Virus genome (UHGV): UHGV-2125804
DNA length: 47,909 nucleotides
Origin: a virus
Direction: 5' to 3' (one strand)
Of this stretch, positions 1 to 47,909 are shown piece by piece. The position numbers and the translations under genes were made by a program. Under the pieces are notes generated by a model. It was not told where the DNA came from and did not search any database. It saw nothing but the letters and a program-made list of their open reading frames with translations. Positions within the stretch are counted from its first letter, which is position 1. The number at the start of each line of letters is the position of its first letter.

Positions 1-58
1 CATATTCAAATGCAATAAGTATTGTTCATCACCTAAATGAGAGAGAGCAGGTAAGAGA

Positions 59-226
59 ATGATCAATAAAAAATATAAAACAATTTATCCGAGTATTGTT
101 CCAAAAGGATCAATTGGAACTTGCGTGGATGTTGAGATCGGAGTTCTTATAGCCTTTCGGCTTGAGTTTGAGAATGGTGAATCTCTGTGGTTCATGAAAC
201 GGGACTTGGAGGAGGTGGCGGAATGA
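59..226 (+). CDS. hypothetical small protein (55 aa)
   Basis: ATG ORF; its last codons (..LEEVAE) encode GGAGGAGGTGG, which is the RBS of the next gene; stop overlaps the next ATG (ATGA). Confidence 0.3.
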   Translation: MINKKYKTIYPSIVPKGSIGTCVDVEIGVLIAFRLEFENGESLWFMKRDLEEVAE

Positions 227-489
227 GTAAAGAAGCAGAGTTAATCAGAAAAGAAATATCTCGGTTAGAGTTTTTTGAACCTACAGATGAAAGCCAAGAC
301 CGTTATGACGGCATAATGAAGGGGCTAGAGGAAGCTTTAAAACTTGTCGAGTCACTTTGTTGGGATGAAGATGATATCATCGAAATTCTTTGTGATTTCC
401 ATAATGAATACTTAGTTGCGGATGATTCTGAATTATCTGAGATAGAAACTGAGTATGCACATAAAATTATTGATTTAGTTACAGATTAG
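223..489 (+). CDS. hypothetical acidic protein (88 aa)
   Basis: Track ORF 187..489; internal ATG at 223 preceded by GGAGGAGGTGG is the likely start. Confidence 0.45.
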   Translation: MSKEAELIRKEISRLEFFEPTDESQDRYDGIMKGLEEALKLVESLCWDEDDIIEILCDFHNEYLVADDSELSEIETEYAHKIIDLVTD

Positions 490-521
490 ATCCGGTAACC
501 GAAGCGATAAAGGAGGAATTT

Positions 522-746
522 ATGTTTAAGAAAACTAATGGGAAAAGGCGCTGGCGTAGAATCTGTAAGCTTGATGGCTATTGCAGGAAAGATATTAAGT
601 TTTACTCAGAGTATGAGCGAGAGCGGCAAAAAGAGTGGTTAAAAGATAATTGTGGTCAATGGCATGGAAATGCATGCTGGAAACAGCATTGCGATAGCTC
701 ATTGAACAGGCAGCGATTATTTCGAAGCCATAGAGGAGGTTTATGA
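522..746 (+). CDS. hypothetical basic Cys/His-rich protein
   Basis: ORF with AAAGGAGG RBS; no recognisable family. Confidence 0.45.
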   Translation: MFKKTNGKRRWRRICKLDGYCRKDIKFYSEYERERQKEWLKDNCGQWHGNACWKQHCDSSLNRQRLFRSHRGGL

Positions 747-965
747 ATGGGAAATAAAGAATGTAAATTTTGCAAACATGGAGAACCGTTAAACGATACA
801 GCTAACTCTAATTTCGCAATTACGATTGATTTACACGAAGATGGAGGGTGTATAGAAGTCGAATACGACGATTCGTACGAATCAGATTGGACAGCTCCAT
901 CTATCAATTATTGCCCTATGTGTGGACGGAAATTGGAGGTGGAAGGCAATGATACCGAAGTTTAG
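747..965 (+). CDS. zinc-ribbon protein (CxxC...CxxC)
   Basis: CKFCKHG...CPMCGRK motifs; GAGGAGG RBS. Confidence 0.5.
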   Translation: MGNKECKFCKHGEPLNDTANSNFAITIDLHEDGGCIEVEYDDSYESDWTAPSINYCPMCGRKLEVEGNDTEV

Positions 966-1344
966 AGCGTGGGATAAACGAAAACAGCTTATGCGAGAAG
1001 TTGCAGTTTTGCATTTTAATAAAAATGGAAACGTCAGCGGAATTGAGTACTGGAAAACACCGTATGATTTGCAATCGATTCATGCGAATTATATCAACGT
1101 AATGCAATCAACAGGAATGGAAGACAAAAACGGCGTTGAGATTTATGAAGGAGATATTGTCCTTTTTACAATAGAAGATGGGTTCGACTATGTATATGGT
1201 AAGCCGGGAAGAATTAATTTGTCCCTACAATGGGGTGCTGGAGTAAGAGCAATTTCGAGTGGGAATTATCCATTAAGAAAATGTAGGGAAGTGAGAATCA
1301 TCGGCAACATCTATGAAAATCCAGAACTATTGGAGGTGAAGTAA
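949..1344 (+). CDS. YopX-family phage protein
   Basis: Starts MIPKFRAWDK, ends IGNIYENPELLEVK, as in the YopX family; start set at the internal ATG with GGAGGTGGAAGG RBS. Confidence 0.7.
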   Translation: MIPKFRAWDKRKQLMREVAVLHFNKNGNVSGIEYWKTPYDLQSIHANYINVMQSTGMEDKNGVEIYEGDIVLFTIEDGFDYVYGKPGRINLSLQWGAGVRAISSGNYPLRKCREVRIIGNIYENPELLEVK

Positions 1345-1805
1345 TGTTACCGAAATTTAGAGAGTGGGACCCAGTGAGACAAAAGATACACGGAAAAGGA
1401 ATGTCCTATAGTGTCAGAGAAGAATTTGATGACAGTGTAAATTTTAGGTTTGATCACGAGGAAGATTTGGATTATACAACAAGGCTTAATGAAACGGATC
1501 GGAATGGAACGCCATATAGAAATCTGATGATGTCGACTGGATTGATGGACAAGAATGGTACTGAGATTTACGAAGGGGATATTGTACACATTTTGGATTC
1601 CGAGCAGATCAATCAAAGAGATGAAAACGGCGCATATATTGATGCCTTCTTCGAAGAAATAGATGAAATTGATTCTGTTGTATTTGTTGATGGATATTTC
1701 AAGTTGAAGAGAACCGGTTTTGATGTATGTATCTGTAGATCAGTTGAAGACTTTAAAATTATCGGCAACATCTACGAGAATCCAGAGTTATTGGAGGTGG
1801 AATAA
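1344..1805 (+). CDS. YopX-family phage protein (paralog)
   Basis: MLPKFREWD...EIYEGDIV...IIGNIYENPELLEVE; paralog of the previous gene. Confidence 0.7.
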   Translation: MLPKFREWDPVRQKIHGKGMSYSVREEFDDSVNFRFDHEEDLDYTTRLNETDRNGTPYRNLMMSTGLMDKNGTEIYEGDIVHILDSEQINQRDENGAYIDAFFEEIDEIDSVVFVDGYFKLKRTGFDVCICRSVEDFKIIGNIYENPELLEVE

Positions 1806-2111
1806 ATGTTAGACATGAAAATATTTGATTATCGAATTACTAGCGATTCACGTCAAGTGATTTTGAGTAAAGCGCTGAGAAATGAAGATGGAGAACTGTA
1901 TGAAAGAAAAACTCCTAAAGGCAAAATGGAAGAGGCTCGCAGTGTTATTGGCTACTATTCTAATGTCAGCAAGGCTTTAATCGGCTTACAACGCGATTAT
2001 GTGTTACATGGCGACAAGCCTATTAACGACATCAAAACATATAAAGAAGAGCTAGAAACGATTACTAAGGCGTGTGAGGATAGATTAAACATGGGAGAAC
2101 CATTTAATTAA
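1806..2111 (+). CDS. hypothetical protein
   Basis: ORF translationally coupled to upstream gene (TAAATG). Confidence 0.5.
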   Translation: MLDMKIFDYRITSDSRQVILSKALRNEDGELYERKTPKGKMEEARSVIGYYSNVSKALIGLQRDYVLHGDKPINDIKTYKEELETITKACEDRLNMGEPFN

Positions 2112-2153
2112 TCCGCTAACGTCGCCTATCATGTAGGTTTAGGAGGGATAGAA

Positions 2154-2360
2154 ATGAACACAACAGAGGCTGTAATTAGAATCATTTCGTTTATCATTAC
2201 GTGGCGTTTAGTCGCTTATATATACAAATCGTACAACAAAAAAATAAGCGAGTTGAGTAAACGAATGAAAACGTTGGAGACACAAAACGAGATATACATT
2301 GATTTTATTATGAAATTGAATGATCTTTTGAATAAACGTGATACCCAAGATACAGATTGA
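2154..2360 (+). CDS. small membrane/coiled-coil protein
   Basis: N-terminal hydrophobic helix; RBS AGGAGGGATAG. Confidence 0.45.
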   Translation: MNTTEAVIRIISFIITWRLVAYIYKSYNKKISELSKRMKTLETQNEIYIDFIMKLNDLLNKRDTQDTD

Positions 2361-2373
2361 TGGAGGCGATAGA

Positions 2374-2547
2374 ATGAAACTAAAAGAACTAATTGAGCAT
2401 CATACGCTAAAAGTTATTTTATGCGGCCACTGCGAATGTGGAGAACGCAAGTATGATTTGATAACAGATCATAATCTCGCTTATCCGCCAATTCATGAAT
2501 CGACTATTCTAGAAGTTAAGCCAGAGTTGTTGGAGGTGGAAGGATGA
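2374..2547 (+). CDS. hypothetical protein (C-terminus ..PELLEVEG)
   Basis: Track ORF 2338..2547; ATG 2374 with GGAGG RBS preferred. Confidence 0.4.
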   Translation: MKLKELIEHHTLKVILCGHCECGERKYDLITDHNLAYPPIHESTILEVKPELLEVEG

Positions 2548-2786
2548 TCATCCAAAGTAGTAAGAAACTGTCGAAATGTACCAAAGAAGAATTAGTTCTT
2601 TTACTCAGAGGTGAAGTAGAAAATCGATCGAAATTGATAAAGCTACTAGAAAAGGAATGGGACCAACATAATGAGGAAATCGAAGATCAAAGATTTCCCA
2701 ATTATCAAAGTCCTGAAAAGGTATCTTTTTTGGCCGGAATGGAAACAGCGATTAATTCAGTCAAAAGATTTTATGAAATTAAGTAG
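2544..2786 (+). CDS. hypothetical protein
   Basis: ORF overlapping upstream stop (ATGA), RBS GGAGGTGGAAGG. Confidence 0.45.
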   Translation: MIIQSSKKLSKCTKEELVLLLRGEVENRSKLIKLLEKEWDQHNEEIEDQRFPNYQSPEKVSFLAGMETAINSVKRFYEIK

Positions 2787-2820
2787 ATCCGGCAACGTCG
2801 CCAATAGAGGAGGGATTTGA

Positions 2821-3279
2821 ATGGCAACATTATTGTTAATTATTTGTATTGCAATTACGGTTGTTGGAATATTGTTAATGAATGAGTGGGATTACGATCT
2901 GTTGGGCTATATTTTATTAATCTTGGGATTAGTATCAGCGATAGTTTTCGGAATAAATGTAGTAGCTAACATGGACGAAGTGGCTTCTGGCAAAGTCATC
3001 AATCAAAAAATATCGATGTATCAAACAGAAAACAGGAATATAGAAGAGCAAGTCGATACACTAGTTAAAGAATACATGGAGCATGAGGATAATACATTTG
3101 AAAATGCTAGATCAAAAGACACTATGACGCTTGTGTCGTTGTATCCAGAATTAAAATCAGATTCTTTAGTCAAAGAGCAAATCAGCGTATACAACAAAAA
3201 TAATGCTCAAATCAAAAAACTTAAAGAGAAAAAGATTGACGTTTCAGTAGCTAAATGGTGGCTATATTTTGGGAAATAA
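2821..3279 (+). CDS. membrane protein (2 TM helices + coiled coil)
   Basis: Hydrophobic N-terminus, RBS GAGGAGGG. Confidence 0.5.
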   Translation: MATLLLIICIAITVVGILLMNEWDYDLLGYILLILGLVSAIVFGINVVANMDEVASGKVINQKISMYQTENRNIEEQVDTLVKEYMEHEDNTFENARSKDTMTLVSLYPELKSDSLVKEQISVYNKNNAQIKKLKEKKIDVSVAKWWLYFGK

Positions 3280-3305
3280 TTAATTGAACAACGGGGGAAG
3301 AATGA

Positions 3306-3719
3306 TTGAGTAGAAATGATTATCTCATAAACGAATTAGACAGGAAGTTTGCGAATTACCCGAATTACAATAGAGAAATCGCGATTCGAAAAGAAGAACT
3401 AAAAATGAAAGAGGCTGATGAGAACATTGGTGGCGGCAAAGGAAATATTCGCAGTAATCCAGTTGAAGAACAGGTGATTAAAGAGTTATCTGATCCATAT
3501 ATTGTTAATCGTCAGCTTTGGAAGAAGTGCGTCAAGGAGACATTGTCTGAGCAGGATGATGATGTCCGTAGATTAATGGAACTAAAATATTGGGGCTCAG
3601 ATAGTTGGATGGATTGGGCTTCGTTTGGAAAGAAACATGGTTATAGTAAACCTACAATTTATCGAATCAGACAAAAAGTTTTATTCTCCTTTGCACGAAA
3701 AATAGGTGAAATAAATTAA
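3306..3719 (+). CDS. arpU: ArpU-family phage late transcriptional regulator
   Basis: ~137 aa, TTG start after GGGGGAAG RBS; sits just upstream of the packaging module as ArpU/RinA-type activators usually do; resembles the ArpU family. Confidence 0.65.
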   Translation: MSRNDYLINELDRKFANYPNYNREIAIRKEELKMKEADENIGGGKGNIRSNPVEEQVIKELSDPYIVNRQLWKKCVKETLSEQDDDVRRLMELKYWGSDSWMDWASFGKKHGYSKPTIYRIRQKVLFSFARKIGEIN

Positions 3720-4140
3720 TTTGAGACAAAAACGTGTAGTTGTCTCACTGTCAACCCCTATAAAATGATAGAGTAGATAATCCATCAAGCAGACGACCCA
3801 ACCTAACTTTATTGGCATGAAGTTTCTCCTTATACCTCTTAACATACAAACGTCTAGCTTGGTGGATTTAATGGCGGCACAACAAAAAATAAATGATGAA
3901 TGGAGTTGAAAAGCTTCATTTCTTTTAAAGTTCACGTGCCGTCTTTATGTCACTGTGGCGGAAAGGCCATCAGATCAGTTGCAACGCTGACAGTGACTTA
4001 GACGAAAGGTAGCTTAAATATTAACCACATCAACATCGTCAGCGAGTTGATAAAGGTAACTAGCAGACTCTAGGATTTAAGCCAGTCTTACCGATTAGTC
4101 TGTTATAGTAGCAAGCTTGCTAGAGGTAGCTCCTCCGAGT

Positions 4141-4216
4141 TGACGTGTAGCATTATTGGTGATGCGTCTGACTGTTAGAGTTGGAAATGAGGTCGGTTCG
4201 AATCTGGCCGCGTCAA
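4141..4216 (+). ncRNA. tRNA-like element (possible degenerate or pseudo tRNA)
   Basis: 7-bp acceptor stem TGACGTG/CGCGTCA 75 nt apart; D stem GCAT/ATGC with GG loop; T arm GTCGG-TTCGAAT-CTGGC; the anticodon arm does not fold canonically. Confidence 0.2.
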
Positions 4217-4296
4217 TTAATGCAACCGAGGATAGAAGTGGTACGTGGAGGATCAGCACGATGACCGTGCTATGTAGGTTGCTTAATACATAATCA

Positions 4297-4323
4297 AGAT
4301 CGCTTAGGCGGTCTTTTTATTTT
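4297..4323 (+). terminator. intrinsic terminator
   Basis: AGATCGC-TTAG-GCGGTCT stem followed by TTTTTATTTT. Confidence 0.5.
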
Positions 4324-4337
4324 AGCGAGGTGTCTGT

Positions 4338-4496
4338 ATGAATGAGTTGATAGAAAATAGAAAAAGATTTTTAAAGGTAGAAGTATTACCATTTTGGAAA
4401 AGATGGAAGTGCCAGCACGATTATGTCTATCTTGGCATTGATAATCAACATAAGATTTTCGGATGTATGAAATGTGGAAAGATAGATAATAGGTAG
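4338..4496 (+). CDS. small zinc-finger-like protein (52 aa)
   Basis: ATG after GAGGTG RBS; C..H...C..C pattern; below the track length cutoff. Confidence 0.4.
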   Translation: MNELIENRKRFLKVEVLPFWKRWKCQHDYVYLGIDNQHKIFGCMKCGKIDNR

Positions 4497-4497
4497 A

Positions 4498-4526
4498 TCA
4501 CTCATCGCGAGTGGTCTTTTTATTTT
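4498..4526 (+). terminator. intrinsic terminator
   Basis: TCACTC-ATCGC-GAGTGG stem followed by TCTTTTTATTTT. Confidence 0.55.
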
Positions 4527-4544
4527 GGTCAAGGAGCGATTGAA

Positions 4545-4733
4545 ATGGAAAAAGAGCACAATAATAAATTAGGTCTTTTAAGTATTTTGACAATTATCTT
4601 TGTTATAGCTAAGTTGCTTGGATTAATCCATTGGAGTTGGCTGTTAGTATTTGCGCCGACTTTGATTGGCATAGGTGTATGGATTTTGATTATGTTAGTG
4701 GCGTTAATCATTGCGGTAGTATCAGATAAATAA
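4545..4733 (+). CDS. small two-TM membrane protein
   Basis: RBS AAGGAG; highly hydrophobic 62 aa. Confidence 0.45.
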   Translation: MEKEHNNKLGLLSILTIIFVIAKLLGLIHWSWLLVFAPTLIGIGVWILIMLVALIIAVVSDK

Positions 4734-4777
4734 AATATTAACAGTTTATTTATGAAGCTTTTTGAGGAGTGATTTAA

Positions 4778-4954
4778 ATGTATAGACCACAATATTTAGA
4801 ACGAAAATATGAAGTAACTAGCATATATGCAGATTCTAATACTGTTCCATATCTTACAATTCGAACACCGATTAAAAGAAATACATATAAACGTAAAGAA
4901 AACAATGAAATCACTAGGCGATACGGAAGAAAGATACATCGAAGAAAGGACTGA
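4778..4954 (+). CDS. small basic protein (58 aa)
   Basis: ATG with GAGGAG RBS; competes with the overlapping track ORF 4827..5030. Confidence 0.3.
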   Translation: MYRPQYLERKYEVTSIYADSNTVPYLTIRTPIKRNTYKRKENNEITRRYGRKIHRRKD

Positions 4955-4959
4955 TCCAA

Positions 4960-5163
4960 TTGAGAAACTACTGGTACTTGTCATTGTGTGGAAGCTATCC
5001 GCAACGATCCATGTCAGCGCAGATAGCTAAACGCTACACGATAGTCGAGCTGACAGATGAAGCAACACCACAAGAGATTGATCAGTACAAGTTAGTCTTA
5101 GTTGGTATCGGTTGGTTTAATGACAAACACATTCAAGAGAATATAAAGAGGTGGCTGAGATGA
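4960..5163 (+). CDS. hypothetical protein
   Basis: TTG-start ORF; start uncertain (alternative ATG 5011). Confidence 0.35.
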   Translation: MRNYWYLSLCGSYPQRSMSAQIAKRYTIVELTDEATPQEIDQYKLVLVGIGWFNDKHIQENIKRWLR

Positions 5164-5348
5164 CATACTTTGATTACTTGCAACAGTGCTTTATTCACGC
5201 AAGAGACAAATTACCGAACGCATACACTGTGGATGATGTAGCTATATATGTATTGAAGACAGAGAGTCATAGCAGTCCTGAATATGATAACAAGGAGCAA
5301 ACACTTGCATGGTTTAGATTCTTTAAATGGATTAAGGAGGAAGAGTAA
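5151..5348 (+). CDS. hypothetical protein
   Basis: RBS AAGAGGTGG, overlaps upstream stop. Confidence 0.45.
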   Translation: MAEMTYFDYLQQCFIHARDKLPNAYTVDDVAIYVLKTESHSSPEYDNKEQTLAWFRFFKWIKEEE

Positions 5349-5944
5349 TGAGGTTAGTAGATTACATTCAAGAAGGATACAACATAGTGACATCTCTATC
5401 CACGGGAAGAAAGATTAAGGATGCCTATCCTGATGTCCTTGTATTTACAGATATGGCTTTCGATGGAATACCGTGTGAGAAGTTATTAGTAGACCGGTAC
5501 TATGCTAATCATTCAGCGGTTATCAGCGCCAAACCATTGCAGAAAGCATTTGCCGTTGAAATGTTTACTCATGATTTCGTTGGAATTGAACCGATAATTC
5601 CCTTGACCAGCAATACAAGGGAACGTGTAATGAAGGCAATGCAAAAGAGTGTAGATGAGCTAATTACTAAGAGTCCCACGAACTTGCTTGAAATCAAACT
5701 AAAGGATACCGATTCTGTACCTGAAGTCTGGTATCGAGGCAAACGGGTGGACGAGATGCCCAACGGATTAGTCGATGCATATATACACTGGCATACATGC
5801 GAAGCGGATAAACCAACTGAGTTAGTGGCTAGTCTTGAGTATGTCGAAGGTACTGATATAGACGCTAAGAGGGTAGAAGTATACATCGATGAAGAAGGAG
5901 AGCGCGGAAGCTTTAACTTATTGAAAGATGAAATAGATGACTGA
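5348..5944 (+). CDS. hypothetical protein (198 aa)
   Basis: RBS AAGGAGGAAG, coupled to upstream stop. Confidence 0.55.
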   Translation: MRLVDYIQEGYNIVTSLSTGRKIKDAYPDVLVFTDMAFDGIPCEKLLVDRYYANHSAVISAKPLQKAFAVEMFTHDFVGIEPIIPLTSNTRERVMKAMQKSVDELITKSPTNLLEIKLKDTDSVPEVWYRGKRVDEMPNGLVDAYIHWHTCEADKPTELVASLEYVEGTDIDAKRVEVYIDEEGERGSFNLLKDEIDD

Positions 5945-6251
5945 ATCCAGACCGCGAGACGAGATAGACAAACTATACAAGACCAATAGATGGCGTAAAC
6001 TTCGCAAGGTTATAATTGCTCGTGACTACGGACTGTGCCAAGAGTGCAAGCGTAGAGACCTAGTTAGAAGAGGAGTAGTAGTACATCACATCATAGAAGC
6101 AAGAGAAGATATATCAAAGTTCTGGGATGAGGACAACCTAGAGCTTGTGTGTCTTGCTTGCCATAATAAAGATCATCCTGAAAGATCAGGAGGAGAAAAG
6201 AAAGTAAAAACAAAGAGAAAGGTTGTGAAGTTCTATGCTACTAAAGAATAG
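5937..6251 (+). CDS. HNH homing endonuclease, packaging-associated
   Basis: CQECKRR...HHI...CHNKDH HNH motif; position immediately upstream of terS/terL. Confidence 0.8.
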   Translation: MTESRPRDEIDKLYKTNRWRKLRKVIIARDYGLCQECKRRDLVRRGVVVHHIIEAREDISKFWDEDNLELVCLACHNKDHPERSGGEKKVKTKRKVVKFYATKE

Positions 6252-6462
6252 CAACGAACAAATTGAATGGCTAGAAAAAGTTATTGATACTTTAGAAAAA
6301 GTGAAGGATCAAGCTAAAGAAAATACGTCTCAACTTGATCAATGTGAGTACACAGCTTCAAACTCTATGCCGAACACCTTTGGAGAAACTGAGCACAGGA
6401 TAGACTTGATGCTCATGTTCACTGACAAGAGTAGCCCCCCTACCTCGAAAAGTAAAAACTGA
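6235..6462 (+). CDS. hypothetical protein
   Basis: ORF overlapping the HNH gene end. Confidence 0.45.
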   Translation: MLLKNSNEQIEWLEKVIDTLEKVKDQAKENTSQLDQCEYTASNSMPNTFGETEHRIDLMLMFTDKSSPPTSKSKN

Positions 6463-6517
6463 AGTGGCGCAAGACCGGTGCACTCCTTCCTTTACAGTTT
6501 TACCGCTTTTCAAGTTT

Positions 6518-7081
6518 TTATAAATTTATCTTTTGATGTTCATGAAGTGCATATTTAACTGAATCTAGCATACTGTCTGAGGCAACCTCAAGTTTTATGT
6601 CAGGAATTTTTTCTAGCCTGTCGAAATTCAGTTTGAAAGTGGAAGAATAATACCTGTCACTTTGTCGTTTCTTTTTTAAATTATTGTTTTCGTGATCAAA
6701 TAGCAAATCAGCGTATTCAATAGAAATTTCTAATGATTTGGGGCGTTCATCCTCAAATAAACCAGCATAAGTCATTTGCCCAGGCATTATTTCAAAACCA
6801 ATTAAATCATTTAAGAAATTTGTTGTTTCGGGATCTAATTTTTCTGAGAAAGATATTTTGCGAATGATAGCTGGTGTTTTTCCAAAATTCTTAATTATTA
6901 AATATTCTGAATAATAACCATTAGCAATCATTCCAGCATAAATTGCGATTTGAGGTCTATTAGCTTCCAAAATAGATTTTTCTGTTAAATTTATAGATTT
7001 TTTTGACTGAAATATTGCTACTAAAGAAAAAATACAAGAAAAAAATAGTGTTAACACCTGAATGATTTCTGATAAAGACAT
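6518..7081 (-). CDS. membrane-anchored protein, paralog of 38626..39129 (candidate superinfection-exclusion or abortive-infection moron)
   Basis: Opposite strand inside the late operon; start at ATG 7081 with AGGAGG RBS (track ORF extends to 7168); N-terminal TM helix; shares RPQ..Y....II.NF...PA motif with the 38626..39129 product. Confidence 0.55.
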   Translation of the reverse strand: MSLSEIIQVLTLFFSCIFSLVAIFQSKKSINLTEKSILEANRPQIAIYAGMIANGYYSEYLIIKNFGKTPAIIRKISFSEKLDPETTNFLNDLIGFEIMPGQMTYAGLFEDERPKSLEISIEYADLLFDHENNNLKKKRQSDRYYSSTFKLNFDRLEKIPDIKLEVASDSMLDSVKYALHEHQKINL

Positions 7082-7143
7082 TTTCAAATTAGTCCTCCTT
7101 TTTTGATAGTAATAATATAGCATGTTTGAAAGAAGGTGATAAG

Positions 7144-7599
7144 ATGCCACAACCAGCAAAAAGCGCAAAACTTCAGTTATTGCAAAAGAATCCGAACAAA
7201 AAGAATGTGAAAGAACTTAAAAAAAGAGCTGAAGCAGAAGAACGCCTTCAAATGAAGAGTGACAATATCCGAGCCCCAGAGTGGTTAAACGAAACCGCTG
7301 TGAGGGCTTTCAATTTTCTCAAAGATGAATTGCTGGAAATTGATTTGATTACCAATGGTGATATCTACCCATTAGCGATGTATTGTTACTGGTACGCTGA
7401 ACACATGAATCTCCAAGCTCAGGCAGCATTGACGCAAGCAGAAAATCCAGAAGCAATTGGAAATCCATTAATAAAACAGCTGGATACATGTTCAAAAAAT
7501 ATGCGTTCATTCGGTAGTGACTTAGGCTTATCGCCTTCTGCTAGAGCAAAACTGGCGATTAAGTTGTCACAAGACGATGGTGATGATGAATGGACTTAA
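7144..7599 (+). CDS. terS: terminase small subunit (P27 family)
   Basis: MPQPAKSAK... and overall P27-family TerS character; RBS GAAGGTGA; overlaps terL start. Confidence 0.75.
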   Translation: MPQPAKSAKLQLLQKNPNKKNVKELKKRAEAEERLQMKSDNIRAPEWLNETAVRAFNFLKDELLEIDLITNGDIYPLAMYCYWYAEHMNLQAQAALTQAENPEAIGNPLIKQLDTCSKNMRSFGSDLGLSPSARAKLAIKLSQDDGDDEWT

Positions 7600-9377
7600 T
7601 GTTATTGTCTTATTCTGAGCTTGAAAAGTGGTGGGAGAATTACAAAGAGGAGCAATCTTCTTGGGGCGGGGTATTGTTAGAACCGTATCCTGAGTTACTC
7701 ACTACTTGGTATGCAGAACGTTTGATTGATGGTTCTATACTTGCTAGTAAAGAAAATATTCTCGCTGCAAAACGCCATATGATGGATTTGAAACGCCAAG
7801 GAACAGAAGATTTTCCGTGGATCTTTGATGAAGCGGCAGGTCATAGGCCAATTCGTTTCATCGAAGAAAATTGTCGACCGACAGAAGGAGATTTTGAACG
7901 ATTTGTATTGCAACCTTGGCAACATTTTATCATTGGGTCTATGTTCGGTTGGGTTCACAAAGAGACAGGCGTACGACGGTTTCGTGAAGCACTAACGTTT
8001 GTTGGTCGTAAGAACGGTAAAACCTCACTGATTAGTGGTTTATCAGCATATATGCTTGGATACGACAATGAGCAAGGTGCCAACGTGTATGTATTAGCGA
8101 ATGCAAAAGATCAAGCCTCAATCTTATTTGATAAAACTAAAGAAATGGTCAAGCAATCACCACGATTAGACAAGAAGTATAAACCACAACGATCGGTGAT
8201 TAAGGACGAAGCTACATTTTCAAAGATGGAAGCGAGAGCATCTGACAGCAAAAAGTTAGATGGATTGAATACACATTTTGCAATTTTCGATGAAATCCAT
8301 GAGTTCATAAATTTCAAACTGATTAATGTTATCAAGAAATCACGGGGAACTAGACGACAGCCATTGATTACTTATATCACAACAGCTGGTTATGTTCTAG
8401 ATGGACCACTAATGCAATATTATGACAACGCACTCGATTGTTTAGAACATCTTGAAGATGGGCTAGATGAACGAGTATTTTACTTTATAGCAAAACTAGA
8501 TGATGTATCAGAAGCGGACGATCCAAGAAAATGGATTAAAGCCAATCCGAACATCGGTTTAATGTCGTTTGTTGATCTTGTTACTGACTGGAAGACAGAA
8601 CGCAACAGTCCTCAAGAACGCGCCGATTGGATTACTAAACAGTTCAATCTTTTTTCAGATATTGATGAACTGTCGTTCTTAGATATGCAGACAATCAATA
8701 AGAACAATAAAGAAATTGATTGGGAAACAATGAAAGATCAGGAGTGTGTAGCTGGCTATGACTTATCAGAAACGCAGGATTTTACATCTGCAAATTTAGA
8801 ATTTCCGATCTATGAAACCGGAGAAATTGCAGTTCTTGAGCATAGTTGGATTTCGCAGGAAAGATACAACAATGATAACAACAAGCAAAGATTAGATGCA
8901 TGGATAAAATCAGGAGATTTGACTGTCACACCTGGCAGCTATGTTGATTATCAGTTTGTATTTGAGTGGTTTGTTGAACAATCAAAAGAATTCAAAATTT
9001 TGAAAGTCAGATATGATCGTAGGAATAGTCTAATTCTGAACCAACAAATGATTGATTATGGTTTTGTAATGGAAGAAGCAATCCAAGGATTTACAACTTT
9101 AGGGGGTCCAATGAAGGACCTTAAAGAACGTTTTTTAGATGGAAAAGTAATATATAACAAGCAAAAGATATTCCGATGGTATTTATCTAACGTGAAACTC
9201 GTTCAAGATAGAAACAATAACTGGATGCCAACTAAGCAATCAAAAAATCGGAAAATCGATGGTTTTGCTGCATTGCTGAACAGCCACGTAAGTGTGGTAG
9301 AAATGTTTGCAAATAAATCAAAACAAACTGCGAATGTCGGCTTTATAAGTATCAGAGAAATGATGAAGGGAGGGTAG
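7590..9377 (+). CDS. terL: terminase large subunit
   Basis: 595 aa; Walker-A-like VGRKNGKT, ATPase and nuclease regions typical of TerL. Confidence 0.9.
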   Translation: MDLMLLSYSELEKWWENYKEEQSSWGGVLLEPYPELLTTWYAERLIDGSILASKENILAAKRHMMDLKRQGTEDFPWIFDEAAGHRPIRFIEENCRPTEGDFERFVLQPWQHFIIGSMFGWVHKETGVRRFREALTFVGRKNGKTSLISGLSAYMLGYDNEQGANVYVLANAKDQASILFDKTKEMVKQSPRLDKKYKPQRSVIKDEATFSKMEARASDSKKLDGLNTHFAIFDEIHEFINFKLINVIKKSRGTRRQPLITYITTAGYVLDGPLMQYYDNALDCLEHLEDGLDERVFYFIAKLDDVSEADDPRKWIKANPNIGLMSFVDLVTDWKTERNSPQERADWITKQFNLFSDIDELSFLDMQTINKNNKEIDWETMKDQECVAGYDLSETQDFTSANLEFPIYETGEIAVLEHSWISQERYNNDNNKQRLDAWIKSGDLTVTPGSYVDYQFVFEWFVEQSKEFKILKVRYDRRNSLILNQQMIDYGFVMEEAIQGFTTLGGPMKDLKERFLDGKVIYNKQKIFRWYLSNVKLVQDRNNNWMPTKQSKNRKIDGFAALLNSHVSVVEMFANKSKQTANVGFISIREMMKGG

Positions 9378-9379
9378 AA

Positions 9380-10615
9380 ATGAATATAGTTCAAAGAGCA
9401 ATAAACAGAGTAACACCCAAATTCGTCAAGCAAGCAATCATTAAGAACTATCAAACTAATAGCAGTTTCAAACAATGGTTTGGGAAAATATTCTTCGGAA
9501 TAGAAAACTCTACTCTTGAAACGAACGAGAATATTTTTTCAGTCGTTTCAAGACTTAGTAACACATTGTCTAGTCTACCGTTCAAAAAATACCTAAACTA
9601 CGATCAACAATTTGATGAAGAAATGGACAGACTAGTTTATTACCCCAATAAAAATCAAACACTCGATCAGATTATTAACGTATTAGAAGTTAGTAGGGAT
9701 ACAAATGGTAACGGTTATGCATTGATCATGAGAGATATCCGAGGTCAGCTGGACATGTTAGTCCCATTCAATCCAAATTACGTTGAGCCAGTTCTCGAAC
9801 AAAATAGTAATGAGCTTTGGTATGTGGTGAATAACGAAGGGAAAACATACTATTTCCATAATTCTGATGTTATTCATGTTCGTCACATTGCTGGTAATGG
9901 GAATTGGAAGGGTATTAGTCCAATTGCTGTTTTGAAGAATTCCAATGATTTTGACAAAGCAGTCAGAGAGTTTTCTTTAAAAGAAATGCAATCTCTTAGA
10001 GATTCATTCATTTTGACCTATGCAAGTAATGTTGATGAAGAAAAAAGAGCAGCTGTTGTAGAGGATTTCAGAAGATTTTATGAGGAGAATGGCGGAGTTC
10101 TTTTTCAAGAACCAGGGGTAACAATTGACGAGATGGAACGTAACTTTGTTGCAACAGACATGCAAATTACCGAAGGTATAACACGTGATCGGATTGCGAA
10201 TGTATACAATGTTCCGAGCATATTCCTCAATTCGGATAGTAGTAGTTTTTCATCAAATGAACAACTTATGCAGTTGTTTGTAAATATGACGCTCACTCCA
10301 ATCGTTAAGCAGTACGAGCGAGAGTTTAATAAGAAAATCCTACGAAAAGAGGAGCGAGTAAAAGGATATTACTTTAAGTTCAATATGATGGGCCTCTTAC
10401 GTGGAGATAGTGATGCTAGACAGAAATTCTATCATGGTGGTATTCGTGATGGATGGATGGCTCCAGACGAAGCACGGATGCTCGAAGAAATGCCACCACG
10501 GGGAGGAAAAGCATCTGAATTGTGGATCTCAGGAGATATGTATCCGCAAGATATGGACCCTGCACTTAGAAAATCGAATAAAACAGGTACTCAAGACGTA
10601 ATCAAGAAAGATTAG
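9380..10615 (+). CDS. portal protein (HK97 family)
   Basis: 411 aa directly after terL; portal-family conservation. Confidence 0.9.
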   Translation: MNIVQRAINRVTPKFVKQAIIKNYQTNSSFKQWFGKIFFGIENSTLETNENIFSVVSRLSNTLSSLPFKKYLNYDQQFDEEMDRLVYYPNKNQTLDQIINVLEVSRDTNGNGYALIMRDIRGQLDMLVPFNPNYVEPVLEQNSNELWYVVNNEGKTYYFHNSDVIHVRHIAGNGNWKGISPIAVLKNSNDFDKAVREFSLKEMQSLRDSFILTYASNVDEEKRAAVVEDFRRFYEENGGVLFQEPGVTIDEMERNFVATDMQITEGITRDRIANVYNVPSIFLNSDSSSFSSNEQLMQLFVNMTLTPIVKQYEREFNKKILRKEERVKGYYFKFNMMGLLRGDSDARQKFYHGGIRDGWMAPDEARMLEEMPPRGGKASELWISGDMYPQDMDPALRKSNKTGTQDVIKKD

Positions 10616-10648
10616 GTCTTTTTATTTTGCCTTGAAAGGAGGGTTGAG

Positions 10649-11374
10649 ATGAAAAAATTTTGGGAAGTAAAACAATCGGCTAACAAAGAGGAAGCTGACA
10701 TTTATATTTTCGGTGAAATAGTTTCTTACAAATGGGATGACGCGGATACAACAGCGGCTAGTTTCCAAAAAGACTTAAAGGAACTGGGAGAGGTAAATCA
10801 AATCAATCTACACATTAATTCTCCTGGGGGATCAGTCTTTGAAGGTATTGCGATTGGAAACATGCTGAAACGGCATACAGCTCATGTTACAGCTCATGTA
10901 GATGCGCTGGCTGCTTCTATTGCTAGTGTGATTGTAGCCAGCTGTGACAAGGTCGTTATGCCTGAAAACAGCATGTTGATGATTCATAATCCTTGGACTT
11001 TCTCAACGGGGAATGCAAAAGAGTTACGTAAGCAAGCAGATGATTTAGATAAAATCGCTGAATCTTCTGTCGTCACATATCTATCTAAGGCTAGCGACAA
11101 ACTATCTGAGGAAAAAATCAAACAAATAATGGATGAGGAAACGTGGTTATCCGCTGCTGAAGCGTATGAGTACGGTCTTTGTGATGCAGTCGAATCCGCA
11201 AATCAGATGGCAGCTTCAATCAGCGAAAAACTTTTTGAAGCTTATCAAAACGTACCGACTAAGTTGTTACAACCTGTTCAAAAAGAACGAATTACTGAAG
11301 AGCAACGGAAGCAAATCGTTAAACAAGCGCAACAAGATAAAGCCTATATTGGCGAAATTCTAGGAGGACTATAA
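10649..11374 (+). CDS. ClpP-like prohead protease
   Basis: ClpP-family motifs (GSVFEGIAIGNML..., AASIASVI); position between portal and capsid. Confidence 0.85.
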   Translation: MKKFWEVKQSANKEEADIYIFGEIVSYKWDDADTTAASFQKDLKELGEVNQINLHINSPGGSVFEGIAIGNMLKRHTAHVTAHVDALAASIASVIVASCDKVVMPENSMLMIHNPWTFSTGNAKELRKQADDLDKIAESSVVTYLSKASDKLSEEKIKQIMDEETWLSAAEAYEYGLCDAVESANQMAASISEKLFEAYQNVPTKLLQPVQKERITEEQRKQIVKQAQQDKAYIGEILGGL

Positions 11375-11377
11375 TTT

Positions 11378-12508
11378 ATGAAAACAATTTTCGAATTAAA
11401 ACAGGATATGACTACGATTGGTAATCAAATCCAAAAAACTAAGGATGAAATTTCTCAAAAAGCAGCAGACCCATCGGTGAGTGTTGAGGATTTAAACCAA
11501 TTAAACAAAACGTCAGCTGAATTGCAACAACGCTTTGACATTATCAAAGCTCAACATGATCAAATGGAAGCAGAACAAAAGGCTAGCTTGTCTAAACAAA
11601 CCTTTTCAACAGCTGAAAATATTGAACAAAAGAAAATTGATGCTAAAGCGGAATTAATTCGCAAAACAATGGCTAAAGAAGCAGTACCAGTAGATGTTTA
11701 TCAAGTTTTAGGTGATGAAGATACTACGAAAGGGAATAAATTCCTTCCTAAAACTGTGGCAAATGACATTATTTCTGAACCTACTGTAAAAAATCCGCTA
11801 CGCGAAGTTTCAACTGTAACAAACATTCCTAACTTGGAAATTCCAAAAGTTACTTTCACTTTGGATGATGACGACTTTATCGCGGATAAAGAAACAGCGA
11901 AAGAATTAGAAGCAAAAGGAGACACTGTTTCGTTTACACGACACAAATTCAAAGTGTTCACTGGGATTTCTGAAACAATTTTATTGGGAACCAATACTAA
12001 TTTAGTTTCCACTGTAGAATCTAACTTGCAATCTGGCGTTGCGGCAAAAGAACGTAAAGTAGCATTTGCAGAAACACCAAAAACTGGTGAAGAACATATG
12101 AGTTTCTATGATAAAACAGTAGTTAACATTAAAGAAGTCACTGGTGCTGATATGTATGAAGCAATCACAGAAGCAGTAGCTGATTTACACGAAGACTATC
12201 GTGAAAATGCAAAAATCATGATGCGCTTTACTGATTACTTGAAGATTATCAAAACATTAGCGAATGGCAGTGCTACTCTATACACTGCGCAACCGGAACA
12301 AGTTTTAGGGAAGCCAGTTATCTTTACTGATGCTGCAGTGACTCCAGTTGTTGGCGATTTCTCATATTCTCATTTCAACTATGATATTGGTGCAACGTAT
12401 GAACAAGATAAAGATGTAAAAACAGGTATCAACTTGTTCGTAGTGACTGCATGGTTCGATCACCAAATTAAACTAGCGTCTGCTTTCCGATTAGCAAAAA
12501 AAGCGTAG
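11378..12508 (+). CDS. major capsid protein (HK97 fold)
   Basis: 376 aa after protease; N-terminal coiled-coil delta-like region followed by capsid domain. Confidence 0.85.
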   Translation: MKTIFELKQDMTTIGNQIQKTKDEISQKAADPSVSVEDLNQLNKTSAELQQRFDIIKAQHDQMEAEQKASLSKQTFSTAENIEQKKIDAKAELIRKTMAKEAVPVDVYQVLGDEDTTKGNKFLPKTVANDIISEPTVKNPLREVSTVTNIPNLEIPKVTFTLDDDDFIADKETAKELEAKGDTVSFTRHKFKVFTGISETILLGTNTNLVSTVESNLQSGVAAKERKVAFAETPKTGEEHMSFYDKTVVNIKEVTGADMYEAITEAVADLHEDYRENAKIMMRFTDYLKIIKTLANGSATLYTAQPEQVLGKPVIFTDAAVTPVVGDFSYSHFNYDIGATYEQDKDVKTGINLFVVTAWFDHQIKLASAFRLAKKA

Positions 12509-12551
12509 CCCCGGCAGTCGTCGGGAATGTGACCCCGACTGTAGATGGGGC
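12508..12551 (+). promoter_or_regulatory. GC-rich stem-loop immediately after capsid stop (mRNA stabiliser or processing element)
   Basis: GCCCC...CAGTCG...GGG/CCC...CGACTG...GGGGC nested helix, no T-run. Confidence 0.4.
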
Positions 12552-12581
12552 ATTGATTGATTTGAGTTAGGCGGTGATTAG

Positions 12582-12944
12582 ATGATTCTAGACCCGAAAA
12601 AAGAAGAGGATTTAGAAGAAATAAAAGCTGCAATTCGTGAGGATTATACTGATGATGATATCGGGGTGCAACGTTCTGTGATGTCTGCGATTGCATATAT
12701 TAAGGGGGCTATCGGGAATGAGAAGCCCTCTTTCTATCTACAGGATAATGAGACGATTGATTTGATTAACCTAGCAATCCTATTATTATCTGATCACTAC
12801 TATCATGCAGGATCAGCAACGATAGAGTCTCAAACACAAAATGGTGCACTTCGTGAATATGATCTAGGTTTTAACTCTATGTTGCTTCAACTAAAGGCAA
12901 GTTACCTCGCTTTTAAAGAAGGTGACAGCGATGAGGAAAAGTAG
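12582..12944 (+). CDS. head-tail connector (gp6-like)
   Basis: Size, position, acidic N-terminus typical of the phage gp6-like connector. Confidence 0.65.
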   Translation: MILDPKKEEDLEEIKAAIREDYTDDDIGVQRSVMSAIAYIKGAIGNEKPSFYLQDNETIDLINLAILLLSDHYYHAGSATIESQTQNGALREYDLGFNSMLLQLKASYLAFKEGDSDEEK

Positions 12945-13281
12945 AACAGGAAAACTAAAGACCAAAATTGTATTTTGGCAGTACAAACCTAATAGTGGGC
13001 CTGAACCGGGTGAAAAAGAAAAGAAAATCCTCTATAAAGCTCGGGCTGAGATTTATGATCCATCTATGAAAGATTTAGAAATACTGAATGGTAAAGGTAC
13101 TAAAAAAGCAGTAACAATAGTCATACGTGATCCGCGAGGAAAGTATATTCCTACAAATAAACATTTTGTAGAAATCTTAGATTATCGATTGGGTGAACGT
13201 TGGAACATTATGGACGTTAGACAGGATATTTCTGAAAATCGTTTCCTTACTATCGTATTGGGTGTAACTAACGATGAGTAA
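12931..13281 (+). CDS. head closure / head-tail adaptor protein
   Basis: Position; RBS GAAGGTGA before ATG 12931 (track ORF begins at 12922). Confidence 0.6.
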   Translation: MRKSRTGKLKTKIVFWQYKPNSGPEPGEKEKKILYKARAEIYDPSMKDLEILNGKGTKKAVTIVIRDPRGKYIPTNKHFVEILDYRLGERWNIMDVRQDISENRFLTIVLGVTNDE

Positions 13282-13678
13282 CGTTGAATTTCAAGGTGTA
13301 ACTGAAACTATCCAAGCTTTGGAGAAAAAACTAGGAACTAATAAAACAAAAACTGTTACTCGAAAAGCAATCAATGTGGGTGCTGAGAAAGTTGAAAAGA
13401 ATCTTCAAACTGACATGATTGTATTCAAGGATAAGGGTTATACAATTGATGAAGTTGTACGAAAGAACGCAACCTACAAAAACTACAGAGCTGAAGCAGA
13501 AATAGGGTGGAATGGACCTCATGAGCGCTATCGAATCATTCATCTTAATGAATGGGGTTATACAAGAGACGGAAAACAAATAACTCCTCGTGGTTTCGGC
13601 GTGATCACTAAGTCTTTGAAAAAATCAGAGCCAATTTATCTGGAAGCAGTTGCAACGGAGGTTAAAAAGAGCCTATGA
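13274..13678 (+). CDS. HK97 gp10-like tail-head joining protein
   Basis: Size, synteny, overlapping starts. Confidence 0.6.
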   Translation: MSNVEFQGVTETIQALEKKLGTNKTKTVTRKAINVGAEKVEKNLQTDMIVFKDKGYTIDEVVRKNATYKNYRAEAEIGWNGPHERYRIIHLNEWGYTRDGKQITPRGFGVITKSLKKSEPIYLEAVATEVKKSL

Positions 13679-14085
13679 AAGACATGTTAAATAATATCTA
13701 TGAAAAGCTCTGTACTAATGAATACATCCATAACCTAACGTTCAATGAAGAAACAAAAGAATATCGCATAAAGCATTACCAACAACCAGAAACAGCCGAT
13801 AAATCAGGAGCGTTCATTACGATTAGACCAGTGGATGTTCCAAACGAGGCTTATCATGGAAGCGATAAAGAACTTTCTATTGAACACTTAATACAAATTG
13901 ACGTTGAATCCAAGTACAGAGCGACATGTAAACAAATCCAATACGAGATAAAAAAGGAAATGAAGACGCTAGGCTTTGGTCAAGTTTCTGGTCAAGGACT
14001 AGATGAATACTTTTCCGAGACAAATCGTTATGTAGATGCACGTCGATACGATGGGAATACAAGAATTTACGATACACAATATTAA
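13675..14085 (+). CDS. tail completion protein
   Basis: Synteny. Confidence 0.5.
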   Translation: MKDMLNNIYEKLCTNEYIHNLTFNEETKEYRIKHYQQPETADKSGAFITIRPVDVPNEAYHGSDKELSIEHLIQIDVESKYRATCKQIQYEIKKEMKTLGFGQVSGQGLDEYFSETNRYVDARRYDGNTRIYDTQY

Positions 14086-14103
14086 AACAGAATAACAGGA
14101 ATC

Positions 14104-14133
14104 AAGACACGAAAAATCGTGTCTTTTTTTGTT
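14104..14133 (+). terminator. intrinsic terminator
   Basis: AAGACACG-AAAAAT-CGTGTCTT perfect stem followed by TTTTTTTGTTGT. Confidence 0.6.
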
Positions 14134-14162
14134 GTCAAAAATTAAGAAAGAGAGTGATTATA

Positions 14163-14750
14163 TTGACACTTGTAGGGTTTAAAAAAATGACAATCGGGGT
14201 TTTCGATGAAAACGGGAAAATTCCAGCAGCAAATCTAATCGTAATTGAAGGAAAACAAGACAAAGGAGCGACTATATCGGCTGAAATCAGCGGATTATCT
14301 AAAGAAGCATCTAAAGTATATGGTTCGAATGTTCCATATTATATTTCTCAAAAAGGTACGGGCGATATCTCAGCAAACTTCGGCTTATTAGATTTACCTG
14401 ATGGTGCAAATGACAAGATTTTGGGCTATAAAGTCGACGAGACAAACGGATTTAGCTTCTTAGGCGAAGATACTGAACCACCATATTGTGCTGTGCTAAT
14501 GGAATCAGAAGATTTAAACGGTGAAACTGCAATGCTTGGATTATTTAAAGGTAAATTTAGTCGTGAAGCTATTAATTTGAATACTACGACTAATGAAGCA
14601 TTTGAACCCGAAGCTGAAGAATATGTATTTTCTGCGATTGCTAATGATGTTGAAGGGGATGCTAAAGGACAATCGCTAGTGAAATTTAGCGGCGATGATG
14701 AATCAAAAATTACTGCACTAAAAGCATTGGTTTTCCCAGCGGGGGAGTAA
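14163..14750 (+). CDS. major tail protein
   Basis: ~195 aa MTIGVFDENGK...; TTG 14163 with GAGAGTGA RBS (alternatives GTG 14154, ATG 14187). Confidence 0.7.
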   Translation: MTLVGFKKMTIGVFDENGKIPAANLIVIEGKQDKGATISAEISGLSKEASKVYGSNVPYYISQKGTGDISANFGLLDLPDGANDKILGYKVDETNGFSFLGEDTEPPYCAVLMESEDLNGETAMLGLFKGKFSREAINLNTTTNEAFEPEAEEYVFSAIANDVEGDAKGQSLVKFSGDDESKITALKALVFPAGE

Positions 14751-14822
14751 CAAGCCCAGTCGTTGGAGCGGTTACCCCAACGACAACAGGGGCAACAGTC
14801 GCATTGAGTTAGGAGAATGAAT

Positions 14823-15158
14823 ATGGTAGATACATTTAAAATTTACAAAAAAGATGGAACAAAAGTCGCCGAAGGGTCAAGTCCTCTCTCTATTACAGGA
14901 GTAGCTGCTGAAACTGCTGTTGCAAAAGGAGATTATCAAGCAGTTCGAGTGATTAATGATGTTGAATCCAAAAAAGTGGATATTCCCGCATTTACAACAT
15001 TGGCTGAGCAAGAACCAGCTTCACTGAATTTAGACCAAAATGACAAACCAACAAAGAGCAATACTGTGGATGAAATCAAGTTATGGCTAACCGAACATAG
15101 TATAGATTTTTCTGGAGTTACTTTGAAAGATGATTTATTAGCGTTAATTCCAGATTAA
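14823..15158 (+). CDS. tail-associated Ig-like domain protein
   Basis: AGGAG RBS 7 nt before ATG 14823; Ig-like N-terminal portion. Confidence 0.4.
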   Translation: MVDTFKIYKKDGTKVAEGSSPLSITGVAAETAVAKGDYQAVRVINDVESKKVDIPAFTTLAEQEPASLNLDQNDKPTKSNTVDEIKLWLTEHSIDFSGVTLKDDLLALIPD

Positions 15159-15160
15159 GC

Positions 15161-15190
15161 AAGAGGACTGTAATGGTCCTCTTTTTTATT
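15161..15190 (+). terminator. intrinsic terminator
   Basis: AAGAGGAC-TGTAATG-GTCCTCTT followed by TTTTTTATTT. Confidence 0.6.
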
Positions 15191-15215
15191 TGAAAACAAT
15201 AGGAGGAAATGATAG

Positions 15216-15527
15216 ATGGCACAAGTTCGAATCGAATTAAAAAATAAAAATGGTAAGAAGGAAGTTTTTGAAAAACTAGAAACTACAGGTAAAGATTACC
15301 GATTAGCTTTACAAACAATTAAGAAATTAAACGCAGAAAAAATCATGATCTGGGATCAATTAGATATTTACTTAGCTTTTGCAGTTGAAATTTTTAAGGC
15401 TGACAAATTAACTTCAGATCAAATTTTGGAAGGCTTGCCTTCTGAAAAAACACGTGAAACTTTGGACGATTTATTAGGACAAGTAATGGGAATTGAAGAT
15501 GATCCTGACCCAGATGCAAAAAAGTAA
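15216..15527 (+). CDS. tail assembly chaperone (G-like)
   Basis: 103 aa immediately upstream of the tape measure gene; strong AGGAGG RBS. Confidence 0.7.
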   Translation: MAQVRIELKNKNGKKEVFEKLETTGKDYRLALQTIKKLNAEKIMIWDQLDIYLAFAVEIFKADKLTSDQILEGLPSEKTRETLDDLLGQVMGIEDDPDPDAKK

Positions 15528-15706
15528 CTCCTGAAGAAGCAGAAGAAATGTATCTGGATTTGTGCAGAGAATTAACGAAACAAGGATGGTCTCTTTCAGA
15601 TATTGAAAATAACTCTTTTGATACTTTGATCGAAATAGCCTGTGTAAGTCCGAAAAAAGAGAAACAAGAAGAAGTCGATCTAAAAGACTTCGTCAAATCC
15701 ATTTAG
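15216..15706 (+). CDS. tail assembly chaperone -1 frameshift fusion product (GT-like, ~163 aa)
   Basis: -1 frame opens at 15509, just before the slippery heptamer, and runs to the stop at 15704..15706. Confidence 0.55.
15518..15524 (+). promoter_or_regulatory. programmed -1 ribosomal frameshift site A_AAA_AAG
   Basis: Heptamer gcA AAA AAG in zero frame, 3 nt before the G-gene stop. Confidence 0.6.
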
Positions 15707-15721
15707 GAAAGGAGGAAAACT

Positions 15722-18700
15722 ATGGCAAACGGAAAACCATTAGGTAATATGAAGGTTATCTTAGACCTAGACAGTTCTGCCTTTTCTAAAGGGCTCAACG
15801 GAGCAAAAAAAAGCGTAGCTTACAATATGAAAGCCATGCAATCACAGATGAAAGTAATGAATTCATCAGGTGATAAATTAGGCGCTTTACAAACAAAATA
15901 TGACGGCCTTAGCAAAACACTTAGTTCAAACGAAAAGTACATGGGCAAGTTAAAGGAACAATATGATAAGAGCTTCGATGCGAATGGCAAGGCAACTACT
16001 GCTACTGCCAAGTATGCTAACGAACTGAACCAAGCGATTGCTAAATCTGCTAGCTTTGAAGCACAAATGAAAACTACAGTGGGTCAGATGGCACGTGTAA
16101 AAGTTGAGACTGAAGGTATTACTGGAAAACTTAAAACTCAATCTGAGCAATGGATAAAATCTGGTAAGAAAATTGAAAACTTCGGTCAAAAATTATCTGG
16201 TGTGGGCACAGCTATGACTGTTGGAGTCACTGCCCCTCTACTGGCTGGATCGGCAGCAGTTACAAAGGCGGCTATCTCATGGGAATCAGATTTTGCAGGT
16301 GTAAAAAAGACGAATGATGAAGTCGTGGATTCGAATGGAAACGTGACATACTCATATGCTGATTTAGAGTCAGGTCTTCGAGATTTAGCTAAGCAGTTAC
16401 CATCTAGTCATTCTGAAATTGCTAAAGTTGCTGAAGCAGCCGGACAGTTAGGGATTAAAACTCAAAATGTAAAATCATTTACTAAAACGATGATCGATTT
16501 AGGCGAGTCAACGAACATGTCTGCTGAAAGTGCAGCAACTTCGTTGGCTCGTTTTGCTAATATTACTCAAATGAGTCAGAAAGATTTTGACAAACTTGGC
16601 TCAGCGATAGTTGACTTAGGGAATAACTATGCAACAACCGAATCCGAAATTACAGAGATGGCTTTGAGAATTGCCGGTGCAGGTAAGCAAGTTGGAATGA
16701 GTCAAGGTGATATTCTCGGGTTTGCAACTGCGTTGAGTTCTGTTGGTGTTGAGGCTGAAGCGGGCGGTTCTGCTATATCCAAGGTCATGGTTCAAATGCA
16801 ACTAGCTGTTGAAAAAGGAACAGGAGCATTCGGAGAACTAGAAGAAAGAGCTAACAATGCTGGGTTTTCAATAGGCGAGGTTAGTCAAGCAGTGGTAAAC
16901 GGCGGCAAACCACTCAAGTCAATGGCCGAAGCGTTAGGGATGAACAGTTCTTCTTTGAAGAAAATGTACAAGGAAGCTGATAAGTCTAAAACATCATTAG
17001 AGAATTTTGCAAGCGTAGCCGGTATTTCAAATGAACAGTTTTCTAAATTGTTTAAGAATGATCCATCTAAAGCAATTATGAAATTTATCCAAGGTCTTTC
17101 AAATGCTGAAAAACAAGGTACGTCAGCAATCAAGATGTTAGATGACATGGATATTAAGGAGGTTCGTCTTCGAGATAGCCTTCTACGTGCAGCGAATGCT
17201 AGCGGAGTATTTGACAATGCCATTAAGACAGGTAATAAAGCTTGGAAAGAAAACTCTGCATTAACTGAAGAAGCAAATAAGCGATATGAAACTACAGAAT
17301 CCAAACTTAAGATGTTAAAAAATGAAGCTGTTGACGCGGCTATAGATCTCGGCGGACCATTTGTAGATGCATTACGTGATGGTTTGAAAGCGTCAAAACC
17401 TCTAATCAAAGGATTAGGAGACATAGCAAAAGGATTCTCAAATTTAAGCAAAGATCAGCAAACTAATATTTTGAAATGGATTGGTGTAGCTGCAGCAGCA
17501 GGGCCAGCATTTAAACTTTTAGGATCAGGAGCAACTGTAGTTGGAAAGACAAAAACTGCTGTTGGAAAACTGAGTGGCGGATTAGTTGAATTGGCAGCAA
17601 ATGCCGCTGAGAAAAAGGCGATGGCTAGTTTTTCTAGCGGAGTAATACTAGCAGGAGATTCGGCAAGTAAGGCGGCGCCTAAAATTGGCGCAGCAAGCAC
17701 TCAAATCTCTGGTTTAGGTACTGTCGCATCAGGTGCTGCAGGAACAAGTGGAATTGGAGCTGTAACTGGCGCATTAGGAGCATTGTCACCGGTTCTTATT
17801 GGAATAGCTGGTGTAGGTGGAGCTCTTGCGCTTGGTTATGGAGCATGGAAACTATTCGGCGAAGAAGCATGGAACTCTGGTCAACGGGTGAAACAATGGG
17901 GAACCGATGTAGGAGCAGAGACCGATAAAGTCTTAGATAAGGTGCAAACAAACACAGATAAAGCTAGCGGCCAGTTTGGATTGATGGAGCAAGGTTTCGC
18001 TACTAATTCAGAAGCTATGGTTACTAATTTTGAAAAAATTGGTCAAACGGTTGAACAGAGTTTGATTAATAAAATTGAAGGTTTAGATAAACTAATCAAA
18101 GAGTTACCTGCTTCTGTTGACTCTGCAACCAAAGACATGGTTGAGAAAGAAAAAGAGAAAGCAGAAGATGCACTCAAGATTATCCAAGAAAACACTGACC
18201 GAATATCTGAGATCAAGAAAAATGCTTCAAGTAACGATCGAGAACTTAGTGTAAATGAAGCGAAAATGATCCAAGATTTAGCAGAGAATACCACAAGAGC
18301 CTATGTTGAAACTCTTGACGTTTCAGCCAAAGAAAAGAAGAAAATCTTAGCTACAATGAACGGAGATGTCTCAAAAGCATCTGAAGAAGAAGCAAAGCTG
18401 TGGTTGCAATCACTAGGGAAACAACGTGCAGCCGCCCAACAGCATGCTCAAAAAGGTAGAGAAGAAAAAGAAAAGTATCTGAAAGACTTAGGATATAATC
18501 TCGATGGTGAGTTTGCTCAAAAATTTCTAGCTGCTTGGGACGAAATCAATAAAACTACAACTGATGGTTTTGATGCTCAGATTGCTACGATTGCACAAAA
18601 ATATCCGGACTTAGCTAAAGAAGTTTACTTTGGCAATGGTCAATTGATTAGTAGTATGGGCGAAGCTGGAACCGAAGCAATTAAGATGAACGATGAAATC

Positions 18701-21700
18701 TTAGCAAGCGCAACAAGCATGGCAAATCAAGTAGCTGAAAACGCTAAGAAAAATGCTGAAAAGCTTTCTTGGACAGCGAATGAGTCTAGTAAAGAAGGTA
18801 AGAAGTCAGCTCAGATTTGGAACTCTCTTGTATTTGACGAGAAGACTGGTGAAGTTAAAACAAATGCTCGTGAAGAGGTTATCGAAGCAACAAAGGATTC
18901 TAAAACTTGGAATGATCTTCGCTTTGTCCTTCATGACGCAAAACTGAACTCAAATGCAAAGCTTATTGTAGGAGAAGCTGCTCTTGCCAATAACTGGTGG
19001 GATGGAATGGCTTGGGATGACAAAAAAGCAATCCTAGAAGATAAGTTCTCTCAGACAATGTACAGAGCTTTAGAGGATTCTGGAAAATGGAATGATCTGA
19101 GTCTCGAACAGAAGACCGCATTTTTAAGGTCTAACTCTAAAGAGGCAATGGCCGAAACGATGCTCAATTTAGGTTTATGGGATGAGTATCAGCCAGAAAT
19201 AAAAGATTTGAAAGCCGACAACTATAACTTCTTAGAAACCTTAAAAGGTTCCGAAGAAAAAATGAATCAATGGAACACGGTTCCTACTGATGTCAAAAAG
19301 TTGCTTGGTGACAACTATGACATTTTAAATAAAATCTATAGTTCTGATCAGTCCTTCTCGCGTTGGAATTCCCTACCTGATTCTGAAAAGAAAATCCTAG
19401 CAAATAATACTGATTTTTTAGGAAAATTGATGACATCCGAAACAAACATGAATAGATGGAATCAGTTACCAGAGAAAGAAAAGAAAATTTTAGGTAACAA
19501 TTCTGATTTGCTAACTAAAGTTTTTGGCTCAGAACAAACTTATTCTGCGTGGCAAAGTATTCCAGATAATGTAAAAAGAATGCTTGCGGATAATGTTGAT
19601 TTAAAGCAGAAGGTGAAAGATGGAACAATCAAATTAGAAGACTATAAAAAAATCGAACCACATCTTAAGGTACTAAAAGCAGATGACCAAGCTTCTAACA
19701 AAATTGGAAAGGTCGGCAAAGATTTTGACGAGTTTAATAAAAAACCTTCAGTAATCACTAAGACGCTGAAATTTGTAGGGGATTTTGGAAAAGGTGTAAA
19801 AGAAGCTCTCGGTTTTGAAAAGGGTACAAATTATCATTTAGGCGGTCCCGCAATTGTTAATGACCAACGAGGATCGTTATATAAAGAACTAGTTATTCCT
19901 AAAGGTGGTACGCCATTTATTCCACAAGGAAGAAATGTTCTGTTACCTGATTTAGCTAGAGGTTCTAAGGTGTTGAATGCATCAAAAACAAAACAGCTTA
20001 TACCTCGTTATGCAGCAGGTATTGGCGAAGTTATTACACCCGATTCTAAGATCACTGAATTAATCCAAGTGATCAATGAGCTTATCATAACGTTAAAAAC
20101 TATGCAGCCTCAATCAGCTGAATCGGACACCGTTGGGATGATGACAGAGAAATCAGTTATTCCGAATACTCAAGGAACCGCTGGAATTGCTTCTCTTGCT
20201 CCAGAACAGTTATTGGCTCAAGGCGAACAGTACATCACAATTGGCTCAATGTGGATGACTAATCTCATGAACGGCTGGAATTCAATTGTCCCGCAGTACA
20301 TGGCAAGCGAAACACTATTTATTTCGGACTATCTAACGCAATTGAGTAACCAAAACAATCCGAATTATTTGCAGGGTGTCACTTGGAATAGAAACTTGAT
20401 GAATGGTTGGAACAGTTTAACAGGAACATTCATTAATCTAATCAAGACGTTCTGTAACCAAGCGATGACAACTCTTCGGAGTTACAATGCGCCTATGTAC
20501 AACAATGGTCGTGCATGGCAACAGAACAATTTAAATGGTTGGAATTCGTTATATGGTTCATTTATTGCCAGAGTGAATCAATTGGGGAATGATTCTATCA
20601 ATAACTTGCGTTCTAAAAATGGTGGTTTTTACAGTGCCGGTAGTTATCTTATGCAATCGCTAATTAATGGTCTTAACACTATGGGTGGTTCATTATCATC
20701 AACTATGAATGGCGTAGCAAATAAGATGGTCGGCGGGATCGGAAAAGGTGTTAATGGTGTTATTGGCGGCGTTAATTACGTTCTTAAAGAGGTTGAATCT
20801 GACAAGAAACTTGGCAACTGGACTGTTCCACAATACGCAAAAGGGACAGACGGACATCCGGGCGGTTTAGCTTTAATTAATGACCAAAAAGGACCAGTGC
20901 ATGAGGAATATGTACAGATGCCTGATGGACGTGGATTTATTGCTAAAGGGAAAGATTTGTTAGTAAATCTCCCAAAAGGCGCGCAGGTATTGAATGCTTC
21001 ATTAACTAAAAAAATGAAGAATAGACTCGATATTCCGCACTATGCAAATGGGACGGATGATTTTGATATATTTGATTTGATTGATGATGAAGGTGTTTTT
21101 AAGAAGTTAGTTGATAAGAGAATCGATTACAATAGTATCATAGAACCTTGGAAGAACATGACAAAAGCTGGCGTTAAATTAATGACTAGCGCCGCTTATC
21201 CATTCGTGCAGAAACAGGTCGAGGATTCATTTGGTGGAGGAAGTTTCGACGGTGCGATGAATGCAAATAACGTCTACCAGTATCTAGTTGATATCGCGCA
21301 AAAAGTGATGTCGAAATTTGGGGGGCTAACTATCACTTCTGGATACAGACCTGGAGATCCCTATTGGCATGGTAAACATCAAGCGCTGGATATTTCAGGT
21401 TACCCTTATGGAAGTCCGAGGTACACAGAAGCTGCAAATTGGGCCTTTGAGAAGTTTCCTAAACAGATTGCTTATGTAATTACGAATGGTAGAGTGCGTG
21501 ATCGAGTAGGTATGTCAGGCCAAGCTGCAACAGGACAATGGGTACCGTGGCCAGACGGAGATCACTATGATCATATTCACTTAAATGGCGCGTTAGGATC
21601 GGGGGATATTTTTAAAGCTGGAACAGATGTTGCAGGAGGCCTGCCAACGCCTGGAGGTGCGTCAGTAGAGCGTTGGCGACCTTATATCAAAAAAGCCCTA

Positions 21701-22345
21701 AAAATGAACGGATTGCCAACTACTCAAGCATATGTTAATGCTTGGATGTCACAGATTCAAACAGAATCAGGTGGTAATCCTTCGGCGATTGGTGGAAACG
21801 ATGGATTAGCTGATGGTAATGCAACAGGATTACTTCAAACTAAACCAGGGACATTTGCAGCGAATGCTTTTCCAGGGCACGGAAATATCATGAATGGATT
21901 CGATAATATGCTAGCGGCTATTCGATATGCAAAAAATCGGTATGGTGCTAATATGTTGAGCGTCATCGGTCGCGGTCATGGGTATGCTAACGGCGGTCTC
22001 ATCAACAAAGATGGACTTTACAGAGCGGGTGAAGGAAACAAACCTGAAATGGTTATTCCGCTAACCCGTAAAACGCGCGCAATCGAACTGATGGGTCAAG
22101 CGCTAGCTTTCATGGCAGGGGATAACAAGCAGTCTGTCTCTCAAACTCCTTCTGCTGATAACACTGCAGAGTTAGTAACATTAATTAAACAACAACAACG
22201 GCAGCACAGTGAACTGATGCGGATATTAAAAGCTATCTTATCAAAAGATAACGGTATCACTACTGATGCGGTTGGAAAAGCTGCTAATGATTTCTTAGGC
22301 GGAGATTTGAGCAAATTAGGGTATACAACAGGAGGTGCTTTCTAA
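15722..22345 (+). CDS. tape measure protein with C-terminal M15 peptidase and SLT lytic transglycosylase domains
   Basis: 2207 aa; Trp-containing NGWNS repeats; internal ~65-aa duplication (GGPAIVNDQRG / GGLALINDQKG); SGYR...HGKHQALD...DHYDHIH (M15-like) at ~21337..21590; ESGGNP...GLLQ (SLT) at ~21753..21839. Confidence 0.9.
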   Translation: MANGKPLGNMKVILDLDSSAFSKGLNGAKKSVAYNMKAMQSQMKVMNSSGDKLGALQTKYDGLSKTLSSNEKYMGKLKEQYDKSFDANGKATTATAKYANELNQAIAKSASFEAQMKTTVGQMARVKVETEGITGKLKTQSEQWIKSGKKIENFGQKLSGVGTAMTVGVTAPLLAGSAAVTKAAISWESDFAGVKKTNDEVVDSNGNVTYSYADLESGLRDLAKQLPSSHSEIAKVAEAAGQLGIKTQNVKSFTKTMIDLGESTNMSAESAATSLARFANITQMSQKDFDKLGSAIVDLGNNYATTESEITEMALRIAGAGKQVGMSQGDILGFATALSSVGVEAEAGGSAISKVMVQMQLAVEKGTGAFGELEERANNAGFSIGEVSQAVVNGGKPLKSMAEALGMNSSSLKKMYKEADKSKTSLENFASVAGISNEQFSKLFKNDPSKAIMKFIQGLSNAEKQGTSAIKMLDDMDIKEVRLRDSLLRAANASGVFDNAIKTGNKAWKENSALTEEANKRYETTESKLKMLKNEAVDAAIDLGGPFVDALRDGLKASKPLIKGLGDIAKGFSNLSKDQQTNILKWIGVAAAAGPAFKLLGSGATVVGKTKTAVGKLSGGLVELAANAAEKKAMASFSSGVILAGDSASKAAPKIGAASTQISGLGTVASGAAGTSGIGAVTGALGALSPVLIGIAGVGGALALGYGAWKLFGEEAWNSGQRVKQWGTDVGAETDKVLDKVQTNTDKASGQFGLMEQGFATNSEAMVTNFEKIGQTVEQSLINKIEGLDKLIKELPASVDSATKDMVEKEKEKAEDALKIIQENTDRISEIKKNASSNDRELSVNEAKMIQDLAENTTRAYVETLDVSAKEKKKILATMNGDVSKASEEEAKLWLQSLGKQRAAAQQHAQKGREEKEKYLKDLGYNLDGEFAQKFLAAWDEINKTTTDGFDAQIATIAQKYPDLAKEVYFGNGQLISSMGEAGTEAIKMNDEILASATSMANQVAENAKKNAEKLSWTANESSKEGKKSAQIWNSLVFDEKTGEVKTNAREEVIEATKDSKTWNDLRFVLHDAKLNSNAKLIVGEAALANNWWDGMAWDDKKAILEDKFSQTMYRALEDSGKWNDLSLEQKTAFLRSNSKEAMAETMLNLGLWDEYQPEIKDLKADNYNFLETLKGSEEKMNQWNTVPTDVKKLLGDNYDILNKIYSSDQSFSRWNSLPDSEKKILANNTDFLGKLMTSETNMNRWNQLPEKEKKILGNNSDLLTKVFGSEQTYSAWQSIPDNVKRMLADNVDLKQKVKDGTIKLEDYKKIEPHLKVLKADDQASNKIGKVGKDFDEFNKKPSVITKTLKFVGDFGKGVKEALGFEKGTNYHLGGPAIVNDQRGSLYKELVIPKGGTPFIPQGRNVLLPDLARGSKVLNASKTKQLIPRYAAGIGEVITPDSKITELIQVINELIITLKTMQPQSAESDTVGMMTEKSVIPNTQGTAGIASLAPEQLLAQGEQYITIGSMWMTNLMNGWNSIVPQYMASETLFISDYLTQLSNQNNPNYLQGVTWNRNLMNGWNSLTGTFINLIKTFCNQAMTTLRSYNAPMYNNGRAWQQNNLNGWNSLYGSFIARVNQLGNDSINNLRSKNGGFYSAGSYLMQSLINGLNTMGGSLSSTMNGVANKMVGGIGKGVNGVIGGVNYVLKEVESDKKLGNWTVPQYAKGTDGHPGGLALINDQKGPVHEEYVQMPDGRGFIAKGKDLLVNLPKGAQVLNASLTKKMKNRLDIPHYANGTDDFDIFDLIDDEGVFKKLVDKRIDYNSIIEPWKNMTKAGVKLMTSAAYPFVQKQVEDSFGGGSFDGAMNANNVYQYLVDIAQKVMSKFGGLTITSGYRPGDPYWHGKHQALDISGYPYGSPRYTEAANWAFEKFPKQIAYVITNGRVRDRVGMSGQAATGQWVPWPDGDHYDHIHLNGALGSGDIFKAGTDVAGGLPTPGGASVERWRPYIKKALKMNGLPTTQAYVNAWMSQIQTESGGNPSAIGGNDGLADGNATGLLQTKPGTFAANAFPGHGNIMNGFDNMLAAIRYAKNRYGANMLSVIGRGHGYANGGLINKDGLYRAGEGNKPEMVIPLTRKTRAIELMGQALAFMAGDNKQSVSQTPSADNTAELVTLIKQQQRQHSELMRILKAILSKDNGITTDAVGKAANDFLGGDLSKLGYTTGGAF

Positions 22346-23167
22346 TTGTTTTACAAATTGCTTTTTAACCAAAATGGTAGATTGTTTGATCCGCAAGAAA
22401 ATGGAAAGATAATCTGCAAAGAAATAAAAAGACAAGCGCCTATCTACGAAGTGAAATATGAAGATTTCGAGGGGACAAACGGAAGTAGAGAAGTCAATGC
22501 TTCTTTTCGTCCTTTTGAATTGGTTCTTACATTCGATATTTTTTATAAAAATGAATACGATAAAGAATTAATCATCACAGAATTACATCAAATTGTTTTT
22601 CCTGGTTTTCAATTTTATATAACGCATGAATTAAGTCCGGGAAAACGGTTTAAGATAAATCCGTCAAATTTCGAACTAACGGAAGAAGAAAATGATTATT
22701 CAACTATCGAAGTTACATTCGATGTCCCTTCTGGCTGTTCAGAATCACTTTCAACCACACTCTCTGAATTTTCGTTGGACGATGAGTGGCAGTTTTCTCA
22801 AAATCTTGAAGCAGAAGATTACGCCTATGAATTTAACAAAAGTCGTTTTCAAGTGTTCAATGCAGGAGATTTCACGATTGATCCACGTGAGCATGACTTG
22901 AAAATCACGTTAAAAGGTGAATCGCTAGGCAATGCGACAATCTTCAATCGAACGACTGGCGAGCGGTTTATTTATTATCCTAGTTTTTCGAATAACTTAG
23001 GTCAAACAATCACGCTAGACCGTGTTTATCCGAAGTTGAACGGTGTAAATTGCGGAATCGATACAAATCTCGAATTAATCACTTTAGCGCCAGGGATTAA
23101 TGAAATAGAAATACAAAATGTCGCAAACGTGAAATCCTCTTGGGATTTCCGTTTCTTGTACAAGTAG
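22346..23167 (+). CDS. distal tail protein (Dit)
   Basis: TTG start directly after TMP stop; size and position. Confidence 0.75.
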   Translation: MFYKLLFNQNGRLFDPQENGKIICKEIKRQAPIYEVKYEDFEGTNGSREVNASFRPFELVLTFDIFYKNEYDKELIITELHQIVFPGFQFYITHELSPGKRFKINPSNFELTEEENDYSTIEVTFDVPSGCSESLSTTLSEFSLDDEWQFSQNLEAEDYAYEFNKSRFQVFNAGDFTIDPREHDLKITLKGESLGNATIFNRTTGERFIYYPSFSNNLGQTITLDRVYPKLNGVNCGIDTNLELITLAPGINEIEIQNVANVKSSWDFRFLYK

Positions 23168-23175
23168 GTGATACG

Positions 23176-24201
23176 ATGACAGATATCATCATTCAAAATT
23201 ATGAAAAGACAAAGAAAGAAATCCTTGTTGATTATGACAAGGATTCTTTTGTTGAAAATTGGCAACAGAATGAAACTTGGGAAGTCAGTTTCAATGTTTC
23301 AAGAACTGAAATAAATGGCTATACGTTTGACTTAATTGATTATGAAAACTCAGTTATATTTAATGGTCAAGAATTCATAATTAAGTCAATGGAACTTAGT
23401 GGATTAGGATCAATGATAACTAAAAATGTTACAGCAACGCACATCTTCTATACAGTTCAAGATGGGTTTCAATACAATACGATATCAGGAACTCGAGCTA
23501 TTAATGAATTACTAACACATGTCTTTAACGGTGCTACCGGGGATATGGGTTTTCAATGGGAAGTAGTAAATCCTCTAGGGAAAATCGGGAGAGTAGAACA
23601 GGAAAATTTCGGAAATGCGAATTACCTCAAACTAATTGAGGAAATAATGAGCGATTATGATGTGGTAATGGTACCCGATAATAAACGCATGACATTCTAT
23701 TCTCGTTCAGATTTTGGAAACCAAATTCAAGAACAAATACGCTATAAGTACAATACAGATTCCGTAAAGTTCGATATTGACACGTATTCGTTAAAGACCC
23801 AGATCAAAGGGTTTGGTAAGAAAAAGGAAGATGACACGTATTACTTCTCTCCAATCACTTACACTTCCCCTGAATCGGAGAAATGGGGAGTTCGAATACA
23901 AGATCCTGTAGAAGATGAACGATACACAATTTCTGGAAATATGATGGAGCGTTTAAAAAAGGATTTGCAAGATTATCCTTCAATCAGCGGCTCAGTAACC
24001 TTAAAATGGCGAATTACTCCACAAAAAGGAGACTATGTTCCTTTTATTTACGAACCATTAAATATCAAAACTTATATTCAAATAGTGGGAATTAAGACGT
24101 ATCCTGCATTGCCTAATAAACCGCCTGAAATCACATTATCAAATACAAAAAAAACAATGACATCAATACTAGCGAACTTAGCTAGGAAAGGAGTGATTTA
24201 G
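23176..24201 (+). CDS. tail-associated lysin-like (Tal) / prophage tail endopeptidase family protein
   Basis: Position after Dit; ATG 23176 with AGGTGA RBS (track ORF begins at 23140). Confidence 0.55.
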   Translation: MTDIIIQNYEKTKKEILVDYDKDSFVENWQQNETWEVSFNVSRTEINGYTFDLIDYENSVIFNGQEFIIKSMELSGLGSMITKNVTATHIFYTVQDGFQYNTISGTRAINELLTHVFNGATGDMGFQWEVVNPLGKIGRVEQENFGNANYLKLIEEIMSDYDVVMVPDNKRMTFYSRSDFGNQIQEQIRYKYNTDSVKFDIDTYSLKTQIKGFGKKKEDDTYYFSPITYTSPESEKWGVRIQDPVEDERYTISGNMMERLKKDLQDYPSISGSVTLKWRITPQKGDYVPFIYEPLNIKTYIQIVGIKTYPALPNKPPEITLSNTKKTMTSILANLARKGVI

Positions 24202-25250
24202 TGGAACTACTAAAACTCATTAAAAATAGGATCTCGACAGAATGGAAAAAAAAGTTTAATGATAATGTAGATATTTTGAACGGCATTACACGTGACCAGA
24301 ATCAGAAAATTGAAACCACAAATAAACGGCTTGATAACCTGGTTCTGCATTCGGGTGGCGATTCTCCAAATGAAGTAGTAGATGCACGGGTGAATAACCG
24401 TGCGCAACAATTTGATACCCTTCAGGGAAGATTGCTTGCTTCTGAGTGTACACATGATTCAGATATGGCGGAGACACGAACGGAGTTAGAAGATCAGAAT
24501 GTGAGTATTGGTGAAATTAATAAAAAGCTTGATAAAATACTCGGCGAATATGGAGGTACACTTACTATCTATGTTTCAACTGAGCGAGGGGATAATAGCA
24601 CAGCTGATGGGACTCAGGCATTGCCGTTCAAAACGATTCAAGCAGCAGTAAACACGATACCACTTTTAACACCAAGTCAGGTGACTATTCTCATTGAGGA
24701 TGGGACCTATTTAGAAGATGTTCGTTTTCGAAACATTTATTCAGGAGGTATCTATATTCGATCAGTCCAAGACACAACAAATTTAGACCCTTCATCTACG
24801 GACTGTCCTGTTCGTGTTCGTTCAATTTCATTTGTATACTGCACTGGTTATCTTCAAGTACGAGGAATTCAATTTGTAGACCAGGGGAATGCACCATCTA
24901 CTGGCAGTACACGATATTCGCTCTATCAAGAGCAGGGTGGATATATGAGTCTTGCTAAGTGTAAGTTTGCTGAAAATACCAAGTCGATATCCAATCATAA
25001 AACCATTTATGTCGGAGGAAGTTCAAAGGCAACAATCGGTTCTGATACCACCTTTATTAATCAACTAATGTGTGTTTATGTACTAGGAATGGCAGAAGCA
25101 AATATTTCTGGAATTAAGGGGTCTTCAAATACAGAATTCTTAGTTGTATGGAACGGTACCGGAAGAATACCAAGTGATTTAAATATCGCTACAACAAATA
25201 CTAGAACGATCGAAAGAGGATTGATTTTAACAAAGGGGTCGGTGATGTAA
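24201..25250 (+). CDS. tail fibre/baseplate protein with predicted beta-helix (pectate-lyase-like) region
   Basis: GTG start; N-terminal coiled coil; ALPFKTIQAAVN...VTILIEDGTY motif suggests a right-handed beta-helix. Confidence 0.45.
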   Translation: MELLKLIKNRISTEWKKKFNDNVDILNGITRDQNQKIETTNKRLDNLVLHSGGDSPNEVVDARVNNRAQQFDTLQGRLLASECTHDSDMAETRTELEDQNVSIGEINKKLDKILGEYGGTLTIYVSTERGDNSTADGTQALPFKTIQAAVNTIPLLTPSQVTILIEDGTYLEDVRFRNIYSGGIYIRSVQDTTNLDPSSTDCPVRVRSISFVYCTGYLQVRGIQFVDQGNAPSTGSTRYSLYQEQGGYMSLAKCKFAENTKSISNHKTIYVGGSSKATIGSDTTFINQLMCVYVLGMAEANISGIKGSSNTEFLVVWNGTGRIPSDLNIATTNTRTIERGLILTKGSVM

Positions 25251-27047
25251 TTGTTCAAAACAAGCGAAGAAATAATTGTGATTCAAGCAGAAGCAACCAC
25301 CCCTGTAAATACAGGAGTGGTTTTTTGGTCCCATGACAAAGGGACTGCTAAACTGATATTTCGGTTAAAAAAAGATCATATAAATCAAAACTTATCTCAA
25401 GGGACAATTGTTCCGATCCTTTTAGAATTTAATTCAACCACAGCAAGTAATGGACGAGGACGCCATATTTATCATGCGGTAATTGAGGATGTTTTAGAGG
25501 GGATAGTTTCCATTGTTTTAGAAGATAATATTTTGGGGTACGTTGGCCGTGTAGATGGTTCAGTTTATATTGAGTTACCTGATTCGCGATCACTCGATAC
25601 TGCTGGCCGATTTACTTTTGATATTAAACGGAGTCCGATCGATGAAGATGTTCCTGAATTGGAAGATTATTATTGGCAAGGATTCAACGAGATTATACAA
25701 GAATCAAAACGTTTAATCGATCAAGTAGAGAGTAACTGCGAAACTGTTCTAAATGATCTGTCTTCAAAAGTCACTTCCTTAGAAAATCAGACATCAGATA
25801 TAAAAAGCAAACAAGCAGAGATACTGAAATCTATAGAAGAGCATGACGTTTTTACCAAGCAAGAAAGTTCCGCAAACGTGATCTACCAAGTAATTGGGAA
25901 AGAAAAAGCTGAAATAACTTTTAGACTGGATGCAAAAAGTGAGTTTGTTAAGGTTTCGTCAGTAGGTTACACAACTTTATTATCACCAACGAATGTGAGT
26001 TGGATACCATTGACAGAAGAACAATTGAACAACTTATCTTCTTTGGACGGAAGTCTTTACTCTGCTAGAGATGTCGCTGCTAATTATATGAAACAACTCA
26101 AATATGATTGTGATATTCTTGGTTTCTTTAAATCACTTTTGGGTGAGAAGTTCTTTACTATTCGTGGAGCGACTACTGATTCTCAAAAAGTAGAAGTATT
26201 AGAAAGTTTAATAACTGATTTCACTTCAAATGTTTACGGTTATGGCTCTGGTGGCGGTATTAATAAACTTACTCATCGTAATTGGAATGGAACATGGACG
26301 GTTAGTGATTCTACCGCAGCAAACGAAGTTACCAGAATTGGTCAGACTATAGAAAGTACCGATACTAACTGGAAGAAATTGATTAATGGCGGAAAAATCT
26401 CTGTTTTAAGCAACAGTGAGCCCACGATTAGTCCAAACTATTCAACAGTGAATATTGATTATCTGTGTCTTGATGTCACTATTGAGCTATCTGCTAATGA
26501 ACATTTTGAATACATGATAGCGGCCAATCACGTAGAAAACTTAGCAACTCAAGATGAGGCAGAAACAGGTGAAGACAATACAAAAACGATGACTCCGCTT
26601 CGTGTTTTTCAATCGATTGCACAGTGGACGAAAAACAAGTTTGTTTCTAAAACCGAGGACGAAACAGTTTTAGGAGCGAAGAATTTTAAAAACGGTCTGC
26701 AAATTAATGGTAGAAACGTTTTAAGTCAATCGGGAGAAAAAGTAGTTGATCATACTAGTGCGACGGATTCGTCCATCCAGTCGGGAACTGTACGATTGAT
26801 CCGCTATGGAGATTTTTTAATATTTAACTTTAATTTCCAGTGCAGAAGCTCAAACATTAATTCTGGTGGAAATTTGATAGGTGCTATTGAGCCTGATTTT
26901 ATTCCGGCATACTCAATTCAAGTATCGCTAAACGACAATAAGTCTTTAACGATTGATTCTTCTGGAAAAGTCACGGCTCTTTGGGGGCTTGACGCAAATA
27001 AATACTACGTCGGATCTGCAATGGTTATTGCAAAAAATAAACTTTAG
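25251..27047 (+). CDS. receptor-binding / tail fibre protein
   Basis: 598 aa, last large structural gene before the lysis cassette. Confidence 0.5.
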   Translation: MFKTSEEIIVIQAEATTPVNTGVVFWSHDKGTAKLIFRLKKDHINQNLSQGTIVPILLEFNSTTASNGRGRHIYHAVIEDVLEGIVSIVLEDNILGYVGRVDGSVYIELPDSRSLDTAGRFTFDIKRSPIDEDVPELEDYYWQGFNEIIQESKRLIDQVESNCETVLNDLSSKVTSLENQTSDIKSKQAEILKSIEEHDVFTKQESSANVIYQVIGKEKAEITFRLDAKSEFVKVSSVGYTTLLSPTNVSWIPLTEEQLNNLSSLDGSLYSARDVAANYMKQLKYDCDILGFFKSLLGEKFFTIRGATTDSQKVEVLESLITDFTSNVYGYGSGGGINKLTHRNWNGTWTVSDSTAANEVTRIGQTIESTDTNWKKLINGGKISVLSNSEPTISPNYSTVNIDYLCLDVTIELSANEHFEYMIAANHVENLATQDEAETGEDNTKTMTPLRVFQSIAQWTKNKFVSKTEDETVLGAKNFKNGLQINGRNVLSQSGEKVVDHTSATDSSIQSGTVRLIRYGDFLIFNFNFQCRSSNINSGGNLIGAIEPDFIPAYSIQVSLNDNKSLTIDSSGKVTALWGLDANKYYVGSAMVIAKNKL

Positions 27048-27058
27048 GAGGATACGAT

Positions 27059-27388
27059 ATGAAAATTATTTATGAGGTGCTTTATCCAGTAGGGTATGAA
27101 GAACACGAGGTTCCAGAGAATTTTCCGACATCTATACCATTTGTCGAAATTGAGCCTATTCAAAATTTAGAGAATCCTCAGTCTCAGTTTTTCAATTTTT
27201 TAAAGAACTGTTGGGAGGAAGTTCTAACTCAGAATTATGCGGAAAAGTTAGAGCTTCTTGAAAATTTAAGTAAAGGGTTAAAAGAAAAGACAGAAGAGCA
27301 AGCGAGTCAATTAACAGATACTCAGTTAGCGCTAGCAGAGGTATATGAGATGCTCGTGCCTGCTGATATGAAGGAGGCAAAACAATGA
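27059..27388 (+). CDS. hypothetical acidic protein
   Basis: RBS AGGAGGATACG. Confidence 0.4.
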   Translation: MKIIYEVLYPVGYEEHEVPENFPTSIPFVEIEPIQNLENPQSQFFNFLKNCWEEVLTQNYAEKLELLENLSKGLKEKTEEQASQLTDTQLALAEVYEMLVPADMKEAKQ

Positions 27389-27498
27389 TCAACATCTACG
27401 TGAATTTGATCCGGAAGGGATTGAAGACTATTGAAGAAGTTCCTAGAACAATCAGAAATGAAGTACAAGCAATCCTTGATGCAGAAACTGCGGATTAG
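27385..27498 (+). CDS. XkdX-like small protein (37 aa)
   Basis: MINIYVNLIRKGLKTIEEVP...; ATGA overlap with upstream stop; below the track cutoff. Confidence 0.45.
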   Translation: MINIYVNLIRKGLKTIEEVPRTIRNEVQAILDAETAD

Positions 27499-27535
27499 GA
27501 TTGCTATTTATTTGCTTAGAAAAGAGGTGAAAGTG

Positions 27536-27661
27536 ATGGCCGTTGTTTATGCAACCTTGATCATTAAGGGTAAAAAAACGATTGAACAAGTTCCTGGATT
27601 AATTCGTGAGCAAGTGAAAGAGATTCTAGTAGATATGGATTTGCCAGAACTAGCCGAGTAG
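27536..27661 (+). CDS. XkdX-like small protein (41 aa), tandem paralog
   Basis: MAVVYATLIIKGKKTIEQVPGLIREQVKEIL; RBS GAGGTGAAAG; track reports longer ORF 27431..27661. Confidence 0.45.
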   Translation: MAVVYATLIIKGKKTIEQVPGLIREQVKEILVDMDLPELAE

Positions 27662-27690
27662 CCAAATACGCAGGGAAAAGAAGTGATGAG

Positions 27691-27921
27691 ATGTCGGGGG
27701 AAGATGAAAAATGGTGGCGAGAGGTTTTGCAAAGATTAGCAACGATTGAGGCGAATACGAAAGGAATTGATGAGGTGGCGAGTAAAGCAAATAAAGCTCT
27801 GAATCTCTCGGAATCCAATCAGAAAAGCATTAGCAAAATGCAGGATAATATGACCTGGCTCTGGCGTTCTGTCGGAGCCTTGTTTATTGCGTATATCGTT
27901 AAGTTGCTTTTCAACATTTAA
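27691..27921 (+). CDS. XhlA-like lysis-associated membrane protein
   Basis: Coiled-coil N-terminus + C-terminal TM helix, directly upstream of holin. Confidence 0.5.
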   Translation: MSGEDEKWWREVLQRLATIEANTKGIDEVASKANKALNLSESNQKSISKMQDNMTWLWRSVGALFIAYIVKLLFNI

Positions 27922-27934
27922 GGAGGTGATGTGC

Positions 27935-28141
27935 ATGCAGAATAAGACATTTGATGTTTTAAAGAATGTTGCATTAATCGTGATTCCCGCTTTAGCAACG
28001 TTTATTGGTGTTGTTGGAAAAGCATTGGAATGGCAAAACACGGATATCACAGTAATTATTGTCACTGCGGTAGGGACGTTCTTGGGAACAGTTTTAGGTG
28101 TTTCTAATCGAACGTACAAAATGCTTTCGAAAGACGAATAG
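27935..28141 (+). CDS. holin
   Basis: 68 aa, two TM helices, charged C-terminus; AAGGAGGTGA RBS (track ORF begins at 27887). Confidence 0.6.
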   Translation: MQNKTFDVLKNVALIVIPALATFIGVVGKALEWQNTDITVIIVTAVGTFLGTVLGVSNRTYKMLSKDE

Positions 28142-28151
28142 GAGGAATGAA

Positions 28152-29261
28152 ATGAAAAAGAATAAGTTTGTGCTGAGCCTGGTTACGGCTCTTTTTTTAT
28201 TGCCAATTTTCCCAGGGAATGTGGATGCGGCGAAAGGTGATCAAGGGGTTGACTGGGCAATCTATCAGGGAGCACAAGGACAATTTGGTTATGCGCATGA
28301 TAAGTTCGCAATTGCTCAAATCGGTGGTTATAATGCTGGTGGTTTATACAACCAGTGGACTTATGAGAGTCAAGTGAACTCAGCTTTAGCTCAGGGAAAA
28401 CGTGCACACACATACATTTGGTATGATACATGGGGGAGCATGAGTATTGCGAAAACCACTATGGATTACTTTTTACCGAAAGTAAAAACACCTCGTGGTT
28501 CAATCGTGGCACTAGACTTTGAGCATGGAGCCAGTGGCAATAAACAAGCGAATACGGATACTATTTTATATGGTATGCGAAGGATTCGTGATGCTGGCTA
28601 TACGCCAATGTACTATAGTTACAAACCATTCACGTTGGCAAATGTATACTATCAGCAAATTCTAGCTGAGTTTCCTGACAGTTTGTGGATGGCCGCTTAT
28701 CCGAATTACAATGTTACACCATATCCAAACTATAACGTATTTCCTTCGATGGACGGTGTGGCTATCTATCAATTCACTTCCACATATGTTGGCGGCGGAT
28801 TGGATGGTAATGTCGATTTAACTGGAATTACCGATAACGGATACACAACACTGCCTGCTCCAAATCCATCTGAAGCAACAGATATCTACCGTGCTGGACA
28901 GAATTATTCTGTGATGGAAGTCGGAAACGGTAAAGGTCACGTTGATGGATTCGGCGCAATGGCTGGGAAAATTAAAGCAGAAGGATGGAGTACTCGTACT
29001 CACAAACATCAATATGCTTTTATTCTCGACCGGACAACGGGTAAAGAATTGAAACGTATCAAGTTGAAAGACTTGCCACGAGCGGATGCTGCAAAGGTAT
29101 ATAACCGCAATGATACTGCAGGCTTCCAGATTGAGTTCAATCAAAAGGATGTTTCAGGTCATTCAATCATTATTATGATTCGCAGCACAAACGATACCGA
29201 CGGAGACACAGACGGAGGATTCAATGATTTAACTGAAACTCGTTGGTATCTGGATGTATAA
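28152..29261 (+). CDS. endolysin, GH25 muramidase with N-terminal Sec signal peptide
   Basis: MKKNKFVLSLVTALFLLPIFPGNVDA/AKG signal; GVDWAIYQG and ALDFE GH25 motifs; AGGAGGAATGAA RBS (track ORF begins at 28098). Confidence 0.8.
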   Translation: MKKNKFVLSLVTALFLLPIFPGNVDAAKGDQGVDWAIYQGAQGQFGYAHDKFAIAQIGGYNAGGLYNQWTYESQVNSALAQGKRAHTYIWYDTWGSMSIAKTTMDYFLPKVKTPRGSIVALDFEHGASGNKQANTDTILYGMRRIRDAGYTPMYYSYKPFTLANVYYQQILAEFPDSLWMAAYPNYNVTPYPNYNVFPSMDGVAIYQFTSTYVGGGLDGNVDLTGITDNGYTTLPAPNPSEATDIYRAGQNYSVMEVGNGKGHVDGFGAMAGKIKAEGWSTRTHKHQYAFILDRTTGKELKRIKLKDLPRADAAKVYNRNDTAGFQIEFNQKDVSGHSIIIMIRSTNDTDGDTDGGFNDLTETRWYLDV

Positions 29262-29350
29262 TCTACAATGTATAAAATAATGTTTGCATCTAATTTTCTT
29301 TATAAGTTATACTAACTAACACTGGTGGCTGATACCAGTGTTAGAGACAT

Positions 29351-29391
29351 GCTGATCGACCACCCCCATGGTTGGATCAGCTTTTTGTTTT
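29351..29391 (+). terminator. intrinsic terminator of the late/lysis operon
   Basis: ~13-bp GCTGATCGACCA...TGGTTGGATCAGC stem followed by TTTTTGTTTT. Confidence 0.65.
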
Positions 29392-29440
29392 GGAGGCAAA
29401 ATGGTTGCTCTACAACTAACATACGAATACTATCTAAATA

Positions 29441-29505
29441 GGGATTCCTGATACAGCAAGGTTGAGAGAAAAACAGGATATGCTGTGGGGAAGTTCAGGA
29501 ATCCC
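29441..29505. repeat. extended inverted repeat upstream of tRNA
   Basis: GGGATTCCTGA...TCAGGAATCCC 11-bp perfect arms with nested ACAGCA/TGCTGT. Confidence 0.4.
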
Positions 29506-29552
29506 CATTTTATATTCTAACGCTTTGTATGTTTATCTACAAATGCTCTTTC

Positions 29553-29626
29553 GTACCCTTAGCTCAGTTGGTCAGAGCAGACGGCTCATAACCGTCCGGT
29601 CGTAGGTTCGAGTCCTACAGGGTACA
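29553..29626 (+). tRNA. tRNA-Met (anticodon CAT), no encoded CCA
   Basis: Cloverleaf: acceptor GTACCCT/AGGGTAC; D arm GCTC-AGTTGGTCA-GAGC; anticodon arm GACGG-CTCATAA-CCGTC; T arm GTAGG-TTCGAGT-CCTAC. Confidence 0.85.
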
Positions 29627-29632
29627 TAAAAA

Positions 29633-29655
29633 TACCTCCTCTTTAAGAGAAGGTA
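29633..29655 (-). terminator. terminator for the minus-strand Abi gene
   Basis: 9-bp imperfect stem ACCTCCTCT/AGAGAAGGT with U-run on the minus strand. Confidence 0.4.
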
Positions 29656-29668
29656 CGCAAATTATTAA

Positions 29669-30631
29669 TTATGGTTTGATCTTTTTTTTTAAATGCTTTT
29701 TAACTTTTTTCTTTTTTGGAAATGATTGAACTAAAGTATCTAAGTTTTTGAAACCTAGTTGCTGAGCAAGAGCGTCACTTGTAGCGATAGACTTTATCGG
29801 AGTATATATTTTGCCATAATTATAACTCGGATTAACAGATTTCATCATCTTTTGAAGTACACAGATTACAGCAGCTATTCTATCAGTATAGCGCCCATTT
29901 GGTCCCTTGAACTTAAATAGTATGTCCTTCCACTCATCAGCAATTAATGGTGTCGTATTTAACTTAATATCAATGATGTTCGAATTGTGTGCACAAATAT
30001 TTCTGACAAATTTCAGACATTTTAACCATGATAATAATTCTTTAGGCGTGCAACCATAAAAATCAGCTAGAAGATTTTGATTTTTTGTGGACATTAAGTC
30101 TATAAGATGAACGATGTCTACAAAAGTCAAAACATCGATTGTTAACCATATAGAGGGGTATTTTTCTTTATTGAGATTTTCGGTTTTTGAAATTTCTGGA
30201 TTTGAGGAGTTTAAAACTTTTGTTTTTAATCTTTTCTTGAAATCTTTTTGCCTATCTGCTAGATAATACTTGCAGTATTCGTCTCTGTTACACCAGTAAG
30301 GAAAGTTCAAATACTTGAAAGGGCCATTTTTACCTAGTATATATGCGACATTAGTTTTAATAGATACTTCTACTTCTTCAATACAATGAAGTAGGTATAC
30401 TCTCAAATTCTTATCTTGATAGTATCTACTAATTACTTGCTGAAAAGAGACTCCCTCATAAGAAATTTCTTTATTATTAACCTTTGATAAGGGGCGAGCA
30501 ACTTCTTTAATACGATAGTAACCTAATTGTGCCAATAATCTACTTGCATAATCTAGATTATTGACGTTCATTCCTCTTTCTTGAAAGAGTTTAGCTTGTT
30601 CAAGATAGGATAGAGGTCTTGGTTCATCCAT
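29669..30631 (-). CDS. Abi_2-family (AbiD/AbiF-like) abortive infection protein
   Basis: 320 aa; N-terminal LSYLEQAKLFQERGM...LAQLGYYRI matches the Abi_2 conserved N-terminal pattern; lies between tRNA and int. Confidence 0.6.
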   Translation of the reverse strand: MDEPRPLSYLEQAKLFQERGMNVNNLDYASRLLAQLGYYRIKEVARPLSKVNNKEISYEGVSFQQVISRYYQDKNLRVYLLHCIEEVEVSIKTNVAYILGKNGPFKYLNFPYWCNRDEYCKYYLADRQKDFKKRLKTKVLNSSNPEISKTENLNKEKYPSIWLTIDVLTFVDIVHLIDLMSTKNQNLLADFYGCTPKELLSWLKCLKFVRNICAHNSNIIDIKLNTTPLIADEWKDILFKFKGPNGRYTDRIAAVICVLQKMMKSVNPSYNYGKIYTPIKSIATSDALAQQLGFKNLDTLVQSFPKKKKVKKHLKKKIKP

Positions 30632-30656
30632 ACACTACTTCACACTCCTAGATAAT

Positions 30657-30704
30657 AAAAAAACCCTCACCACAGAACGTATCTGCCCATAAGGGAATGA
30701 GGGT
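30657..30704 (-). terminator. terminator/attenuator hairpin in the Abi leader
   Basis: Minus strand: ACCCUCA-(28 nt structured loop)-UGAGGGU followed by U7, about 25 nt upstream of the Abi RBS. Confidence 0.5.
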
Positions 30705-30722
30705 ATTGGCATATTCATCTAT

Positions 30723-30751
30723 AATATATCAAAAGAACTAAAAACAATCAA
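30723..30751 (-). promoter_or_regulatory. putative sigma-A promoter for Abi (TTGATT-17-TATATT)
   Basis: Hexamers on the minus strand with 17-nt spacer, upstream of the attenuator hairpin. Confidence 0.35.
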
Positions 30752-30854
30752 TTTAAATCTGGTAAATAATTATTAATTTAAGAACTAGATTTAAAAATAT
30801 CGATTTGAACGCTAGTCATGAGTCTTTCCTCAAATAATTACTGAATGAAAAATA

Positions 30855-31142
30855 TTAGATCACTATTTTATTCCCATCCATTTTAAAACCGAAAACAGGT
30901 ATTGATTCAGAGCCTCCCCAAATCTTCAGTAATCGTGGTTTATTGTTCATTAGTGCGATGTAGAAATCTTTCATAGATAGCGCAGGTTTCTTGTTTTCCC
31001 TGAACAAAACTAGATTGCTTTCTTTATCAATTTTTACAGTAGTGAAAGGAAGAAGATTGCCATTGTACATAGAATAAATCCCCTCATAATTATTATCAAA
31101 AACATTCGTTGATAATGCTGTTAACAAATCGCTTGCTCTCAT
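30855..31142 (-). CDS. hypothetical protein (95 aa)
   Basis: ORF in minus-strand operon. Confidence 0.45.
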   Translation of the reverse strand: MRASDLLTALSTNVFDNNYEGIYSMYNGNLLPFTTVKIDKESNLVLFRENKKPALSMKDFYIALMNNKPRLLKIWGGSESIPVFGFKMDGNKIVI

Positions 31143-31168
31143 TCAAAACAGCTCCTTTCAAAATACGG

Positions 31169-31381
31169 TTAGTCAATAAACCATTCAGTGTCATCATTTA
31201 TGCTTGTAGCATAATTTCGAATGTAGAAGTCATAATCGATAAATTTATTTGCTCTGCAACAATAGAAAGCAAAACATTTTTCTCCGACCTCAAAAATGCT
31301 ATTTGGTCCGAAATCCCACAATAAGTCTTGTAATGTAGAAAAAGGTATGTAGCCTTGTTCGTAGAGCAAAATAGGGTTCAT
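31169..31381 (-). CDS. hypothetical protein (70 aa)
   Basis: 4-nt overlap with the upstream YolD-like gene. Confidence 0.4.
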   Translation of the reverse strand: MNPILLYEQGYIPFSTLQDLLWDFGPNSIFEVGEKCFAFYCCRANKFIDYDFYIRNYATSINDDTEWFID

Positions 31382-31785
31382 TTCAGCTCACTCCATTTAT
31401 GCCAGTCGTACAACTCTACATGTCGTATTTCATCGTAATCTACTTTTTGATCATCAATGTAGATTCCTAATTCATCATAGCCTTTTATCATACCTACCAC
31501 ATCATCTAAATATTTACCTTCCAAATCTAGCTGTTCTAGCTGAATTGCGACAGGGCGTCTTTTTAAGCGAGCATGCTCTAGAACGTGTTGTATTTCGTGA
31601 GGGTACATCTGTGGCTTTTGTTCATTGACTCGTGATCGTTCAGCAACATCTTTTTGCATTGCTGCAGTGTGATCGGATAAAAAGAATCCTGTCAACCATT
31701 TCAACATGCCCCTATCCTCATAAACGCTTTTGGCCTCTAAAAAAAGCTTTTCTGCTGACTCATCATCATAAATCATAACCTTCAC
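31378..31785 (-). CDS. YolD-like protein
   Basis: DRGMLKW...HEIQHVLEHARLKRRPVAIQL...VDYDEI pattern as in the B. subtilis YolD family. Confidence 0.5.
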   Translation of the reverse strand: MKVMIYDDESAEKLFLEAKSVYEDRGMLKWLTGFFLSDHTAAMQKDVAERSRVNEQKPQMYPHEIQHVLEHARLKRRPVAIQLEQLDLEGKYLDDVVGMIKGYDELGIYIDDQKVDYDEIRHVELYDWHKWSELK

Positions 31786-31845
31786 CTCACCGATATTATA
31801 CGAACGTTTGTTCTGGTTTGTAAAGCGAACAGTTTCTTAAATCTG

Positions 31846-31879
31846 AAAAAAAGGGGCAAAAAAGGGGCAAATATTTGCC
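31846..31879 (-). terminator. terminator module (copy A of a duplicated element)
   Basis: Minus strand: GGCAAAUAUUUGCC hairpin followed by CCUUUUUUGCCCCUUUUUUU. Confidence 0.5.
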
Positions 31880-32015
31880 AATGTTGTCAAATAATCAGTA
31901 AGAAAGAGTGGGGGGAAGGTCGAAAAAACATTGATATGACAACAATTAGCAATATTTGTTTAGCGATAATCCAACTAAGTAGGATCCGGCATGTGTCTGA
32001 TATAAACCGCGTAAC

Positions 32016-32044
32016 AGCAAGCCTGAGAGCTTGCTTTTTTATTT
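32016..32044 (+). terminator. plus-strand terminator-like hairpin in the int-proximal island
   Basis: AGCAAGC-CTGAGA-GCTTGCT followed by TTTTTTATTT; no annotated plus-strand gene upstream. Confidence 0.4.
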
Positions 32045-32052
32045 GTCAAAAA

Positions 32053-32088
32053 CCAAAAGGGGCAGAAAAGGGGCAAAACTCATTTGCC
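32053..32088 (-). terminator. int terminator (copy B), overlapping the int stop codon
   Basis: Minus strand: GGCAAAUGAGUUUUGCC followed by CCUUUUCUGCCCCUUUU. Confidence 0.55.
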
Positions 32089-33216
32089 TTTAGCATTAAG
32101 CTTTTCAACAATACTAGCTTTTGTTTTCTTGGTTACATGAGTGTAGATTTTCATTGTTGTCTCCATGTCTGCATGACCTACGCGTTCCATGATTGCTTTT
32201 ACTGGTATGTTTAATTCAGCAAGTAGGGAGATGTGAGAGTGTCTAAAAATATGACTAGACATTTTCTTTTTGATAGCATCTTTACCAAGTTTGTCATTCA
32301 TAGCTTTTAGCGAATTGTTGAACGCATTGATTTGAATTGGTTTGCCAGTCTTGCCAACAAAGAGATAAGAAGTCTTTCCTTTAAATTTTAACTTATTCTC
32401 TAAAATCAATTCGTCAATTATTTCTATCGCTCGATTCGATAAATCAATTTCACGATATGATGCTAATGTTTTTGGCATCTCTTTTTTTGCATTCTTGTAT
32501 CCGTCCGAATAATCTAGAGTACCAATCACTTTTATAGTTTTGCTATTCGGATCGTAATCATCGATTGTAAGGCTTATAGCTTCGCCTGCACGCAGTCCAG
32601 TTAAATACATGAACTCAGCTAACCTTCCGTGATGGACGCTCTGAAACGTGCTGTAATAGACGTTCAATAGCTTGTTGATTTCTTCTTCTTCTAAATACTT
32701 ATCTTCCACTCTTTCATAAGTTTCTTTTGTTAAAGCTGGTTTAGGAACTTTCGCCCTGTTAATAGGATTAATTTTGATCATTTCCATATCCACTGCATAA
32801 TCAAGCGCCATTTTTAGCACACTTCGAAACTTCTTCTTATATTCGTAAGATTGAGGTAACTCATTTATGAAATCTTGATAAAATCTTGTGTCTGTATTTC
32901 GCACCACCGCAGCAGTGTTAATATTCTTTCGTATGTATTTCAAAAGCTTTTCATAATTAACTCGCGATGACTGACGAATAGAAACTTTGTGCTGATTCCA
33001 CCATATATCCAATAATTCTCCAAGCGTGATCTTGATTTGATTTTTTTCTTCGATCTTCTTATCGATTTTATCTTGAAGTTCACTGATTGCTTGTTTTTTT
33101 GCTTGATTAGATTTGCTGTTAAGAGTGACTGAAACTTTTCTGCTTTTTTCTGTGTATGGGTCAATGTATCGTTCAGAATATTTGTATTTCCCGTTCGGTA
33201 ATTCTTCAATCCACAT
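32080..33216 (-). CDS. int: site-specific tyrosine integrase
   Basis: 378 aa; C-terminal catalytic region with HIFRHSHISL...GHADMETTMKIYTHV (R..H..R..Y pattern). Confidence 0.9.
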   Translation of the reverse strand: MWIEELPNGKYKYSERYIDPYTEKSRKVSVTLNSKSNQAKKQAISELQDKIDKKIEEKNQIKITLGELLDIWWNQHKVSIRQSSRVNYEKLLKYIRKNINTAAVVRNTDTRFYQDFINELPQSYEYKKKFRSVLKMALDYAVDMEMIKINPINRAKVPKPALTKETYERVEDKYLEEEEINKLLNVYYSTFQSVHHGRLAEFMYLTGLRAGEAISLTIDDYDPNSKTIKVIGTLDYSDGYKNAKKEMPKTLASYREIDLSNRAIEIIDELILENKLKFKGKTSYLFVGKTGKPIQINAFNNSLKAMNDKLGKDAIKKKMSSHIFRHSHISLLAELNIPVKAIMERVGHADMETTMKIYTHVTKKTKASIVEKLNAKGK

Positions 33217-33302
33217 GTAAATTCAACTCCTTAAATGGAACGTATGTTCTTTTTTGGCGTTATTAAAGAAGCCCCTAAAGTGGGGCGTAGATGTAATTGA
33301 TG

Positions 33303-33608
33303 CTAAAACATTGAAATAAGAAACCATAAACACAAGAGTCCTATGGGCAACATGAATAAAAGGCAACCAATTTGAGAAATAGTTTCTCCAGTTTTTTCTA
33401 GTCGTTCTCCTGATTTTTGCATTCTTTGACTGCGTTGATATAATTTAGAATTAGCCAGTCTCGATTCATAATTATAAAAAATTCCGTGGATTTCATCGAT
33501 ATTAAACGCTATTCCGCATTTTGGACATTTTACCGTATTGAAAGTCAATATAAAATCATTTCCGCAAGACTCACACTTCATTTTTAATGTCTTTTTTTCT
33601 ATATCCAT
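33303..33608 (-). CDS. membrane-anchored zinc-ribbon protein
   Basis: CESCGN...CPKCG plus C-terminal TM helix. Confidence 0.5.
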   Translation of the reverse strand: MDIEKKTLKMKCESCGNDFILTFNTVKCPKCGIAFNIDEIHGIFYNYESRLANSKLYQRSQRMQKSGERLEKTGETISQIGCLLFMLPIGLLCLWFLISMF

Positions 33609-33626
33609 TTCTACCCCTCCGAATAA

Positions 33627-34184
33627 TTAACTAGGTAAATTATTGATCGCAAATTGTGCTTCGTCAGGCGTATACTTGTCGTGAATTAACTGATCGTACA
33701 AACCTTGATCAGAAAAAGAAGTAAAATCCAAGTAATCTTTAGCTGTTTGAAGGGCATTTTGGTTCCAATCAGCAGAAATATTATCAATTGCGTACTGCGC
33801 TGCATCTGCTGGGTATTCTTCAAATATTAACTGATCATATAAACCTTGCTTAGAAAATGCTGAGTAATCAAGATATGCCTCAGCAGCACCTAAAGCATTT
33901 CTTTGTTCTCTAGTAACTGAATTGTCTTGAACTTTGACTGGACTAGAACTTGATTCATATGGGGCCACTGATGAAGTTTCTTCTGTTTCTCCACCCACAT
34001 ATTCAATATCTGGGTCGGCGGTTAAATGATCATCGCCAGTGTTATCTTTAGCTTTTTCAAATTCGGAGTCAAAATCATAAGAAGATGAGCTTTCGTCCTT
34101 AATCGCTTCATCACTGTTAGATGAACAACCAGCAATTGTAAAACCAAGGGTAATCACAACTAAACCTAACAATATTTTTTTCAT
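33627..34184 (-). CDS. ltp: Ltp-family surface lipoprotein (superinfection exclusion)
   Basis: Lipobox LGFTIAGC; two tandem ~45-aa repeats A..YLD.S.FS.QGLYDQLI...Y..D.AQ.AI.N, typical of TP-J34 Ltp. Confidence 0.75.
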   Translation of the reverse strand: MKKILLGLVVITLGFTIAGCSSNSDEAIKDESSSSYDFDSEFEKAKDNTGDDHLTADPDIEYVGGETEETSSVAPYESSSSPVKVQDNSVTREQRNALGAAEAYLDYSAFSKQGLYDQLIFEEYPADAAQYAIDNISADWNQNALQTAKDYLDFTSFSDQGLYDQLIHDKYTPDEAQFAINNLPS

Positions 34185-34274
34185 TTATAACGCTCCTTTT
34201 CTGATATAATATGTTTGTACGACTCAGAAATGAGCAACCCTAGCCGAAGCGCCAACTTCGACTGGGGTATTTTT

Positions 34275-34973
34275 TTAAAACACGACTTTCCCAATTATTC
34301 TAATCTGTTCCGGTGAGACGACTCTATCTTCATATAATTCGTTTATAGAGCGTAGAATAATCGATTGATTTTCATAATCTTTAAATACTTCCTTACACGT
34401 CACGCCATCACCATCTATTTCAACGATAGCAATCTCACCGTCTTCCACGTCTGGTTGTTCCTTAACAAATACAAATTGTCCATTTCTGATTACTGGCTCC
34501 ATTGAATCTCCTATAATAGGAACGGCAAAATCAGCACTACTTGGAACCCTTTCAAATTCTTCTTCCTCTACAACTGTATCGCCATAAACTAATTCAGTCG
34601 GGTTGGCGGCAGAAGCTGAATTTTTGATTGTCGGAAGTTTTTCCTTTTTAGGAAAGTGCACCACGTTTTCTCGATTTTGCTCTTCGAGTTGACGTTCAGC
34701 AAAGTTATACACTTTTTCTTGGCGAGGTGGGGCGAGTTGGTTGTAGATGGTGGTGATTCCTTCTTTTGCCGCTGGAAAAAAATCGTCTACAGCAACGCCG
34801 AATATATCCGACAAAGCAAAAAGTATATCTTGATTGGCTTTTCTTTCGCCAATCTCGTAACGACTTATTGACTGACGTGTCGTTCCTAATTTTTCTGCTA
34901 AATCATCTTGTGTCATATTCCGTCTTTCACGGAATTTTTTTATTTGTTCACCTACATATTTGGCTAAGTCCAT
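34275..34973 (-). CDS. cI: cI-like repressor (XRE HTH + S24 LexA-like autopeptidase)
   Basis: N-terminal HTH (QDDLAEKLGTTRQSISRYE), C-terminal GDSMEP...K; start ATG 34973 with GAGGTG RBS (track ORF extends to TTG 34991). Confidence 0.85.
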   Translation of the reverse strand: MDLAKYVGEQIKKFRERRNMTQDDLAEKLGTTRQSISRYEIGERKANQDILFALSDIFGVAVDDFFPAAKEGITTIYNQLAPPRQEKVYNFAERQLEEQNRENVVHFPKKEKLPTIKNSASAANPTELVYGDTVVEEEEFERVPSSADFAVPIIGDSMEPVIRNGQFVFVKEQPDVEDGEIAIVEIDGDGVTCKEVFKDYENQSIILRSINELYEDRVVSPEQIRIIGKVVF

Positions 34974-35013
34974 TTTTTTCACCTCTTTCAATGAAATAAG
35001 TATAACATTAAAA

Positions 35014-35146
35014 GCACCAAAATGGAACTATTTTCTTCTATTTTATAGAACGATGTTAAGCTCAACGGAATAAAAATATTTTTTTTAGAAAATATACTTG
35101 CGCTGTCACCATATTGGTGCTAAGATTGTCTTGTAACCAAATTGGT
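35014..35146. promoter_or_regulatory. operator repeats in the cI-cro divergent region
   Basis: Palindromes CACCATATTGGTG (35107..35119) and ACCAAATTGGT (35136..35146), plus GCACCAAAATGG (35014..35025). Confidence 0.55.
35098..35126 (+). promoter_or_regulatory. putative PR promoter for cro (TTGCGC-17-TAAGAT)
   Basis: -35/-10-like hexamers with the palindromic operator in the spacer. Confidence 0.4.
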
Positions 35147-35168
35147 GCGGAAAGTTGAGGTGATTTAA

Positions 35169-35399
35169 ATGCAAATAGTTTTATGGAACTTGAGAAGAAA
35201 CGAAAAAAGAATGACTCAACAAGAATTAGCGGACTATTTAGGCATTGCAGTGCAGACATATCGTGAAAAAGAAAAGGGTAATGCAGAATTCACTCAAGAC
35301 GAGATGTTTATGATTGCAAAACTCTTTCAAAAACGATTAGATGATATTTTTTTGCCACGCAAGCACCGAAATGGTGACAAAAAGGAGGCTAAACAATGA
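35169..35399 (+). CDS. cro: Cro-like XRE-family regulator
   Basis: HTH MTQQELADYLGIAVQTYREKE; divergent from cI. Confidence 0.7.
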   Translation: MQIVLWNLRRNEKRMTQQELADYLGIAVQTYREKEKGNAEFTQDEMFMIAKLFQKRLDDIFLPRKHRNGDKKEAKQ

Positions 35400-36157
35400 A
35401 CACACCACAAATTTTTAATTTCGAACATAACGAAGTTCGAACGTTTCTGGAAAATGACGTCCCATATTTTGTAGCAAATGACGTTGCCAAAACTCTGGGA
35501 TATAAAAATCCAAGCAAAGCTACTAACGATCATTGCAAAAAAGCGATTGAAACATGGGGTAACGATTCGTTAGGTCGTCGTCAAAAATTCAAGATTATTC
35601 CTGAATCGGATGTTTATCGTCTAATTATCAAGTCTAACCTACCGAGTGCAGAAAAATTCGAAGCTTGGGTAATGGAAGAAGTCCTACCACAAATCAGAAA
35701 ACACGGAATGTACGCCACAGACGAACTGCTAGACAATCCTGACTTATTAATCGAAGTGGCAACCAAACTCAAAGAAGAAAAGACACTGCGCCTGATTGCG
35801 GAACAACGAGTAAATGAATTACAGCCGAAGGCGGATTATTACGACCGAATCTTAAACAACAAAGGATTGGTAACCGTTAGTACAATCGCCAAAAACTACG
35901 GTATGAGCGCTGTATCGTTTAATAAATTACTACATGAGTTGGGGATTCAATTCAATCAAAGTGGCACATGGCTACTATACAGCAAGTTCCAAGACAAAGG
36001 TTACACGCATATTGAACCATTTGATTATGAAGACAAAAACGGCAATCGGCAAGTAAAAACACGGATGAAATGGACGCAAAAAGGACACATCTTCTTATAT
36101 GAGACATTGAAGAAGAATAATTACTTACCGATGATTGAACGTGAACAAACAGCGTAG
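35396..36157 (+). CDS. ant: antirepressor (Bro-N + KilA-C domains)
   Basis: N-terminal FNFEHNEVRTFL..PYFVANDVAKTLGY (Bro-N); C-terminal KilAC-like region. Confidence 0.8.
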   Translation: MNTPQIFNFEHNEVRTFLENDVPYFVANDVAKTLGYKNPSKATNDHCKKAIETWGNDSLGRRQKFKIIPESDVYRLIIKSNLPSAEKFEAWVMEEVLPQIRKHGMYATDELLDNPDLLIEVATKLKEEKTLRLIAEQRVNELQPKADYYDRILNNKGLVTVSTIAKNYGMSAVSFNKLLHELGIQFNQSGTWLLYSKFQDKGYTHIEPFDYEDKNGNRQVKTRMKWTQKGHIFLYETLKKNNYLPMIEREQTA

Positions 36158-36247
36158 GAGGTGAGATGAATGGAGAGACCAAAAGGGCGCGTAACCATCG
36201 ACCTAAAAATTACAAAAACCAACTCAAAAATGAGCTGGCTTCATAGA

Positions 36248-36454
36248 CTATTCTTTTGGAAAGTCTAGATTAAAAGCGTCTAAACTACGATGGAACAAGT
36301 CATAATACAATCCGTAAATATCGACTTCTTTTTCATCTGCGTTGTAATCAGCGCCATTTATTTGGGAAATTAATTTTCTGTTGACTTCAGCTTCTACCGC
36401 TAATAGAGCTAAGTCATGAGCGCGTTGTTCATTAGTTAATGACATAATTTTCAC
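36248..36454 (-). CDS. hypothetical small protein
   Basis: Minus-strand ORF between plus-strand early genes. Confidence 0.4.
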   Translation of the reverse strand: MKIMSLTNEQRAHDLALLAVEAEVNRKLISQINGADYNADEKEVDIYGLYYDLFHRSLDAFNLDFPKE

Positions 36455-36498
36455 CTCGCTTTCTAAAGCGATTATATCAAATGATAGGAGGATAAATA

Positions 36499-36744
36499 AT
36501 GACTGAAAAAATCGCCTTGGCAGAAACCATCAAATTGCCTCAACTATCAATGCCAAAGGATGAAGCGATTAAGTATTTTGGATTTGAAGGACATGAATCT
36601 ACATTTCAAAGATTGTTAGCAGAGTTCAAAGTACATCCAGATTACAAAAGCGGTTATCGAGCACCGACTTACAAAATTGTGCTGATAAACATCAATCTGT
36701 TTGATCAATTTTTGGATTGGAAAGACAAAAATAAATTTAAATAG
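36499..36744 (+). CDS. hypothetical protein
   Basis: RBS AGGAGGATAAATAATG. Confidence 0.45.
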   Translation: MTEKIALAETIKLPQLSMPKDEAIKYFGFEGHESTFQRLLAEFKVHPDYKSGYRAPTYKIVLININLFDQFLDWKDKNKFK

Positions 36745-36757
36745 AGGAGAGAACACA

Positions 36758-36997
36758 ATGACAGATTTAGTCATAAACGCAAAGTTAATCGGAGTAGAAG
36801 AAGCTACGGCTAAAGCAGAACGGTATGTCGAACTATTAAAAGAAGCCAAATCGTTGGCGGACGAATTGGCTTCAATGGAATTTGAAATTGGTATTAAACA
36901 AGCAACTGATTCTTCGCAAGAAAGCATTATCCCTCTTGACGAAAAATCAATTACAAAATCAAGCGACTTGCTTACTCGTTCACTAAAAACTCTTTAA
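36758..36997 (+). CDS. hypothetical protein
   Basis: ATG with AGAGGAGAG RBS (track ORF begins at 36701). Confidence 0.45.
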   Translation: MTDLVINAKLIGVEEATAKAERYVELLKEAKSLADELASMEFEIGIKQATDSSQESIIPLDEKSITKSSDLLTRSLKTL

Positions 36998-37196
36998 GTG
37001 CGACGCGAATTAGATTATCAGTTCTTTCACGACTGATTGTGCTTTGTAACGCTATCATTCTTTCTAATTCAGAAGAATCAGGCATTGTATTCTGGATAGC
37101 CTCGGCATTTCTTAAATAATTTTCTTCTTGATCGTACATTTCATCAAATCGGTCTAACATTTTAGAAAAATTTTTTTCGAATGTGTCTTTATCCAT
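36972..37196 (-). CDS. hypothetical small acidic protein
   Basis: Minus-strand ORF. Confidence 0.4.
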   Translation of the reverse strand: MDKDTFEKNFSKMLDRFDEMYDQEENYLRNAEAIQNTMPDSSELERMIALQSTISRERTDNLIRVALKEFLVNE

Positions 37197-37273
37197 ATTT
37201 TCACCACCTTATCAGTTATTTCAGCAGACCACTTGCTGATAAGGAAATTATACAACAGAAAGGAAGTAGCAAA

Positions 37274-37585
37274 ATGAAAAATAAAAAAATTGCACTAGGA
37301 GTTACCGCTGCATTGTTTCTAGGATCAACTGTAGGATTCGCGGCAGGCGTTGGGTTCTTCGATAACGCAACAACTGTTGAACAGAATATCTACAAACTGG
37401 CTAACATTGCTACGCAGAACAAACAGAAGGCAGCAGACGTTCAAAGCAAACTTGATCAAACGACTGGACAACAAAAGAACCTGCAAGATCAACTAGACAA
37501 TTTGAAACAGCAATTGGCAAACAAACAAAACGAGGTCAAAATGAATGGCGAAAAAAGAATACTAGAAGCAAAGCTAACTAAGTAA
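37274..37585 (+). CDS. secreted or membrane coiled-coil protein
   Basis: MKNKKIALGVTAALFLGSTVGFAAG signal-like N-terminus; RBS AAAGGAAG. Confidence 0.45.
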   Translation: MKNKKIALGVTAALFLGSTVGFAAGVGFFDNATTVEQNIYKLANIATQNKQKAADVQSKLDQTTGQQKNLQDQLDNLKQQLANKQNEVKMNGEKRILEAKLTK

Positions 37586-37599
37586 AAGGAGGCAAAAGC

Positions 37600-37758
37600 A
37601 TGAATGAAGTGAAAATTATTTCTGAATTAACTGGAATCTTAGTCAAAAATAATTTATCTGATTTAGAAGCTCTAGAAGCGTTAGAAGAAACAAAGAAGGC
37701 ATTTTTAGAAAGAAGCTGGCATATTGCTTCAGAGAAACAACATGCCATTAAAGATTAG
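37600..37758 (+). CDS. small protein (52 aa)
   Basis: RBS AAAGGAGGCAAAAGC then ATG; below the track cutoff. Confidence 0.35.
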   Translation: MNEVKIISELTGILVKNNLSDLEALEALEETKKAFLERSWHIASEKQHAIKD

Positions 37759-37783
37759 TTATTAAAATAGAGGAGGCAACAGC

Positions 37784-38002
37784 ATGAATATAAAAGAGGC
37801 TATTGATGAAGCGATGCCGCAAGGTAAAGCAATTACGAGAAAGTCTTGGCAAGAAGAAGATCAAGCACTGTGGGTAATTCCTACTAATACACCCGCTTGT
37901 ATGATTTTGCTTAGTCATAATGAACCTGTAAGACAGAAACTTATCCCAGGATGGCAACCCGAGTCGTCAGATTTACAAGCGGATGATTGGGTTACTTACT
38001 AA
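37784..38002 (+). CDS. hypothetical protein
   Basis: RBS AGGAGGCAACAGC then ATG. Confidence 0.45.
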   Translation: MNIKEAIDEAMPQGKAITRKSWQEEDQALWVIPTNTPACMILLSHNEPVRQKLIPGWQPESSDLQADDWVTY

Positions 38003-38349
38003 TTATTAGTAGGCAATAAGGATTTTAAAGCGATTAAAGCTTTAGCAACATTTTCAAGTTTATTACCTACTCGATTTTCCATATAGGTAATGCCAGTTGT
38101 TGTTAGTGTAACAAACATGTACACTCCAGAACCTTTTGTACCAGAAATCAAGGATAAGTATTTCAATTCGTCAAGAAGACCACTTAGATCCTCTTCCCAA
38201 ATCTCAGGAACTAGTTTTAATACATTATCTTGATGCCGAAATATCTTAGCTTTATCTCTAGGAATACCATTTGTATATCGAATTAGGAATTCATTATATA
38301 TCGCAGTCAAGATATATTCAGATTCTTTTGGTATTAGGATTTCACTCAT
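37999..38349 (-). CDS. hypothetical protein (116 aa), moron
   Basis: Minus-strand ORF opposing the early operon. Confidence 0.45.
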   Translation of the reverse strand: MSEILIPKESEYILTAIYNEFLIRYTNGIPRDKAKIFRHQDNVLKLVPEIWEEDLSGLLDELKYLSLISGTKGSGVYMFVTLTTTGITYMENRVGNKLENVAKALIALKSLLPTNN

Positions 38350-38401
38350 AAATTATCACCTCACTTTCTACAGTGAGTATACCAGAGAAGGAGGCAACAG
38401 C

Positions 38402-38593
38402 ATGAAAAAACTCTATTGGCTCCGTAGAACAGGAGCAATGTTGTTTGCGTTTGGAATTGGGGCTGCAATTACAGGAAATGTGCCGGATTGGTTAAAGGCA
38501 GCATACGTTAGTGCAATTTTTGGCTTAGTACTCATCTACGATGTGACAGAGTACAACATAAAAAAGCCAGCCGAGGGGGCTGACTATGAGTAG
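38402..38593 (+). CDS. small two-TM membrane protein
   Basis: RBS AGGAGGCAACAGC then ATG; hydrophobic. Confidence 0.45.
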   Translation: MKKLYWLRRTGAMLFAFGIGAAITGNVPDWLKAAYVSAIFGLVLIYDVTEYNIKKPAEGADYE

Positions 38594-38625
38594 ACGAGAC
38601 AAAATTGAATTTGGACTACTTATAT

Positions 38626-39129
38626 TTAGTTTAATTCTTTCACTAACTTCTCTATTGGCGAGTTTGTATTTTTGATATCAACCATTTTACTTATCTGTGT
38701 TCGGTTTAGACTGAAAATCATTTTAGTTTGATTACTCAATACATCATTAAAGTTTTTATTACCTACTTCGAAAGCCAAATAAAAAGACATTGCACTTTTC
38801 GGAGGGATATTTAAAGGAACTGATTCTGAATAAATTCGGTTGTCACCTGTCGATCCTCCTTTAGCAATTAGCTTTCTATATGGAGTCGCAGCCCATTTAT
38901 GATCTAGCTTATCTGATAAAAGTTCTAGATTCACCAACATTGCTGGCTCAGTTGAAAAATTAGAGACGATTATCTTTGTATAAAGCATATCGGCTGCAAA
39001 GTAAGAAGCATTCAGAGCTACTTCTAATTGTGGACGCATTCCTCTGATTTTTACTATCGTCAACGAAGTGCTAAGAAGGAAGCTAATTATCGACATCCAT
39101 TGGAAAATGGATAATCCTAAGAATTCCAT
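38626..39129 (-). CDS. membrane-anchored protein, paralog of 6518..7081
   Basis: N-terminal TM helix; shared RPQ..(13)..II.SNF..EPAML...LSDKLD motif with the 6518..7081 product. Confidence 0.55.
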   Translation of the reverse strand: MEFLGLSIFQWMSIISFLLSTSLTIVKIRGMRPQLEVALNASYFAADMLYTKIIVSNFSTEPAMLVNLELLSDKLDHKWAATPYRKLIAKGGSTGDNRIYSESVPLNIPPKSAMSFYLAFEVGNKNFNDVLSNQTKMIFSLNRTQISKMVDIKNTNSPIEKLVKELN

Positions 39130-39367
39130 AATATCACCATCCAGTTTTTAAACCATTATATCAAATTGAAAGGGGAGAAAAGGACATGAGTAGAAAAGAA
39201 GCATTATAAATTGGCAGAATTATCGCTGATCGTTGGTGGCATCATAACGAGTCAACGATTCTAGCAAAACAGAATATCGAGCGCAGGAAAGCGTGGGAAC
39301 AAAAAAAGCTCACTACGCCTGCAAGCAATTAGTGAGCAAATGAAATTCGATTTGAGGTGATTATAAC

Positions 39368-39697
39368 ATGCTATCGGAAAAAGAGAAAGTAGCTTTGGAT
39401 AGATACATCACGACAATACCAGATGAACCGAGGTGTGACAAAGAGGCTAGAAAGAATGAACTTGGAGAAACGCTTGAGTATTTTCAGGATGACAACGGTG
39501 CGACAGTAGCTCATAACGACACAGTATATCGTTTATCCATTCAAACAGAAACAATGCGTATCCATTTCTTAGTTCTTTTTGAAAGTGCACAGGAGTTGCT
39601 AGACGAATTCCAACAGGAGTTGGTTATGGCTTCTCTATCAAAACACAGTGACGGTAAGACGTTTATTAAGGAAATGGAGGAGATGTTTGGTGAGTGA
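39368..39697 (+). CDS. hypothetical protein
   Basis: ORF with weak RBS. Confidence 0.45.
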   Translation: MLSEKEKVALDRYITTIPDEPRCDKEARKNELGETLEYFQDDNGATVAHNDTVYRLSIQTETMRIHFLVLFESAQELLDEFQQELVMASLSKHSDGKTFIKEMEEMFGE

Positions 39698-40400
39698 GGT
39701 TAAGTCATTCGAAAATATATCTCAAATGGATTGGGAAAACGATATAAAACAAAAAGAAGGCGGGAAAAACAAAGAGACAGGTGAAACTATTTATCTAAAA
39801 TACCTGTCATGGGCAACTGCACATAAAATCATGAAAATAATTGATCCTGAGGCTAAGATTATCGAGCATGAGTTCGAACATTATAGTGTCTTGAGCGGTC
39901 AAAAGAAAGACTTTTTAATAACTGAGTTGAAACCCTATCGTCAAACTGGTGATGGATACATGGTACAAGTTTCAGTTGAATTGTTCGGGAAGACGGAGAC
40001 AGAAAATTATGCAGTGATCAATTTTAGAGGTCAGCCAGTTTTAAAACCGACTTCTACGGATATAAATAAGGCTCTAAAAAGAGCGTTTGTAAAAGCTTTG
40101 GCAAAACACGGAGTTGCGTTGTATCTCTATGAAGGAGAAGACATACCTGATCAACCTAAGATTGATGTTAAAGAGATTGAGAAACTAGAAAAATTATTAG
40201 CAAGTTTAGATGAAATAACAGGGAACGAAAACAAGAAGACGCTAATTAATACTGTAAACAAGTATACAAAACAGGATAGTCGCTTAGGTAAAAAGGTTAA
40301 AGAAATCAGTGATATGACTTATGACCAAAGTGGACTTTTCAAAATTGCTGCTAATAAGATTCAGCAAGACTTTGAAAAGCAATCGAAAAACAAGAAGTGA
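39690..40400 (+). CDS. putative single-strand annealing protein (Sak/Rad52-like)
   Basis: GTG 39690 after GGAGGAG RBS (track ORF 39648); ..IYLKYLSWATAHKIM..DP.. resembles the Rad52-like SSAP N-terminal pattern; sits in the recombination module upstream of RusA/SSB. Confidence 0.4.
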   Translation: MSEVKSFENISQMDWENDIKQKEGGKNKETGETIYLKYLSWATAHKIMKIIDPEAKIIEHEFEHYSVLSGQKKDFLITELKPYRQTGDGYMVQVSVELFGKTETENYAVINFRGQPVLKPTSTDINKALKRAFVKALAKHGVALYLYEGEDIPDQPKIDVKEIEKLEKLLASLDEITGNENKKTLINTVNKYTKQDSRLGKKVKEISDMTYDQSGLFKIAANKIQQDFEKQSKNKK

Positions 40401-40405
40401 AATAG

Positions 40406-41074
40406 ATGAATAATCTTTCCTATCTGACAAAAATTGTAAAAATAGTTGGAAACACAGTTGTTTTAGAACTGAAAGAAGAATTAAATATCGAACGTCTCAA
40501 AACAATATTTCATGACTTTGAGGGCGAACGACAAGCTGAAATTTTTATCAAGGACCCACGAAGCTTCACTTCACAGCAGAGACGCTTCATATTCGCTTTG
40601 TTGCAAGACATATACCTTTACACTGGAGAGCCTTTGGAGAGCCTAAAAGACGTGTTCTATTGGCAATTCAGATACTTCACAGGTAAAAACATCAGTCTAT
40701 CTAATGAGTCCGAAAACTCAGTTGATGAAGTAGCTACTTTAGCAGAGCTAATACTAGATTTCATCTTTGAAAATGATATTCCTTTCAGGGAAGGTTATGA
40801 AATTGCTCCACAGAATCAAGCGTACTACTTCTATAAATGTGTAATGACTCGAAAGTGCTGCATTTGTGGCAAGCATGCTGATATCTGTCATATAGACACA
40901 GTAGGAATGGGTAGAAATCGTAGAAGAATAGATCATACGCAACACACGTTTTACGCTGGGTGTCGAAAGCATCATAGCGAAGAGCATCAATTAGGAACAC
41001 AAAACTTTTTAAACAAGTACCAGATTATCCCGACAAAATTGAATGCAGATGCGGTCAAACGTTTGGGGATATAG
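40406..41074 (+). CDS. HNH-motif zinc-binding protein
   Basis: C-terminal CCICGKHADICH...CRKHHSEEH cysteine/histidine cluster. Confidence 0.4.
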   Translation: MNNLSYLTKIVKIVGNTVVLELKEELNIERLKTIFHDFEGERQAEIFIKDPRSFTSQQRRFIFALLQDIYLYTGEPLESLKDVFYWQFRYFTGKNISLSNESENSVDEVATLAELILDFIFENDIPFREGYEIAPQNQAYYFYKCVMTRKCCICGKHADICHIDTVGMGRNRRRIDHTQHTFYAGCRKHHSEEHQLGTQNFLNKYQIIPTKLNADAVKRLGI

Positions 41075-41085
41075 GAGGTGTTATT

Positions 41086-41322
41086 TTGTTTGAAGTAAGT
41101 AATAAAGCTCTAGACTTATCGACGAAGTGGTTATTACTGAGACGGAAACTTTCGGCAAAGCAAAATTTGTTTCTAGAAATCATGACGTTTGCCTATATAG
41201 CTACGAATTCTAAAAACAGCGGAATAGATATAAAAAAGACAACCAGAGAATCATTTGATTACAAAGGTCGATTAAAAAAAGACATTGTTTATGAAATGGT
41301 TGTTGATGTAGAGGAGGGATAG
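41086..41322 (+). CDS. hypothetical protein
   Basis: ORF with GGAGGTG RBS. Confidence 0.4.
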   Translation: MFEVSNKALDLSTKWLLLRRKLSAKQNLFLEIMTFAYIATNSKNSGIDIKKTTRESFDYKGRLKKDIVYEMVVDVEEG

Positions 41323-41323
41323 A

Positions 41324-42127
41324 GTGGTAGAACACAAAGGCTACTTTGCAGTAATACCGGCGATTGTTAGGTACGATTCAGAGCTTCCAGGCAATGCTAA
41401 GTTGTTGTACGGAGAACTGACGGCTCTCTCCAATGAGATGGGTTACTGCTGGGCCACGAATCAGTATTTCGCTGAACTCTATAAAGTTAGTAAGCGGACC
41501 ATTAGTAATTGGATCGCAAAACTGGAAGAGAGGAAATACATCACTATTGATCTTCAATATAAAGAAAATTCTTTTGAAGTAGCAAGACGGTGCATATATA
41601 TTTCTCCATTTCCGACAAGCGGTGATTTCTATGGGGGTAGAAATAAATTTCATGAGGGTATAGAAGAAAATTTCCAGCCCCCCATGAAAAAAACTTCTAA
41701 TAGAATAATACAATCTAATAATACAAAGAATAATAAATATATATATAGTGTCGATTTCGAGGGGTATTGGAAAATGTACCCAAAAAAGACTCAAAAAAAG
41801 AAAGCGTTAGAACAATTTAAAAAGAAAGTGAAATCGGACGCTGATCTATCTGAATTTGATAAAGGGTACCTTAATTACTTGAAATATATTGAACTAAATG
41901 ATTGGTATCATCCTCAAGAATTATTTAGGTGGATTCGTGATGAACGGTATAAGGATGAATACGATCTGGCACCGAAAGTTAGTAAAAGTAACTACAAAAA
42001 CAATAAACACCGAGTTGAAGAGGTGCCAAGTCACATTAACACCCAACCGAATAAAAAAGAATCTGACATTGACTGGGTAGCAGAGGCAGAACGTTCTCTC
42101 GCCGAAAGAGGTGCGGAGAGTGAATGA
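41324..42127 (+). CDS. phage replisome organiser / replication initiation protein (N-terminal HTH)
   Basis: FAVIPAIVRYDSELPGNAKLLYGELTALSNEMGYCWATNQYFAELYKVSKRTISNWIAKLEE.KYI matches the replisome-organiser N-terminal domain; iteron-like repeats inside the gene. Confidence 0.65.
   Translation: MVEHKGYFAVIPAIVRYDSELPGNAKLLYGELTALSNEMGYCWATNQYFAELYKVSKRTISNWIAKLEERKYITIDLQYKENSFEVARRCIYISPFPTSGDFYGGRNKFHEGIEENFQPPMKKTSNRIIQSNNTKNNKYIYSVDFEGYWKMYPKKTQKKKALEQFKKKVKSDADLSEFDKGYLNYLKYIELNDWYHPQELFRWIRDERYKDEYDLAPKVSKSNYKNNKHRVEEVPSHINTQPNKKESDIDWVAEAERSLAERGAESE
41704..41738. repeat. iteron-like direct repeats (candidate ori)
   Basis: GAATAATACAA / TAATAATACAA / GAATAATAAAT at ~12-bp spacing inside the organiser gene. 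Confidence 0.35.
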
Positions 42128-42428
42128 CTTTGAGTTGTTAAAAACACTACACAATAAGTTGCCTCAGGATTACAAAGAGATACAGGTACCTTATTTAACA
42201 AGGTATAGCCAACATATCGTAAAAGGTGGAAATGTATCTGACGATCGAGCAAAACAATTGTTTAAACAATACTGGGTAGGCTATTTCATCTATCATTACC
42301 AACAAAAAAATAAGGAATATGATTTTTGGGTTCTAAATGGTCAATCATATGAAACACAACTTGATTTTGCGAAAAAGATGTATGAAAAAGTGTTTGGATA
42401 TGTTCCCAAAATGAAGGATAGAAAATGA
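42111..42428 (+). CDS. hypothetical protein
   Basis: ORF overlapping the organiser end; start ambiguous. Confidence 0.4.
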   Translation: MRRVNDFELLKTLHNKLPQDYKEIQVPYLTRYSQHIVKGGNVSDDRAKQLFKQYWVGYFIYHYQQKNKEYDFWVLNGQSYETQLDFAKKMYEKVFGYVPKMKDRK

Positions 42429-42841
42429 CTAGGTATACATTGCATTTAGAACCAAAGCCACAATCTCGGCCACGTTTTGGACGAAACGGAACCTATGAAG
42501 GCAAAAAGATGAAACAGTGGAAGCGTAATTGCGAGAGTCAGCTTAGATTGATGAACCCTAAAATTATCGAGAAGGGCGCTATATTCGTCGCTATGACGTT
42601 TTACATCTATCCGCCTAAACGGATAGCCGAGATGAAAAAGAAACGCTTAGAACTCGAATCAGAGACGATTTACGTTGATAAGCGACCAGACATAGACAAT
42701 TACATCAAAGCAGTTCTGGATTGCGGCAATGAAATACTCTTCAAAGATGATGGGCAGGTAGCTGCACTATCGTCACAAAAACTTTATTCGTTAAATCCGC
42801 GAATAGAAATTGAAATTACAAGCTTGGAGGAAAACAAATGA
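42425..42841 (+). CDS. rusA: RusA Holliday junction resolvase
   Basis: PQSRPRF...YIYPPKR...[16 protein letters not shown]...DDGQV matches the RusA family. Confidence 0.8.
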
Positions 42842-43311
42842 TAAACAATGTGGTTCTAGTAGGAAGGTTAACGGCTGATCCAAACCTACGATATACGGCA
42901 AATGGCACAGGAGTAGCAACATTCACTCTCGCAGTGAACAGAAACTTTACCAATCAAGATGGTAACAGAGATGCAGACTTTATTAACTGCGTAATTTGGC
43001 GGAAGTCAGCAGAGACGTTAGCCAATTACGCTAAAAAGGGAACGCTGTTAGGTGTGATTGGCCGTATTCAAACAAGAAGCTATGAAAATCAGCAAGGACA
43101 ACGTGTCTATGTAACAGAAGTAGTTGCTGAGAACTTCCAATTGCTTGAATCACGTAGTGCGAGTGATCAGCGTCAGAATACTAACGCCAGTACTAACTCA
43201 AATGGCAACTATGATCAATCAAATAAAAATAGTGTGCCTGACTTTGGTAGAGATAACAATCCTTTTAGTGGTTCATCGATTGACATCGGCGACGATGATC
43301 TGACGTTTTAG
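42838..43311 (+). CDS. ssb: single-stranded DNA-binding protein
   Basis: OB-fold N-terminus [19 protein letters not shown]..., Gln/Asn-rich linker, acidic tail DIGDDDLTF. Confidence 0.85.
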
Positions 43312-43321
43312 GAGGGGTTAA

Positions 43322-43810
43322 ATGAGTAGACGTAAAACACCAGAACAACAAGCGGCGTGGAGCGAATTGTTATTATTGATCAATGATCCAGAGTGGTATT
43401 TAGACAGGGAAAAAAGTGATAGGCATAAAACGCTTATGAAAATCATATTAGCGGATGACAAAGACGACTCCTCAAAATCGAAAAAAGAAAAATATCAGGA
43501 CTATTTGAACAAACGTCCAGGGATGGAGAAGAAAATAGTTGAAATGATTAGACAGGGGAAAACAATAGCTCAGATTCATGAGGTATACACGATTGATCGT
43601 AAGATATTTGCTTATGTGAGGCACAAACACCAGTTACCAAAATTTAGAAAGCTAGTGGTTCCTACTGCCGAAGAATTAGAAAAGTCATACAAAAGCGGCG
43701 GTTGGAAGAAAGCGAGTCGAGATTTTGGTGCGTCCCAAGGAACGATTTATCAATGGATGCGGAAATACGGAATTGAAAGAAACTATGTGATAAACGAAAT
43801 GGAGGATTAG
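43322..43810 (+). CDS. HTH-domain protein
   Basis: Two HTH-like segments in the C-terminal half. Confidence 0.4.
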   Translation: MSRRKTPEQQAAWSELLLLINDPEWYLDREKSDRHKTLMKIILADDKDDSSKSKKEKYQDYLNKRPGMEKKIVEMIRQGKTIAQIHEVYTIDRKIFAYVRHKHQLPKFRKLVVPTAEELEKSYKSGGWKKASRDFGASQGTIYQWMRKYGIERNYVINEMED

Positions 43811-43811
43811 C

Positions 43812-44054
43812 ATGCATATAGCAAATATCTACGGCGAGTCTATCGTGGGTGAAGAAATCGAATATCTAGATCAACCCTACAAAAATATTATTATCGTGGA
43901 GGATTCTAACGGTGACAAACACGTGGTTCACAAAGACACGATCGATAGGAATCGTAAGCGAAAACCAAGCCGTGCAGGAGTGAGGTTTGACCTTCTAGGT
44001 TGTCAGGCGCATGGAAGAAAAGGGACGTTGAGAAAGTGGCGGAGGATTGGTTAG
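43812..44054 (+). CDS. hypothetical protein
   Basis: ORF with GGAGGATTAGC then ATG. Confidence 0.4.
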   Translation: MHIANIYGESIVGEEIEYLDQPYKNIIIVEDSNGDKHVVHKDTIDRNRKRKPSRAGVRFDLLGCQAHGRKGTLRKWRRIG

Positions 44055-44110
44055 GACATAAGAAAAAGCTCCGCAAACTGGGGCTATCAAGTAGAAAGAA
44101 GGTGACCATC

Positions 44111-44311
44111 TTGCGGTCAATTTATCAAGTGACTTTTAGTAAAAAAGATAACAAAATGACTTGGGTCAAAGCGGTTGTAGCAACATCAGAGGAAAATGCA
44201 AAGAAAGTATTCGCAGAAGAAAATCAGTTTGAAGAAATTAAAGGTGTCAGGATATTAGGGAACGTAGTAGACGAACTAATGGACGATGGGATCGGATTTG
44301 AGAATGAATAG
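44111..44311 (+). CDS. hypothetical protein (TTG start)
   Basis: AGAAGGTGA RBS 5 nt before TTG; track ORF 44000..44311 overlaps the upstream gene. Confidence 0.35.
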   Translation: MRSIYQVTFSKKDNKMTWVKAVVATSEENAKKVFAEENQFEEIKGVRILGNVVDELMDDGIGFENE

Positions 44312-44558
44312 TTCCACAAATGGAGGAGTTTGTAGAGGTGACCTATGAACAAAAGACAAAGAAAAAAGAAACAAACTGAGGTAGTTTACCTTTTCAAGTG
44401 GAATGATGATGTGTCATCAAAAATTTGGGTGAAAGGAAATCACAGAACGAAATTACTTTATAAGTTAGCGGTTAAGTACGGTTTATTGAAAATTGGTCGA
44501 GGATACAAGGACTTTTTCTAAGTCCAGTAACGAAGGCTATTAAGGAGGTATTTTAACA

Positions 44559-44744
44559 ATGGAAATAATTTTAGAAGTTGGTTACCGAGACAAGTATACA
44601 GCCAGACTACAAACAGAAGAAGTAGTAACAGAAGATGATGGTTACGCCTATGAATCCGCAGTGATGACCGTGTTAGAAAACTTGAGCGGACACGGGGCGG
44701 ACATAAAAGATATAGATGTTTGTTTTGTAAAAGAAAACAAATAA
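44559..44744 (+). CDS. hypothetical small protein
   Basis: RBS AAGGAGG. Confidence 0.4.
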   Translation: MEIILEVGYRDKYTARLQTEEVVTEDDGYAYESAVMTVLENLSGHGADIKDIDVCFVKENK

Positions 44745-44790
44745 AAGAAGTGAACTAACGGGCGGAATTAAATAGAAAAGAGGGTTCTGA

Positions 44791-45021
44791 ATGTCAGAGG
44801 AATATCCAAGATATTTGATACTGGGTACGATAGAGCACGAACGCTATATGCAAGACGCATATTATTGTGGTTGGGTGACGCCTACACCTATTTTAACAAC
44901 ACTAAAACAAAAAATGTGCCGACATGAATTCACACTTTGGTGTACAAATGTGGGCGTGAAAGATGCACGGTTAACTTCGTATCGAAAATGTATGAAATGC
45001 GGAAAAGAAGAATTCTGCTAA
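44791..45021 (+). CDS. zinc-ribbon-like protein
   Basis: CRHEF...C...CMKCGKEEFC. Confidence 0.4.
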   Translation: MSEEYPRYLILGTIEHERYMQDAYYCGWVTPTPILTTLKQKMCRHEFTLWCTNVGVKDARLTSYRKCMKCGKEEFC

Positions 45022-45044
45022 CGGAGTCGTTGGAGGAAATAAAA

Positions 45045-45251
45045 ATGGGTTTAACAGTTTTTAAAATGGAATTTTATCATTTTGATAATACTTCAATCAC
45101 GATGATGAAAAATAGTAAGTTTCTGTATAGCGTGGAAATTGTAGATGATAACGGCAGGTACGAATTTAGTAACGGTCTGACATTCAAAGAAGCAAAAGCG
45201 ATTGTAGACAGTGAAATTCAAACATTTGCAGATAAGTTGAAAGTCAATTAA
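45045..45251 (+). CDS. hypothetical protein
   Basis: ATG after GGAGGAAATAAAA (track ORF 44937). Confidence 0.4.
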   Translation: MGLTVFKMEFYHFDNTSITMMKNSKFLYSVEIVDDNGRYEFSNGLTFKEAKAIVDSEIQTFADKLKVN

Positions 45252-45278
45252 TGACAACTATCAGGGAGGAAATTAACA

Positions 45279-45638
45279 ATGGGAAGAAGCATAGATTTAT
45301 ACAGCTATGACTATGAACCACTTGTAGAAGGAATCAAAGAATATGTTTCTGCTGATAACACAGAAGTTATCAGGAAAATTTTATCAGTAGGTGGCAGTGT
45401 TATTGGAGATAAGTACATTATTCTAAATAATGAGCTTTGGGATGAATGCAGTCCTTACTACAATGTAGCTGGTGCATTGGAAAATTACTTTAAGGCAGAA
45501 GACGTTTTTGGAGAAATATTTTGTACCATGGACAATAAGTTCGGACATGCAGAGTTAATCAATGCATGTAATCCACCAGAAGAACTTCTCTATGAACTGA
45601 AACTGATTGAGGAGAAGGACGATGATACCGAAGTTTAG
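45279..45638 (+). CDS. hypothetical acidic protein
   Basis: RBS AGGGAGGAAATTAACA. Confidence 0.45.
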   Translation: MGRSIDLYSYDYEPLVEGIKEYVSADNTEVIRKILSVGGSVIGDKYIILNNELWDECSPYYNVAGALENYFKAEDVFGEIFCTMDNKFGHAELINACNPPEELLYELKLIEEKDDDTEV

Positions 45639-46029
45639 AGCTTGGTGGATACAAGATGAAGTGATGACACACATTGACACATTGGAGTTCTTGCAAGGTG
45701 GCATCAGGGTATCTGACGGATGTTGGCATGAGAAATTTTTAGGTGATGAAGTCATTCTCATGCAGTCAACGGGATTTCATGATAAAAACGGTAAAGAAAT
45801 CTTTGTCGGTGACATTGTGATTCACACACAAAAATCAATAAATTATGAAGACGTATACCATCATAGTTACGCAGAAGTGTTTCAACAGCAAAATGGTGCA
45901 TACCGTATCAGAGGAAAAGACATATATGGAACCGATGCTTATGGTGCTCGAAAAAATTTGAAAGTGGTTGGGAATATTTACGAACATGCTGAGTTATTGA
46001 ATAAGGATAGATTCATGACTGAGGATTAA
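45622..46029 (+). CDS. YopX-family phage protein (third paralog)
   Basis: MIPKFRAW...KNGKEIFVGDIV...VVGNIYEHAELL. Confidence 0.65.
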   Translation: MIPKFRAWWIQDEVMTHIDTLEFLQGGIRVSDGCWHEKFLGDEVILMQSTGFHDKNGKEIFVGDIVIHTQKSINYEDVYHHSYAEVFQQQNGAYRIRGKDIYGTDAYGARKNLKVVGNIYEHAELLNKDRFMTED

Positions 46030-46097
46030 AATTCCGTTAATCACGCCTACTAAGTAGATTCCCTCAATCAATATACCTGATTGAGGGAGAGAAAACG

Positions 46098-46322
46098 TTA
46101 CTTATTTCTTTTACGAATGAGTATTTTATCAAGTGTGTGGACACTTTGCTTTCCTATGACGAAAAATTCGTCCGGGAACTCCTTTCCTAATGATTTTAGC
46201 AGTTTGTAATCATTGTCAGTGAAATGAGAGAAGAATTCAGGAGCATTTTTCTTTTTAAGTGTATCTCCGCCAATTTTGTCTAATGTCTCATAGACAAACA
46301 TTCTGAGTTCAAAAATAGTCAT
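46098..46322 (-). CDS. hypothetical protein
   Basis: Minus-strand ORF with AAGGAGGTG RBS. Confidence 0.4.
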   Translation of the reverse strand: MTIFELRMFVYETLDKIGGDTLKKKNAPEFFSHFTDNDYKLLKSLGKEFPDEFFVIGKQSVHTLDKILIRKRNK

Positions 46323-46437
46323 ATTAGCACCTCCTTAAAAAATATTTTTTATTTATAAATACACTATAACAGCAAAGGATACCTCTAAACGCTCTAAATT
46401 ATTTTTGAGAAATTAGTTTGATAAAGGGGGAAAGTCA

Positions 46438-47196
46438 GTGAGAGCATTATCTCTTTTTTCAGGGATTGGCGGATTAGATTTAGCGGCAGAATGGGCCGGG
46501 ATTGAAACTGTCGCATTCTGTGAGAACGCCGATTTTCCAAAAAAAGTATTGAAGAAACAATGGCCAACAGTGCCGCAGTTTGAAGATGTGAAACAGTTAG
46601 ATATTCAGTTGTTAGAAAGTAGTGGGATAGATGCAAGAACAATTGGAATTATTCACGGAGGATTTCCTTGTCAGCCTTTCTCACTTGCAGGAAAAGGAAA
46701 GGCCGAAAACGACGATCGCTACTTGTGGCATGAGTTCGCAAGACTCGTCAAAGAAATTCAACCTCGTTGGGTTGTCGGCGAGAATGTACCAGGAATTCTT
46801 AACCGTGGACTCGAAACAGCCATTAGTGACTTGGAAAAAGAAGGCTACGAAGTTTGGGTTTTCAGTGTTGCAGCTAGTAATATCGGGGCCATCCACAAAA
46901 GGCAAAGGTTCTTTATCGTTGCTTGCAACACCGACAGCCAGTCAATCATACAAGAGGATTCGCCCGCTTGCACCTTCAGAAGCGAACGGCAAGCATGGCA
47001 AAGTTCTTCCTGGAAGTCTTGGCGAGAATTTCGAGAGCTACATTGGAAAGTACCCGAACCCGGCATTTGTCGAGTGGATGATGGGGTATCCGGAGAATTG
47101 GACAAAAATAGATTGATTGCTTTAGGGAATGCGGTCCAACCACAACAAGTTTATCCGATCTTTAAAGCAATCATGGAAATTGAAAACGGAAGCTAA
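46438..47196 (+). pseudogene. DNA (cytosine-5)-methyltransferase, frameshifted
   Basis: Motifs I (LFSGIGG), IV (GFPCQPFS), VI (GENVPGIL), VIII (HKRQRFFIV) in one frame; motif IX-like FVEWMMGYPENWT in the +1 frame (46631..47116); motif X LIALGNAV back in the first frame; A5 tract at 47104..47108 at the second junction. Confidence 0.5.
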
Positions 47197-47269
47197 CTCA
47201 GCCTATCAAGTAAGAATCTATGTGTTCATTAATCGACTTTTTGATCACATAGAATTTAGGAGGTATGAA

Positions 47270-47782
47270 ATGAATAAACAAGAAGTTTTAGAAGAACTTG
47301 AAACAACAAGTACCCAATTTTTTCATGTAGCAACAAGCACAGGCGTAGAAGCCAATAACAAAACATTGTCCACAGGTGTCTTTGCAGGTTTGGGAATAGC
47401 AAAAAGTGTCCTTACCAAATTAGAAGAACCGCAGAAAGTGATCGCTCAATTATCCGGAAAATGGCACGAAGACATTGGTCCTGTTCTCTGGTGGGATTTC
47501 CCAGTCGAAGAACCACCATATTGCGGCACACCACTAGATGACGATTTTCCAAAGTATAAGACACATTTTACTGAACTTTATATTCCAGACGAGGTCGAGG
47601 AAGAGCCGAAGTGGAAAATAATTAATGATCAAAAATACTGTCTGACATCAATAGAAGCAGGATATGGCAACTCGTTGCATTGGGCTTTCGACAGCACGAA
47701 GAAAAAGCCGATCCTCTTTGATAACGAGGAAACGGCATTGTATACCGCATATATCACTGGCGGCACAGTCGAGAAAGTGTAG
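47270..47782 (+). CDS. hypothetical protein (170 aa)
   Basis: ATG after AGGAGGTATGAA (track ORF 47129); N-terminus MNKQEVLEEL shared with the next gene. Confidence 0.45.
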   Translation: MNKQEVLEELETTSTQFFHVATSTGVEANNKTLSTGVFAGLGIAKSVLTKLEEPQKVIAQLSGKWHEDIGPVLWWDFPVEEPPYCGTPLDDDFPKYKTHFTELYIPDEVEEEPKWKIINDQKYCLTSIEAGYGNSLHWAFDSTKKKPILFDNEETALYTAYITGGTVEKV

Positions 47783-47791
47783 GTGTGATCG

Positions 47792-47909
47792 ATGGATAAG
47801 CAAGAAGTTTTAGATGAACTTCAGAAGAAATATGACGAGGCGATTGAAGCCCAAGAAAGATGCCTTGTTGGATATGGTATGTGGCAAGCATATGAAAACA
47901 GAGCTATCG
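47792..47909 (+). CDS. hypothetical protein, 3' truncated by window end
   Basis: ATG after AGGTGTGA; begins MDKQEVLDEL. Confidence 0.35.
   Translation, partial: MDKQEVLDELQKKYDEAIEAQERCLVGYGMWQAYENRAI

What the first reader, a model, noticed from the sequence alone, without database searches (positions are those of the whole stretch)
29669..30751. Abi_2-family abortive-infection gene with an intrinsic-terminator attenuator in its leader
The 320-aa protein carries the Abi_2 (AbiD/AbiF-like) N-terminal signature. On the minus strand a TTGATT-17-TATATT promoter is followed by a 7-bp stem (ACCCUCA/UGAGGGU) enclosing a structured loop and then U7, only ~25 nt before the Abi RBS. The gene therefore looks transcriptionally gated by conditional read-through, by protein- or RNA-mediated antitermination, or by processive transcription from the int side. 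Abi toxicity usually demands tight control, and the regulator is unknown.
Basis: partly seen in the sequence, partly recalled or inferred. Interest (0 to 1): 0.6.

Follow-up and report, generated by a model that had tools for sequence, protein, structure and literature searches.

The report
Abi toxin gene with RNA antitoxin leader
The "terminator hairpin" in front of this phage-borne Abi gene is a conserved, three-helix small RNA that most likely acts as the RNA antitoxin of a known AbiD/AbiF-type toxin-antitoxin defence module, so the system is of a known kind but its RNA has an uncatalogued shape.

Summary
ORF 29669..30631(-) is a full-length Abi_2/AbiD protein with the HEPN motif R210-x4-H215. 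It is homologous to the solved PbAbiF (8VZ6). A promoter-like site, a stem enclosing two small helices, and a U-run lie directly upstream.

The "structured loop" is the key feature. The element is a roughly 60-nt three-way-junction RNA (P1/P2/P3). It occurs once in the window (covariance model, 77.5 bits). It was found just upstream of 92 related abi genes in Enterococcus, Streptococcus, Lactococcus, Lactobacillus, Staphylococcus and Veillonella, and in Fusobacterium by a separate search. Compensatory changes occur in 13 of 15 pairs.

This matches the published AbiD/F type III toxin-antitoxin logic: a promoter, an abundant terminated ncRNA, rare read-through into a HEPN toxin, and the ncRNA binding and neutralising the toxin. 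No unknown antiterminator is needed.

The RNA is not the Rfam abiF motif RF03085, and nothing in Rfam 15 matches it. I file it as a new RNA variant of a known system.

In passing, I found structurally intact "orphan" copies of the RNA, without an abi gene, in other phage contigs.

The parts
30746..30751 (-). -35 hexamer TTGATT of the sRNA/abi promoter
   Evidence: The position is conserved in homologous loci.
30723..30728 (-). -10 hexamer TATATT, TG-extended
   Evidence: DNA similarity to Enterococcus loci L006/L007 begins around the promoter.
30657..30716 (-). Predicted ~60-nt small RNA, from the inferred TSS (about 30718-30715) to the end of the U-run. It is the candidate RNA antitoxin and cis-attenuator.
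   Evidence: The covariance model R1 hits the window only once, at 30647..30718(-), 77.5 bits, E=4e-16. The TSS is inferred from the -10 position and was not measured.
30706..30710 (-). Conserved single-stranded 5' tail motif GCCAA (GACAA or ATCAA in relatives) just before P1
   Evidence: Invariant C..A columns in alignments A2 and A3.
30697..30704 (-). P1 5' strand ACCCTCAT
   Evidence: All 8 P1 pairs show changes on both sides somewhere in the family.
30663..30670 (-). P1 3' strand GTGAGGGT. It doubles as the terminator stem.
30686..30695 (-). P2 hairpin CCC-TTAT-GGG
   Evidence: Variants include CG to GC, UA and AU across the family.
30673..30685 (-). P3 hairpin CAGA-TACGT-TCTG, the nearly invariant core
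   Evidence: P3 cells are 100% paired, with CAGG/CCUG, CAGU/ACUG and CGGG/CCCG variants.
30657..30663 (-). T7 run (terminator U-tract)
   Evidence: A U-run follows P1 in every family member.
30645..30649 (-). Shine-Dalgarno AGGAG of abi, 13 nt before the ATG
   Evidence: It is conserved in L006/L007.
29669..30631 (-). abi gene: Abi_2/AbiD-F family HEPN protein, 320 aa, the candidate toxin
29987..30004 (-). HEPN catalytic motif R210-N-I-C-A-H215 (Rx4H)
   Evidence: Invariant in alignment A1. It aligns with R210/H215 of PbAbiF 8VZ6, residues reported as required for activity (PMC12373285).
29632..29656 (-). Terminator-like hairpin plus T-run directly after the abi stop codon. It marks the end of the module.
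   Evidence: It is partly conserved in L007.

Best explanation
The locus is a self-contained two-component AbiD/AbiF-type (type III-like) toxin-antitoxin defence module carried in the accessory region of a temperate phage.

A constitutive sigma-70-type promoter (30751..30723) transcribes a roughly 60-nt RNA. This RNA folds into a compact three-way junction: P1 closes the junction, and P2 and P3 are small hairpins. P1 followed by U7 is also an intrinsic terminator, so most transcripts end there and accumulate as a free small RNA.

A minority of transcripts read through into abi, 25 nt downstream, and yield small amounts of a HEPN (Rx4H) RNase. By analogy with RCd22-AbiFCd and AbiFr-PbAbiF, the small RNA binds the Abi dimer and blocks its active site. 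During phage infection the RNA:protein balance is upset and the RNase arrests growth, giving abortive infection.

Shown here: the protein family, the catalytic motif, the RNA structure and its covariation, the linkage and geometry of promoter, RNA, U-run, RBS and gene, and the modular boundaries.

Inferred: transcription start and stop, toxicity, RNA-protein binding, and the trigger.
For: Protein. Abi_2 at 4.4e-38 and AbiD at 3e-42. Homologous to PbAbiF chain 8vz6_A, E=2.9e-15 over residues 10-233, with R210/H215 aligned and invariant among relatives.

RNA.
- The same element sits upstream of abi in Lactobacillus, Streptococcus and Lactococcus phages and in 87 of 165 fetched loci by a regex.
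- Model R1 finds 92 elements just upstream of abi among the 98 sequences searched. Each is on the gene's strand, immediately upstream. One further weak hit (L004 1224-1273, 29.9 bits) is not upstream of abi.
- R1 also finds it in E. faecalis, Fusobacterium, Aerococcus and Nicoliella replicons.
- 90% of cells are paired, against 34-62% when partners are slid. 13 of 15 pairs have double changes, and 0/500 shuffles reach the observed values.
- RNAalifold recovers the same three helices on the model-fitted alignment and on the plain MAFFT alignment.

Dedicated promoter at a fixed distance: 38/62 loci.

Module boundaries. The leader is 81-83% identical to the Enterococcus loci. The CDS is 68-71% identical and DNA upstream of the -10 is about 52%.

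Reverse test. Starting from the RNA, 9 of 17 model-positive phage loci have abi starting 8-28 nt after the model match.

Stand-alone function. Orphan copies without abi keep P1 by compensatory changes and are followed by a separate promoter. This argues that the RNA has a function as a free molecule.

Literature.
- RCd22 deletion raises abiF expression 17-fold. RCd22 neutralises the toxin in cis and in trans, and it co-purifies with AbiF (PMC12373285).
- A 50-nt transcript ends at the terminator before abiD1 (PMC2661086).
- The upstream promoter-terminator segment is required for lactococcal AbiF and AbiD-like activity (PMC11381338).
- The AbiD/F group is summarised as protein plus RNA systems (PMC13064643).
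Against: There are no expression, toxicity or binding data for this locus or for any member of this RNA class.

The RNA does not match the only curated abiF RNA family, RF03085. Transfer of function therefore rests on protein homology and shared architecture, not on RNA homology.

Protein identity to the characterised AbiFs is low: 23% to the phiCDKH02 Abi, and a local match only to PbAbiF.

The single-sequence fold is only moderately better than shuffles (z=-2.1).

In lactococcal AbiD1, regulation was reported to be mainly translational, through a phage protein (PMC2661086). The trigger step may therefore differ.
Confidence: 0.72

Rival explanations
1. Pure cis-acting transcription attenuator. 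The hairpin and U-run only limit abi transcription, and a separate protein or RNA antiterminator, or a phage signal, opens it. The terminated RNA has no function of its own.
For: The terminator geometry sits directly before the RBS. Cis termination lowers expression in RCd22 reporter fusions regardless of AbiF presence (PMC12373285). A terminated 50-nt abiD1 transcript has been observed (PMC2661086).
Against: A terminator needs only a GC stem and a U-run. Here two inner helices covary, and the P3 core, the 5' CAA and the junctions are nearly invariant across phyla.

The leader is more conserved than the gene.

Orphan copies followed by their own downstream promoter keep the structure without gating abi.

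I noticed no conserved alternative pairing. The extended-leader alternative fold is not significant (z=-0.75).

Full-length abiD1 mRNA did not rise on infection (PMC2661086).
Confidence: 0.1
2. The RNA is an obligatory subunit or activator of the Abi ribonucleoprotein, in the way a crRNA is for Cas13, rather than only an inhibitor. On this view it is needed for folding, stability or target sensing.
For: Lactococcal abiF cloned without its upstream segment gave no phage resistance, while cloning with it did (PMC11381338). AbiFCd could not be purified free of RCd22 (PMC12373285). AbiF is proposed as the Cas13 ancestor (PMC12737573). The RNA is tightly co-inherited with the gene.
Against: The lactococcal result can be explained by promoter loss or by toxicity during cloning. 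In C. difficile and Prevotellaceae the RNA reduces toxicity (PMC12373285, PMC12737573). L126 keeps an abi gene with the RNA replaced by unrelated sequence.
Confidence: 0.13
3. Riboswitch-like sensor. The three-way junction binds a small molecule or a phage-derived ligand and thereby modulates termination.
For: It is a compact junction with invariant unpaired nucleotides, placed in a 5' leader and ending in a terminator. Saunier et al. speculate about riboswitch-like sensing for RCd22 (PMC12373285).
Against: The aptamer-closing helix is itself the terminator stem, leaving no separate expression platform and no mutually exclusive helix. The RNA is associated only with abi genes (or with no gene), not with metabolic genes. 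There is no Rfam riboswitch match.
Confidence: 0.04
4. Chance hairpin, or an ordinary terminator of the upstream operon (ORFs 31785..30855).
For: The promoter-like site count in the region is not above chance. The fold z-score is modest.
Against: The model hit has E=4e-16 and is unique in 47.9 kb. The element is conserved, with covariation, in 92 loci whose upstream genes differ.
Confidence: 0.01

Closest known systems
C. difficile phi027 AbiFCd / RCd22 (Saunier et al. 2025, PMC12373285)
   Same: Both are prophage-borne Abi_2 HEPN toxins. In both, a SigA-type promoter drives an abundant terminated ncRNA, and rare read-through makes the abi mRNA. There the RNA acts in cis by termination and in trans by binding. 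The Rx4H residues are equivalent.
   Different: RCd22 is about 100-130 nt, with two RF03085 hairpins and a separate terminator hairpin. Here there is a single ~45-nt three-way junction whose closing helix is the terminator. The proteins are only about 23% identical. The gene lies after the lysin near the att side, not inside the lysis module.
Prevotellaceae PbAbiF-AbiFr RNP (Zilberzwige-Tal et al. 2025; PDB 8VZ6; described in PMC12737573 and PMC12373285)
   Same: The protein is homologous (E=2.9e-15) with R210/H215 aligned. Each monomer binds one cis-encoded ncRNA, whose single-stranded bulge blocks the HEPN site.
   Different: The primary paper could not be read here. I do not know whether its RNA resembles this junction. 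The 3' bulge of the hairpin-type RNA corresponds in position to P3 here, but this is an inference.
Rfam RF03085 abiF RNA motif (Weinberg et al. 2017)
   Same: It has the same position and strand relative to Abi_2 genes. The topology is the same: an outer GC helix, a short 5' spacer, a 3-bp inner helix, then a conserved 3' segment beginning CA(A/G)AU. In single-copy loci (L031, L033) the outer helix is also followed by a U-run and the RBS.
   Different: RF03085 is a 37-nt two-helix hairpin with a 6-nt 3' bulge. Here the bulge is replaced by a 13-nt hairpin (P3). There is no cross-detection in either direction.
L. lactis AbiD1 leader (Anba 1995; Bidnenko 2009, PMC2661086) and the lactococcal AbiD/F group (PMC11381338, PMC13064643)
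   Same: A strong promoter, a 50-nt transcript ending at a terminator just upstream of the gene, a poly-U abutting the RBS, and an upstream segment required for function.
   Different: I could not obtain the pIL105 or pNP40 sequences, and a blastn search for the element in plasmids found nothing. Whether those leaders fold into this junction is untested. AbiD1 is additionally activated at the translational level by phage Orf1.
ToxIN / AbiQ type III toxin-antitoxin systems
   Same: An RNA antitoxin is encoded upstream of the toxin, a terminator sets the RNA:toxin ratio, and the phenotype is abortive infection.
   Different: ToxI-type antitoxins are tandem repeat arrays processed by a non-HEPN endoribonuclease. 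Here there is a single-copy structured RNA and a HEPN toxin, with no repeats in the leader.

Membership tests
Pfam Abi_2 (PF07751) / AbiD-AbiF protein group | Domain match above the curated gathering score | tested here: met
   131.9 bits against a cut-off of 25.6, E=4.4e-38, nearly full model. PADLOC AbiD 3.1e-42.
Pfam Abi_2 (PF07751) / AbiD-AbiF protein group | HEPN Rx4-6H catalytic motif | tested here: met
   R210-NICA-H215 is invariant in A1 and aligns with the RNSCCH motif of 8VZ6.
AbiD/F-type type III-like toxin-antitoxin module | Conserved structured ncRNA encoded immediately upstream on the same strand | tested here: met
   R1 hit at 30647..30718(-). 92 elements were found immediately upstream of abi among the 98 sequences searched. 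Covariation is present in 13/15 pairs.
AbiD/F-type type III-like toxin-antitoxin module | Own promoter before the RNA and an intrinsic terminator between RNA and toxin gene, with abi expressed only by read-through | tested here: met
   This is sequence-level only: promoter, P1 plus U7, and 25 nt from U-run to ATG. Transcript ends were not measured.
AbiD/F-type type III-like toxin-antitoxin module | Protein is toxic and the RNA binds and neutralises it | not testable with these tools
   Requires expression and binding experiments or RNA-protein structure prediction.
Rfam RF03085 (abiF RNA) | Covariance-model score at or above 37 bits | tested here: not met
   No RF03085 match in the window at gathering threshold, or at E<=10 on 30560..30900. 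None in 17 related loci at E<=1. Positive controls score 37.6-45.5 bits.
ToxIN-like type III TA | Antitoxin is a tandem array of short repeats | tested here: not met
   There is a single model hit in the window and no direct repeat in the leader.
Terminator/antiterminator attenuator or riboswitch | Conserved mutually exclusive alternative helix competing with the terminator stem | tested here: inconclusive
   None is evident in alignments A2 and A3. The alternative fold of the 84-nt leader is not better than shuffles. No formal search for alternative helices was made.

The most novel reading that the evidence does not exclude
The three-way-junction RNA is a mobile, trans-acting immunity determinant in its own right. 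Phages that carry orphan copies (no abi gene) may use them as decoy antitoxins to disarm AbiD/F systems of resident prophages or hosts, much as phage PhiTE uses pseudo-ToxI. The near-invariant P3 hairpin would be the plug for the HEPN active site. That would make this RNA class both the antitoxin and the counter-defence currency of a widespread Lactobacillales, Veillonella and Fusobacterium Abi family.
Probability: 0.12. Interest if true: 0.7.

Novelty: new variant of a known kind. Interest (0 to 1): 0.4.

Why it matters
The finding's open question ("the regulator is unknown") has a likely answer: the leader RNA is itself the probable regulator and antitoxin.

The analysis also defines a second abiF-associated RNA class, supported by covariation. 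Rfam 15 has no family for it. It is the class I found with the Abi_2 genes of streptococcal, enterococcal, lactococcal, staphylococcal and Veillonella (pro)phages sampled here, including pathogens.

This class gives a compact natural example in which one helix serves as both terminator stem and protein-binding scaffold. Because AbiF RNPs are proposed ancestors of Cas13, a second RNA architecture bound by the same protein fold bears on how the RNA partner diversified.

For annotation, these loci should be called two-component systems. Cloning abi without the roughly 100 bp upstream is likely to fail or mislead.

Tried and rejected
- Rfam at gathering and at permissive thresholds gave only noise at the leader (B. 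rapa snoRNA, NsiR1, mir-3036).
It pairs the C-rich P1 5' strand with the SD region. I did not pursue this as an RBS-sequestering switch, because P1 3' and the SD are both G-rich by necessity.
- Leader-peptide attenuation. The window has an ATG at 30718 opening a 27-codon frame through the hairpin to the TAG at 30637. In relatives the frame is absent or stops inside P2 (sequences), so I rejected it.
- Fetching lactococcal pIL105 (abiD1) and pNP40 (abiF) by accession failed. blastn of the Lactococcus prophage element against plasmids found nothing relevant.
- The Cell 2025 PbAbiF paper is not held, and Weinberg 2017's main text does not mention abiF.
- A 14-mer scan of IMG/VR is dominated by chance hits: 63 of 80 listed loci have neither the RNA nor abi. 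It needed filtering with the model.
- Protein structure prediction was not run. Only window or database proteins may be submitted, a single-sequence model would add little to the 8VZ6 sequence match, and no tool here models RNA-protein complexes.
- The three upstream ORFs (135, 70 and 95 aa) have no informative family hits. They are not conserved next to abi in relatives, so I do not count them as part of the module.

Full report
**1. What is there**

On the minus strand, ORF 29669..30631 encodes a 320-aa protein.
- It matches Pfam Abi_2 almost end to end (E=4.4e-38).
- It also matches the PADLOC AbiD model (3.1e-42) and PHROG 2158.
- It is homologous to the only solved AbiF, chain 8vz6_A (E=2.9e-15, residues 10-233).
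- Its R210-NICA-H215 aligns with the HEPN Rx4H motif of that protein. The motif is invariant among five phage relatives.

Upstream lie, in order:
- TTGATT-17-TATATT (30751..30723, TG-extended)
- the stem ACCCTCAT/GTGAGGGT (30704..30697 and 30670..30663)
- a T7 run (to 30657)
- AGGAG (30649..30645)
- the ATG (30631)

A terminator-like hairpin (29656..29632) follows the stop codon.

**2. The 'structured loop' is the main feature**

Folded locally, the element is a three-way junction:
- P1 is the closing helix.
- P2 is CCC-UUAU-GGG.
- P3 is CAGA-UACGU-UCUG.

The fold energy is -17.5 kcal/mol with z=-2.1.

The same element is visible by eye upstream of the abi homologues of Lactobacillus phage JNU_P5, Streptococcus phages Javan149 and Javan14, and Lactococcus phage proPhi1.

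I fetched 160 further loci through the protein and built a covariance model (R1). R1 gave these results:
- It hits the 47.9-kb window exactly once, at 30647..30718(-), with 77.5 bits and E=4e-16.
- It finds 92 elements just upstream of abi among the 98 sequences searched (the window and loci with the closer Abi relatives). Each is on the gene's strand, immediately upstream. One further weak hit in L004 is not upstream of abi.
- It also hits replicons of E. faecalis, Fusobacterium vincentii, Aerococcus and Nicoliella.

Covariation on 52 distinct sequences:
- 90% of cells form pairs, against 34-62% when partners are slid.
- 13 of 15 pairs show changes on both sides.
- No shuffle out of 500 reaches any of the observed measures.
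- P3 is almost invariant, but where it changes it changes on both sides (CAGG/CCUG, CAGU/ACUG, CGGG/CCCG).

RNAalifold recovers the same three helices on the model-fitted alignment and on a sequence-only MAFFT alignment.

A 5' single-stranded CAA and the junction nucleotides are also conserved.

A sigma-70 promoter ends 15-19 nt before P1 in 38 of 62 distinct loci, and it is often a perfect consensus.

Against the nearest relatives (Enterococcus durans and E. florum), DNA similarity starts around the promoter. Identity is 81-83% in the leader, 68-71% in the coding region and about 52% further upstream. The unit that moves and is conserved is therefore promoter, RNA, abi and terminator.

**3. 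What it most likely does**

This architecture matches what has been established for the AbiD/F group.

In C. difficile (PMC12373285):
- A SigA promoter makes the abundant ncRNA RCd22, which ends at a terminator in front of abiF.
- Read-through gives the abiF mRNA.
- Deleting RCd22 raises abiF expression 17-fold and slows growth.
- RCd22 neutralises the toxin in cis and in trans, and it co-purifies with the protein.

For Prevotellaceae AbiF, a cryo-EM structure shows a dimer with one ncRNA per monomer. A single-stranded bulge of the RNA blocks the HEPN site (as summarised in PMC12737573 and PMC12373285).

In L. lactis:
- A 50-nt transcript ending at a terminator just upstream of abiD1 was seen in the 1990s.
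- The full-length mRNA did not increase on infection (PMC2661086).
- The upstream promoter-terminator segment is required for AbiF and AbiD-like activity (PMC11381338).
- A 2026 review lists these as protein-plus-RNA systems (PMC13064643).

I therefore read 30657..30716 as an sRNA gene whose product is both a cis attenuator and the trans-acting antitoxin of the HEPN RNase encoded by abi.

The structure, linkage and geometry are shown here. Transcript ends, toxicity, binding and the infection trigger are inferred.

**4. How it differs from the known RNA**

The curated abiF RNA, RF03085, is a 37-nt hairpin. It has a 6-bp outer helix, a one-nucleotide spacer, a 3-bp inner helix and a 3' bulge CAAAUC.

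RF03085 is present in front of distant Abi_2 genes of Paenibacillus, Brevibacillus and Bhargavaea, and twice in the C. difficile phage leader.

It is not detected in the window even at E<=10, nor in 17 loci of the junction class at E<=1. Conversely, R1 does not detect the RF03085 loci with filters off.

The two RNAs share position, strand and topology. In single-copy RF03085 loci the outer helix is also followed by a U-run and the RBS.

The simplest reading is that the junction RNA is a variant in which the 3' bulge has become a hairpin (P3). This is an inference and has not been tested.

A still simpler hairpin with a CAAAUG loop precedes the Fructobacillus gene.

**5. Independent check from the RNA side, and orphans**

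I scanned IMG/VR for the 14-mer core and filtered the hits with R1. This gave 17 RNA-positive loci:
- Nine have abi starting 8-28 nt after the model match, on the same strand.
- One is cut by the contig end.
- Seven have the RNA with its own extended -10 promoter and U-run but no abi in the held DNA. A further promoter-like TATAAT follows immediately.

In the orphan loci I inspected, the RNA sits after the lysin, where abi usually lies. In one locus it precedes early-type genes.

Several orphans keep P1 through compensatory changes, while one looks partly degenerate.

This supports a function for the free RNA. It also raises the possibility that these are decoy antitoxins, but they could equally be remnants left after toxin loss.

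**6. Context in the window**

The window looks like a circularly permuted temperate siphovirus genome:
- a structural module through the GH25 lysin (28098..29261, +)
- a tRNA-Met (29553..29626, +)
- then, on the minus strand: abi, three small unknown ORFs, a tyrosine integrase (32080..33216), a superinfection-exclusion lipoprotein (33627..34184) and a repressor-like ORF
- then the early genes on the plus strand

It has no close relative among deposited phages. The nearest patches are from Enterococcus phages.

The abi module is thus a typical accessory ('moron') defence gene near the attachment region.

**7. Verdict**

The feature is real, and most of its meaning is already explained by recent literature. 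It is an AbiD/F-type RNA-protein toxin-antitoxin module.

What is new is the RNA architecture. It is well supported by covariation, it is absent from Rfam 15, and I found no description of it in the papers I could read. The orphan copies are also new.

Interest is moderate: 0.4.

Noticed in passing
L189 11963-12035(+), L211 3488-3560(-), L190 3685-3758(-), L226 10983-11055(+), L204 4160-4230(+), L212 270-340(+), L207 2147-2218(-): These are 'orphan' copies of the three-way-junction RNA (51-74 bits). Each has its own extended -10 promoter and U-run, but there is no abi gene in the held DNA. Most lie after the phage lysin and are followed at once by another promoter-like site. Several keep P1 by compensatory changes. 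They could be decoy antitoxins or remnants left after toxin loss.
   Followed up: partly
window 29553-29626 (+): A complete tRNA-Met (CAT) gene (71 bits) lies between the lysin and abi, and its 3' end abuts the abi terminator. Copies 94-99% identical occur in Enterococcus, Listeria, Latilactobacillus and even an Acinetobacter phage record, annotated tRNA-Met or tRNA-Ile. In the E. durans relative (L006) a tRNA lies upstream of abi instead.
   Followed up: no
window 4140-4217 (+): ARAGORN calls a tRNA with anticodon TTA ('tRNA-Stop', a would-be UAA suppressor). The Rfam tRNA model did not report it at gathering threshold, so it is doubtful.
   Followed up: no
window 31838-31882 and 32055-32077: Direct repeats of AAAAGGGGCA(A/G)A flank the 3' end of the integrase gene. 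They may be integrase arm-type binding sites marking attP. That would place abi and the three small ORFs at the lysin-side end of the integrated prophage.
   Followed up: no
window 29436-29451 / 29495-29510: A 16-nt inverted repeat, 94% complementary, with a 43-nt spacer, lies between the lysin gene and the tRNA. Its function is unknown.
   Followed up: no
window 33627-34184 (-): A lipoprotein matching superinfection-exclusion PHROGs (phrog_4980, 1e-44) lies next to the integrase. The phage therefore carries at least two defence-type accessory genes.
   Followed up: no
window 30855-31785 (-): Three small ORFs (135, 70 and 95 aa) lie between int and the abi promoter. They sit behind a near-consensus promoter-like site (31824..31795, 11/12). 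Only the first matches a PHROG (16307), which has no known function. They are not conserved next to abi in relatives.
   Followed up: partly
L126 1100-1200: This abi homologue (43% identity) has lost the RNA element. Unrelated sequence replaces it, while the RBS region is still that of its relatives L122 and L161. It is a natural 'toxin without cognate RNA' case, or a decaying locus.
   Followed up: no
L020 1422-1474; L031 1406-1442; L033 1408-1444: Other leader variants exist. The Fructobacillus gene has a plain hairpin with a CAAAUG loop plus U-run. In the Bhargavaea and Brevibacillus loci a single RF03085 hairpin is itself followed by a U-run and the RBS. 'Antitoxin hairpin = terminator' therefore seems general for single-copy loci.
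   Followed up: partly
L115 1183-1293 and L045 2439-2485: Rfam DUF3800-I and DUF3800-XI RNAs lie next to abi loci: upstream of the abi RNA in L115, together with a tRNA, and downstream of abi in L045. This may reflect clustering of RNA-associated defence genes.
   Followed up: no
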